IMG/VR virus record: IMGVR_UViG_3300027852_000046
Coordinates: 1-52,827 of that record
Direction: 5' to 3' (one strand)
Length of the DNA: 52,827 nucleotides
Source: a virus
Lineage: Duplodnaviria > Caudoviricetes
Part shown: positions 1 to 52,827 of the stretch, one piece after another
Layout of the letters: every line of letters begins with the position of its first letter
Position numbering within the stretch: position 1 is the first letter of the stretch
Notes under the pieces: model-generated
The model's input: only the letters and a program-made list of their open reading frames with translations
Told to the model about the DNA's origin: nothing
The model's database searches: none
Program-made: the position numbers and the translations under genes

Positions 1-6344: not shown

Positions 6345-6557
6345 TCATTCATATTTATTAATTAGGTCAGCACACTTTACCGCGCCTCTCGTAACCTTCT
6401 GAATTTCAACCGCGATACATAACCCAGCTTGTCTATGCCCTGTGCATAATTTACTAATATATGACGGTGATGTTTTAACGTTACCTGACTTCCTTAATTT
6501 ATCAGAGAATTCAGCGTTAGTTATATTTTTCTTTATTAGATATTCTTTTAACTTCAT
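6345..6557 (-). CDS. Cro/XRE-like HTH regulator (paralogue of 2536-2751)
   Basis: YISKLCTGHRQAGLCIAVEI versus YVSQLATGHRTAGLCIAIRI. Confidence 0.8.
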   Translation of the reverse strand: MKLKEYLIKKNITNAEFSDKLRKSGNVKTSPSYISKLCTGHRQAGLCIAVEIQKVTRGAVKCADLINKYE

Positions 6558-6566
6558 TTTGCATCC

Positions 6567-6725
6567 CTATTTCTTATTGAAGTCGTCATCGCCAAAATAC
6601 ATCCAGCACCTATCACATAAGCCGTCATGGTTTGCACTAGCGTCATGTTCTCCGCATTCTTTGCATATTGAGCCTTTAAGGACAACTATAAGCAATATCA
6701 CCAAGAATATTAGTAAGTACCACAT
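6567..6725 (-). CDS. Small membrane-anchored Cys-rich protein, 52 aa
   Basis: Hand-translated: MWYLLIFLVILLIVVLKGSICKECG...CDRC; AGGAG RBS. Confidence 0.6.
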   Translation of the reverse strand: MWYLLIFLVILLIVVLKGSICKECGEHDASANHDGLCDRCWMYFGDDDFNKK

Positions 6726-6747
6726 ATCCTTTCTCCTGTTATTGATT

Positions 6748-6987
6748 TGTTCCGCTTATTACGCTGTTAGCTGGAACTCCAGCCGTTATCTTTAGAGCAA
6801 GCCTCGACTCTCTCAAAACGTCGGTCCTTATAGTTCTTGTTTAATGAATCGCTTAATTTATCCATTGCTTCTAACTCGACGTGCATAAGAGCAACCCGCA
6901 TATCTTCATTACTTGCTGTTTTATACCAGTCGTCTTTCATTATTTTTTCTATATTCATACTAGCCTCCCAGCTAACAAGTTTTTCAA
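6748..6987 (+). mobile_element. Cassette array C: attI-like site (6748-6766), 1 cassette and a half attC
   Basis: Motif followed by TTAGCT, then AGCTAACAAGTTTTTCAA at 6970-6987. Confidence 0.75.
6767..6958 (-). CDS. Cassette hypothetical protein
   Basis: GGAGG RBS; first 31 aa identical to 7637-7957. Confidence 0.75.
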   Translation of the reverse strand: MNIEKIMKDDWYKTASNEDMRVALMHVELEAMDKLSDSLNKNYKDRRFERVEACSKDNGWSSS

Positions 6988-6996
6988 CATGATCTC

Positions 6997-7025
6997 ATTG
7001 TAACTAGCATTTGCTATTATGTCAA
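6997..7025 (-). promoter_or_regulatory. Leftward early sigma70 promoter
   Basis: TTGACA-17 bp-TACAAT on the - strand. Confidence 0.8.
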
Positions 7026-7106
7026 ACAATAAAAAAAGGCTTAGCCAAAAAACCATCACTTGAAACGTGGAGTTGATAATGACCAAGCCTTAGTTTATAC
7101 TGCAAT

Positions 7107-7138
7107 CTAATCAGCGGGAGGCTAACCCCGCTGATTAG
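7107..7138. repeat. Perfect 12-bp inverted repeat
   Basis: CTAATCAGCGGG-8 nt-CCCGCTGATTAG. Confidence 0.8.
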
Positions 7139-7546
7139 TTAATTGAGGTGTTAGAGGACCTGCAATTAAGTTGAATGTATTTTAATTCAATCCACCCCTA
7201 AAGGTCAAACCCTAAATAAGTGTTTAGATATCTTGACTGAATTACTCAAAGATCATGCTGAAGAGCTTTAACCTTAAAAAGTTTGTGTAACTGGGGGCTA
7301 GGCTGACCCAACGCTTTAGCAAGCGACCGAAACGTCCGTTATGTGATTTTGCTGTACGGGTACGATGCTTACCATTTAGTCTACGATCACAAGTAGGCGA
7401 AAAGCAGGACGTAATTAGTTGCACATTCAAAACCAATAGCTAGTTGGCATAAGCAATATGATGAAAGGTTTAATATATATTTATATATCACAAATCGGTC
7501 TAAATGATAGTTATTGCCTAAAACAAATAAACAAAGTTAAATTAAT

Positions 7547-7587
7547 ATAGCAAAAGCTATTGACATACTATTCATCCTTGCTAAGAT
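7547..7587 (+). promoter_or_regulatory. Rightward early promoter with adjacent palindromic operator
   Basis: ATAGC-AAAA-GCTAT (7547-7560) abutting TTGACA-16 bp-TAAGAT (7560-7587). Confidence 0.7.
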
Positions 7588-7636
7588 AGAGCCATATCAA
7601 AGCAAGATTGAAAGACTTGTTAGCTGGGAGGCTATT

Positions 7637-7957
7637 ATGAATATAGAAAAAATAATGAAAGACGACTGGTACAAAACAGCAAGCAATGAAGATATGCGGG
7701 TTGCTCTTATGCACGTCGAGCTAGAAGCGATTGACGCATTAAATAACTCGTCAAATCAAAACTATAAGGATAGGCGTAGCGAGCGTGTTGAGGAATGCTC
7801 TAAAGAGATAGGGGCGGATGGGGTTGCTAGCAGGGTTGCTCGAATGAATGAGCAGGCTCAGAGTGAATCTAAAATATTAGCAGGTGTGATAATGACAGAC
7901 TATAGCGCCGCAGAAATGAACAGTGATATTGTCGTGACTAAGACCGACAACACATAA
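7637..7957 (+). CDS. Cassette hypothetical protein (probable chimera)
   Basis: N-terminal half matches 6767-6958; flanking cores do not match each other. Confidence 0.75.
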   Translation: MNIEKIMKDDWYKTASNEDMRVALMHVELEAIDALNNSSNQNYKDRRSERVEECSKEIGADGVASRVARMNEQAQSESKILAGVIMTDYSAAEMNSDIVVTKTDNT

Positions 7958-8036
7958 CGCATTAATTCAGTGGCGGCATGACCAACCTAAAACAAGGCGC
8001 AAACAGTGAGCCGTCCACTGCAATGCCTTGTTATGT
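7952..8036 (-). other. attC-like site
   Basis: ACATAACGC..CAGTGGCGGC..GCCGTCCACTG..TTGTTATGT. Confidence 0.85.
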
Positions 8037-8131
8037 TGCGGAGGAAAGCAGAATACTTAAAGCGTGGGCTACCATGTGAACCCTGAGCAGGTAGCATCTG
8101 TCCCAGAAAGGTGGGGATGTAAGCCCCACCA

Positions 8132-8192
8132 CCTATTCTCGCCTGATGAGCGTTAGGCGAAACCGCTAGCAGTAGCGGTAGCGCGGAGTGGG
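8132..8192 (+). ncRNA. Hammerhead ribozyme-like element (type I topology) in a non-coding cassette
   Basis: CTGATGA (8143-8149), 2-bp stem II, GAAA (8159-8162), stem III ACCGCTA/TAGCGGT, GUA triplet ending at 8180, stem I 8132-8142/8181-8192. Confidence 0.7.
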
Positions 8193-8246
8193 CACAGCTG
8201 GGGAATAACTGTCCACCAGGGGTTCACGCTTTAAGTGTTTTGAGCA

Positions 8247-8375
8247 ATATAACGCTTTAGTTGTACAGCCTGCGGGAATTAAACAAAGGAGCTATAAAAA
8301 TGCAAGAAGATACGCGAACCAATGAAACTGAAAGCGGCACGGAAGTAGCAGGTCAGGACGAACGACTTGTTATAC
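8247..8375 (-). other. attC-like site, leader-encoding family
   Basis: ATATAAC...GTTATAC; leader ORF 8300-8395 ends in an ATGA overlap with the MTase start. Confidence 0.85.
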
Positions 8376-8391
8376 GAATTAGGGCGACAAC

Positions 8392-8985
8392 ATGAAAATA
8401 TTAGTTGCATGTGAATACAGCGGGAAAGTGAGGGATTCCTTTAATAAGGCAGGCCATGATGCAATAAGCTGTGATTTATTGCCAACAGACGCGCCTGGTA
8501 ATCACTACCAAGGTGATGTTTTTGATATTATAAATGATGGGTTTGATCTTATGGTTGCCCATCCTCCATGCACATATCTAACAAATGCCGGAGTCTCGCA
8601 TCTTCATAAAGACGCAAAACGATGGTTAGATTTGTTTGAAGGGGCGGACTTTTTCAAGAAGCTGTTAAATGCGGATATCCCGAAAATAGCGATTGAAAAC
8701 CCGATAATGCACAAATACGGGAAACGTTTAATAGGTGATATTAAACAGAGCCAGGTTGTGCAGCCCTGGATGTTTGGGCATACAGAGCAGAAAGCGACTT
8801 GCCTCTGGTTGAAAGGACTACCTAAATTAACAGAGACAAGAAATGTTAAGGAGGAAATGATGCTTTTACCAAAAAACAAACGGGAACGACTCCATTATTT
8901 GCCCCCATCTAAAGACAGATGGAAGTTAAGAAGTGAAACGTACCAAGGGCTTGCCGATGCAATGGCTTCGCAGTGGGGCGTATAA
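8392..8985 (+). CDS. Cassette-borne phage DNA cytosine methyltransferase-like protein
   Basis: MKILVACEYSG, AHPPCTYL (PC catalytic motif) and IENP. Confidence 0.8.
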   Translation: MKILVACEYSGKVRDSFNKAGHDAISCDLLPTDAPGNHYQGDVFDIINDGFDLMVAHPPCTYLTNAGVSHLHKDAKRWLDLFEGADFFKKLLNADIPKIAIENPIMHKYGKRLIGDIKQSQVVQPWMFGHTEQKATCLWLKGLPKLTETRNVKEEMMLLPKNKRERLHYLPPSKDRWKLRSETYQGLADAMASQWGV

Positions 8986-9030
8986 CAGCGCAATAAGCGG
9001 AACAAACACAATTAACGAAGGAGTAATAAC

Positions 9031-9657
9031 ATGATTGACTTAACAAAATACTTACTTAAAGAGCTACAAAATAAGATTAAAAAGACTGTTGGTGGTGACG
9101 ATGTAGAAATCTATGCAATACATAAAGATCAAGAATATCCAATATTAGGGTCACGTTTAGATGGTGGTCAGCGAATTCCTGATAGCTGGAAAAATACTGG
9201 TGAATATATAAGAGATAATAAATACAATCTATGTCTATCAGCCTTCACGCCAGAAATAGACTATAACCAATTGCCTGTTGATACGCTTATAGAAGTTGAA
9301 GGCTTAGGGAAGAGATATACTGCGTGCTGGCCTCTAGATGATAGTAATTTAGTCAGATTCTATGATGAGGGAAGCGACAGCAACACAGGATCTATTTACA
9401 TAAGCATAAACAAGAAAAAATGCAAACTAATAACTAACTCACGTAAAGGCTGGTTCGGAGGTGAAGTCGGTATTCCTGACGGGGTTAAATTGAGAGTATG
9501 GGAAGTAAATACAAATGGAAGCGCTTTAATAAGCACTAATTACATCGCAATTATGCAGGGCTATCTCAGGGATATTTTTGACTCAAGTGGAGGCGGTTTA
9601 GGAATAACAAGCTACCAAATACTAGGTGAAGATTATAAAGAAGGAGATGAATTATGA
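9031..9657 (+). CDS. Hypothetical protein
   Basis: 208-aa ORF with AAGGAG RBS. Confidence 0.7.
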   Translation: MIDLTKYLLKELQNKIKKTVGGDDVEIYAIHKDQEYPILGSRLDGGQRIPDSWKNTGEYIRDNKYNLCLSAFTPEIDYNQLPVDTLIEVEGLGKRYTACWPLDDSNLVRFYDEGSDSNTGSIYISINKKKCKLITNSRKGWFGGEVGIPDGVKLRVWEVNTNGSALISTNYIAIMQGYLRDIFDSSGGGLGITSYQILGEDYKEGDEL

Positions 9658-9778
9658 TAGACCAAAGAAGAAATTGCGAACAAAGAGACATTAGAAAAAT
9701 GCGAACCTTAGAGCTTGCTCTTTACTCGGTATTAGCTATTAGCACCTTGGCTATCACTCACACTATTTACGCAGCGCT

Positions 9779-10120
9779 ATGAGTCAAGTGCAAGGTATGC
9801 CGTGCCATATAACTGAAATGGGTGACGAGTTTGATAATCATAATTCTGTTGAGATTGATGCTGATAAAGAAATCTCAATTATCAAAGAGGCTTTGTTAAA
9901 CGGTGATAGATTCAACACTTACGGCAATCACATTGTTGACTTTAGTAACGTCGTAGATGATGAACTTTGCTGTAATGCTGAATTTGGCAATGCTTTGAGG
10001 AAGCTAATGATAGGTGACAAAGATCAGGCCGTTAACGAATTAAGAATGATAGTTAACAAAGAAGCTGGAAAATTAGCTGAGTTGATTCACATGGAAAGAG
10101 AGGCTGCTAAAGATGAATAA
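9779..10120 (+). CDS. Hypothetical protein
   Basis: ORF within the operon. Confidence 0.65.
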   Translation: MSQVQGMPCHITEMGDEFDNHNSVEIDADKEISIIKEALLNGDRFNTYGNHIVDFSNVVDDELCCNAEFGNALRKLMIGDKDQAVNELRMIVNKEAGKLAELIHMEREAAKDE

Positions 10121-10355
10121 AACAATCGATATATCTTACGATGAATCATTTGGTGAAGAAACATTTGAGTTGACTTACTCAATCAAAGAAATAGGCGATG
10201 AACAGCCATTAATTGAGATAGTTATGCTTAAAGACGATCAGGGACATGATGTAACGAGTGATGTAGTTAACCCATGCTTAGATAATGATTTACGTCAGTG
10301 CTGTATAAGGCATGCTATTGAGCATGAAGAAATATTAAACGGAGAAATAAAATGA
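10113..10355 (+). CDS. Hypothetical protein
   Basis: ORF overlapping its neighbours. Confidence 0.65.
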   Translation: MNKTIDISYDESFGEETFELTYSIKEIGDEQPLIEIVMLKDDQGHDVTSDVVNPCLDNDLRQCCIRHAIEHEEILNGEIK

Positions 10356-10852
10356 CCGAGAAAACACACTACAGAAAAGCTTTTAACTCGCCTTATTTAT
10401 CTAGCGCTGATATTGTGGGGCCAACTATCCTCACTATTTCAAGTGTTAGCTTAGAGCCTGACGAAACAAAGAAAACAAAGGATTTATTTAATACCGCGCA
10501 TTTCAAAGAGCAGTACATCCGTGAAGGCGAAAAACTTAAACCAATGATATTGAACGCGCACAACTCAAAGATAATGAAAGACCTTGCAGGCTCTCATTTT
10601 ATTGATGATTGGGTGAATATCCCTGTAACGATATATGTTGACAGTAACGTGCGATTCGGTAGGGACACTGTAGAAGGGTTAAGGATAAGCCCACAAAAAC
10701 CAGTTACAACAAAGCCTGAGCTAACACCAGCTAACAAAACAGCTTGGGCTAATGCTGTAGCAGCCTTTAAACGTGATGGAAGCTTAGACGCAGTATTAAA
10801 ACGCATGAGCATATCTGAAGAAAACCAAGCAGCTATTAAGGAATCTGAGTGA
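10352..10852 (+). CDS. Probable recombination/ssDNA-annealing partner of the exonuclease
   Basis: Coupled to the YqaJ gene; function inferred from position only. Confidence 0.45.
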   Translation: MTEKTHYRKAFNSPYLSSADIVGPTILTISSVSLEPDETKKTKDLFNTAHFKEQYIREGEKLKPMILNAHNSKIMKDLAGSHFIDDWVNIPVTIYVDSNVRFGRDTVEGLRISPQKPVTTKPELTPANKTAWANAVAAFKRDGSLDAVLKRMSISEENQAAIKESE

Positions 10853-11484
10853 TTTTTACATTCCATGATGTTGAGCAGAATACCGATGAATGGTACCACC
10901 TACGAGGTGGTAAATTCACCAGCTCTAACGCTGGTAAAGTGATGGCTAATCTTGGTAAAGCGTTTGGTGAGCCTGCCAAGAAATACGCAGTTAATATCGC
11001 CATTGAACAGATAACAGGTAAGCCAATTTCCAGCGATTATACTAATGCCCACATGGATCGAGGCCATGAGCAAGAACCTGTGGCCAGAGCATTATATGAA
11101 GATAGAATTTTCGGTGATGTTGATAACGGTGGTTTTTTCGGTTCTGATTTTATCGGCTGTTCACCTGACGGGCTTGTGTATTCTTATGGTGTCATCGAGA
11201 TAAAATCAGTTATAGCATCCGTTCACTTTAACAACATTAAAAGAGGCACGGTTGATCCTGCTTATAAATGGCAATGTATCTGCAACTTATTGTTCACTGG
11301 TAGGGACTGGATTGATTTTGTTAGTTATTGTTCGGAGTTTCCACTAGATAATCAGCTTTACATTTACAGGATGAATAAAGAAGATTATCAAGAAGAGTTT
11401 AAGCAGGTAAATGATAGGCTTGATGAATTTAAAGAGTTAGTAGATTTAACTAGGCTAACAATCATAAATAGCAAGGCAATATAA
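10849..11484 (+). CDS. YqaJ/lambda-exonuclease family protein
   Basis: EQNTDEWYHLRGGKFTSS, MDRGHEQEP, CSPDGL and IEIK motifs. Confidence 0.9.
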   Translation: MIFTFHDVEQNTDEWYHLRGGKFTSSNAGKVMANLGKAFGEPAKKYAVNIAIEQITGKPISSDYTNAHMDRGHEQEPVARALYEDRIFGDVDNGGFFGSDFIGCSPDGLVYSYGVIEIKSVIASVHFNNIKRGTVDPAYKWQCICNLLFTGRDWIDFVSYCSEFPLDNQLYIYRMNKEDYQEEFKQVNDRLDEFKELVDLTRLTIINSKAI

Positions 11485-11949
11485 ATGAATAGTAAATGTG
11501 GATGGTGTGACGGGCAAGCAAGAAAAGATAGTAAATATTGCTCCGATGAATGTAAGGCGCTATCAAAAGCACAATTAAGAAAAGAAGCTGCTAATGATAA
11601 ATATGGTGAAGGTTGGGATGATGACCGACCATGCGCCTCGGAAGGATGCGACAAACTCATAACAATGGAAGGAAGAGATGGTATTGCTCCTTCTGCTTAT
11701 ATTAGGATTCAATATCACTCAGCTTCGTGCGCTCAAAAGAGTATCGCCAAGATCAAGAAACTAGGCATTAAGAATCTTGACGGATTAAACAAAGACATCA
11801 AAAAGTCGATGTTTAATCTACGTGAAAAGAGTGCTAAAGCTGCTGCTGAAGAAAGAGCAGAGCGGATAGCTTTCACCAGAAGCCCCGCTAACTTTACTAA
11901 TTTACCGCCTGAAGAAATGATTGTTTTTAAAGCGCTGAAGGCAAAATGA
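11485..11949 (+). CDS. Cys-rich hypothetical protein
   Basis: CGWC...YCSDEC. Confidence 0.65.
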   Translation: MNSKCGWCDGQARKDSKYCSDECKALSKAQLRKEAANDKYGEGWDDDRPCASEGCDKLITMEGRDGIAPSAYIRIQYHSASCAQKSIAKIKKLGIKNLDGLNKDIKKSMFNLREKSAKAAAEERAERIAFTRSPANFTNLPPEEMIVFKALKAK

Positions 11950-12024
11950 TTTGGTGATATTGGGAATATAGTTAGTTAATGGCTCAATTTGGGCGACTTG
12001 TTATAACTTTTATTAGGAATTGAT

Positions 12025-12213
12025 ATGAATTTGAACCCTTGGCAGGAAAAACCTTTGTCGGAATGGGCTATTTGCGGAATGAATCACTACCATGTGGGCG
12101 GTGAAAGATTTCTTTTTGTTTCGATGGTAAAAGATGGAAAGTGTATTACTGAGGAGGGAAAAGATGACGAACATCTTTGGAGCAGAATACGAATCAAGGC
12201 TACTGAGTTATAA
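12025..12213 (+). CDS. Cassette hypothetical protein
   Basis: Bounded by GTTATAACT and AGTTATAAC. Confidence 0.7.
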   Translation: MNLNPWQEKPLSEWAICGMNHYHVGGERFLFVSMVKDGKCITEEGKDDEHLWSRIRIKATEL

Positions 12214-12271
12214 CGCTTTAGTTAAAGAGGCGGGTGTTTTTACCCGCTCTATTTTAAACGCCTTGTTATAT
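12208..12271 (-). other. attC-like site
   Basis: TTATAAC..GCGGGT..ACCCGC..GTTATAT. Confidence 0.85.
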
Positions 12272-12285
12272 TTTGGAGGTTGAGA

Positions 12286-12552
12286 ATGAAATACAGAAGA
12301 CCAAAGGTGACTGAAGGCCAGATAAAAATGCAAAGAGGACGTATAGATGGAGAAACTGATATGTGCATTTTTTTTGGTGACGACGTTCCGCGATGTGACA
12401 GAGCACTAGTTATGAGTGCGATTTGCTCAGAAAGGCAATACACCGACTTTTCTACAATGAAGCCTCGTTTTGATCCATCGCTAATAGATGAGCTTGAGAA
12501 CAGAGGTTATGACATTGACACGTTACGATTTTCTATTGATCGAAAAATATAA
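12286..12552 (+). CDS. Cassette hypothetical protein
   Basis: GGAGG RBS; SLIDELENRGYDIDTLRFSIDRK C-terminus. Confidence 0.7.
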   Translation: MKYRRPKVTEGQIKMQRGRIDGETDMCIFFGDDVPRCDRALVMSAICSERQYTDFSTMKPRFDPSLIDELENRGYDIDTLRFSIDRKI

Positions 12553-12628
12553 CGCTCTAGCTAACCAGTGAGGAGCGAAATGAGCAAAGCGAATGAAGAG
12601 ACGAGTCAGGTTGGGCGCCTTGTTATAC
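12547..12628 (-). other. attC-like site, 82-bp leader-encoding family
   Basis: Near-identical to 3295-3376; leader ORF 12580-12648. Confidence 0.85.
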
Positions 12629-12650
12629 GAATTAAACACAGGAGATAAAG

Positions 12651-12902
12651 ATGATTACAAATGTTAAAAAGATTAGTGAACTTGACTTCGATTCAGTCGA
12701 CTTCGATTCAGGTGGCTGGGGATGGAGTTTTCGTGGTGGTCTGATAGCTGAAGATGGTCTATTTTCAATATTGACCATAGACGATGATGGTAATGAAATT
12801 AGATACGATATACCTAAGTGCATATGCGAAATACTGATGAAGCAATATGATGATGGCAGGATGGACGCTAAACGAAAAATATGTGAGGCACTTGGCGTAT
12901 AA
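12651..12902 (+). CDS. Cassette hypothetical protein
   Basis: Bounded by GTTATAC and GTATAAC. Confidence 0.7.
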   Translation: MITNVKKISELDFDSVDFDSGGWGWSFRGGLIAEDGLFSILTIDDDGNEIRYDIPKCICEILMKQYDDGRMDAKRKICEALGV

Positions 12903-12955
12903 CGCCCGATATTAAGCCGCCGAGGTACGAGGTCGGCTTGAATTTCTTGTTAGCT
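12897..12955 (-). other. attC-like site
   Basis: GTATAAC..TAAGCCGCC..GGTCGGCTTGA..GTTAGCT, 59 bp. Confidence 0.9.
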
Positions 12956-12968
12956 GTGGAGGCTGGGG

Positions 12969-13154
12969 ATGACAATGACATTAGATGGACAGACTTATGA
13001 GCAATGGCTTGCAACTTTGAAAATAAAAGCAGAAGAAAGCGGCCTTGAGTTAGAGTTGCAGCGGTTTCACTATAGGTCTTGGTTTTCACACGGCTATACG
13101 CCGGAAGCCGTTGTTGACGATATGCTAGAGACTATCGCCGGAAGCGACAGCTAA
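12969..13154 (+). CDS. Cassette hypothetical protein
   Basis: Bounded by GTTAGCTGT and ACAGCTAAC. Confidence 0.7.
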   Translation: MTMTLDGQTYEQWLATLKIKAEESGLELELQRFHYRSWFSHGYTPEAVVDDMLETIAGSDS

Positions 13155-13178
13155 CAGCGTAATAAGCGGAACATTTTG

Positions 13179-13772
13179 ATGGCGAATAGTAAGAAAGCAT
13201 GTAAATACTGCGGTGATTATAGGCCAGTAGACGAGCTAATGAGGTTCGGTAAGAGTTTATTTTGTGACATTGACCATGCAATGCTATGGCTAAAGGATAA
13301 GCAGCAGGCCGATAAAGAAAAAACGGTTAAGAAGGCCGCTAAAGAGGTTAAGCAGAAGAACGCAAAGCAGAAGCGTGAGTTTTACGACAATGATGTTAAG
13401 ACTAGGAAAGCAGCAGCAAAGGCGGCTTGTCATAAGTACATAAGAGAACGCGACAAGCTAAGCGGCTGTATATGCTGTGATAGGCAACTAGGCAATAAAT
13501 TTGATGCGGGGCACTTCTTAGAATCAGGGAATAACTCGTTTCTAAGGTATAATGAGGACAATATTCACGCTCAAAGCGTACATTGTAACCAGTATAAAGG
13601 CGGCGACTCAGGAGACTATGAAAGGAATCTACGACTGAAGATAGGTAATGATAGAGTGGATTATCTTTTAGCCAACAAAGGCGGCGTAGTTAAGCGCAAA
13701 GCAGAAGATTACAAAGAGATCGAAAATTATTACAAAGAAAGGCTAAAGAAATTGAGAAATGAGACAAGCTAG
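13179..13772 (+). CDS. ninG: NinG/Rap-like recombination endonuclease
   Basis: CKYC..FC..DHA, YIRERD, CICC, DAGHF and NIHAQ..HCN motifs. Confidence 0.85.
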   Translation: MANSKKACKYCGDYRPVDELMRFGKSLFCDIDHAMLWLKDKQQADKEKTVKKAAKEVKQKNAKQKREFYDNDVKTRKAAAKAACHKYIRERDKLSGCICCDRQLGNKFDAGHFLESGNNSFLRYNEDNIHAQSVHCNQYKGGDSGDYERNLRLKIGNDRVDYLLANKGGVVKRKAEDYKEIENYYKERLKKLRNETS

Positions 13773-14010
13773 AGCGTTACTACGAAAAGAAGCAGGTAGA
13801 TATAAAGCAGAGAAGCATATATGCGGATGCCAATACACGTTATTCGATAAATCTACGAGAGTAGGGTTAGTGATTCAAGGTGACAAAGTATGTGATTGGC
13901 CTTCAGGACATCCCGCTGTCTATATGCCTAGCAGAAACACAGTAATGAGTGGTGCTGCGCTTCAGATGTTCTATGATATGATAAGTTGCGCGAAACGACA
14001 GAAAGGATGA
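13759..14010 (+). CDS. Hypothetical protein
   Basis: ORF within the operon. Confidence 0.55.
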   Translation: MRQARALLRKEAGRYKAEKHICGCQYTLFDKSTRVGLVIQGDKVCDWPSGHPAVYMPSRNTVMSGAALQMFYDMISCAKRQKG

Positions 14011-14013
14011 TAA

Positions 14014-14391
14014 ATGACTTGGCTAACATTAGATCAAGCGGTTCAGAAGTTTTGGGAGCATAGAAAGTCCGGAGTTCATGTTTTTTATCACCCAGATAAA
14101 GACAGATTTAATATGGTTAGAGATAGCAGAAACGGGGAGTATGCTGCCTATCGGATAATGAAGGACTATAAATATTATCACGGCTTCAGAAAAGACATAA
14201 AGAAATGTAGTTTCAGGCGACAAGAAGAATTCTTATGGACACCTATTGCGATAGCCGATGACCTAGTTAGCATCCTAGAGAGCGAGATCAAAGTACACAG
14301 AAATACGATAACGAATGCGTGTATTATTGATGATAACTCTATTATCTCAAGGAAAGCTCAGTATGAGTATCGAACGGATAAGCCTCGATAG
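14014..14391 (+). CDS. Hypothetical protein
   Basis: ORF within the operon. Confidence 0.6.
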   Translation: MTWLTLDQAVQKFWEHRKSGVHVFYHPDKDRFNMVRDSRNGEYAAYRIMKDYKYYHGFRKDIKKCSFRRQEEFLWTPIAIADDLVSILESEIKVHRNTITNACIIDDNSIISRKAQYEYRTDKPR

Positions 14392-14438
14392 TTTAAGTAA
14401 GGTATTGAGTAAGCGGATCAGACAAAAGGAATTAATCA

Positions 14439-16247
14439 ATGTATAAGAAAAACACAGCAGTCGTAGGTTTCCCCGTTGGGCTGAGAGCAACCTCTGGTAA
14501 CTCGGACATAACGACAGGGACTCCGGTAGGTTATGTTACTCTCGACGGTGGCACACAAACAGCTATTGCAGACGTAACGCCAGTGCATAAAGGTAATGGG
14601 CAGTGGACATTTAACCTAACAGCCGCAGAAATGAATGGTGATACGGTAGGGCTGGTGTTTACTCATGCTTCAGCAATAACAGAGCATATTATTTTAAAGA
14701 CAGAGATAATAACGACACTGGCAACCGGTACTAGCTCAATATCAACCGCAGCATCAAACTCAACAATAACCGTAGGGAGTGAAACGCTCACTTTTGCGGC
14801 AACAACTCAATTAGATGGCTTATACCACGAGATATCAGATGTGGGCGGTCAGATAGATAGCACATATCATTTTGATGTTGGTGGCGCAGGTATTGGCACA
14901 GAGGTTACATTCACAGGTAGGTTGAACGGGTCGAATGACGTTTTAGGTCTATTTGCTTATAATTGGGACGGGGCATCATGGGATCAAATAGGTAGCATAC
15001 AAGGCGACAATTCGACAGTGGACGTTGCGGGTGAGTTTAATATCTTAGCTTCTCATACAGGCACAGGTGTAAATTCTGGCAAGGTAGATATAAGGGCCTA
15101 TACAGCCAGCGGATTAAGCTCCGCAACAATGTATTTAGATCAAGTCTATCTAAGTTACGCAGTAGTATCTCAGACGGTTGGATATGCACTTGGTAGGATT
15201 TGGGTGAATACAGATGCGGCAAATACAAATACAGAATTGTATGTTGATGGTGTAGCGGATAATCCAGTTGGTACGATGGCAGCAGCTAAAGAGATTGCTG
15301 ATAACATGGGCATCAAGGATTTCCATATAACATCTAATTCGTCAATAACTCTCATCGCTCCGCTTTCTGGTTACAATGTATTTGGAGTTGGTTATTCTTT
15401 AGACTTTGGTGGGCAAGATGTAGGTGGCACTCACTTTTATCATTCTAGCCCTAGTAATGGAGTTGCAGAAGTATCAATAGATCATTTGGATCATTTAGAT
15501 TCGATAATCAATAACGTTACATCTGACGACGCCCATCATACAAACTGTATATTCATTGGTACTTATACGTTCGGTACAGATGGAACAGCGGTAGTCGAAG
15601 CTAACACAAATCACTGTAAATCAGGTATAGCGGGTTCATCTTCTCCGATATTCACAAAGACAGCAGGTTCAACGTTAACGTGGTCAGTACGTGATTGGAA
15701 GGGCGGCATGACAATCAACGGACTTGAAGCAGGAGACAAGGTTACGATAGGTGGGGGAGAGCTTGGCACTATTACATTCAACGGAGCAGATGCAGAAGTA
15801 GAAGTTCGAGGGATAGCTAAGGCAGTCACTAACAACCTAACAGGTTCACCAGCAATTAATCTTGATGGTCTTGTAATAGCGTCAGATGTAGATGATATTA
15901 AAACAACAATAGGAATAGCCGGAGCAGGCTTAACTAGTGTGCCCAAAGTAGATGCAAATATTGTTGAGATAGGTGGCAGTACTGATTCAGCCAATAACTT
16001 GAAGGCAAGCGCATCTGGAATTGTAGTGAGTAGCGTTAATGATGCAGCAGGATCAGTTACTAGCTTTATTATAGATTCAACTGTAACTGTTGATAACCAC
16101 TTCGGCGAAAGGCTGTTAATATTTACTTCAGGCTTGCTAGCCAATCAAGCAACCAGTATTGAAGACTATGACGGAGAAACAAAGAGAGTAACGGTCACAG
16201 CATTAACAAGTGCTCCTGCCAATGGAGTAAGCTTTGTCATCGTCTAG
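14439..16247 (+). CDS. Large Gly/Thr/Asp-rich beta-structured protein, possibly virion-associated
   Basis: 602 aa with AAGGA RBS; function guessed from composition only. Confidence 0.5.
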   Translation: MYKKNTAVVGFPVGLRATSGNSDITTGTPVGYVTLDGGTQTAIADVTPVHKGNGQWTFNLTAAEMNGDTVGLVFTHASAITEHIILKTEIITTLATGTSSISTAASNSTITVGSETLTFAATTQLDGLYHEISDVGGQIDSTYHFDVGGAGIGTEVTFTGRLNGSNDVLGLFAYNWDGASWDQIGSIQGDNSTVDVAGEFNILASHTGTGVNSGKVDIRAYTASGLSSATMYLDQVYLSYAVVSQTVGYALGRIWVNTDAANTNTELYVDGVADNPVGTMAAAKEIADNMGIKDFHITSNSSITLIAPLSGYNVFGVGYSLDFGGQDVGGTHFYHSSPSNGVAEVSIDHLDHLDSIINNVTSDDAHHTNCIFIGTYTFGTDGTAVVEANTNHCKSGIAGSSSPIFTKTAGSTLTWSVRDWKGGMTINGLEAGDKVTIGGGELGTITFNGADAEVEVRGIAKAVTNNLTGSPAINLDGLVIASDVDDIKTTIGIAGAGLTSVPKVDANIVEIGGSTDSANNLKASASGIVVSSVNDAAGSVTSFIIDSTVTVDNHFGERLLIFTSGLLANQATSIEDYDGETKRVTVTALTSAPANGVSFVIV

Positions 16248-16503
16248 GTTAGGGCTTATAGGGGTCGCAAGGACTGCACAAACGTTTGATCCTAAAGGCC
16301 CTAGTGAGGTAGTGCTACCCGTAGTAAGTAGACCAGTAATAAAGGCCAGCACCTTCAGACGCAAAAGCATAACAAGTCTAATGCAAAAAGCAGAGAAAGG
16401 CGCATACACTGAATATGATAGCTATAGATTCAGCTCAACATCATTTAGGATGAAAGATAAGATCGGTGGGCAACCGCTACCCGCTAAGAGACGTAGGCGT
16501 TAA
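16234..16503 (+). CDS. Basic hypothetical protein
   Basis: ORF with uncertain start. Confidence 0.4.
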   Translation: MSSSRLGLIGVARTAQTFDPKGPSEVVLPVVSRPVIKASTFRRKSITSLMQKAEKGAYTEYDSYRFSSTSFRMKDKIGGQPLPAKRRRR

Positions 16504-16562
16504 TCAAGCAAAGAAATAAGGTATAATATCTATTTCAAACCTATCTTAAGGACGGTTTATAT

Positions 16563-17042
16563 ATGAAAACATGGAAAGCAAAGTATCTCAAAGAAAGAGA
16601 AAAACGACACTCTATGGCTAACGAGCTAAAGAGGCGACGAATAGCAGATAACAACATAGATGACTTGCTAATCGAGAACAATCTCTTAGAGCAGCAAATA
16701 CGAGAACTAGACATACCAACAGCCGCCGAGTTATTAGCGGCTATGAAGGGTAAGCCAGAAGGTTCAGTCGCAGCGTTAATCGAAAAGCATAAAGCAGAGA
16801 ATGATTCTTTGAGTAAGGAAGTAGTTAACTTAAAGAGCCAGGTTCATGGATTGAGGAATGAAGTATTCGATAGAGAGAAGTCATTAGCTAGTGAGCAAGA
16901 AAAGAATAAGGATCTGATAGCAAAGATTGGAGCGAATTTGAACCTCATTGAAGAAGGGATGAGGGATGGCGACTTTAATGAGGAAGGTGAGGTTATTCTG
17001 AAAGCTATCATCAGGCTACTAAGAGGGCTTAGTGGTGGGTAG
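16563..17042 (+). CDS. Coiled-coil hypothetical protein
   Basis: Heptad-rich sequence. Confidence 0.65.
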   Translation: MKTWKAKYLKEREKRHSMANELKRRRIADNNIDDLLIENNLLEQQIRELDIPTAAELLAAMKGKPEGSVAALIEKHKAENDSLSKEVVNLKSQVHGLRNEVFDREKSLASEQEKNKDLIAKIGANLNLIEEGMRDGDFNEEGEVILKAIIRLLRGLSGG

Positions 17043-17048
17043 GCTGAC

Positions 17049-17324
17049 ATGAGTATGTTAATGGCAAGATTCAATCAAATGGCTGAAGAGTTAAAAGCGT
17101 ATGAGTCAAATGAGAATGCTATGCGTGAAGAGATAGCTATTTTAGATAGAGAAATAAGAAGTTTGAACCTTTACATATCTACACTAGACGTAAGAGAAAC
17201 TCCGTCATTAATTAGAAGCGCAGAGAATATAAGCAGAATAATTAGAGAGAATAAGCAAAGCGAAGAGGTAAAGGCGAAGCTAGAATCAGTGTTAGCGGAT
17301 TTACGGGAGATAGCTCATGGGTAG
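17049..17324 (+). CDS. Coiled-coil hypothetical protein
   Basis: ORF directly upstream of terS. Confidence 0.65.
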   Translation: MSMLMARFNQMAEELKAYESNENAMREEIAILDREIRSLNLYISTLDVRETPSLIRSAENISRIIRENKQSEEVKAKLESVLADLREIAHG

Positions 17325-17841
17325 GCCAATAGAGACTAAAAAGAAAGCCGCTTCTGCGAGAAGGAAAATGGGTCGACCTTCTAAATACACTCTAGCATTG
17401 GCAGATAAAGTATGTAGCTATCTAGCCAATGGTGAATCAATGAGAGAGGTTGAAAGGAAAAAAGGTATGCCTAGCATGGTAACTATCTTTGCTTGGATTA
17501 GAAAGCATCCTGAGTTTCTTAAGCAATACGAAATTGCAAAGCAAGAAGCTGCTGATGCAATGACAGAAGATATGCAAGACATAGCAGATAATCAGGTGAG
17601 CCAACCGCTTCTTATTGAAGGAAAACCTGTTGTTATAGAAGGTAAAACGGTAATGGTTACAGATTCAGCCTCCGTTGCCCATGCAAGACTACGGGTAGAT
17701 ACAAGGAAATGGGCGGCATCTAAGTTAAAGCCGAAGAAGTATGGCGACAGAATATCACAAGAGCATACTGGCTCATTAACAATCGGTGGAATACTCAGTG
17801 AGATAAGCGGTAAATCTAGCGGCTTACCTCGCGATGACTGA
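17317..17841 (+). CDS. terS: Terminase small subunit
   Basis: GRPSKYT, GESMR and ARLRVDTRKWAASKLKPKKYGD motifs. Confidence 0.9.
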   Translation: MGRPIETKKKAASARRKMGRPSKYTLALADKVCSYLANGESMREVERKKGMPSMVTIFAWIRKHPEFLKQYEIAKQEAADAMTEDMQDIADNQVSQPLLIEGKPVVIEGKTVMVTDSASVAHARLRVDTRKWAASKLKPKKYGDRISQEHTGSLTIGGILSEISGKSSGLPRDD

Positions 17842-19321
17842 AGAAGAACAAGCCTTAGCAATTAAAGACAAATTAGGCGATAGAAGCTGGCGGCTTGATA
17901 ATCTCTATTACATAACAGATAAGCGCGGAAATAAGGTACAGTTCAAGATGAATTGGGCGCAAAGGATAGCGTTCAATGATATGTGGTTTCTCAATATATT
18001 GCTTAAAGCTCGCCAGCTTGGTATGACTACATTCATTCAGTTATTCATCTTAGATGCCTGTCTATTCAATGATAATGTTAGGGCAGGGGTTATCGCCCAT
18101 AACAGGGAAGATGCTCAGAAGTTCTTTAGAGATAAGATTAAGTTTGCTTATGAGAACCTGCCTGATTGGTTGAGAAGCGAAGTAACGTCAACAAATGATA
18201 GAGCGCAGGAGCTAGTTTTTAGTAATGGCTCTTCTATATCAGTTGGTACATCAATGAGATCAGGTACGTTGCAATATTTGCATGTAAGTGAATTTGGTAA
18301 GATATGCTCTAAATATCCAGCCAAAGCACGAGAGATCGTCACAGGAGCCATAAATGCAGTGGAAGCAGGCCAGTTCGTCTACATAGAGAGTACAGCGGAG
18401 GGCCAAGAGGGCTACTTCTACGATTATTGCAAGATTGCTCAAAATGCTGAGCTAGAAGGTCGAGAGCTTACACCATTAGATTATAAATTCTTCTTTTTCC
18501 CTTGGTGGGGCGAGAAGAATTATAGGTTAACAGGTAATGTTATTATCAACGATACAGATAAGGCTTACTTTGAGGATTTAAGAAAAAGAGGCATTGAGTT
18601 AAGTATCGAGCAAATGAACTGGTATGTTAAGAAGAAATCTACTCAGGGCGATGATATGAAGCGTGAATATCCTTCAACACCCGAAGAGGCTTTCGAGCAA
18701 TCTGTAAGCGGTGCTTATTTCCATACTGAAATGCTTGATGTAAGGAGTGAGGGCAGAATACAGCGTATCAAGTATGCGCCTCAGTTACCTGTTCATGCCT
18801 TTATGGACTTAGGAAGAGATGATGCGACTAGTATTTGGTTTATGCAAGACTATTATTCACAGTACAGATTTATTAAGTATTATGAGAATAATGGCGAATC
18901 AATGCAGTTCTATTTAAAATATATGCAGCAGCTTGGGTATGTGTTCGGTGATATATATTTGCCGCATGATGCTAACGTAACTGACTATACACGGGCAGAC
19001 AATAAATCAAGGGCTGATATAGTAAGGTCAGCAGGATTTAGCGTAGTAGTAGTGCCAAGAGTGCCGCATAAGATTGAGGCAATACAAGCAGTCAGAGATA
19101 TATTGCCAAGTTGCTATTTTGATGAAGAAGGGGCAGAGCAAGGAATAAAGCATTTAGATAATCATCGTCGTGAATGGGATGATAAATACGGTCGATGGAA
19201 AGACAAACCGTTTCACGGGCCTGCATCGCATGGGGCAGATGCTTTTGAGCAGTTCGCTAGAGGATATGCAGATAATACGCATATGCAACAAAGCTTTGAA
19301 CCGGAGAATGATTACTTATGA
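17834..19321 (+). CDS. terL: Terminase large subunit
   Basis: LKARQLGMTT, LHVSEFG, IESTAEG, DLGRDD and SHGADAF motifs. Confidence 0.95.
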   Translation: MTEEEQALAIKDKLGDRSWRLDNLYYITDKRGNKVQFKMNWAQRIAFNDMWFLNILLKARQLGMTTFIQLFILDACLFNDNVRAGVIAHNREDAQKFFRDKIKFAYENLPDWLRSEVTSTNDRAQELVFSNGSSISVGTSMRSGTLQYLHVSEFGKICSKYPAKAREIVTGAINAVEAGQFVYIESTAEGQEGYFYDYCKIAQNAELEGRELTPLDYKFFFFPWWGEKNYRLTGNVIINDTDKAYFEDLRKRGIELSIEQMNWYVKKKSTQGDDMKREYPSTPEEAFEQSVSGAYFHTEMLDVRSEGRIQRIKYAPQLPVHAFMDLGRDDATSIWFMQDYYSQYRFIKYYENNGESMQFYLKYMQQLGYVFGDIYLPHDANVTDYTRADNKSRADIVRSAGFSVVVVPRVPHKIEAIQAVRDILPSCYFDEEGAEQGIKHLDNHRREWDDKYGRWKDKPFHGPASHGADAFEQFARGYADNTHMQQSFEPENDYL

Positions 19322-19674
19322 TATTAATTGAAAGCATAAAATCTTATGAGATTGATTATGATGAAGCAATGATTGATAGGCACTCGTATAATGAGCCATT
19401 TCGGCTTGACGATGGAGGATGCGTAGATTATAGGATTGTTCAGGAGCTAGTTAGAGGTAGACGTTTCATTCGGCCCGATGGAGAGATGGTTGTTATCGGT
19501 TGTTCTGAACAGGTGGGTGATATAATTGACATACAGTATGAAGCATGGGATGAAGCTAATAGGCTTATTGAAGAATGGCGTACTCAATATGTCAATTTAA
19601 AGCTAGATTTCGATATAGTAAGAAGGGCAGGCTTTATAACACGTTTGAAGTGGTTATTCTTTGGGGTTGATTGA
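19318..19674 (+). CDS. Hypothetical protein
   Basis: Overlaps the terL stop. Confidence 0.65.
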   Translation: MILIESIKSYEIDYDEAMIDRHSYNEPFRLDDGGCVDYRIVQELVRGRRFIRPDGEMVVIGCSEQVGDIIDIQYEAWDEANRLIEEWRTQYVNLKLDFDIVRRAGFITRLKWLFFGVD

Positions 19675-19676
19675 TT

Positions 19677-19880
19677 ATGATTAAAGTAACTCATAGAAAG
19701 TGCGGAGCACAGATAGGCTGGTATAAAGGTATTAAAGGTATGCAAGTAAGGGCTGCTGACTTTATAAGAATGGACGGCTCTTCGCCAAAACCCAATGATC
19801 GCGTTAGAGAGAAGTGTATCGGGTGTGGAGACGTTATAACTAGCCTTTATGATTTTGATATGGTTAAGGAAGATGATTAA
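19677..19880 (+). CDS. Small Zn-binding protein
   Basis: HRKC...CIGC. Confidence 0.6.
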   Translation: MIKVTHRKCGAQIGWYKGIKGMQVRAADFIRMDGSSPKPNDRVREKCIGCGDVITSLYDFDMVKEDD

Positions 19881-20094
19881 TATAATAGACTGGAACGACC
19901 CCGTAATAAAAAAAGCGCTTAGGTTATCAAAGGATTTGAATGATCACTGCCAAGAGCATGGCCCACCTAAGATGTTAATCCTTGATGGTGTAGCGCATAA
20001 TTCTAGCGCTATTTGGAACGCAGCCTTAGAATCAGCTAAGGAAGAGGTAGATGACGGGTATCATATGGCGCTTGATGATCTAAGGGGGCAATAA
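19873..20094 (+). CDS. Hypothetical protein
   Basis: ORF within the operon. Confidence 0.55.
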   Translation: MINIIDWNDPVIKKALRLSKDLNDHCQEHGPPKMLILDGVAHNSSAIWNAALESAKEEVDDGYHMALDDLRGQ

Positions 20095-20096
20095 TT

Positions 20097-20285
20097 ATGG
20101 ATATGAAAATTGAGGTGAATGTCGATCTCGGTGACTTTATTGAGAAATGGGGTGACGATACATTGGAAGAGTTTATCAAAGACGAGATAAAGAGCGATGT
20201 TTTAAGGGCGGTTAAGGCATCAAGAAGATATAAAAGAATAGTGGCGGAGCGTCAAGCCGAAATGTTACGCATGCTTGATGAGTAA
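20097..20285 (+). CDS. Hypothetical protein
   Basis: ORF within the operon. Confidence 0.6.
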   Translation: MDMKIEVNVDLGDFIEKWGDDTLEEFIKDEIKSDVLRAVKASRRYKRIVAERQAEMLRMLDE

Positions 20286-20443
20286 CAAAACAGGGGAGGC
20301 TTGATGTGCCCGAAGGAATGATTCCGCCAGCAACACCACTAAACATATCTTACGGAGAGGCTCAGGCTTAAGGTAAAGCGCCGAGGTACGAGGTCGATTT
20401 TGACCGACTTGTTATACGCCTAACATAAATAAAGGTATTAGAA

Positions 20444-20683
20444 ATGCAACTAAAAGAACTAAAGATTGAGAGAAAATCATGGGGAAAGGACGAAGGGAAA
20501 CACGTTGGAACAGCCTCTTTTGATAATGAGCTTGGACTTGTAGCAATAAAGCTTACTCCTGAGTTATGTAATGAGCTTTTTAGACTGTGCGCTGATGGAA
20601 TAGTAAGCACCGCAAAGGAAGCGGCTAAAGAATTGACGTGCTCAGTAATTGAGCACCAAGCTAAGTTAGAAGATGGCGTATAA
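20444..20683 (+). CDS. Cassette hypothetical protein
   Basis: Bounded by GTTATACGCC and GGCGTATAAC. Confidence 0.7.
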   Translation: MQLKELKIERKSWGKDEGKHVGTASFDNELGLVAIKLTPELCNELFRLCADGIVSTAKEAAKELTCSVIEHQAKLEDGV

Positions 20684-20737
20684 CGCTTTAGTTAAGCCGC
20701 CGCGCTTTTCGCGGTCGGATTGAAAGACTTGTTATAA
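20678..20737 (-). other. attC-like site
   Basis: GTATAAC..CCGCCGCG..CGCGGTCGG..GTTATAA. Confidence 0.9.
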
Positions 20738-20752
20738 ACCGGAGTTTAAAGA

Positions 20753-20950
20753 ATGACAGAAGTTGAAGCAGTTGAAAAACACAAAGAGCTATATGACCGT
20801 GCCGGAGCTGTTGGCCTGACACTAAAAACCAACGGCGAGTGGTTTGAATTTAATATTAAGCAAGCTAATGGCTTGATTTCAAAAAAGACACTGGCTGAAA
20901 TTGAAGTTTTTATTTGCGGCTATGAGCTTGGATACCATGCAGGTTTATAA
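20753..20950 (+). CDS. Cassette hypothetical protein
   Basis: Bounded by GTTATAAACC and GGTTTATAAC. Confidence 0.7.
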   Translation: MTEVEAVEKHKELYDRAGAVGLTLKTNGEWFEFNIKQANGLISKKTLAEIEVFICGYELGYHAGL

Positions 20951-21004
20951 CGCCCGTTAATAAGCCGTGAGCGTAGCGAGTCGGCTTAATAAACTTTGTT
21001 ATAT
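20945..21004 (-). other. attC-like site
   Basis: TTATAAC..TAAGCCG..CGGCTTA..GTTATAT; similar to 3876-3936. Confidence 0.9.
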
Positions 21005-21025
21005 TTAAAATACTGGAGATGAAAA

Positions 21026-21358
21026 ATGAAAGATTGGATTAAAAGAAAACTAGGAATTACAGCTCTTGAAAAAGAAAACGAAATGTTACGAATTGCCCTG
21101 AAAAATCATCGTAAATTTGTACAAAACAAGGTTTCAGAGCTGAAAGATTATACCCGTGTTGATGCTGATGTGGGGGCTAGGGGAAATAACACAATAGTGC
21201 TAACAGGCGTGTATAAAAAAAATGCATTTGTAAGGTTTTATGACATTGGTGACGGTCAATTTGAACAGCTTGTAAACCAAATGAGGAGCATGAAAGACCA
21301 TTGCTTAATTAGAAATATAGATATGCCTCCACAGTTCAAAGGCATGTTTGAAATATAA
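21026..21358 (+). CDS. Cassette hypothetical protein
   Basis: GGAG RBS; stop lies in the core. Confidence 0.7.
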   Translation: MKDWIKRKLGITALEKENEMLRIALKNHRKFVQNKVSELKDYTRVDADVGARGNNTIVLTGVYKKNAFVRFYDIGDGQFEQLVNQMRSMKDHCLIRNIDMPPQFKGMFEI

Positions 21359-21480
21359 CGCTTTAGTTGTACAGCCTGCGGGAATTAACAAAGGAGCTAT
21401 AAAAATGCAAGAAGGTACGCGAACCAAAGAAACTGAAAACGGCACGGAGTTAGCAGGTCAGGACGAACGACTTGTTATAT
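21353..21480 (-). other. attC-like site, leader-encoding family
   Basis: ATATAAC...GTTATAT, 128 bp. Confidence 0.85.
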
Positions 21481-21677
21481 TGCCGCGCCCATGCCCTTGG
21501 TGCAATAGCAAAAGTATTGATCTTAGTTTTGCGCGAGGCTTTACTGCTGGGGACAAAAGAAGGCCAATTATCGGTGCTGGTTGTTCTAATTGCGGTGCAG
21601 TTGGCCCTATGGTGGAATTTGACTCAATAAATGGATATGAAGAATCTCAAAAAGCTTGGGATGACAGGGCAATATAA
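21405..21677 (+). CDS. Lar-family restriction alleviation-like protein with attC-encoded leader
   Basis: PCPWC...CSNCGAVGP...AWDDRA; ATG lies inside the attC. Confidence 0.7.
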   Translation: MQEGTRTKETENGTELAGQDERLVILPRPCPWCNSKSIDLSFARGFTAGDKRRPIIGAGCSNCGAVGPMVEFDSINGYEESQKAWDDRAI

Positions 21678-21734
21678 CGCTTTAGGTAAAACGCCGAGCG
21701 GCAGCGAAGGTCGATTTTGACCGACTGGTTATAT
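21672..21734 (-). other. attC-like site
   Basis: ATATAAC..GGTAAAACG..CGATTTTGACC..GTTATAT. Confidence 0.85.
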
Positions 21735-21755
21735 TACGATTACTGGAGAACTAAG

Positions 21756-22157
21756 ATGGAAAGAGTATTTTTAGGTGGAACATGTAACGAAAGCACCTGG
21801 AGAAACCAGATGATGGTATATCTGAGTGACTTTGGAATGGAGTATTTCAATCCCGTGGTCGATGACTGGGATGATAACGCACAAGCTAATGAGCTGCGGG
21901 AGCGAGAAGAATGTGATTTCTGTCTTTATACAATTACACCAAAAATGACAGGCACGTATTCAATCGCCGAAGTGGTAGACGACAGCAACAAAAGGCCAAT
22001 GAAAACAGTAATGGTGTTGTTGCGAGATGACGATGGTAGCAAATTTACAGAGGGGCAATGGAAATCATTAGGATCTGTAGCAAATATGGTTAAGCGCAAT
22101 GGTGGGCAAGTATTTGACAACCTACGCCTTGCTGCAACCGCGATTGCCGGAAAGTAA
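21756..22157 (+). CDS. Nucleoside 2-deoxyribosyltransferase-like domain protein
   Basis: VFLGGTCNESTWR, YFNPVVDDW and YSIAEVVD motifs. Confidence 0.7.
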   Translation: MERVFLGGTCNESTWRNQMMVYLSDFGMEYFNPVVDDWDDNAQANELREREECDFCLYTITPKMTGTYSIAEVVDDSNKRPMKTVMVLLRDDDGSKFTEGQWKSLGSVANMVKRNGGQVFDNLRLAATAIAGK

Positions 22158-22217
22158 TATAACGCCCGTTAATAAGCAGCCGAGTTTACGAGGTCGGCTT
22201 GATAAACCTTGTTATAG
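22157..22217 (-). other. attC-like site
   Basis: ATATAAC..ATAAGCAGCC..GGTCGGCTTGAT..GTTATAG. Confidence 0.85.
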
Positions 22218-22236
22218 CTGAATAGGATAATTAATT

Positions 22237-22410
22237 ATGCAATGTAGTGAATGCGGTGGTCTCGTTGAGTGGCAAGGTCAGTTAAGCAATTTAACTCATA
22301 CTGAATGCCTTTCTTGCGGTGCTATTAACAGTCAATTGCCTGAAAATATTGATGAATGTGAGTGTGAAAACTTAGGCAGTGAATGTCATAGCTGTGAAGT
22401 TGAGTTATAA
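22237..22410 (+). CDS. Cassette Cys-rich protein, 57 aa (MQCSECGGLVEWQG...)
   Basis: Hand-translated; stop lies in the core of the attI-like site. Confidence 0.7.
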   Translation: MQCSECGGLVEWQGQLSNLTHTECLSCGAINSQLPENIDECECENLGSECHSCEVEL

Positions 22411-22509
22411 CAGCAGTAATAAGCGGAACAAATGGAGGCATTTAGCCACTCCACAGTTTTTAGACCATAAAATAAGCTATGCTCTCTAAAACTATTCAGT
22501 GAGTCGTGA

Positions 22510-22863
22510 ATGATTGAGCAAATGAGTAAAGCAGAAATGCAAGAGGCAGTAGCTAACGACAGTTACTGTAAGCGTCTTGGTATAGAGCTGTTTAAATCGA
22601 ACCCAAGCCGCAAGTGGTACTTAGAGGTTGTGGATCACGGCAAGATAGCAGTCGTTAAGATTCCTGATATCAGCATGAAGTACGGCAATATCGTACACCT
22701 GACTCAATCCATAGAAGATGATATTAAGCGAGTTATATTCGCAGGTGCAGAGCTATTGGAAAGATTCAACCTTACCCGTGGCAAGAGTGATAACTACGAC
22801 TTAATGAGCTTAGAGCGTAACCAAGAAGGTGTCATTGGTGCTAAAGCTGGTGAGTTAACGTAA
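22510..22863 (+). CDS. Hypothetical protein upstream of portal
   Basis: ORF with AGAELLERFNL motif. Confidence 0.65.
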   Translation: MIEQMSKAEMQEAVANDSYCKRLGIELFKSNPSRKWYLEVVDHGKIAVVKIPDISMKYGNIVHLTQSIEDDIKRVIFAGAELLERFNLTRGKSDNYDLMSLERNQEGVIGAKAGELT

Positions 22864-25049
22864 TGATGAATGACGCTGATACGTTTGAAGATATGTCAGA
22901 AGAGAGGACGCTGGAGGATTCTCAAGCAGTTATAGAGCAGAATAGACTGAATGGATGGCTAGAGCAGTCAAGACATGCCTATCAAGCATCTACTGATTAT
23001 GTCGAAAGCTCCGTTCGCAGACAGTGGGAAACTAACCTATATAACTTTCAAGGTCGACACAAAGACGAGTTAGACCGAAAGAAGAAGATATTCAGGCCAA
23101 AAGTACGCTCATCACTCAGGTCACATGAAGCGGCACTCGCAGCGGCCTTATTCACAAATAACGATGTGGTTAACCTGACCGGTGCAAATCCTAACGACAG
23201 ACTCCAAGAAACATCAGCCAAGCTAAATAAAGAACTACTTCAGCATAGGCTAGACAAAACAGTGCCATGGTTTCAAACTTCATTAGGTGCATATCAAGAT
23301 ACGAACGTGTATGGCGCGTGCATTTCCAAAACATACTGGGAATATGAAACCAAAGAAATCACAGAGATTCAGCCTATTCTCGACGAACAAGGCGATTATA
23401 TCCTTGATGAAGAAGGCAATGCTGAAGCTGAAGAGGTCGTAATAGGAATTGACGTTATTAAGGATGAACCAGTAATTGACTTATTAGCACCTGAAAACTT
23501 CTTATATGATCCAAATGCTGATTGGCGTAATCCAGTTGAAGATAGCCCCTATCTAATCGAAGTCATGCCTATGTTCGCTGGTGATGTGCTAGAGCGCATG
23601 GGTAAAGAAGATGATAAGACAACCGCTCCGACATGGTATGAATACACCTTAGAGCAGATCATATCATCAGCAAGCACGGATGATAATGAGTCGGTAAGAC
23701 AGGCAAGAGAAGGTCAAAGAGCTGACCCAGTTGACATAAACACCAAGAACGAACATCAAACCGTTTGGGTTCACTTTAATATCATTCGTAAAGATGGTTT
23801 GGATATGGCGTTTTACACGCTTGGCACTACATTATTACTAAGCGAGCCAATGCCGCTTGATAATTACTACCGACTAGGCCGTGAGACATACACAGTCGGC
23901 GTATCAATCATTGAGGCACATAAGAACAACCCTCAGTCATTAGCGGAGCTTGGAGAGAATCTACAGCGTGAAGCTAACATCATTGCTAATCAACGCATTG
24001 AGAATGTAAAGCTTGTACTGAACAAGCGATACTTTATTAAGCGGCAAGGTAATGTTGATCTAGGTGCTTTAATGCGTAACGTTGCCGGTGGCGGCGTAAT
24101 GCTCGATGACCCGCAAAACGATGTGAATATAGTCAACACACCCGATATCACTAGCTCAAGCTATGCTGAGCAAGACCGATTGAATATGGATATTGATGAG
24201 ATACTTGGCTCATTCAGTCAATCGACCATCGCGGCTAACAGATCGTTGAATGAGACCGTTGGCGGTATGAATTTAATGGCTACTGCGACAAATACGGTGC
24301 AAGAGTACATGATGCGTACTTTCATCGAAACATGGGTAGAGCCGGTAATGCGAGCTATGTTAAAGCTTGAGCAATTGTATGAGACTGATCTAACGATGAT
24401 CTCACTAGCTGGCGATAAAGCTGGTGTTAGAGATGAATTGATAAGGTTAGCTGGCTCTCAAGAGCAGTTAGACGATTTAATTCAGCAAGACTTAATCTTA
24501 AAAGTTAACGTTGGTATGGGTAATACCAGCCCTGACCAGAAGCTAAAGCGACTAATGATGGCAATTAACACCGTTTCAGGCATGCCAGATGCGGCAGTAA
24601 AAACTGATTGGGACGAAGTAGTTAAGGAAGTTTATGCTTATGCTGGATATGGTGATGGTGAGAGATTTTTGAAAAAAGAAGATCAAGAGCAGCAACCGCC
24701 ACAATTACCTCCTGAAGTACAAATAGAGCAAATGCGTCAAGAGTTCGAGATGCAGAAGTTACAAATGGTTCAGGAGTTCGACGCGCAAAAAGAAAGCCAG
24801 AACGCACAGCTTAAGCAAATGCAAATCGAAGCAGATATGCAAACACAGGTCATGGAAAACAACAGTAAACGTGAATTGGAATTAATAAAACTCGCAGAGA
24901 GTAAAGGTATTAAGTTGGAAGAGCTTAGAGCTAAGGTTCAGATAGAAAGCAGTAAGGATAAGACTAAGCGAGAAGTCGAAGCATTAAAGGCATCAATGTT
25001 TAATAGAGAGCTTGGATTCAAAATGACAAGTAACAGAGACGGAATTTAA
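22863..25049 (+). CDS. Portal protein
   Basis: 728 aa after terL; ENFLYDP and NETVGGM motifs; Gln-rich coiled-coil C-terminus. Confidence 0.85.
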   Translation: MMNDADTFEDMSEERTLEDSQAVIEQNRLNGWLEQSRHAYQASTDYVESSVRRQWETNLYNFQGRHKDELDRKKKIFRPKVRSSLRSHEAALAAALFTNNDVVNLTGANPNDRLQETSAKLNKELLQHRLDKTVPWFQTSLGAYQDTNVYGACISKTYWEYETKEITEIQPILDEQGDYILDEEGNAEAEEVVIGIDVIKDEPVIDLLAPENFLYDPNADWRNPVEDSPYLIEVMPMFAGDVLERMGKEDDKTTAPTWYEYTLEQIISSASTDDNESVRQAREGQRADPVDINTKNEHQTVWVHFNIIRKDGLDMAFYTLGTTLLLSEPMPLDNYYRLGRETYTVGVSIIEAHKNNPQSLAELGENLQREANIIANQRIENVKLVLNKRYFIKRQGNVDLGALMRNVAGGGVMLDDPQNDVNIVNTPDITSSSYAEQDRLNMDIDEILGSFSQSTIAANRSLNETVGGMNLMATATNTVQEYMMRTFIETWVEPVMRAMLKLEQLYETDLTMISLAGDKAGVRDELIRLAGSQEQLDDLIQQDLILKVNVGMGNTSPDQKLKRLMMAINTVSGMPDAAVKTDWDEVVKEVYAYAGYGDGERFLKKEDQEQQPPQLPPEVQIEQMRQEFEMQKLQMVQEFDAQKESQNAQLKQMQIEADMQTQVMENNSKRELELIKLAESKGIKLEELRAKVQIESSKDKTKREVEALKASMFNRELGFKMTSNRDGI

Positions 25050-25062
25050 AAGGAGCAAGGAA

Positions 25063-25296
25063 ATGGCAACAGGTTTATTAGGCGTAACAGAGAATCTAAC
25101 ACCAAGCGACTCAAGCGGTGATGACGTAAGATTTGATTACTTCATGGTGACGGGTGCTACAGGGACAGTAAGAATTATATTGCGTGGTGGTGAAGTTGAT
25201 CTGGTCGATGTTCCAGTGGGTGTTTGGATTCCCATGAGTACAGGCGTACGAATATCAGCAACAGGAACTACCGCAACAGGCTTTATGGGTTACTAG
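25063..25296 (+). CDS. Small probable structural protein
   Basis: AAGGA RBS; beta-rich sequence. Confidence 0.55.
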   Translation: MATGLLGVTENLTPSDSSGDDVRFDYFMVTGATGTVRIILRGGEVDLVDVPVGVWIPMSTGVRISATGTTATGFMGY

Positions 25297-25300
25297 TAAA

Positions 25301-27892
25301 ATGAATATCGCGCAGCAGTTCATCAATATTATGGGCGCTAAGGGAGTTGGCGGCATTGTAGAGCCACCAGTAGCAACAGGAACGTTTAATCTTCTGGATT
25401 CACCAGTTGGCACACTATACAACTACCAAACTTCCTCGTTATTCACAGGCGGCACTCCTGCCTCGTATGAATGGGCAGGGACTCCACCGACTTGGGCAGC
25501 TTTAGACCCACTCACAGGTGAGATTGTTGGTGTCTCTACTGAGGGCACTTGGGCTGGCTATGCAGTGGTAGCTCTTAACTTAGCAGGCAGTGCAACCACC
25601 AATACTGACACAATAACGGTATCTGTATTTGGTAATTATGGCGCAGCGGTAGATGCAGGGCAAGTTGATGATGGTGCTACGTATGCTGGTGAAGTTTACT
25701 ACGTTGATGCGACAGGTGGTGATGATGCGAATGATGGACTAACGCCAGCTACAGCGTGGCAGACGATGATTAAGGCGAACACAAAGCTGCAAGTTGGGTA
25801 TTGGGACACAGTACCGCCCAATAACAACACTATCCCAGCACAACACGAGCCTTGGACAGCAGCACCAAGCGGTTCGGCTATCTTGTTTAAGCGTGGTGAG
25901 ACGTTCGCAGGATCACTATACGTTCACGGTTGGTCAGCTTCCGGTTACAGTGAAAATATAACAATTGGTGCTTACGGTACTGGCGCTAGACCCACTATTA
26001 ATATCAATGATGACGAAGGTGGCAGGTATAGAGGCTCTGGTATTGGCACTAATAAAAATGAAGTGCATATAAAGAACTTGAATATTCAAGGCGATGGTGT
26101 ACTTGTCGGGAATGGTATTGGCTGTAGCGAGGCAATAAATAGCACGATAACAAATACAGTGGTCGGGAATAACTGGTTGGATGGTATTTACGCTGAGCAC
26201 GCAGACGGGCTAGTGGTTGATGGATGTACAATAGTAGACAATCAATTAGCAGGCGGTAATGGTGGCGGTCTTGCTGGTGGTGGTGATGGCTTCTCTATCC
26301 TAAACTCTACCTTTAGGGATAACGGGCGTAACCAGATACACGCTCATAATATCTATGCTAGACATTTAACTAACGCCTCATTCTCAGGTAACTTGCTTGA
26401 GGGGGGTAGTAACATGGGGCTTGTTGTGCATGGGGCTTGTTACAATGTCGATATTATCGGCAACCTGATGACTGGCAACAGTAATGGGCTTAATATTGCT
26501 GGTGGGTACGCTGAAGTAGAGGTATTCGATAACTTTAACGTATCACGCAACATAATCAGAGATAATGGGCTGAGAGCAGGTGAGCAAGGTTACGGCATGA
26601 TACTGTCAAGCATGACAAATTCTATCGTCGCTAATAACCTAGCCTACGGAAACAAATCAAGCACGATGGTGTTCTCCGCCAACGTGACAGGCAACACACC
26701 TTCAGCTAACACCCTAATAAGTAGCAACACCCTTATTGAAACTGTTACTGGGTACGGGTTCACGTTAAACGGCGCAGGAATGTCAGGGATAGTATTGCAG
26801 AATAATATTCTTAGTTCACCTTCATCAAACACGTTGTTCACTAAAGCAAGTGATGTTAATGAGGCGGATTACACGCTCGACAATAACCTTTACTTTGCAC
26901 CTAATGCACCTAACGGCAAGCCGTTTAAATTCAATAATGTTGATTACGACTTAGCAGGTATCAGGTCTAATTTCAATGTGGAAGCTAATGGCATAGTGAG
27001 TGATCCTTTGCTGGATTCAGAATACAAGCTGACATCAGGATCACCAGCAATCGGGGCAGGTGTTCTAAACGCTGTTGTTACTGATTTTGACGGTACAGCA
27101 AGAGCTAATCCTCCTAATATGGGTTGTTTCGCTGGTGGGGCTGCTGTAGCAGGATTCTTAGTAGAGAATTCATCTTACGTTAGTCAGAGCAGTCTTTTTG
27201 TATCTCCTGTGATATACGGTTACCAGTGGTCACCTGACGGCATGTTTGTTTATTGCGCTACAAATACGAGCTTCATACATAAGTACGCTGCAACAGTGGC
27301 GTACGACCCAGAAACCATAAGTAATACACCTGTTGGGAGTATTGATGTAGGGCAGACACACTTTGATGTATGGGTAAGTGATGATGAAACTGCCCTTCAA
27401 TTTATGGGGGTCGACAAGAAAATATACCAGTGGACAATGAGTGTGGCGGGAGATTTAACATCTGCTACAGATGACTTAAGTCCATCTATTGTAGTAGTAC
27501 CCGTATTCTTCTGGGGCTTTGATTGGTCACCTGATGGCTTGAGTCTCTACGTGCCTGATAGATATAACGATTATCTAATTCAGCATACTTGTTCTGTTGC
27601 AAATGACCCATCAACTATCACGGCAACGACTAACGGAGTTGATCTATCAGCAGAGTCGGGTGAGTCTGACGTTATAGAAATTGTTGATGAGAACACGGTT
27701 CTGTTGACATCACGCGGAGCTATATCATCACCAGTATACCAATATTCAATGATAGGCGGTGATGTAACGGCGATGGAGCTTGTTAGCACTTATGCACCAG
27801 CTATCGCAAGTTCTATATACGGGCTTGAAGTAATCGGTAGTGATTGGTACTCGCTGTCTGGTAATAGATTCAATAAATATGAGGTGGTTTAG
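25301..27892 (+). CDS. Right-handed beta-helix protein with Ig-like N-terminus and propeller-like C-terminus
   Basis: YYVDATGGDDANDG..AWQT, ILFKRGETF, Asn ladders, LTSGSPAIGAG and two WSPDG motifs. Confidence 0.7.
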   Translation: MNIAQQFINIMGAKGVGGIVEPPVATGTFNLLDSPVGTLYNYQTSSLFTGGTPASYEWAGTPPTWAALDPLTGEIVGVSTEGTWAGYAVVALNLAGSATTNTDTITVSVFGNYGAAVDAGQVDDGATYAGEVYYVDATGGDDANDGLTPATAWQTMIKANTKLQVGYWDTVPPNNNTIPAQHEPWTAAPSGSAILFKRGETFAGSLYVHGWSASGYSENITIGAYGTGARPTININDDEGGRYRGSGIGTNKNEVHIKNLNIQGDGVLVGNGIGCSEAINSTITNTVVGNNWLDGIYAEHADGLVVDGCTIVDNQLAGGNGGGLAGGGDGFSILNSTFRDNGRNQIHAHNIYARHLTNASFSGNLLEGGSNMGLVVHGACYNVDIIGNLMTGNSNGLNIAGGYAEVEVFDNFNVSRNIIRDNGLRAGEQGYGMILSSMTNSIVANNLAYGNKSSTMVFSANVTGNTPSANTLISSNTLIETVTGYGFTLNGAGMSGIVLQNNILSSPSSNTLFTKASDVNEADYTLDNNLYFAPNAPNGKPFKFNNVDYDLAGIRSNFNVEANGIVSDPLLDSEYKLTSGSPAIGAGVLNAVVTDFDGTARANPPNMGCFAGGAAVAGFLVENSSYVSQSSLFVSPVIYGYQWSPDGMFVYCATNTSFIHKYAATVAYDPETISNTPVGSIDVGQTHFDVWVSDDETALQFMGVDKKIYQWTMSVAGDLTSATDDLSPSIVVVPVFFWGFDWSPDGLSLYVPDRYNDYLIQHTCSVANDPSTITATTNGVDLSAESGESDVIEIVDENTVLLTSRGAISSPVYQYSMIGGDVTAMELVSTYAPAIASSIYGLEVIGSDWYSLSGNRFNKYEVV

Positions 27893-27933
27893 ATGTTATT
27901 AAATAATGTAGCAGCAGGAGATTGGGCTTAACT

Positions 27934-28254
27934 ATGGATAAAACAGAAATAACACCAGAAGATATTACACCTCAGTTCAATAACGAGACTGAAAAGGAAT
28001 TATTCTCACAAGCTCAGGATGGTTTAGCAGCCGACAGTTTTTTGAATAGCGCAACTGGTAGAATGGTTATAGAGAGGTCACAGGAAGAAGTTGATAAGAT
28101 ATCTTTAGAGCTAGTTAGTGCAAAGATTGAGGACGTAACAGAATTGCAGATGAAAGCAAAAATAGCAGTACAAGCATTAGCATGGATAGCAGATGTTGTA
28201 GCGAAAGGCGAAATGGCGCATCAACAACTGAAGGAAATGAACGATGGCAAGTAA
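27934..28254 (+). CDS. Hypothetical head-module protein
   Basis: ORF upstream of the scaffold gene. Confidence 0.6.
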   Translation: MDKTEITPEDITPQFNNETEKELFSQAQDGLAADSFLNSATGRMVIERSQEEVDKISLELVSAKIEDVTELQMKAKIAVQALAWIADVVAKGEMAHQQLKEMNDGK

Positions 28255-28426
28255 CGAAGAAATGCAAGATGTTATTAGTGATTACGGTAATGACTACCTA
28301 GTGATTGATGAGTCAACGCTTGAGAAGATAATTAACTTTTACGCAGAGAAGCATTACGGATCAACAGCGACACAAATCGAAACAAAAGATAACGGTGAAA
28401 TAGTGGTGCAGCTAGAGCCATTATAA
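28244..28426 (+). CDS. Hypothetical protein
   Basis: Overlapping ORF. Confidence 0.55.
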   Translation: MASNEEMQDVISDYGNDYLVIDESTLEKIINFYAEKHYGSTATQIETKDNGEIVVQLEPL

Positions 28427-28471
28427 TTAATTAACTAGCATGCTCACGGACGAGCAATTAAACATAAGGAT

Positions 28472-29575
28472 ATGAAAATGACAAAAGAAGCTATCAAGGA
28501 TGAAGTAATCCAAGACGTTTCTACCGATGCTGAACTGGCTAACGTAGAGACACCTGAAATTGAGGTTGAGCTACAGGAGAAAGAGAAGGTTGAGCCGAAA
28601 TTGTCTGCGCGTGATCGTAAGATGCAGGAAATCGTAGACGCTCAACAAGCCGCGCTAGATGATAATCATGGCGAACCAATAGTAGATCGTGATTTTCAGC
28701 AAGTAGGTAAGCCAGAGGACGAAGAGACACCGGATGCTGATGAACCCATCGAGCCTGAAAAACCAGCATCACCATTCTATCTGAATGATAATGATGAATA
28801 TGTAATGAAGCTGAAGGTGAACGGTCAGGAGATCGAACGTTCAGTAGAACAAATTAAGGTGATTGCTCAAAAGAATGAATCGGCTGATGTAAGACTACAA
28901 TCAGCTAATCAACGTGAGCAGGCGTTACAAGAGTATGAGACAGAGTTACGTGCTAAAGAGCAGCGACTTATGTCTTTACAAATCACTCCCCAGCCATCCA
29001 ATAAACAGGACGCAGGGAGCGAAGATAACTCATTAGCTTTGAAAGAAGTTATTGAGAGTATCTATGACGGTGAGACTGAATCAGCGGTCGAGAAGCTATC
29101 AGAGCTTATGCAAGGGCGGCAAGAGCCTACCCTAGATATGAGTCAGTTAGCATCAATGGCTAAAGAAGAGGCATTAACCGTTATGCGCGAGGAAGCAAGG
29201 CAAAGTGCTTATGCTGAATCGCTGCAAAGAGGTACGGAGTGGATTAACGAACATCATAGCGAAATTATGGATGATCCTACGATGCGTAGCATTGTGGATT
29301 CCCAGACTACCGTTATTATGCGAGAAAACCCACAACTGCCGCCAGAGGAAGTGATTAAACAAGCTACGGAGAAAGTGCTATCGGTAACACGTAAGGAACA
29401 AACAACCGAAAGCAATCGCGCCTTGACTAAATCACAGCTTCAAAGTCATCCAAAGCGACAAGCAAGTAAGCGTTATACCCCACCAAAAGAACCTGTTATT
29501 GATACAAGTCCAGCGGCGGTTATAGCGCGAATAAAGGCGAGTCGTGGAAATATGGCGAAGAGACGTTCTGTTTAA
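28472..29575 (+). CDS. Scaffolding protein
   Basis: Acidic coiled-coil with LKVNGQEIE motif, directly before the capsid gene. Confidence 0.75.
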   Translation: MKMTKEAIKDEVIQDVSTDAELANVETPEIEVELQEKEKVEPKLSARDRKMQEIVDAQQAALDDNHGEPIVDRDFQQVGKPEDEETPDADEPIEPEKPASPFYLNDNDEYVMKLKVNGQEIERSVEQIKVIAQKNESADVRLQSANQREQALQEYETELRAKEQRLMSLQITPQPSNKQDAGSEDNSLALKEVIESIYDGETESAVEKLSELMQGRQEPTLDMSQLASMAKEEALTVMREEARQSAYAESLQRGTEWINEHHSEIMDDPTMRSIVDSQTTVIMRENPQLPPEEVIKQATEKVLSVTRKEQTTESNRALTKSQLQSHPKRQASKRYTPPKEPVIDTSPAAVIARIKASRGNMAKRRSV

Positions 29576-29628
29576 CGGTGTCAGGAAGATACCAACAGAT
29601 ATATTAATTTAATTAAAAGGATTTAATT

Positions 29629-30570
29629 ATGGCTGGACAATTATGGCAAGCAGCGAACGGGTACATGGCTACCCCGACGTTATCAGAGGAGTTGCGAAAT
29701 GATTTGCAACCCGTATCACGGTTCACACAATTTTGTGATGTTGAAGCGGCAATCGGTAAGAACGCAGGCGAGGCTTACACTTGGAATGTTTATAGTGACG
29801 TAGCAGACGAAGCGAGCGACATTGTGGGCTTGAATGAGAACGCTAGGATGCCGGAAGGTAACTTTGATGTAACTCAAGGTTCATTAACTGTTAAAGAATT
29901 TGGTAAAGCTGTTCCTTATTCTGGTTTATTCGATGACCTTTCAGAGCATCCTGTTCGTGAGATTGTTAATAAATCGCTAAAGAACCACGCGGCTCGTACT
30001 TTAGACCGTTTGGCTCATGCAGCGTTCGATTCAACAATTCTTCGTATGACTTCAACATCGGCAACAGCAGCAACGTTGACTGATGACGGTGTTGCTTCAG
30101 GTGTTGCGTCTAACGCACTGACTAAGGCTCATATCCGCGATATCGCTGTGACAATGGAAGAGCGTAATATTCCTACATATGACGGTGAGAACTACATTGC
30201 GATTATGCGCCCCGCTACCTTTGAGCCGGTTGGTTTAGAGCTTGAGTCAATTAATCAGTATGTTGATGCAGGATGGGGTCAGATCATCAATGGCGAGAAA
30301 GGTCGTTACAACGGTATTCGCTTTGTGACTCAAACTAACTCAGCTTCTGAAGGTTGGGCTAATACAGACGCGGCTTATTTTTTCGGTAGTGATACCGTAA
30401 CCGAAGCCGTTGCGTGTCCTTTAGAGCTACGCGGTAAGATTGCAGATGACTATGGTCGCGGTAAAGGTATTGCTTGGTATTATTTAGGAAACTTTGGCAT
30501 TACTCATGCTGACCAAACCAGTGCTGAAACCAGGGCGCAAGCACGTGTCATCAAATGGGATAGCTTGTAA
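29629..30570 (+). CDS. Major capsid protein
   Basis: 313 aa; GEKGRYNGIRFV and DYGRGKGIAWY motifs; strong RBS. Confidence 0.88.
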   Translation: MAGQLWQAANGYMATPTLSEELRNDLQPVSRFTQFCDVEAAIGKNAGEAYTWNVYSDVADEASDIVGLNENARMPEGNFDVTQGSLTVKEFGKAVPYSGLFDDLSEHPVREIVNKSLKNHAARTLDRLAHAAFDSTILRMTSTSATAATLTDDGVASGVASNALTKAHIRDIAVTMEERNIPTYDGENYIAIMRPATFEPVGLELESINQYVDAGWGQIINGEKGRYNGIRFVTQTNSASEGWANTDAAYFFGSDTVTEAVACPLELRGKIADDYGRGKGIAWYYLGNFGITHADQTSAETRAQARVIKWDSL

Positions 30571-30598
30571 GCTAACCTTAACTAAAAAGGAGAAATAT

Positions 30599-30958
30599 AT
30601 GAGTTATTCAACACCAACAACAGCGACTTATAAATTCCCAGCGGCAACTTTATCCGCTGCGGCGATTGTAGGGCGCATTCAAGCACCTTCAGGAATGAAA
30701 GGTCGTGTCGTAGATGTATCTTGCGTAACTACAACTGCTACTACGGTAGCGGCTTGTACGGTTGACGTAGGTACGGCTGGTGATGAGGCCGCTTATGCAA
30801 CTCAAGCAATACCTGTTACAGCTATTAATTTAGGTGTAAACGGTAATACAAGCGTTGCAGGGCATGAAATCCCTGAAGGCACACTGGTTGAAGTATCTGC
30901 AAATGGCGAGTGTACCGCTGGCGCAGGTGACTTAACTGTAATCATTGACTGGTACTAG
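30599..30958 (+). CDS. Capsid decoration/minor structural protein
   Basis: AAGGAG RBS; follows the capsid gene. Confidence 0.6.
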   Translation: MSYSTPTTATYKFPAATLSAAAIVGRIQAPSGMKGRVVDVSCVTTTATTVAACTVDVGTAGDEAAYATQAIPVTAINLGVNGNTSVAGHEIPEGTLVEVSANGECTAGAGDLTVIIDWY

Positions 30959-31110
30959 GAGATAGTTATGAGTTTAGAAGATGGAACATCAAGTAAAGAG
31001 AGCTTCAAAGCTAAAGATCAATCACCCAAGCTAGGCGCTAAAACACAGCGCCCTTTGGATAATGGTCGTATAGGCGGAAAAAGCACGAAAGGCACTAAGA
31101 AGTAGGAGCT

Positions 31111-31140
31111 GAAGGGGTGGCTAATGTCACCCCTTTATCT
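31111..31140 (+). terminator. Probable intrinsic terminator
   Basis: AAGGGGTGGC-TAAT-GTCACCCCTT followed by TATCT. Confidence 0.6.
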
Positions 31141-31293
31141 ACATAGGATTAATTATGAACAAAATACATTTAAGCATGATTGATATGGAAGATTACGATG
31201 ATGGAGAAAGAGAAGTTTCTGTCAAAGATGGTGTATGTAGCCGCCATGTTGTTCAGCCTCACGAAAAGCAACGTAGATTTAGTAAGAAAATAA

Positions 31294-31509
31294 ATGAAAA
31301 CACAAAAGGGAAAGATGATGACTACTCTAAATAAGAATGAAAGCTTTGCTACACATATCGGCACATTAACGAACGGTATTAAATATGAGCAAGGTGGTTA
31401 TGCCTTCAGTCCTTCTGGTGAGTGCTTAGGCGAAATGAAGAGCGGTAAGCTGGTTAAACTTAAAGTAGAACCAAAGCCTAAAGCGGCGACCGAACCAAAG
31501 GTCGGCTAA
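31294..31509 (+). CDS. Hypothetical protein
   Basis: ORF with uncertain start. Confidence 0.55.
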   Translation: MKTQKGKMMTTLNKNESFATHIGTLTNGIKYEQGGYAFSPSGECLGEMKSGKLVKLKVEPKPKAATEPKVG

Positions 31510-32171
31510 TGAACAGGTTGCAGCTCGTTAATGCGCTGAGTGTTGAATCTAGTATCGCTGGTAATGGTGTAACCACAACAACTGAGCAGACAGGCGAGAA
31601 TCAACGGCTTGTTAGTTGGATAGATCAAGCCTATGAAGATGTGCAGAATGAATATTTCGATTGGAATTTTCTACGTGCGAAAGGATCATTTGTAACACAG
31701 ACTAACACTAATATAATCCAGCCGCCTTCTGACCTAAATATATGGGATAAGAAGCGAGTTTACGATGATGGGAGATTAAATATTCAGGTCACTGACTATG
31801 ATGATTGCATGGATTGTGTTGATGAGTCTGTGACCGGTAAGCCTAACGAATTGTTGCTTAATACTGATAATACGTTATTAGCCTACCCTTACCCTGATAA
31901 GGCTTACACTTATACGTTTGACTATTTCAGGCGACCTTACGTGATGACTGCTGATACGGATGAGCCAGCATTTCCTTCACAATTTCACAGGGTTATTATT
32001 GGTCGAGCACTTATTTACTACGGAAATTATGAATCCGCACCGGAAATGATCTCGCAAGGCAGTCAAATTTACACGACAGTTATGCGTGGACTCACTGCCA
32101 GTCAAGCAGGCGGTAAGCGTGGCTATTATGGTTTATCGGATGCTTCTGATATACAGGTGGTCGCTCAATAA
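31509..32171 (+). CDS. Head-tail adaptor / tail tubular protein A-like
   Basis: DWNFLR, YPYPDKAY and EPAFPSQFH motifs; position. Confidence 0.7.
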   Translation: MNRLQLVNALSVESSIAGNGVTTTTEQTGENQRLVSWIDQAYEDVQNEYFDWNFLRAKGSFVTQTNTNIIQPPSDLNIWDKKRVYDDGRLNIQVTDYDDCMDCVDESVTGKPNELLLNTDNTLLAYPYPDKAYTYTFDYFRRPYVMTADTDEPAFPSQFHRVIIGRALIYYGNYESAPEMISQGSQIYTTVMRGLTASQAGGKRGYYGLSDASDIQVVAQ

Positions 32172-34225
32172 TGTTGGGTAAAGTCAAAACAAAAACAATT
32201 AAACTTGGCGGTGGATTAGATTTAGAAACTCCACCTATCGCCGTTGCTGAAGGGTTCGCATTAGAAGCAAATAACATTGAGCCTAATCTCAATGGAGGGT
32301 ATCGCAAGATGCTAGGTTATGAAGCCTTAGACGGACGCGCTAAACCTTCAGATGCAATCCTCTATACAATAAGAGTTGACGATGCAAGTTTAGAAGCAGT
32401 TGATACAGATATCACAGGAAGTATATCTGGTGCAACAGCAAGAATAATAGCCGTTGATGCGACTGAAAACATAATAGGAGCTACCAATCTATCAGGAAGC
32501 TTCGTTGCGAACGATGTTTTGGATGGCGGCGCTGTAGTTGAAGCAACACAGATATTATCCGGTCATCCTGACATGGAGACTGGTTACGATTGGCTTTATT
32601 TAGCCCAAGAATATTATCGCGGATTAATACAAGAAGTAACGGGAACTGGTGATGTTCTTGGGGTATGGAAATATAACAATAATGCGTATGCTTTCCGTAG
32701 TAATGGGCTAGTCGTAAAAATGTTTAAGTCGTCGTTAGCGGGATGGGTGGAGGTGACTCACTACAACGTATTAAAATTCGATGCTGGCGTAGGCGCAGAT
32801 GGTGATATAAGTCAATCTACGGTTGTAGATGGTGGCACAAGTGGCGCTCAAGGTACTGTTAAGCGTGTCATTAAAACATCTGGCACATGGGGAGTCGACG
32901 CAGCCGGTTATCTTGTTATCGATGTAACCACAGGTGCTTTTGTAGATAACGAGCCACTTAATGTATCAGCGGTCACTAAAGCTACTACCGATGGTGTGGA
33001 TGAGGCTATTGAGCTTTCATTAGGTGCTAATAAATTCAAGTTCATTAACTTTAATTTTAAAGGGAGTGAAGATAGTTATTATATGTATGGCTGTGATGGA
33101 ACTAATAATGCGTTCCAGTTCGACGGTACAATATTAACGCCTATATACACAGGGATGGTGAATGATGCACCTAGCAGCATTGAAGCTCATAAAAATCATT
33201 TATTCCTTGCCTTTGATGGCGGCTCATTACAGCACTCGTCTATTGTTGATCCTTTGCTTTGGAGTCCAGTATTAGGTGCTGGTGAGATAGGGCTTGGGTA
33301 TAACATAGAGAGCTTAAAATCAGTAGGTGGCGATGCATTATTAATCTCAACTAATCGGAACGTCAGTGGTCTTTATGGAACGTCAGCGGCAGACTGGGTG
33401 TTATCTCTAGTAGCAGCAGACACGGGAGACGCAGGGAGCACGCTTGATGTTATTGGTACTCCGCTAATGGTTACTAAACGTGGGATTGTTCGGCTAGACG
33501 CTAGCTTAAAGTATGGTAACTTTGAAAGCTCAACTACGTCACGAAGAATCAACCCGCTATTGGATGAGTACTTAGCGACTAAAGCACTAGTTGGGGTTAA
33601 TTTAGTTAGAGATAAGAACCAGTATCGTATTTATTTCGATGATGGGAGAGGAATCGTATTAGCACAAGACCTGTTATTTAATACTGGTGCGTTACCGCAT
33701 TTTACAACATTTGAATATATTGTATTTCCGCGATGCTTAGCTAGTACGGTTTGTGAATTAGGTGAAGAGGCGGTTCTTTTTGGTGCAAGCAATGGATTCG
33801 TGTATCAGGAAGAACGCGGTAATAACTTTGATGGGTTAGTAGCTGGCTTCTCATTAAAACTGCCTTACCACCATTTAGGATCACCTTCTTTGAGAAAATC
33901 ATTTAAGTGGTTAAATGTTGAAATAGTAACAAGTCAGTCAGTCTCATTAAGAATGACTTATGAGTTTTCAGATGGTCAAACGCATACAAATACAAGTCAA
34001 GAAACGAACTACAATGTTTCTATAGGTGCGGCGGCAAAATGGGATGCGGCAAAATGGGATCAATTCTCATGGAGTAGTATCTCTAATGCCAGTCCAAATG
34101 TAAGCCTTCGAGGGACAGGTAATAATCTATCTTTGTTTTTCTATGGTGAGGGTATTAATGATGCTCCGTTTACATTAGGTAGCATAACCTATCAATACAT
34201 ACCAAGAAGGCTGTTACGTGGTTAA
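32171..34225 (+). CDS. Tail nozzle / tail tubular protein B-like
   Basis: GGGLDL N-terminus, HKNHLFLA and KNQYRIYF motifs; 684 aa. Confidence 0.75.
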   Translation: MLGKVKTKTIKLGGGLDLETPPIAVAEGFALEANNIEPNLNGGYRKMLGYEALDGRAKPSDAILYTIRVDDASLEAVDTDITGSISGATARIIAVDATENIIGATNLSGSFVANDVLDGGAVVEATQILSGHPDMETGYDWLYLAQEYYRGLIQEVTGTGDVLGVWKYNNNAYAFRSNGLVVKMFKSSLAGWVEVTHYNVLKFDAGVGADGDISQSTVVDGGTSGAQGTVKRVIKTSGTWGVDAAGYLVIDVTTGAFVDNEPLNVSAVTKATTDGVDEAIELSLGANKFKFINFNFKGSEDSYYMYGCDGTNNAFQFDGTILTPIYTGMVNDAPSSIEAHKNHLFLAFDGGSLQHSSIVDPLLWSPVLGAGEIGLGYNIESLKSVGGDALLISTNRNVSGLYGTSAADWVLSLVAADTGDAGSTLDVIGTPLMVTKRGIVRLDASLKYGNFESSTTSRRINPLLDEYLATKALVGVNLVRDKNQYRIYFDDGRGIVLAQDLLFNTGALPHFTTFEYIVFPRCLASTVCELGEEAVLFGASNGFVYQEERGNNFDGLVAGFSLKLPYHHLGSPSLRKSFKWLNVEIVTSQSVSLRMTYEFSDGQTHTNTSQETNYNVSIGAAAKWDAAKWDQFSWSSISNASPNVSLRGTGNNLSLFFYGEGINDAPFTLGSITYQYIPRRLLRG

Positions 34226-34290
34226 CGCACAGTAAAAAAGATGGTTAAAATGATAGTATGAAGAAAAACAACACATAGACGGTACGACAC

Positions 34291-35922
34291 ATGGCAAACA
34301 GCTATTACACAAGGACTTACGCATTTGCATCTAACACGACTGCTAGAGGCTCTGAGGTTAAGGCAGAGTTCGATGGATTAGTAGCAGGAATGGATGTCGT
34401 TGAGGCAGATACAAAGCGATCAATAAAGATGCCATCAGGGGCAGATGTAGAATTACCAGCAGTTCCAGCAGATAGATCACTTAAAGTAATTGGATTTGAC
34501 GCGAATGGCGATGTGGAGATTCAATCTGGTGTTGGGGCGTTCCGAGGTGATTGGGCAGCAGGCGCAGATTACAAGATACGCGACATAATAACAGATGCTG
34601 GCGGCGCGTTAGGATTAGATAACGTTTATATTAGTAATAAAGATCATATATCGAGTGCCGGACTTGTTACAGATGTAGCGAATTGGGACTTAATGATTGA
34701 TGTTACAGACGTTAAGGCATCTGAAGTAGCAGCAGCGGCAAGCGCGGCAGCAGCACTAGCTAGCGAAGGACTAGCAGATGCAAACGCGACAGCTACAGCA
34801 GCGGATAGAGTTCAAACTGGATTAGACGCAGCGTCCACAGCGGCAAATTTAGTCGCTACCAATCAAGACTCAGTTGATACCGCAGCAAACTTAGCGGCTA
34901 CTAATCAAGATACAATCGACACAGCAGCCGATGTTGTAACGACTAATGCCAATGTTGTACTAACGGGTTTAGACGTAACGAGCGCAGAAAATGCTAAGAC
35001 AGCAGCAGAGGCGGCTCAAGCAGCTTCAGAGGCTATCTATGATGATTTCGATGATAGATATCTCGGTTCATTTGAGACAGTAGGCGAACCTACTTTAAAT
35101 AATGACGGTGACGCACTGTTAGACGGGGCATTGTATTGGAACAAAACTGTACCAGAACTAAGAGTGTACGATCTAACCGGCACGGCATGGGTAAGCATAA
35201 ATAACTACACTCACCCTAATGATGGCGGCGGAAATCAAACTGCATTGACTGGCGTTTCAGTTTATTCAGACATAGAGATAAACGCAGCAGGTCATGTAAC
35301 CAGCACTTCAGTAAGAACGCTTACTAAAACTGATATTGATTCCTTGGGTGTGGATGCGGAATCATTGGATGGGTATGATAACACTGGATTTCTGAAGAGT
35401 GACTCATCTGACATAGTTAGCCAACTAGAAGCTGAGGCCGGTGTATCTGCCACAGCCAGAGCATGGAGCGCTTTACGAGTTAAGCAGGCTATTCAAGCAT
35501 TGGTGCAAGCGGCTACTGAAACGGTGGCAGGAATTGTCGAGCGTGCAACGCAGCCCGAGGTTGATGCAGGGATTGATGATGCACGGTATGTATCTCCAAA
35601 AAAATTGCGGTTTGGTTTTTCAATCCTCTTGGCGGCTAATGGCTATATCGTTTTTCCGTCGTGGATGAAAAGCTTAATTATTCAATGGGGGTTCATCCCG
35701 AATATTGCTACTATTGGGGATAAATCTGAAACTGTCGTATTTCAACTGGCTTTCCCGAATGCGGCTTTTTATGCAGCTGGAACGGTTGAGTCTATTGCGC
35801 TTTCACAAAATATAGGGGTATATGTAACCGGAAAATCAACAACAGGCATGACAGTAGTACTGGACAAAGACGCGACGAGTACAGTGACAGTCGGCCTCCA
35901 TTATGTAGCTATAGGACACTAA
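34291..35922 (+). CDS. Tail fibre protein
   Basis: Ala-rich shaft; FDDRYLG..DNDG..GALYW-type motif, ATETVAGIVERAT and LIIQWG gp53-like tip. Confidence 0.8.
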   Translation: MANSYYTRTYAFASNTTARGSEVKAEFDGLVAGMDVVEADTKRSIKMPSGADVELPAVPADRSLKVIGFDANGDVEIQSGVGAFRGDWAAGADYKIRDIITDAGGALGLDNVYISNKDHISSAGLVTDVANWDLMIDVTDVKASEVAAAASAAAALASEGLADANATATAADRVQTGLDAASTAANLVATNQDSVDTAANLAATNQDTIDTAADVVTTNANVVLTGLDVTSAENAKTAAEAAQAASEAIYDDFDDRYLGSFETVGEPTLNNDGDALLDGALYWNKTVPELRVYDLTGTAWVSINNYTHPNDGGGNQTALTGVSVYSDIEINAAGHVTSTSVRTLTKTDIDSLGVDAESLDGYDNTGFLKSDSSDIVSQLEAEAGVSATARAWSALRVKQAIQALVQAATETVAGIVERATQPEVDAGIDDARYVSPKKLRFGFSILLAANGYIVFPSWMKSLIIQWGFIPNIATIGDKSETVVFQLAFPNAAFYAAGTVESIALSQNIGVYVTGKSTTGMTVVLDKDATSTVTVGLHYVAIGH

Positions 35923-35924
35923 AT

Positions 35925-36470
35925 ATGAAAAAAATCACATTAAAAGAAAATAATACTTTCGCGCATTGGGTAATATCAGGGCATCCACAGCCACCTGGTA
36001 AATTAGTCGAGGTCTCTGATGCTGTGGCTATGGAGTTATCACAAAACAGGCAATCAAAAAAATATGATGTCGGCATCAAATCGACAATTAATTATGTGCC
36101 GGATTTTGTAATAGCCGATGCTAAGGCGGCAAAACTTAGTGACATAAACACTAGATCAACAGATGCATTGTCAGCAATAACTACGCTATACACGCGCTCA
36201 GAAATTGACAGCTGGTCAACTCAAGAAGCCGAAGCAGTCGCGTGGAATGCCGACAATACAGAGCAAACACCATTGATAGATGCAATAGTCGCTAATCGGC
36301 ATAGCGTTGATAAGGCCACGTTGGTTAGTCGAATACTAACCAATGCAGCTGATTATAAGGCGCTATCAGGCGTTGTTATTGGTAAGCGGCAAGCATTTGA
36401 GGATGAGTTAAACGCCTTAAGTGATGTCGCAACACAGGCAGAAGTTGACGCAATAGTGGTTACTTTTTAG
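35925..36470 (+). CDS. Tail fibre assembly-like protein
   Basis: EIDSWSTQEAEA..TPLIDAI..GKRQAFED; follows the fibre gene. Confidence 0.65.
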   Translation: MKKITLKENNTFAHWVISGHPQPPGKLVEVSDAVAMELSQNRQSKKYDVGIKSTINYVPDFVIADAKAAKLSDINTRSTDALSAITTLYTRSEIDSWSTQEAEAVAWNADNTEQTPLIDAIVANRHSVDKATLVSRILTNAADYKALSGVVIGKRQAFEDELNALSDVATQAEVDAIVVTF

Positions 36471-36554
36471 GGGGATACTATGTTTATTCTATATTGGGAA
36501 ATGAACCCAATAAAAAATATAAGTTAAATTAACCCAATAACTCAAGGAAGAGAC

Positions 36555-37445
36555 ATGGGATTACTAGACGGGGCAATCGCCCCAACAATCGACACATACG
36601 AACAAACACCAGTTCAAAGCACATCAACGGGATATGACGCAGTGCAACTAGGGCAGCCTGCTACTACGACTGCTAATACTTATGATGCAACTCGGGCGAC
36701 CGCCGCGACCTATGATCCAGTTAATGTTGAGGATAGGCTAACTGGCCTACTGAACAAAGACAGCGACTACATGAAGGCAAATACGACTAAGGCCCTTCAG
36801 ATGTCAAATAATAGAGGGTTAGCTAATAGTTCAATGGCGGTTGGAGCAGGTCGGTTAGCAGCGATTGAATCAGCGTTACCTATTGCGACTCAAGATGCGG
36901 CCGCGCAAAATCAAGCGGGTCAATGGAACTCAAATGCCGTTAACCAATTCGGGCTAGCCAATCAAGCTGCAAATAATAGGGCGAGCTTTGACAACGCTAA
37001 TTTCTTAAATACGTCAGATCAATTTAACGCAACAGCTCAGAATCAAGCTGACCAGTTAAATCAGCAAGCGCTAAATCAAGCCAGTCAATATAACTCAACG
37101 GTTGAGAATGAATTTGCTCTAAAGAACCAAGATGCATTTAATCAATCAGCAAAGGATTTTGCAGCAGCTAATAACACAGCATCATTACAAAACGCAGAGA
37201 ATAACATGCGTATATTACTAGCCAATGCTCAAGAAGGGTTATCTAATTATTCTACCGATATTCAGCGTAAAACGGCGCTAGATCAGATTGCATCTACTTT
37301 GGTTCAGTCAGGGGTTAGTAATGGAATATTTGCTACAAGTGATGGAGCGGCTAACTGGCTTAGCATGATTGGTGACTTGTACCCTGATATGGGATTATCA
37401 GTAACGACGCAATTATCATCAGCAGCAGCGGCATCGGTCGTTTAG
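36555..37445 (+). CDS. Probable internal virion/ejection protein
   Basis: Asn/Gln/Ala-rich; RGLANSSMAVGAG motif. Confidence 0.6.
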   Translation: MGLLDGAIAPTIDTYEQTPVQSTSTGYDAVQLGQPATTTANTYDATRATAATYDPVNVEDRLTGLLNKDSDYMKANTTKALQMSNNRGLANSSMAVGAGRLAAIESALPIATQDAAAQNQAGQWNSNAVNQFGLANQAANNRASFDNANFLNTSDQFNATAQNQADQLNQQALNQASQYNSTVENEFALKNQDAFNQSAKDFAAANNTASLQNAENNMRILLANAQEGLSNYSTDIQRKTALDQIASTLVQSGVSNGIFATSDGAANWLSMIGDLYPDMGLSVTTQLSSAAAASVV

Positions 37446-37446
37446 T

Positions 37447-39402
37447 ATGAGTGCCAAATCTAGGTACATACAGGCAGCAAAACAGACTGCTTATCATAAT
37501 GAGATAAAGAAAGCCCTTGATGAGAACACAGGGGCTTCACTCACTAGGATGAGTTCACCAGATTATCTAAGGATGCTTATTAATGAAGGTGTCTTAAGTG
37601 AGCCTCCTACGCCACCGGATTACAGTAACTTAACAAAAGCTAACGCAAAGAACTTTAAAGCCGATAGCAATGCTTGGGCTAAATGGGAGCAGTCAGCACT
37701 AAAGAAAATATCGACGTTTGGGGTAACGGGGTCATCGTTAACCCCGGGGTACGATAAGAAGAGGAAGATTTTTACAGATGCGATATCGAATGGAGGCGGA
37801 GGCTTTGCAGGCCATAGTGGATTAGTAGTCGCGCCAAAGGAAGAAGGAGGATATTTGCAAGGAGCGTTCGGTGCGTGGATCAACCCTGTAAGTAATACGC
37901 TATCAAACGGGGACTATAAATCGCCTTGGACTCACTTAGGTGGTTTTGATGTTCTCGATAGGATAAATAAAAATGGTCAAGGCACTGAAGAGGAGTACGA
38001 GAAGAAGCTTTATCAAGCTGCCTATGACCGGCAGAATGGTGTTAACGAAAATGTATGGGGTAGTGCTGCGAACTATAAACCTATCAAATTTTGGAATACA
38101 ACTTTAAGCCAAAAAGACGCACGTAAATTACCTTTCTATAAAAAGAAAAACACTAATAATTACACATTCGATAAGTGGAGAGAGGAGCATTATCAACGCG
38201 AATGGCAGAGCACAAGGCACAGGCTTGGGCTTTCCTCTAATATTGTTAATAAAACGAGTAATTGGCCTAATAGCTTAAAGAACATAACAACAAAAGCAGA
38301 AGTGCCTAATATCTCAACAATACAGGATTATCTTGCTAATAAGGATGTATTCGATGATATGAACGCATACGCAGCCATGATGCGTAGCAATAAGAATTTC
38401 TTTGATATAAAAACAGGCAAGCCAAAAGGAGGCGCTAACGTAGGTTTCAATAACTTCAATGAATGGAGGAACTTATCTCCTGACCAGCAGCGTAATTCTG
38501 ACAGCAGGATAAGAGTCTATGAGGATTACTATGCAGCTAAGGCGTTCGAGGCAAGCAAATTAAGATCATATAAATCTAGCGTGAAAAGCAAGGCCAATAA
38601 GACATTGGGGTTATCCGCTATTGCTACAGTAGTGACAGGCGGGTTATTCGCAGCTAGTGGATTATCGGCAGGGATTTCCTCTTCATTGGGTGGAGCGTTA
38701 AGCTCAGGCGTAGTTACGGGCGCAGCGGCAGGCGCAGCAGGCGGCGCGGTAACAGGCGGGTTTGAAGGCGCTCTAAAAGGCGCGTTAGTAGGTGGTTTGG
38801 GTGCTGGTATATCAGAGACTATCAGCGGGACTGCATCGAGCGGATTAGCGGACAGTACATCGCTAGAAAATCAATTTTATAACAGCACTGCCGATCAATT
38901 TGGTAATGCAATAACTCCGGCATCATTAACGCCGAACTTAGGAAATAATTTAATTAATGGCGAAATAATAAGGTCAGGTAGTGGGTTATTAGGGCAATTT
39001 TCCGACAGTACAAATCAGGCGTTCTCGGATGCAATTACACCTGATTCTTTATCGCCCAATCTAACGGGTAACGCTTCAACAGGATCAACATCTGGTAATG
39101 ATTTACTAGCCGATAATATAGGTGATAACGTTGCCTCACAGATAGTAGACTCAGTATCAGGTGATAATAACGGTCAGTCAAACCAAAATAACACTGCACC
39201 CAATAGTGGGCAGGCTAGTGCCCCTTCAACCACTAGCCCACCCATTAGGACAGGCGGAATTTTTGGAGGCAAGAGAGCACGGGGTACAGGGTTTAATTAC
39301 GCAAGCTCGAACCAAACGCAAGCACCAAGTTATAACTCAGGAATAAGGTTGAATAAAGTAGAAAGCAACGGCCTATTACAACAACAGCAGAAAAGGATTT
39401 AG
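37447..39402 (+). CDS. Probable ejection protein
   Basis: Gly-zipper hydrophobic segment; position. Confidence 0.55.
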   Translation: MSAKSRYIQAAKQTAYHNEIKKALDENTGASLTRMSSPDYLRMLINEGVLSEPPTPPDYSNLTKANAKNFKADSNAWAKWEQSALKKISTFGVTGSSLTPGYDKKRKIFTDAISNGGGGFAGHSGLVVAPKEEGGYLQGAFGAWINPVSNTLSNGDYKSPWTHLGGFDVLDRINKNGQGTEEEYEKKLYQAAYDRQNGVNENVWGSAANYKPIKFWNTTLSQKDARKLPFYKKKNTNNYTFDKWREEHYQREWQSTRHRLGLSSNIVNKTSNWPNSLKNITTKAEVPNISTIQDYLANKDVFDDMNAYAAMMRSNKNFFDIKTGKPKGGANVGFNNFNEWRNLSPDQQRNSDSRIRVYEDYYAAKAFEASKLRSYKSSVKSKANKTLGLSAIATVVTGGLFAASGLSAGISSSLGGALSSGVVTGAAAGAAGGAVTGGFEGALKGALVGGLGAGISETISGTASSGLADSTSLENQFYNSTADQFGNAITPASLTPNLGNNLINGEIIRSGSGLLGQFSDSTNQAFSDAITPDSLSPNLTGNASTGSTSGNDLLADNIGDNVASQIVDSVSGDNNGQSNQNNTAPNSGQASAPSTTSPPIRTGGIFGGKRARGTGFNYASSNQTQAPSYNSGIRLNKVESNGLLQQQQKRI

Positions 39403-39404
39403 TT

Positions 39405-40109
39405 ATGGGATTATTAGATACGGCTACAGGGGCTTTTACTTCATTAGATGATTATGTCGGTGACTTCTTCACAAGTTTCTCACCTGACTTCTTAACAAGT
39501 GGGCAAACATCATTTATGTCAGACGTGCTAGGTGGCGCGGTAACAGGCGGGGCGATTGCTGCGATATCAGGTGGTGACATAGGCGAGGCTGCTCTTTATG
39601 GAGGAATAGGCGGCTCAATGAATGACAGTAATTTCGGACAGTATGGAAATGAAATAGGCGGCGCGATTCAAGGTTATGGTGTCGGAGGTGTCGGCGGAGC
39701 AGTAGGCGGTGGATTATCAGCATACGCTAAAGATTCAGGCGCATTCAGCGGTAATGGGTCAGAAGATAATAACAGCTCAGGTGAACAGGTAGACGCTTCT
39801 CAAGTTGGTGCTAACGGTGGCTTGCCTGTTAATCAAGTGAGTGAAGGTGGTGGCGGTTTGTTAGCAGACAAACTAAAATCATTTGGACTGATGAAAGATA
39901 ACGGTGATGGAACATTGCTAGGCAAGGGATTAATTGCCGGTATTGGGAACATGGCTAGTGAGGCATCGCAGAATGACATGATGGACAAGAAGCAAAAGAT
40001 AGAGGAAGAGAATTACCGTAACCGCGCAAGAATAGATGATGAGCAAGAACAGCGTAGGATAGGAGCTTTTTCTAATCAACCAACTTTTAAGGTACAACGA
40101 AATGGATAA
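39405..40109 (+). CDS. Probable ejection protein
   Basis: Gly-rich sequence. Confidence 0.55.
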   Translation: MGLLDTATGAFTSLDDYVGDFFTSFSPDFLTSGQTSFMSDVLGGAVTGGAIAAISGGDIGEAALYGGIGGSMNDSNFGQYGNEIGGAIQGYGVGGVGGAVGGGLSAYAKDSGAFSGNGSEDNNSSGEQVDASQVGANGGLPVNQVSEGGGGLLADKLKSFGLMKDNGDGTLLGKGLIAGIGNMASEASQNDMMDKKQKIEEENYRNRARIDDEQEQRRIGAFSNQPTFKVQRNG

Positions 40110-40740
40110 TCAAACCAAACAAGAAATAGATCAAGCTGTCGAACAGGGTATTACTGAAGAAGATTTAAAGCTGATGGCATCTAATGGAGTTCCAGATGAT
40201 GAGATAGAGTATGCGAGAAGTCTTATTAATGGAGAGGCTGAGTCGACACAAGATAACGAGCAACAAGGAGGCCAGATGCAAAGTGGCGATCAGCAAGCCG
40301 GTCAGGCTCAAGAAGGCTATTCTCCTGAAGATAAAGAAACGGTTGAGCGTTTTGTATTTAACGCAATGAATATAGCCAGTGGCGAGCATTACGATAAAAT
40401 GATTGCAATGGCAAAATCAGCTAAGGGCAATAAAGCAGAAGGCGTGGGTCGGGCGATATTCTTTGTGCTTAGCGCTGTAAAGAAAGGAATGAATGATAAA
40501 GGTGTTAAAATAAACCCTGATCTTTGGTTAGAGGATAACGGTTTGATAGAGCAAACATCTAAAATTGTAGCTATTTTATTGGATGGGGCGGGGCTTGGTA
40601 TTACTCAAGAAGATGTTCAAGGTGGTATGGCGTTAGCCGCTGAAAGCTTAGGGATGGAAGAAGATAATAGTCAGCAGCAAGCGCAAGGCGAAATGCAGCC
40701 ACCACAGCAAGTAATGCCACAACAGTTAGGAGCACAGTAA
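40102..40740 (+). CDS. Hypothetical virion-module protein
   Basis: ORF within the operon. Confidence 0.6.
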   Translation: MDNQTKQEIDQAVEQGITEEDLKLMASNGVPDDEIEYARSLINGEAESTQDNEQQGGQMQSGDQQAGQAQEGYSPEDKETVERFVFNAMNIASGEHYDKMIAMAKSAKGNKAEGVGRAIFFVLSAVKKGMNDKGVKINPDLWLEDNGLIEQTSKIVAILLDGAGLGITQEDVQGGMALAAESLGMEEDNSQQQAQGEMQPPQQVMPQQLGAQ

Positions 40741-41390
40741 TGAGTTTACTATCAGGATTCGCAACAGGAGCAGCACAAGGCGTACAAAGTGGGTGGGCTG
40801 ATAATAGAGCCGCAGCTATGGAGCAGGCTAAAGAGCAGATGCAGATGCGGTTACTTAACCGTAAAGCTGACATTAATACTAAAGCCGCTGAAGTGCAAAA
40901 TAACAATCAAGTAAGAGCCGCCGAAGTTCAGACCAAAAACCAAGAAAAGGCAGCGGGATTACTAAATAGTAATAGAGTTGAGGCTGCGCGAGTCGAGAAT
41001 GCAAATAAGCTAGGAGATAAGCTGATGTTTCCTGATGGTCAATACTTTGTGAACGAAGAGGGCAATGAGGTATTTGTAAACAAAGGAGATACACCGCCTA
41101 AAGGAGCGCGTAGGGCAGCAAGTGGTTCTGGGGAAAGCGGTGAGAGAGGAAGAAAAATTGTGTCTCTAGGTAAAGAGATTGAGGGTTTAAGGAAGTCTAT
41201 TGCTGACTACACTAGCGACGAGCAGAAGGCAAGTGACGAGAAGTTACTGCAAATAAGGGTAAGGCAGTTAGACTCTCTCCGAGGAACGCAAATACCAATG
41301 AATAGCGACTCAGCAAGCACGGGAAGAATAGGCGCAACTAAAATGACGCCATCAGCAGAACTACCAGCAGGGTTTTCCATCATAAAATAA
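40740..41390 (+). CDS. Probable ejection protein
   Basis: LLSGFATGAAQG N-terminus followed by coiled coil. Confidence 0.55.
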   Translation: MSLLSGFATGAAQGVQSGWADNRAAAMEQAKEQMQMRLLNRKADINTKAAEVQNNNQVRAAEVQTKNQEKAAGLLNSNRVEAARVENANKLGDKLMFPDGQYFVNEEGNEVFVNKGDTPPKGARRAASGSGESGERGRKIVSLGKEIEGLRKSIADYTSDEQKASDEKLLQIRVRQLDSLRGTQIPMNSDSASTGRIGATKMTPSAELPAGFSIIK

Positions 41391-41401
41391 GTGAGGTTGA
41401 T

Positions 41402-44400
41402 TTGAACTATTACGAAGAAGTAGCGAAGAATGAGCAAGGTGATAGATTATATTTAAAGGATGGAAAATGGACTGACCAGCCCGTTATAGCTGCTGACGAA
41501 GATGGTAGCCAAATGTATTATAACGGTGATGGGTGGCTACCTTATGAAGCACCTAAAGACATTGAGCCGCCTACCGTTCAAACAGATGAAACGGATGGCG
41601 ATATCATACGTGGTGGGCAAAACGTACTTACTTATGCGTCTATTGTTGGCAATGGTTTAACAGGTGATAAAGACTCAATAGCGACTAATATCTTTGAGCA
41701 CAATGCCTATACTAAGGCCAATCCTGCCTCAAAAGATCAGCAAAATATGATGCGTGAATTTGATGCTGCCGATGGCCTATGGGATTCAGCGAAAGTTTTA
41801 TTGACTAATCCTTCTGGCACTATTGATATGACGCAAGAGCAGTTTGCTCAATATGGCCTGACTATCCCCATGATGAAAGCTGGTGCTTTAACGGGTGGGC
41901 TAATAGGGTCGGTAGCAACACCAGCAGGAACAGGAGTAGGTACGGTAATCGGTGGTGTTGCCGGCGGTTATGAGGGTGCGGCTTTATCATCGGCTGTTAT
42001 AGAGTATGGTGCAAATGTAATGCAAGACGTTAATAGCTATCTTGCTGACAAAGGACTTGAGCCAAGTCAAGAGAATATACGCAAAGCACTAGATACTGAT
42101 ATCCTAGAACGAAACGTTATGCCGGCAGTCACAAAAGGGCAAATACTGGGTTTATTTGATATTGTTGGCCTAAAAGTTGGTCATGCCTTAAAGCTAGGTA
42201 AGCCAGCAAGGGAGCTGGAGAAAGCGTCTGCCTCGGCGATGAGAAAGTTTGATTTAACACCAGCTCAATTACCACGTAGCGCGGCAGCTCAAGCCGAATT
42301 AAAACCATTCGTTGACGCAGTAAAGAACGACTTGGCAACAACAGCGACTAAAGTCAAAAGAGGCGCGGGAGCAGTTGGAGTTGGTGGGCTATCAGAAGGT
42401 TCAGGTGAATACGTTGGTCAAGGATTAGCCTATGACGAGTGGGATGCTAAGAACGCGTTACTAGAAAGCGTTATTGGTCTAGGCGGTGAAGTTGCACAGG
42501 TAGGACTATCAGGAACATTAGTAGGCGCTGGAAAGGCAAAAGAGGCGGCAGATAATCTATTAAGAAGCAAGAGATTCGATAAGGCAGGCGAAATATCAGA
42601 AGATACTTTGGCTAAATCGAAAGCAGCCGTAGAGGAGATTGTAGCCTCAGAAGAAGCGCAAAAGTCACAACAGCAAGCAGAGCAAGTAAACGCTGAAGTC
42701 GAAGCAGTTGTACAGGAAACAGTGCAGGCAACAGAGCAAGCCGGCGGTGATGCTTTAGATCAAGCGCAAGCTGAAATCGATATACGAATAAGTACGGACA
42801 AGGTATCTATTGAAGCGAATCAAACCGCTCAAGACAATAGAATTAAACTTGAAAAAACTAGGCTTGAACGTCAACGCAAATTACAAGACAGCTTAAACCA
42901 AACAAACAGTATTCTTGATACTACTCAACAACAACCAGAAGGAGCGGATGCGAAAGGACTTAAAGGTGATGCCAAAGCGAATGAACAAACAGGTGTTGCG
43001 AATGACGGTCAAGTATATGAACAAAATGGGCCACAAATTCCCGTCAAACTTGGTGATAACAATACCTTGGCAGGAGAAGCCGCATCAAACACCGAGAATA
43101 AAGGCAGTATACCCGCAGAAACAGCGCAAGGAACAACGATAAACCCTGAACCTATAGCAGAGGCAGGGTTAGAGAATAAAGCCATGGAATCAGCCGTTAA
43201 TAGCGATGTTAATTCTATGTCGCAAGATGACATTAAAAGCGAAATAGATAAAATTGGTAAGAAGATAGAGGCGGCTAGAAATGAACTAGCTAAAGATAGT
43301 CCTACACCTCCTGAATTAATACCTAATGATTTGGATTTGCTATCACCGAATGACGTGGCTAGACTTCAAGAATTAAAACAAGCGTTGCCTTCTAGTGCTC
43401 AAGAAGCTATTGATGCAAAGGCGCGTAACAAAGCAAGAATAGCAGAGAGAAATAAGAAACGGGCGGAAGCAAATACCGAAGTCCTACCTAGCCAAGATGA
43501 GGTTGCTGATGTAGGTATCATAGCTAAAAATAAATATAAACCTACCGCTTATGCTGATTTATCGCAGGATGATAAAGTTGCCATTGCACAAAAATGGAGC
43601 AATGAGTTAACAGAAGGTGGAGGTATTGCTTACACGACTGACGAGAACGGTAATATAGACGGGAAAACATCATCATCTAACCCTGATTGGTTTAAAGATG
43701 GATCAATGGGGGTAATGAATCTTAAAGGCGATAATGTCCTGTCTACACAACCAAGCGTTAAGCGTGTAAAAGATACTGTTTCTAAATTAACAAAAGGCGA
43801 CACATTAACCAAAAGAGAAGAACGAATCATTGAAGCTTTAGTCGATCAAGATAACGCTAACGCAGAAGAAGGCAGCGAACAAGCAACATTTCAAGAGCAA
43901 GATAGAATAGATGGAAGCTATGACGAAACGACCTTAGAAGCCGCCAGCGAGACGCTCGATTCGTTAATCGAAGAAGGTGTGCTGACTGAAGATATGTTAT
44001 TAACCATGAGTCCAGCGGAAGTAGACTCAGCCGAGAGGGAGTATTATGAGCAAGAAAAAGCTAAACAAGATGGAGCTAATGGAGAAGTTTCAAGCGTTTC
44101 CAAAGAGCGTAAGGATAGTGGCAATCAAAAAGAAGCAGAAGGAGCTAAGGAAGAAAGCCTCTTAACTGATTATTCACAAGATGATCTAAACGCTAAAGAA
44201 GAAGCTGAAATCAAGCAAGCTAAAGAGAAGGCCGCTAGTGACAAGAAAGCTAATATTGATGCAGATGCTGATAACTTCACGTTAACAGGCTCAGATCGTG
44301 CCGCAGATGCTAATACTGGGCAATCTGACGTATTTAGTGAGGCCGTTAAGAAAGAAAACGATCCAAATGCAGATAAAGCTAATGTCACCGATAATGACGA

Positions 44401-47400
44401 GACAATAGCTAAGCAGAATCAGGAGAAGATAGAGGATTTTGGCGAGGTACTTCATGGTGCGGCTAAACATACCTACCATAAGCTAGATAAGGCATTAGGG
44501 GGCGATATTGATGTAGCTACCGTTCCTTTAAGTAAATCATTCCCTTTGCCGGACTACGTTAAGATGATAGCTGATGGCGTAGACCCTTTAGTGGTTACTG
44601 CTATTGCACAACTTAGGGCCGAGATAAAACCGAAGAAACGCAAGAGGATAACTAAGAGCTGGATAGATAGCGTCAACAGCGCGAGAGCAAGGACTAAAGC
44701 ATTGTTGAGTGGGGTTTTAAAGCCTGAAGATATTTATAAGGAGTCAGTAAAAGACGCAAAAAGTGACTTAAATAAGTTAGGTTCTGAGATATTGCCAGAG
44801 CAGATAAAGGCACTGGCTGAATTTGAAGTGCATAAGCATTTATTTAACCTATTTAAAGGCGAGAAAGATGTTATTAAATGGACGGTCAGCAAAGTTCATA
44901 GCGGGTCGATGTTTGGTGCAGAGGCGCATTTTGACACAAAAAAAGAGGCTCTATCTCACGTAAAGTCGCGTGTAGCCGATGTTAATGAGAAAACCGGCAA
45001 GGCTCAAACTAAGCTAGATATGTGGAGTGAGCGAGGTAAGAGCGGCGTGTTCTTAGGTAAGAAAGTTGCCTCACGTAAATTCATTGAACTAAAGCATTTT
45101 GACACGCAGAAAGAAGCTACAGAATATCGCGATAGCCACTATGACGAGTTAATTCAACTATTAGCAGAAAAGAAGAAGCTAAGGGCTATTCGCCGCATAG
45201 ACAACAATCCGCGAGTAGGCGTTGATTATCGTGATGGGGAGGACGTTACAGCAGAATTATTCGCTGATACATTCGGTTTTAGGGGCGTTCAATTCGGCAA
45301 TTGGGTTGAAGGTGGGCGCAGACAACAAGATTTAAATAATGCTTATGACGCTCTTATGGACTTGTCAGGGATAATTAATGTCCCACCTAAAGCCCTTTCG
45401 CTTAACGGTACACTTGGCCTAGCTTTTGGTGCTCGTGGCAGGGGAGGAATTGATCCTGCTGCTGCTCATTATGAATCTGACAATCTTAATATTAACCTAA
45501 CAAAGATTAACGGTAGCGGTTCATTAGCGCATGAGGTGTTCCATGCAATTGATAATTATTTCGGGAATATGGATAAGTCCACCGAGTTCTTATCAGAGGG
45601 CGGTCGCCCTATTCGCAAGCAGAGCAAGCATCCTGATGGTTACGTCAAAATGGTTAAGACTACAGGCGAGGACTTTGGTGTTAGGCAAGAGGTCTACGAT
45701 GCTTGGAAGAAACTTACTAAGGCGATAAAAGATGAAACTAAACTCGTCGAGCGCTCTATTAGAAGAGATAACGTAAAAGGTAAGGATTACTGGTCAACTG
45801 TCAGAGAAATGACAGCAAGAAGTTTCGAGCGTTATGTTATTGATAAGCTGGAAGCTAAAGGGTATTCCAGCGACTACCTTGCTAATATAGTGAGCGAGAA
45901 AGAACATAACAAGATTAACGAGATACTTGGTGATGATGAGGCTTACGCCTACCCTCTTGATTCAGAGATGGAAGCAGTAAATAACGCCTACGACAAACTG
46001 TTTAGCGTATTAGAGACAAAAGAAACAGATAAAGGTGTAGCACTATTCTCTAAAAAACCCACTAATCCCACCACCAGCCTTAGTGTAGATGCAGTAGAAG
46101 CCATCGTCAGTAATTTTAGGCGCAAGGTCAAGGGTGTTGGTATCACGGTTCATGCGAGCGAGTCTACGCTTCCAAAAGTAATACGCGATGCCGCAAAGAA
46201 ACAGGATGCCGAGGGCACAATATACGGGGTTTATTACGATGGTGAAGTTCATATCATTGCCTCTAAAATGCGTTCTGAAAAGGACGTAGAAGGTGTTATA
46301 TTCCACGAAGTATATGGGCATTATGGCGCGAGAATATTCTTTGGTAAAGACTTAAAGCCAGAATTTAATAGATTGTATCTACAATTGCAGTCTAAAGGCG
46401 TTCAGAAAATAGCAGAAGATAACGGTATTGATATGAACACATACCTTAGAGCTGCCAAAGATATGCCTTATGAACAACGTGCCCAATATTTAGTCGATGA
46501 ATTACTGGCCCACTTACAAGAGAAGTCCGTTACTGATTCATTGCCGGTTAAGGCGGTTAAGGCCATTAAAGCCTTCATTGGAGCAATCAGGGCACAGCTA
46601 CGCAAATTAGGTTTTGCTAAGTTATCCGAAATAGGCGAGACAGATTTATTTAACGTTCTTAATAAGATGAAACAAGCCGCTGAAGAGGGCGCGAAGAATA
46701 AGAGAGGTAAGCGTTCTGATCCTTTGTTTATGGTGGCTTATCACGGTAGCCCACACGACCTCAATAAATTCGACTCAAGCAAAATAGGAACAGGTGAAGG
46801 TGGTCAAGCGTATGGTTATGGGCTTTATTTTGCGGGAAAGAAAGAAGTGGCTGAACATTACAAGGAGGTGTTAGGCGGTGATGAGTACGTGCACACCGTT
46901 GACGGGGTTGAAATATTAGAAGATGAGCTGCGCGATATGGGATGGGCAAGCAAGAATGCAATTAATGCTCTTGGGCGACCTGATATTTACCAGCCTGAAA
47001 CAATGGTCGATAGGCTTCTTGATGACGGAGCAAGCAAGGAGAAGGCCGAAGAATTGTCGGCTGCATTAGAGAAGTACGCTGGCAAGGTTGAGTTCAAGCG
47101 AATCCTGAAAGGCACTCTATACCAAGTTGACCTAGCACCCAAAGAAACCGAATACTTATTGTGGGATAAGCCGTTATCTGATCAGAGTGAGTTCGTAACG
47201 AAGGCGCTGGAAAAGCAATTTTCACTAGCATCTTTCAATGAAGATTTCCGAACTGCAGGAGAGTTCTATAACTCAAGACGCAGAGGGCGTGATAACGGTG
47301 AAAAGGCGAGTAAGCAACTGCAATCACTAGGCATACGTGGCATTAAATACCTTGATGGCTCAAGTCGTGGCGCAGGCGAAGGTGATTACAACTACGTTAT

Positions 47401-50137
47401 CTTCTCAGACGACGACATTACTATCACCCACAAGAATGATGAGTCATTATTCTCACGCGAATCAGAAACCAAAGAGGCACACGCTACAGCACAAAAGAAC
47501 GCAGCCTTTGACCCAATGAAAAAGGACAGTCCTGATTTGTTGTTTAGCCGTAAAAGCAAAGTAGGTAAAAATACATCGTGGAGAGATGAAAAGGGCTATG
47601 AAGATGTAAGCGAGGGTCAGTTAGACGCGTTAAGCAAGTTCAGTGCGCCACCTAACCCACCTCTAGTTAATAAGGTGAAAGAGAAGTACGAGGACACTAA
47701 GGACAGGTTCGGCACAAAGTTTAGGCAGGAGGTATTAGATCAATACGATTCTATAAAATCAGTATTGGATGATAAGAGGGCGTGGATGCTTGCTCAAATG
47801 GCTGGCTCGGCTGGTGGCGCAATAGAAATGGTTATCCAGAAAGGACATTTATTATTAGACAAATCAGGTGTGTTATCAATAGACACAGCTAAGAAAGGCT
47901 TGGCTGAAACACTAGCTCCGTTAGGTGACGAGTCTAATCGCTTCTTGCAATGGGTGGCCGCTAATCGAGCTGAACGCTTATGGGCTGAAGATAAAGAAAA
48001 TCTATTAACAGAGACAGATATTCAAGAGCTACTAAATCTAAATAAAAGTACCACTGAAGGCCCTAACGCATGGCCCGAAAGAGAGCAGGTTTACGCTGAA
48101 GTATTGAAAGACTTTGAGGCATTACATAATTCAGTTGTTCAGGTGGGTGTTGATTCAGGATTAATCAGTAAAGAAGATGCGGCATTATGGGCAGAGCAAG
48201 GGTTTTATGTGCCGTTCTACCGGATAGCTGAAGAGGATGGCGATAGTCACGGCATATCAAGTGTTAGCGGCATGGTTGGTCAGGAAGCATACAAAAAGCT
48301 CAAAGGCGCAAATATGCAGCTCGAAGACTTGCTATTAAACACGGTAATGAATTGGGAGCATATTGCTACAGCCTCATTAAAAAACCAAGCGGCAACAGCA
48401 GCATTAGATAGCGCCGCTAAGATGGGGCTTGCGCGAGAAGTAGAGGGAGGTAAGCCGCCGAAGGTAGGTAAGAACCATGTCTATGTCAGAGAAAATGGAC
48501 AAGAGAAATGGTATTACATAGAGGATTCAACCGAGGGTAAGTTAATTATTCAATCTCTAGGTGCTCTTAATTTCACAGGTTTAAATAACGCGCCCATGAA
48601 GGTCTTGCGTAAATTCAAGAGATTGTTAACTATTGGTGTTACAGCAAGCCCTGAATTTAAGATAGCTAACCTTATTCGTGACACGATACAAGCTATTGCG
48701 GTCGCTCCTATGAATACTAATTTTCTTAAGAATATACACCAAGGCTGGGGCTTAACTGAGGAAATGTCGCAAGAGCGCATTCAAGCAGTTGCAGCGGGTG
48801 GTTTATTCGGTGATTCAGGCTATATCAATGGTGGCGACCCTGATGCAATCAAGATGGTGATGGCTAAGGGAATAGGTCAAGCTGAAATACTTGATACGGA
48901 ACATAAGGTTAAGAAGTGGTGGAATAAATACCAAGACTTAGGTGCAAGATTAGAGAATGTTAACCGATCTGCAAATATCCAACAAAGCATTGATAAAGGA
49001 AAAGATAAGCTTACTGCTAACTTTGAAGGGCGCGACCACTTGGACTTTCAACGCAGTGGGGCGAATGTTGCTGTCAGGGTATTAACACAAACAATACCGT
49101 TCCTAAATGCTCGTGCTCAAGGCTTAGATAAGCTAGGTCGTGCTTTAGCTGATCCAGCGCAACGTAAGCAAGCTATGGCGGTTATCGGCGCGTATGCAAT
49201 GGCCTCCGTCCTTTTGTATCTATACATGAAAGACGACGATGATTACAAAGAAGCAGAGCAATGGGAGAGAGATACTTACCATCTGATTAAGCTGCCAGCA
49301 ACCGATAAGATCGTACGCATACCAAGGCCGTTTGAGGTTGGCGCATTAGCTAATATTGTAGAACGTGGTGTTGAACAGTTTGTAGACAAAGACGCTGATA
49401 TGAGTTTATTCTATGAGCGTATGTCTCACATGCTAACAGAGACGTTGGCTTTTAGTGTGTTGCCGCAAGCATTAGCACCAGCCATGGACATAAGAGCGAA
49501 CAAGAGTAGCTTTACTGGTAGGCAGATAGAATCACTTGCCATGCAACGTCTATCACCCACTAACAGGGTCAAGCCTTGGACAACTCAAAGTGCAATCGGT
49601 TTAAGTAAACTATTGTCGTTGCCAATGGGAGATAGTGGATTAAGCCCGATACAGATAGACTTTCTTGTTAAGCAGTATACAGGTTGGATGGGCGCAACAA
49701 TACTTAATGGAGTTGACCTTATTGCGCGTCCAGCGACGGGTAAGGCTTCTCGTCCAGAAATGAAAATTCAGGACTATCCAGTTATCGGTAGATTTATCAG
49801 AGAAGGAGAGGGCCGCAACTCTAAATACATCACAGAGCTTTATGATAATAGAGCATTTTTAGCTCAGAAGTTCGCTGATATTAAACACTATAAAGCGAAT
49901 AAAGAGATGGATAAATTTAAATCGGCAAGAGAGAAATACGGTAAAGATTTAAGGCATCGCAGTCGTTACAACAAGGCTTCATTGAAACTGAGTAAACTAT
50001 CTAATGAAATTAAAAAGATTACTGATAGTAAGATATTTTCTGCATCAGAAAAAAGTCGCAGGATAGATAGAATTAATAGTCAGCGACTTATGATTGCAAG
50101 GCGTTTAGTCCTAAGCGCGAAACTTGAAAATAACTAG
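41402..50137 (+). CDS. Giant polyvalent/ejection protein (LPD1-like, metallopeptidase-like, ART-like and LPD38-like regions)
   Basis: FGFRGVQFGNW..GSLAHEVFHAIDNY..EMTARSFE; FHEVYGHYG; AYHGSPH..IGTGEG.QAYGYGLYFA; RIPRPFEVG. Confidence 0.75.
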   Translation: MNYYEEVAKNEQGDRLYLKDGKWTDQPVIAADEDGSQMYYNGDGWLPYEAPKDIEPPTVQTDETDGDIIRGGQNVLTYASIVGNGLTGDKDSIATNIFEHNAYTKANPASKDQQNMMREFDAADGLWDSAKVLLTNPSGTIDMTQEQFAQYGLTIPMMKAGALTGGLIGSVATPAGTGVGTVIGGVAGGYEGAALSSAVIEYGANVMQDVNSYLADKGLEPSQENIRKALDTDILERNVMPAVTKGQILGLFDIVGLKVGHALKLGKPARELEKASASAMRKFDLTPAQLPRSAAAQAELKPFVDAVKNDLATTATKVKRGAGAVGVGGLSEGSGEYVGQGLAYDEWDAKNALLESVIGLGGEVAQVGLSGTLVGAGKAKEAADNLLRSKRFDKAGEISEDTLAKSKAAVEEIVASEEAQKSQQQAEQVNAEVEAVVQETVQATEQAGGDALDQAQAEIDIRISTDKVSIEANQTAQDNRIKLEKTRLERQRKLQDSLNQTNSILDTTQQQPEGADAKGLKGDAKANEQTGVANDGQVYEQNGPQIPVKLGDNNTLAGEAASNTENKGSIPAETAQGTTINPEPIAEAGLENKAMESAVNSDVNSMSQDDIKSEIDKIGKKIEAARNELAKDSPTPPELIPNDLDLLSPNDVARLQELKQALPSSAQEAIDAKARNKARIAERNKKRAEANTEVLPSQDEVADVGIIAKNKYKPTAYADLSQDDKVAIAQKWSNELTEGGGIAYTTDENGNIDGKTSSSNPDWFKDGSMGVMNLKGDNVLSTQPSVKRVKDTVSKLTKGDTLTKREERIIEALVDQDNANAEEGSEQATFQEQDRIDGSYDETTLEAASETLDSLIEEGVLTEDMLLTMSPAEVDSAEREYYEQEKAKQDGANGEVSSVSKERKDSGNQKEAEGAKEESLLTDYSQDDLNAKEEAEIKQAKEKAASDKKANIDADADNFTLTGSDRAADANTGQSDVFSEAVKKENDPNADKANVTDNDETIAKQNQEKIEDFGEVLHGAAKHTYHKLDKALGGDIDVATVPLSKSFPLPDYVKMIADGVDPLVVTAIAQLRAEIKPKKRKRITKSWIDSVNSARARTKALLSGVLKPEDIYKESVKDAKSDLNKLGSEILPEQIKALAEFEVHKHLFNLFKGEKDVIKWTVSKVHSGSMFGAEAHFDTKKEALSHVKSRVADVNEKTGKAQTKLDMWSERGKSGVFLGKKVASRKFIELKHFDTQKEATEYRDSHYDELIQLLAEKKKLRAIRRIDNNPRVGVDYRDGEDVTAELFADTFGFRGVQFGNWVEGGRRQQDLNNAYDALMDLSGIINVPPKALSLNGTLGLAFGARGRGGIDPAAAHYESDNLNINLTKINGSGSLAHEVFHAIDNYFGNMDKSTEFLSEGGRPIRKQSKHPDGYVKMVKTTGEDFGVRQEVYDAWKKLTKAIKDETKLVERSIRRDNVKGKDYWSTVREMTARSFERYVIDKLEAKGYSSDYLANIVSEKEHNKINEILGDDEAYAYPLDSEMEAVNNAYDKLFSVLETKETDKGVALFSKKPTNPTTSLSVDAVEAIVSNFRRKVKGVGITVHASESTLPKVIRDAAKKQDAEGTIYGVYYDGEVHIIASKMRSEKDVEGVIFHEVYGHYGARIFFGKDLKPEFNRLYLQLQSKGVQKIAEDNGIDMNTYLRAAKDMPYEQRAQYLVDELLAHLQEKSVTDSLPVKAVKAIKAFIGAIRAQLRKLGFAKLSEIGETDLFNVLNKMKQAAEEGAKNKRGKRSDPLFMVAYHGSPHDLNKFDSSKIGTGEGGQAYGYGLYFAGKKEVAEHYKEVLGGDEYVHTVDGVEILEDELRDMGWASKNAINALGRPDIYQPETMVDRLLDDGASKEKAEELSAALEKYAGKVEFKRILKGTLYQVDLAPKETEYLLWDKPLSDQSEFVTKALEKQFSLASFNEDFRTAGEFYNSRRRGRDNGEKASKQLQSLGIRGIKYLDGSSRGAGEGDYNYVIFSDDDITITHKNDESLFSRESETKEAHATAQKNAAFDPMKKDSPDLLFSRKSKVGKNTSWRDEKGYEDVSEGQLDALSKFSAPPNPPLVNKVKEKYEDTKDRFGTKFRQEVLDQYDSIKSVLDDKRAWMLAQMAGSAGGAIEMVIQKGHLLLDKSGVLSIDTAKKGLAETLAPLGDESNRFLQWVAANRAERLWAEDKENLLTETDIQELLNLNKSTTEGPNAWPEREQVYAEVLKDFEALHNSVVQVGVDSGLISKEDAALWAEQGFYVPFYRIAEEDGDSHGISSVSGMVGQEAYKKLKGANMQLEDLLLNTVMNWEHIATASLKNQAATAALDSAAKMGLAREVEGGKPPKVGKNHVYVRENGQEKWYYIEDSTEGKLIIQSLGALNFTGLNNAPMKVLRKFKRLLTIGVTASPEFKIANLIRDTIQAIAVAPMNTNFLKNIHQGWGLTEEMSQERIQAVAAGGLFGDSGYINGGDPDAIKMVMAKGIGQAEILDTEHKVKKWWNKYQDLGARLENVNRSANIQQSIDKGKDKLTANFEGRDHLDFQRSGANVAVRVLTQTIPFLNARAQGLDKLGRALADPAQRKQAMAVIGAYAMASVLLYLYMKDDDDYKEAEQWERDTYHLIKLPATDKIVRIPRPFEVGALANIVERGVEQFVDKDADMSLFYERMSHMLTETLAFSVLPQALAPAMDIRANKSSFTGRQIESLAMQRLSPTNRVKPWTTQSAIGLSKLLSLPMGDSGLSPIQIDFLVKQYTGWMGATILNGVDLIARPATGKASRPEMKIQDYPVIGRFIREGEGRNSKYITELYDNRAFLAQKFADIKHYKANKEMDKFKSAREKYGKDLRHRSRYNKASLKLSKLSNEIKKITDSKIFSASEKSRRIDRINSQRLMIARRLVLSAKLENN

Positions 50138-50321
50138 TAGCTTGATAAACCCCAATTAGAGGAAAGAATGAATAATATAATGATAGTTGTCCAAAAGCCT
50201 TCTTTAGACATAAAGAATAAGGCTATTCTGGCAATCATATTTGATAATATGCGAATCATTCATCAATTATATCACTTTAGGCACACAGAAATTAAGCTCG
50301 GATAAGAGGTATCATTACTAC

Positions 50322-50747
50322 ATGAATTTAATAATTACACGTTATCAATCAGATGGTTTAGGCTCTTTCGGAAAGCTAGAGATATCAGGACATGATGAAA
50401 TTCTAGCAACCGTTGAAAAGCCATGGCGTAATAATAAACGCTTTATATCGTGCTTGCCTGCTGGTAAGTACAGGTTAGTGCCTTTTTCTTCGCCAAAATA
50501 CGGTGATGTTTTATGTATTGTGAGCGACGACGGAAGCGTAGTAATGTATGAGTCTGAGGGTTGCGACAGATATGCATGCTTATTCCATGTCGCTAATTAT
50601 GCAAGAAACGTTAAAGGCTGTGTCGGTATAGGTCAGCACCATCATAATAATATGGTGACTAATTCTAAGAAATCACTTGAGAAGCTTTTTAGCATGGTAA
50701 ATCCACAAGAAGAGCATAGCTTGATTATTCAATGGGGCGAAAAATGA
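50322..50747 (+). CDS. DUF5675-like protein, candidate endolysin
   Basis: TVEKPW..ISCLPAGKY..FHVANY..GCVGIG motifs; start of the lysis module. Confidence 0.7.
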   Translation: MNLIITRYQSDGLGSFGKLEISGHDEILATVEKPWRNNKRFISCLPAGKYRLVPFSSPKYGDVLCIVSDDGSVVMYESEGCDRYACLFHVANYARNVKGCVGIGQHHHNNMVTNSKKSLEKLFSMVNPQEEHSLIIQWGEK

Positions 50748-51163
50748 GTTTTTTTAGCTGGTTATCATCAAGCCCTAAAGTAATTGATGATGTATTCGAT
50801 AAAGACAAAGGGTTGCTTGCCAAGACAGGCGAATGGATAGGTAACTCTAACTTTACTGACGAGGAAAGAGCGGAGCTAAACACTGCTAATATGGAGAGTA
50901 TTAGGAGGTTTGTTGCTGATACATTAGAAGAGAGCACCGATAGATCAAGGGCGCGTAGAGAGATAGCTGTATTTTTTATAAAGTTCTATTCAATAATGCT
51001 CTTTATGGCGGGGATGACCTATCCGTTTAATAGTGGGTGGTCAGAAGTATGGTTTAACATCGCAACAAGCGGAAGTGTCGGCGGTCTTGTCATAGCTATA
51101 AGCATCTTCTTTTTCGGATCGCATGGCATGGTAAGATACAACAACAGTAAAAAAGGAAATTAA
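50744..51163 (+). CDS. Holin-like membrane protein
   Basis: FTDEERAE motif, two TM segments and FFFGSH. Confidence 0.65.
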   Translation: MSFFSWLSSSPKVIDDVFDKDKGLLAKTGEWIGNSNFTDEERAELNTANMESIRRFVADTLEESTDRSRARREIAVFFIKFYSIMLFMAGMTYPFNSGWSEVWFNIATSGSVGGLVIAISIFFFGSHGMVRYNNSKKGN

Positions 51164-51228
51164 ATATGTCAGGAAGAAATACTAAGAAAGGTAAAACTAA
51201 GCCAATTCCTAAGAAGAAGAAAAAGTAA

Positions 51229-51651
51229 ATGGATATCTACGGCCTCTTTGATTTAATAGCAATCATACTCGGGTTGTCCACCGCTATTTATTTAAAAACA
51301 TACGAAAGCATATTACTTGCTGCTTTCTTTATAGCAACATCGATATCATCTTTAATATTATTTCAAACTGAGTATTATTACTACTTTGATTATGTATTTG
51401 TTTTCTTATCAATGGTATTCGGGCTATCCAGTAAGAAGCATCCTGTAATACTTGGCTATATTGGCTATCTAGTTCTAGTTGGTTTAAACACCGTGCATGA
51501 TGTTATGTTCTACAGCGCATACGTTTATGCAATATATATTTATCAGCTATGGGTAGTGAGATATGCAAAAGTGCATAGTAGGATTGGCTGTATCTGGCGT
51601 AATAATATTAGTTCGTCACGTCATCATAAGCATAAGGAAAAAGCGATCTAA
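51229..51651 (+). CDS. Multi-pass membrane protein
   Basis: Several hydrophobic segments. Confidence 0.6.
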   Translation: MDIYGLFDLIAIILGLSTAIYLKTYESILLAAFFIATSISSLILFQTEYYYYFDYVFVFLSMVFGLSSKKHPVILGYIGYLVLVGLNTVHDVMFYSAYVYAIYIYQLWVVRYAKVHSRIGCIWRNNISSSRHHKHKEKAI

Positions 51652-51983
51652 TGAGCGAGGAGATATTTAATATTCTATTTGATTATGTTTATATGCCTTT
51701 CGCTGGGTCAATGGTTGTTGGTATGGCTTTTTTTTGGAGACTACGTGAAAAAGACAGGGCGGTTATGTTAGCTGAGATCAGCAAAGTAGATGAGAGGCTG
51801 AATGAAGGGATATCACACAGCGAAGCCAAAGAAATGATTGATGATAGATTCGATCAGCTAGACAAAGACTACGAGAGGCAAATAAAAGTTCTAATGGAGA
51901 TAAGAAGGAACACAGCCGCCGCCGATACTTTTCTTGCTAGAATCGACGAGCGGCTTAAATCAGTTGAGAGTAAATTGCCTTAG
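51651..51983 (+). CDS. TM plus coiled-coil lysis-module protein
   Basis: N-terminal TM segment; LARIDERLK C-terminus. Confidence 0.6.
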   Translation: MSEEIFNILFDYVYMPFAGSMVVGMAFFWRLREKDRAVMLAEISKVDERLNEGISHSEAKEMIDDRFDQLDKDYERQIKVLMEIRRNTAAADTFLARIDERLKSVESKLP

Positions 51984-51994
51984 ATAGTTAACTC

Positions 51995-52324
51995 CTAAAA
52001 CTGTATCTCATCATCAAAATTATCCGCAGTCGGTTGACCCGTAGTAGCATTAAAATTGCTATTCTGCGCTGTGCTATTTTCTGATTTTCCACCTTCTTTA
52101 AAGAACACCTTTACATTTCCCAATATCTCGCCACGTACACCCTGTTCACGCTCTTCTTTGCTAACTGATTGAGCGATGAAACCATTGTTTCCGTATTGGT
52201 CAACATTGTTAACATCAATGAATACAGTCGAATCTAAATATGTTCCCTTTTCGCCTTTGTGCAATCTAGCTTTATCAATCTTTGTTACATCAATATTAAG
52301 GCTCACGCCTATTTTATTTGTCAT
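51995..52324 (-). CDS. Single-stranded DNA-binding protein-like
   Basis: IDVTKIDK..GTYLD..DQYGNNG..ILGN motifs and acidic DDEIQF tail. Confidence 0.65.
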   Translation of the reverse strand: MTNKIGVSLNIDVTKIDKARLHKGEKGTYLDSTVFIDVNNVDQYGNNGFIAQSVSKEEREQGVRGEILGNVKVFFKEGGKSENSTAQNSNFNATTGQPTADNFDDEIQF

Positions 52325-52376
52325 TTTGCTTTTCCTTTTTTGTTAAAAATTTGTGTTTGTTCCGCTTATTACGCTG

Positions 52377-52658
52377 TTATGTTTGCTTACAGCTTCTCAA
52401 TAATTCATATAAACCATTCAAAGCGGATAATGCTATAGGGTCGCTTTTGTCGTGCATCATTAACGTATTAATCGCATTTGCATAAAACGCAGCATTGTCG
52501 CCTCGTATAAAAATTCCTGCCCAATCATCACCAAACTGAATTGAACCAGTTTCTACGCGATGTTTATTTTCAGGTATTGGCAACATAACAAGTCGTTCGT
52601 CCTGACCTGCTACCTCTGTGGCTTTTTCAGTTTCTTTGGTTCGCTTATCTTCTTGCAT
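52377..52658 (-). CDS. Cassette hypothetical protein with attC-encoded leader
   Basis: MQEDKRTKETEKATEVAGQDERLVM fused to RVETGSIQFGDDWAGIFIRGDNA. Confidence 0.75.
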   Translation of the reverse strand: MQEDKRTKETEKATEVAGQDERLVMLPIPENKHRVETGSIQFGDDWAGIFIRGDNAAFYANAINTLMMHDKSDPIALSALNGLYELLRSCKQT

Positions 52659-52710
52659 TTTTATAGCTCCTTTGTTAGTTCCCGCAGGCTGTACAACTAG
52701 AGCGTTATGC
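52583..52710 (+). other. attC-like site, leader-encoding family
   Basis: ACATAAC...GTTATGC; R'' complements GTTATGT at 52376. Confidence 0.85.
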
Positions 52711-52827
52711 CCTAAATCTAAAGTCTTCCGTCATCATCCTCTCGAAATCATCTGTATTTTTCGCGGCAATAAACCAGCTCTTGCGCTTCCAGTTGCCTTT
52801 GAGGTTTGTGAAGACAACAGAGCATCC
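52701..52827 (+). repeat. 127-bp direct repeat of 516-642
   Basis: Exact match by eye; length equals a common assembler k-mer. Confidence 0.9.

What the first reader, a model, noticed from the sequence alone, without database searches (positions are those of the whole stretch)
8030..8253. Non-coding cassette carrying a hammerhead-ribozyme-like structured RNA
Seen: the unit between cores GTTATGTTGC (8030) and GCAATATAAC (ending 8253) has no convincing ORF. It has long closing helices (AATACTTAAAGCGTG 8052-8066 with CACGCTTTAAGTGTT 8225-8239; GTGAACCCTG 8076-8085 with CAGGGGTTCAC 8217-8227) and a GGTGGGG/CCCCACC hairpin. It also has a full hammerhead core: CUGAUGA, 2-bp stem II, GAAA, 7-bp stem III, GUA (predicted cut after 8180) and a bulged stem I. 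An alternative hairpin (CGCCTGAT/GTTAGGCG, 8140-8159) would sequester the core. Inference: a mobile cassette delivers a possibly switchable self-cleaving RNA that processes the early transcript upstream of the MTase gene. Stem II is unusually short, so activity is uncertain.
Basis: partly seen in the sequence, partly recalled or inferred. Interest (0 to 1): 0.85.

Follow-up and report, generated by a model that had tools for sequence, protein, structure and literature searches.

The report
Hammerhead ribozyme inside conserved phage RNA
The non-coding unit carries a genuine hammerhead self-cleaving motif, sitting inside a compact, doubly knotted RNA that recurs in many unrelated phages, with and without the ribozyme, and that I could not find described.

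Summary
The hammerhead is not a chance match. Two motif scans of viral contigs that did not require CUGANGA recovered more than 100 homologues. In a 44-row alignment, C3, G5 and A6 are invariant, N7 alone varies freely, H17 is never G, and stems I, II and III covary. A covariance model built without the window copy and its three nearest relatives scores window 8057-8242 at 84.3 bits (E 2.6e-22).

It has two hairpin-plus-tail modules, and each tail pairs with the other module's loop, giving two pseudoknots. This core occurs in three forms: uninterrupted with no hammerhead, with a type I hammerhead inserted in one loop (the window), and circularly permuted with the hammerhead at the 5' end (E. 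coli lambdoid prophages). Copies often lie in phage tRNA arrays. Rfam 15 has no family for the core, and six literature searches found no description.

The window's short stem II is normal for the family. Its competing hairpin costs about 10 kcal/mol and is not conserved, so "switchable" is unsupported and the efficiency of this copy is uncertain. The function of the core is unknown.

The parts
8030..8039 (+). Outer helix 5' strand, which is also the phage's module boundary (CTTGTTAT at 8026-8033)
   Evidence: It pairs with 8244-8253 in the minimum-free-energy fold.
8049..8066 (+). Closing helix P0, 5' strand. It pairs with 8225-8242.
   Evidence: Flank duplex is -34.2 kcal/mol against -13.3 kcal/mol for non-cognate flanks. 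Long cognate closing helices recur in relatives (32 of 44 at or below -15 kcal/mol).
8062..8067 (+). 5' motif X-CGUGG (X = G8062). C, G, U and the last G are invariant in 44 of 44 rows.
8068..8095 (+). Hairpin Pa (8068-8073 with 8090-8095). Its loop holds the pseudoknot PK2 5' strand (8075-8085).
   Evidence: Pa is 98.5% paired and 5 of 6 pairs show compensatory changes. PK2 is 10 bp in the window.
8095..8107 (+). Invariant CAUCU (8095-8099), then the pseudoknot PK1 5' strand (8102-8106)
   Evidence: PK1 is 98.5% paired and 3 of 6 pairs are compensatory. In the window, A8105-U8199 replaces the common G-C.
8110..8130 (+). Subfamily-specific extra hairpin GGUGGGG / CCCCACC
   Evidence: shared with L306, L340 and L348. 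L340 has GGCGGGG / CCCCGCC, one compensatory change.
8135..8183 (+). Type I hammerhead. Stem I is 8140-8142 with 8181-8183 (extension 8135-8139 with 8185-8189 past bulged C8184). Core C3-A9 is 8143-8149. Stem II is 8150-8151 with 8157-8158. G12-A14 is 8159-8161. Stem III is 8162-8168 with 8173-8179. H17 is A8180. The predicted cut is between 8180 and 8181.
8139..8160 (+). Competing hairpin UCGCCUGAU-GAGC-GUUAGGCGA, which sequesters the core
   Evidence: The hammerhead fold costs +10.1 kcal/mol relative to it, the second highest of 44. It is not conserved in relatives.
8181..8189 (+). Internal motif X'-CGYGGAGU (X' = G8181), which doubles as the stem I 3' strand
8188..8216 (+). Hairpin Pb (8188-8193 with 8211-8216). 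Its conserved loop holds the PK1 3' strand (8198-8202) and invariant GGGGAAUAA (8200-8208).
   Evidence: Pb is 98.9% paired and 3 of 6 pairs are compensatory.
8217..8228 (+). Pseudoknot PK2 3' strand
8225..8253 (+). P0 3' strand (8225-8242) and outer helix 3' strand, which is also the module boundary (8244-8253; TATAACGC at 8248-8255)
7560..7587 (+). Sigma-70-like promoter match (TTGACA, 16 nt, TAAGAT, with TG) that would drive the transcript carrying the element
   Evidence: This is a consensus match only. Five such sites were found in the region against 4.0 expected from shuffles.

Best explanation
Window 8049-8242 (outer helix 8030-8253) encodes one copy of a widespread phage non-coding RNA, transcribed on the + strand within the rightward operon.

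Its core has two similar modules, each made of a motif, a 6-bp hairpin and a tail. H1 is CGUGG, hairpin Pa and a tail. H2 is CGYGGAGU, hairpin Pb and a tail. Each tail pairs with the loop of the other module's hairpin (pseudoknots PK1 and PK2). A long helix, P0, closes the whole structure.

In the window, as in most members found, a type I hammerhead ribozyme sits in the loop between H1 and H2. It uses the conserved X'-CGY of H2 as the 3' strand of its stem I.

Inferred mechanism: after transcription the hammerhead cuts between A8180 and G8181. This leaves the upstream RNA (ORF 7637-7957, H1 and the ribozyme) with a 2',3'-cyclic phosphate. The downstream RNA (H2, the leader ORF and the methyltransferase operon) gets a 5'-hydroxyl. 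The two halves can stay joined through PK1, PK2 and P0 as a nicked, two-piece form of the core.

What is shown: the family, its helices, conservation of the catalytic core, and the three gene arrangements. What is inferred: cleavage itself, its efficiency in this copy, and what the core does.

My best guess for the core is a stable, trans-acting RNA made together with tRNAs or in highly transcribed leaders. On that view the hammerhead serves as a context-independent processing device. The function of the core is unknown.
For: - Homologues found without asking for the catalytic 5' core. The scan CGAAAC-N-GGAGT-N-GGGGAATAA of viral contigs gave 96 stretches. Of 99 matches including the window, 96 have CUGANGA in place upstream.
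- Catalytic core in the 44-row alignment A2. C3 44/44, U4 43/44, G5 44/44, A6 44/44, G8 43/44, A9 43/44. N7 varies freely (U 26, C 13, A 5). U16.1 44/44. H17 is A 20 and C 24, never G. Among 77 distinct hammerhead-bearing copies the cleavage triplet is GUC 46, GUA 28 and others 3.
- Covariation. 97.8% of 1228 cells are paired (shuffle mean 76.8%, 0 of 500 shuffles reach it). The covariation score is 0.558 against at most 0.074 for slid partners. Compensatory changes occur in stem I (2 of 4 pairs), stem II (1 of 2), stem III (2 of 4), Pa (5 of 6), PK1 (3 of 6) and Pb (3 of 6).
- PK2. 44 of 44 rows have 6-10 uninterrupted pairs (mean 8.1, against 4.6 with non-cognate tails).
- Leave-out model. 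Window 8057-8242 scores 84.3 bits, E 2.6e-22, and is the only hit in the window.
- Hammerhead-less copies with the same helices. 11 were found in viral contigs and 7 of 11 hits in genome contigs are real members. L406 lies exactly between two tRNAs.
- Permuted copies keep the same helices. 14 distinct copies have Pa of 6-7 bp, PK2 mean 7.8 bp against 4.8 non-cognate, and PK1 mean 6.1 bp.
- Strand. The + strand fold is 22 kcal/mol more stable than the - strand fold.
- Context. 19 of 97 instances have tRNAs within 600 nt, always on the same strand.
Against: - No RNA data exist for this phage. One DNA run holds the stretch and no RNA holder is listed.
- Rfam's hammerhead models do not reach their cut-offs, either on the window or on 12 member loci (24-31 bits).
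- In this copy a 9-bp hairpin that buries C3-U7 is 10.1 kcal/mol more stable than the hammerhead fold. That is the second worst of 44 (median 2.65). It would also form first during transcription, so this copy may cleave slowly or not at all.
- Hammerhead-less copies show the cut is not needed for the core.
- The search patterns fixed CGAAAC, GGAGU and GGGGAAUAA, so conservation of those letters is by construction.
- Rows are related sequences, so shuffle controls overstate significance.
- The model E-values are rough.
- No protein, ligand or phenotype is tied to the core.
Confidence: 0.75

Rival explanations
1. The window copy is a member of the family, but its hammerhead is trapped by the 8139-8160 hairpin and is effectively inactive. 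The element would then work only as the uncut core RNA, as the hammerhead-less members do.
For: The energy cost of the hammerhead fold is +10.1 kcal/mol, second highest of 44. The hairpin is completed before stem III and the stem I 3' strand are transcribed. Hammerhead-less members and members with degenerate cores (L308, L311, L351; L408) show the core persists without cleavage.
Against: All core and flanking positions in the window match the family consensus. Four other members have penalties of 9-11 kcal/mol yet keep intact cores. The nearest-neighbour energies used leave out the hammerhead's tertiary contacts and the surrounding pseudoknots.
Confidence: 0.25
2. One reading: a switchable (allosteric or riboswitch-like) ribozyme. 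The structured domain or the alternative hairpin gates cleavage and so controls the downstream methyltransferase operon.
For: A competing hairpin exists. The base before CGUGG equals the base before CGYGGAGU in 69 of 72 copies. Hammerhead position 2.1 is complementary to both, which would allow strand exchange. The core is highly conserved, as an aptamer is.
Against: The window's hairpin is not conserved. The element is not linked to the methyltransferase, being absent from 80 of 80 loci. It is not linked to any one downstream gene either: terminase-like in 16 loci, lysis genes in about 12, tRNAs in 19. Hammerhead-less copies inside tRNA arrays have no expression platform.
Confidence: 0.1
3. 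The two-module domain is only a peripheral domain of an extended hammerhead. It would replace the usual stem I / stem II loop contact, and the sole job of the whole unit would be to cut polycistronic phage RNA.
For: Stem II is short and variable across the family. The domain always abuts stem I, and the circular permutation keeps it there. Phage hammerheads have been proposed to process long transcripts (PMC3088659, passages seen).
Against: At least 18 copies keep the full domain with no hammerhead. Three others carry unrelated inserts in the same loop.
Confidence: 0.1
4. A chance hammerhead-like motif in a DNA-level palindrome, such as a recombination or boundary element.
For: The unit is flanked by the phage's boundary repeats. 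Both strands fold better than shuffles. Rfam scores are below cut-off.
Against: The leave-out model E-value is 2.6e-22. Compensatory changes occur in six helices, with G-U pairs tolerated. The + strand is far more stable than the - strand. Homologues occur in phages that lack these boundaries.
Confidence: 0.01

Closest known systems
Type I hammerhead ribozymes of phages and prophages (Perreault et al. 2011, PMC3088659; passages read)
   Same: Consensus core, A15.1-U16.1, H17, three helices, stem I open, short stem II, intergenic position in phage operons.
   Different: Here the far end of stem I runs into a conserved domain of about 95 nt with two pseudoknots. That domain also exists without the ribozyme. 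I saw no such domain in the passages read. The paper's alignments (Dataset S1) are supplements I could not open.
RAGATH-1 hammerhead (Rfam RF03152)
   Same: It is the best Rfam match. Both have an upstream hairpin, a very short stem II and a type I layout.
   Different: The score is 19.8 bits against a cut-off of 56.3. The Rfam model has no H1/H2 domain. Other family members hit Hammerhead_1, Hammerhead_3 or HH9 instead, all below cut-off.
GOLLD and ROOL large phage RNAs (Weinberg et al. 2017, PMC5737381; passage read)
   Same: Structured RNAs of unknown function found in prophages and often next to tRNAs.
   Different: Those are several hundred nucleotides long (recalled), carry no ribozyme in the passage read, and are Rfam families. 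This core is about 95 nt and matches no Rfam family.
Two-piece (circularly permuted) tmRNA genes (mentioned in PMC10085705; passage read)
   Same: One RNA fold is encoded either continuously or in permuted order, and can work as two base-paired pieces.
   Different: There is no sequence or structural likeness. ARAGORN finds no tmRNA in the window. Here a built-in ribozyme, not a host nuclease, would make the break.
Pseudo-two-fold symmetric riboswitch aptamers such as the c-di-AMP (ydaO) class (recalled, not tested beyond Rfam)
   Same: A tandem-module architecture with reciprocal long-range pairings.
   Different: No Rfam riboswitch family matches at E up to 1. Many copies have no downstream gene to regulate. 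No ligand is known.

Membership tests
Hammerhead ribozyme (type I) | Core C3 U4 G5 A6 N7 G8 A9 and G12 A13 A14 | tested here: met
   Window 8143-8149 CUGAUGA and 8159-8161 GAA. In the family: C3 44/44, U4 43/44, G5 44/44, A6 44/44, G8 43/44, A9 43/44. G12-A14 were fixed by the search pattern.
Hammerhead ribozyme (type I) | A15.1-U16.1 pair and cleavage-site H17 (not G) | tested here: met
   A8162-U8179 and A8180. In the family: U16.1 44/44, H17 A 20 and C 24, G 0.
Hammerhead ribozyme (type I) | Three helices around the core, supported by covariation; G10.1-C11.1 | tested here: met
   Stem I is 93.8% paired, stem II 97.7%, stem III 98.3%, each with compensatory pairs. G10.1-C11.1 is present in 43 of 44 rows.
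Hammerhead ribozyme (type I) | Tertiary contact holding stems I and II parallel | tested here: inconclusive
   No conserved loop-loop pairing was seen. Stem II loops vary. The H1/H2 domain may supply the contact, but this is untested.
Hammerhead ribozyme (type I) | Site-specific self-cleavage giving 2',3'-cyclic phosphate and 5'-OH ends | not testable with these tools
   No RNA run is available.
Rfam hammerhead families (RF00163, RF00008, RF02275, RF02276, RF02277, RF03152) | Score at or above the curated gathering cut-off | tested here: not met
   The window has 0 hits at gathering score. The best is RF03152 at 19.8 bits against 56.3. Members score 24-31 bits against cut-offs of 34-52.
Two-module double-pseudoknot phage RNA (family defined here) | Motifs CGUGG, CAUCU, CGYGGAGU, GGGGAAUAA and ACC, with helices Pa, Pb, PK1 and PK2 | tested here: met
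   All are present in the window. The leave-out model gives 84.3 bits, E 2.6e-22.
Integron gene cassette / attC | attC recombination site with RYYYAAC / GTTRRRY cores (recalled) and an IntI integrase nearby | not tested
   The boundaries TATAAC...GTTATA only resemble the recalled core pattern. I made no search for an integrase. I do not file the element here.
Riboswitch-controlled (allosteric) ribozyme | Ligand-dependent change in cleavage or expression | not testable with these tools
   No Rfam aptamer matches. The alternative hairpin is not conserved.

The most novel reading that the evidence does not exclude
The core is a new class of phage non-coding RNA. It is a pseudo-two-fold symmetric, doubly pseudoknotted RNA of about 95 nt, made alongside phage tRNAs or in heavily transcribed leaders. 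It occurs in phages of Proteobacteria and Actinobacteria, and on metagenome-bin contigs labelled Bacteroidota, Saccharibacteria and archaea. It would act in trans on a symmetric or universal partner, such as a dimeric host protein, part of the tRNA or translation machinery, or a small signalling molecule. Evolution has repeatedly fitted it with a built-in hammerhead that releases or nicks it in any transcript, giving continuous, split and circularly permuted genes for one fold.
Probability: 0.4. Interest if true: 0.85.

Novelty: new variant of a known kind. Interest (0 to 1): 0.72.

Why it matters
Hammerheads in phages are known, but what they do there is a long-standing open question. This family ties a hammerhead to a defined, strongly conserved RNA partner.

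One fold is encoded in three ways: uninterrupted, ribozyme-nicked, and circularly permuted with the ribozyme at the 5' end. That is a natural experiment on why a phage RNA needs a self-made 5'-hydroxyl end.

The family occurs in tractable systems. These include E. coli lambdoid prophages (between the Q antiterminator gene and the holin gene), Enterobacter phage SDFMU_EhYP, Pectobacterium and Dickeya phages, Mycobacterium phage Gaia and Arthrobacter phage Constance. Cleavage, structure and phenotype can therefore be tested directly.

If the core proves to be a trans-acting RNA with a host target, it adds a new class to the short list of phage structured RNAs. For this window, the immediate consequence is that the 'non-coding cassette' is a real RNA gene.

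Tried and rejected
- **Rfam.** Gathering mode on the whole window gave nothing. E-value mode on 7900-8420 gave only two sub-threshold matches.
- **Direct similarity searches for the element.**
  - The phage collection gave no match in near mode with 7000-10000 or in distant mode with 8000-8300.
  - An exact 27-mer of the core gave 0 hits in viral contigs.
  - nhmmer and blastn against 80 methyltransferase loci gave no significant match. nhmmer found nothing and the best blastn E-value was 0.078.
  - A single-sequence covariance model R1 found 0 copies in 40 whole related records.
  - Model R2 found 0 copies in 80 terminase loci, 1.15 Mb.
- **Terminase relatives.** These are at most 59% identical, so no close relative of this phage was available.
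- **Boundary-motif scan.** TATAACGCTTTAGTT gave mostly single, chance-like hits. It was useful only for L272. L013 came from the methyltransferase scan.
- **RNA evidence.** No RNA holder is listed and only one DNA run holds the stretch.
- **Helix P1.** I considered a helix between CGUGG and CGYGG and dropped it. The G10-to-U change in 6 rows is not compensated.
- **Other folds.** By inspection only, I considered and rejected an HDV-like fold, a tRNA-like 3' end, tmRNA (one search finds none), pistol, hatchet and twister-sister (no Rfam hit). The helix order or the ends do not fit.
- **Literature.** Searches found no description of this hammerhead-plus-domain family.
  - I read passages only of PMC3088659, PMC10085705, PMC7761336 and PMC5737381.
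  - I also read passages of PMC11702757 and PMC13346280, which concern RAGATH-18, not this RNA.
  - The 2015 paper that defined the RAGATH motifs was not held under the id I tried, which I recalled from memory.
  - Supplements are closed. Alignments or motif lists there may already contain these sequences.
Full report
**Observation.**
- The two 10-nt inverted 'cores' are at 8030-8039 and 8244-8253.
- The two long helices are 8052-8066 with 8225-8239, and 8076-8085 with 8217-8227.
- The GGTGGGG / CCCCACC hairpin is at 8110-8130.
- The hammerhead layout is complete. C3-A9 is 8143-8149. Stem II is two G-C pairs (8150-8151 with 8157-8158) closing a GUUAG loop. G12-A14 is 8159-8161. Stem III is 8162-8168 with 8173-8179. 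H17 is A8180. Stem I is 8140-8142 with 8181-8183, continuing past a bulged C8184.

Only ORFs of 30-36 aa overlap the unit. The + strand folds at -100.4 kcal/mol (z -6.37) and the - strand at -78.6 kcal/mol (z -4.19), which points to a + strand RNA. Rfam does not call it. There is nothing at gathering score in the window. The best sub-threshold match is RAGATH-1-hammerhead at 19.8 bits against a cut-off of 56.3.

**Setting.** The window is a 52.8-kb virus record whose sequence is held by one marine-metagenome DNA run. It is a tailed phage with terminase, portal and major head protein genes.

The element lies in the rightward operon. A promoter-like site is at 7560-7587, ORF 7637-7957 is upstream, and a short leader ORF and a DNA methyltransferase gene (phrog_757) follow it.

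The phage is built of gene-sized modules bounded by CTTGTTAT(A) on the 5' side and TATAACGC on the 3' side, with hairpin spacers of about 50 nt. The element occupies one such slot. The same boundaries occur in L013, and a near-identical spacer occurs in L272. So the 'cassette' position is real. That modules move by recombination at these boundaries is an inference.

**Finding relatives.** Direct similarity searches failed.

A scan of viral contigs for the hammerhead core with a 2-bp G-C stem II gave 22 loci. Two of them, L282 and L285, shared long blocks with the window outside the hammerhead.

I then scanned for those blocks (CGAAAC, a gap, GGAGT, a gap, GGGGAATAA) without asking for CUGANGA. 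That gave 96 stretches. Of 99 matches including the window, 96 have CUGANGA in the right place. The three exceptions (L308, L311, L351) have degenerate cores.

**The hammerhead is real.** Evidence comes from alignment A2 (44 rows).
- Positions the search did not fix are conserved as a hammerhead requires. C3 44/44, U4 43/44, G5 44/44, A6 44/44, G8 43/44, A9 43/44, U16.1 44/44.
- N7 varies freely (U 26, C 13, A 5). H17 is A or C and never G.
- Among 77 distinct hammerhead-bearing copies the cleavage triplet is GUC 46, GUA 28 and others 3.
- Stems I, II and III are 93.8%, 97.7% and 98.3% paired, each with compensatory changes.
- Two-bp stem II occurs in several members. It is described as common in natural hammerheads (PMC3088659, passage seen).
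- A model built from 40 rows, without the window copy and its three closest relatives, scores window 8057-8242 at 84.3 bits, E 2.6e-22. It is the only hit in the window.

**The larger RNA.** The flanks are not mere closing helices. Two modules recur.

| Module | Motif | Hairpin | What follows |
|---|---|---|---|
| H1 | X-CGUGG | Pa (6 bp) | invariant CAUCU, then a C-rich tail |
| H2 | X'-CGYGGAGU | Pb (6 bp, loop with invariant GGGGAAUAA) | ACC, then a tail |

- The H1 tail pairs with the Pb loop (PK1). It is 98.5% paired and 3 of 6 pairs are compensatory.
- The H2 tail pairs with the Pa loop (PK2). All 44 rows have 6-10 uninterrupted pairs, mean 8.1 against 4.6 with non-cognate tails.
- Pa and Pb are 98.5% and 98.9% paired, with 5 and 3 compensatory pairs.
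- Over all six helices, 97.8% of 1228 cells are paired. The covariation score is 0.558 against at most 0.074 when partners are slid.
- A long closing helix P0 is frequent. 32 of 44 rows are at or below -15 kcal/mol. The window is -34.2 against -13.3 for non-cognate flanks.
- The window's GGUGGGG hairpin is an insertion shared with L306, L340 and L348, with one compensatory change in L340.

**Three gene arrangements.** Of 88 non-duplicate instances from the first scan, 48 have H1, hammerhead, H2 (the window's form). 28 have hammerhead, H2, connector hairpin, H1. 11 were unclassified by my pattern and 1 matched both.

In 14 distinct permuted copies the same helices hold. Pa is 6-7 bp. PK2 averages 7.8 bp against 4.8 non-cognate. 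PK1 averages 6.1 bp.

Among 49 new instances, 28 carry a hammerhead and 21 do not match my hammerhead pattern.
- Ten of those 21 join H1 directly to H2 by a linker of a few nucleotides and match the CAUCU pattern (L397, L399, L404, L416, L418, L419, L430, L433, L441, L442).
- An eleventh, L406, reads CAGCUGG in place of CAUCUGG.
- Three carry other inserts in the same loop.
- Three are chance coding hits.
- The remaining four are cut by a contig end or look permuted; I did not classify them further.

A scan of species-representative genomes for the hammerhead-less form gave 11 stretches. All are on metagenome-bin contigs. Seven are real members and 4 are chance. So the core can exist without the ribozyme, and the ribozyme occupies a loop that tolerates insertions.

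**An unexplained regularity.** The base before CGUGG equals the base before CGYGGAGU in most copies.
- 42 of 44 window-type rows (17.6 expected if independent).
- 15 of 15 distinct permuted copies.
- 12 of 13 distinct hammerhead-less copies.

In hammerhead-bearing copies, position 2.1 is complementary to both. Together with the repeated module layout, this suggests a pseudo-two-fold symmetric RNA in which strands could exchange partners. I could not test that.

**Context across the family.**
- 19 of 97 instances have tRNAs within 600 nt, always on the same strand.
- L406 is a hammerhead-less copy lying exactly between two tRNAs.
- A terminase-like gene lies downstream in 16 loci.
- Lambda-type holin, lysozyme and Rz genes lie downstream in about 12 loci. 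Those same loci have Q-like antiterminator and RusA genes upstream.
- In an E. coli prophage the permuted copy lies between the antiterminator gene and the holin gene, and nothing is annotated there. Phage lambda shares only the flank.
- Named phages with the element are Enterobacter phage SDFMU_EhYP (between the capsid and tail tubular A genes), Dickeya phage Setonix, Pectobacterium phages Pappous and Taid, Arthrobacter phages Constance and Karkharias, and Mycobacterium phage Gaia.
- There is no link to the methyltransferase (0 of 80 loci) or to this phage's terminase lineage (0 of 80 loci).

**How it most likely works here.**
- Shown: the window copy has every conserved feature of the family.
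- Inferred: the transcript from the rightward promoter folds into the two-module core. The hammerhead then cuts between A8180 and G8181. The halves can remain paired through PK1, PK2 and P0.

The efficiency of this copy is in doubt. A 9-bp hairpin (8139-8147 with 8152-8160) buries C3-U7 and makes the hammerhead fold 10.1 kcal/mol less stable. That is the second worst of 44 rows (median 2.65; 15 of 44 at or below 1). The hairpin is not conserved. L306 has 5 bp and L340 has a different 6-bp hairpin. So I see no evidence that it is a selected switch.

The role of the core is not known. Its presence in tRNA arrays and in highly transcribed leaders, its independence from any protein gene, and its hammerhead-less form all favour a stable trans-acting RNA. 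A purely cis-acting processing signal fits them less well.

**Comparison with what is known.** The ribozyme part is an ordinary type I hammerhead by every sequence criterion I could test, although it falls below Rfam's cut-offs. The core matches no Rfam 15 family at E up to 0.1 on 12 member loci and up to 1 on 6 further loci.

Six full-text searches found no description of it. The passages I read from four relevant papers on ribozymes and structured RNAs did not describe it either. The 2015 RAGATH paper was not held and supplements are closed, so earlier mention there cannot be excluded.

**Verdict.** The finding is a real hammerhead embedded in what appears to be an undescribed, widespread phage RNA family with continuous, nicked and permuted gene forms.

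Noticed in passing
window 8026-8374, 11998-12905, 20409-22215 (+ strand); 443-4420 and 52585 (- strand): Small genes sit in modules bounded by CTTGTTAT(A) on the 5' side and TATAACGC on the 3' side. Imperfect-hairpin spacers of about 50 nt separate them, an integron-like or PeSL-like modular layout. The same boundaries are in L013, and a 57-nt spacer 96% identical is in L272.
   Followed up: partly
window 8275-8374, 21380-21479, 740-838 (-), 52585-52676 (-): A 100-nt module (ribosome-binding site plus a leader peptide starting MQEDTRT) is present four times at 89-92% identity. At 8300-8395 it overlaps the methyltransferase start through ATGA. At 21406 it is fused in frame to a small zinc-ribbon protein.
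   Followed up: partly
window 6789-6987 and 7608-7806: A 199-nt inverted repeat (85% complementary) brackets the divergent promoter region. The first genes of the leftward and rightward operons therefore start alike.
   Followed up: no
window 512-642 and 52697-52827: A 131-nt direct repeat (99%) runs to the contig end. The sequence before it is not repeated, so it is not a simple terminal redundancy.
   Followed up: no
L377 2551-2882 (- strand): Two tandem copies of the hammerhead-bearing RNA lie 172 nt apart. Cutting at both would release a unit-length RNA with 5'-OH and cyclic-phosphate ends, the kind that could circularise.
   Followed up: no
A2 columns 6, 97 and 150; all three arrangements: The base before CGUGG equals the base before CGYGGAGU in 69 of 72 copies. 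This identity covariation points to pseudo-symmetry or strand exchange.
   Followed up: partly
L289 and L291 (about 11095-11115 and 2187-2207, - strand); L288 2344-2364 (- strand): Other hammerhead-like motifs with a 2-bp G-C stem II, a 4-bp stem III and a 4-6-bp stem I turned up in the core scan. They lack the H1/H2 domain.
   Followed up: no
L395 3266-3281 and 3517-3532: In the E. coli prophage, a 16-nt direct repeat brackets the 235 nt just upstream of the permuted element. It looks like an insertion scar.
   Followed up: no
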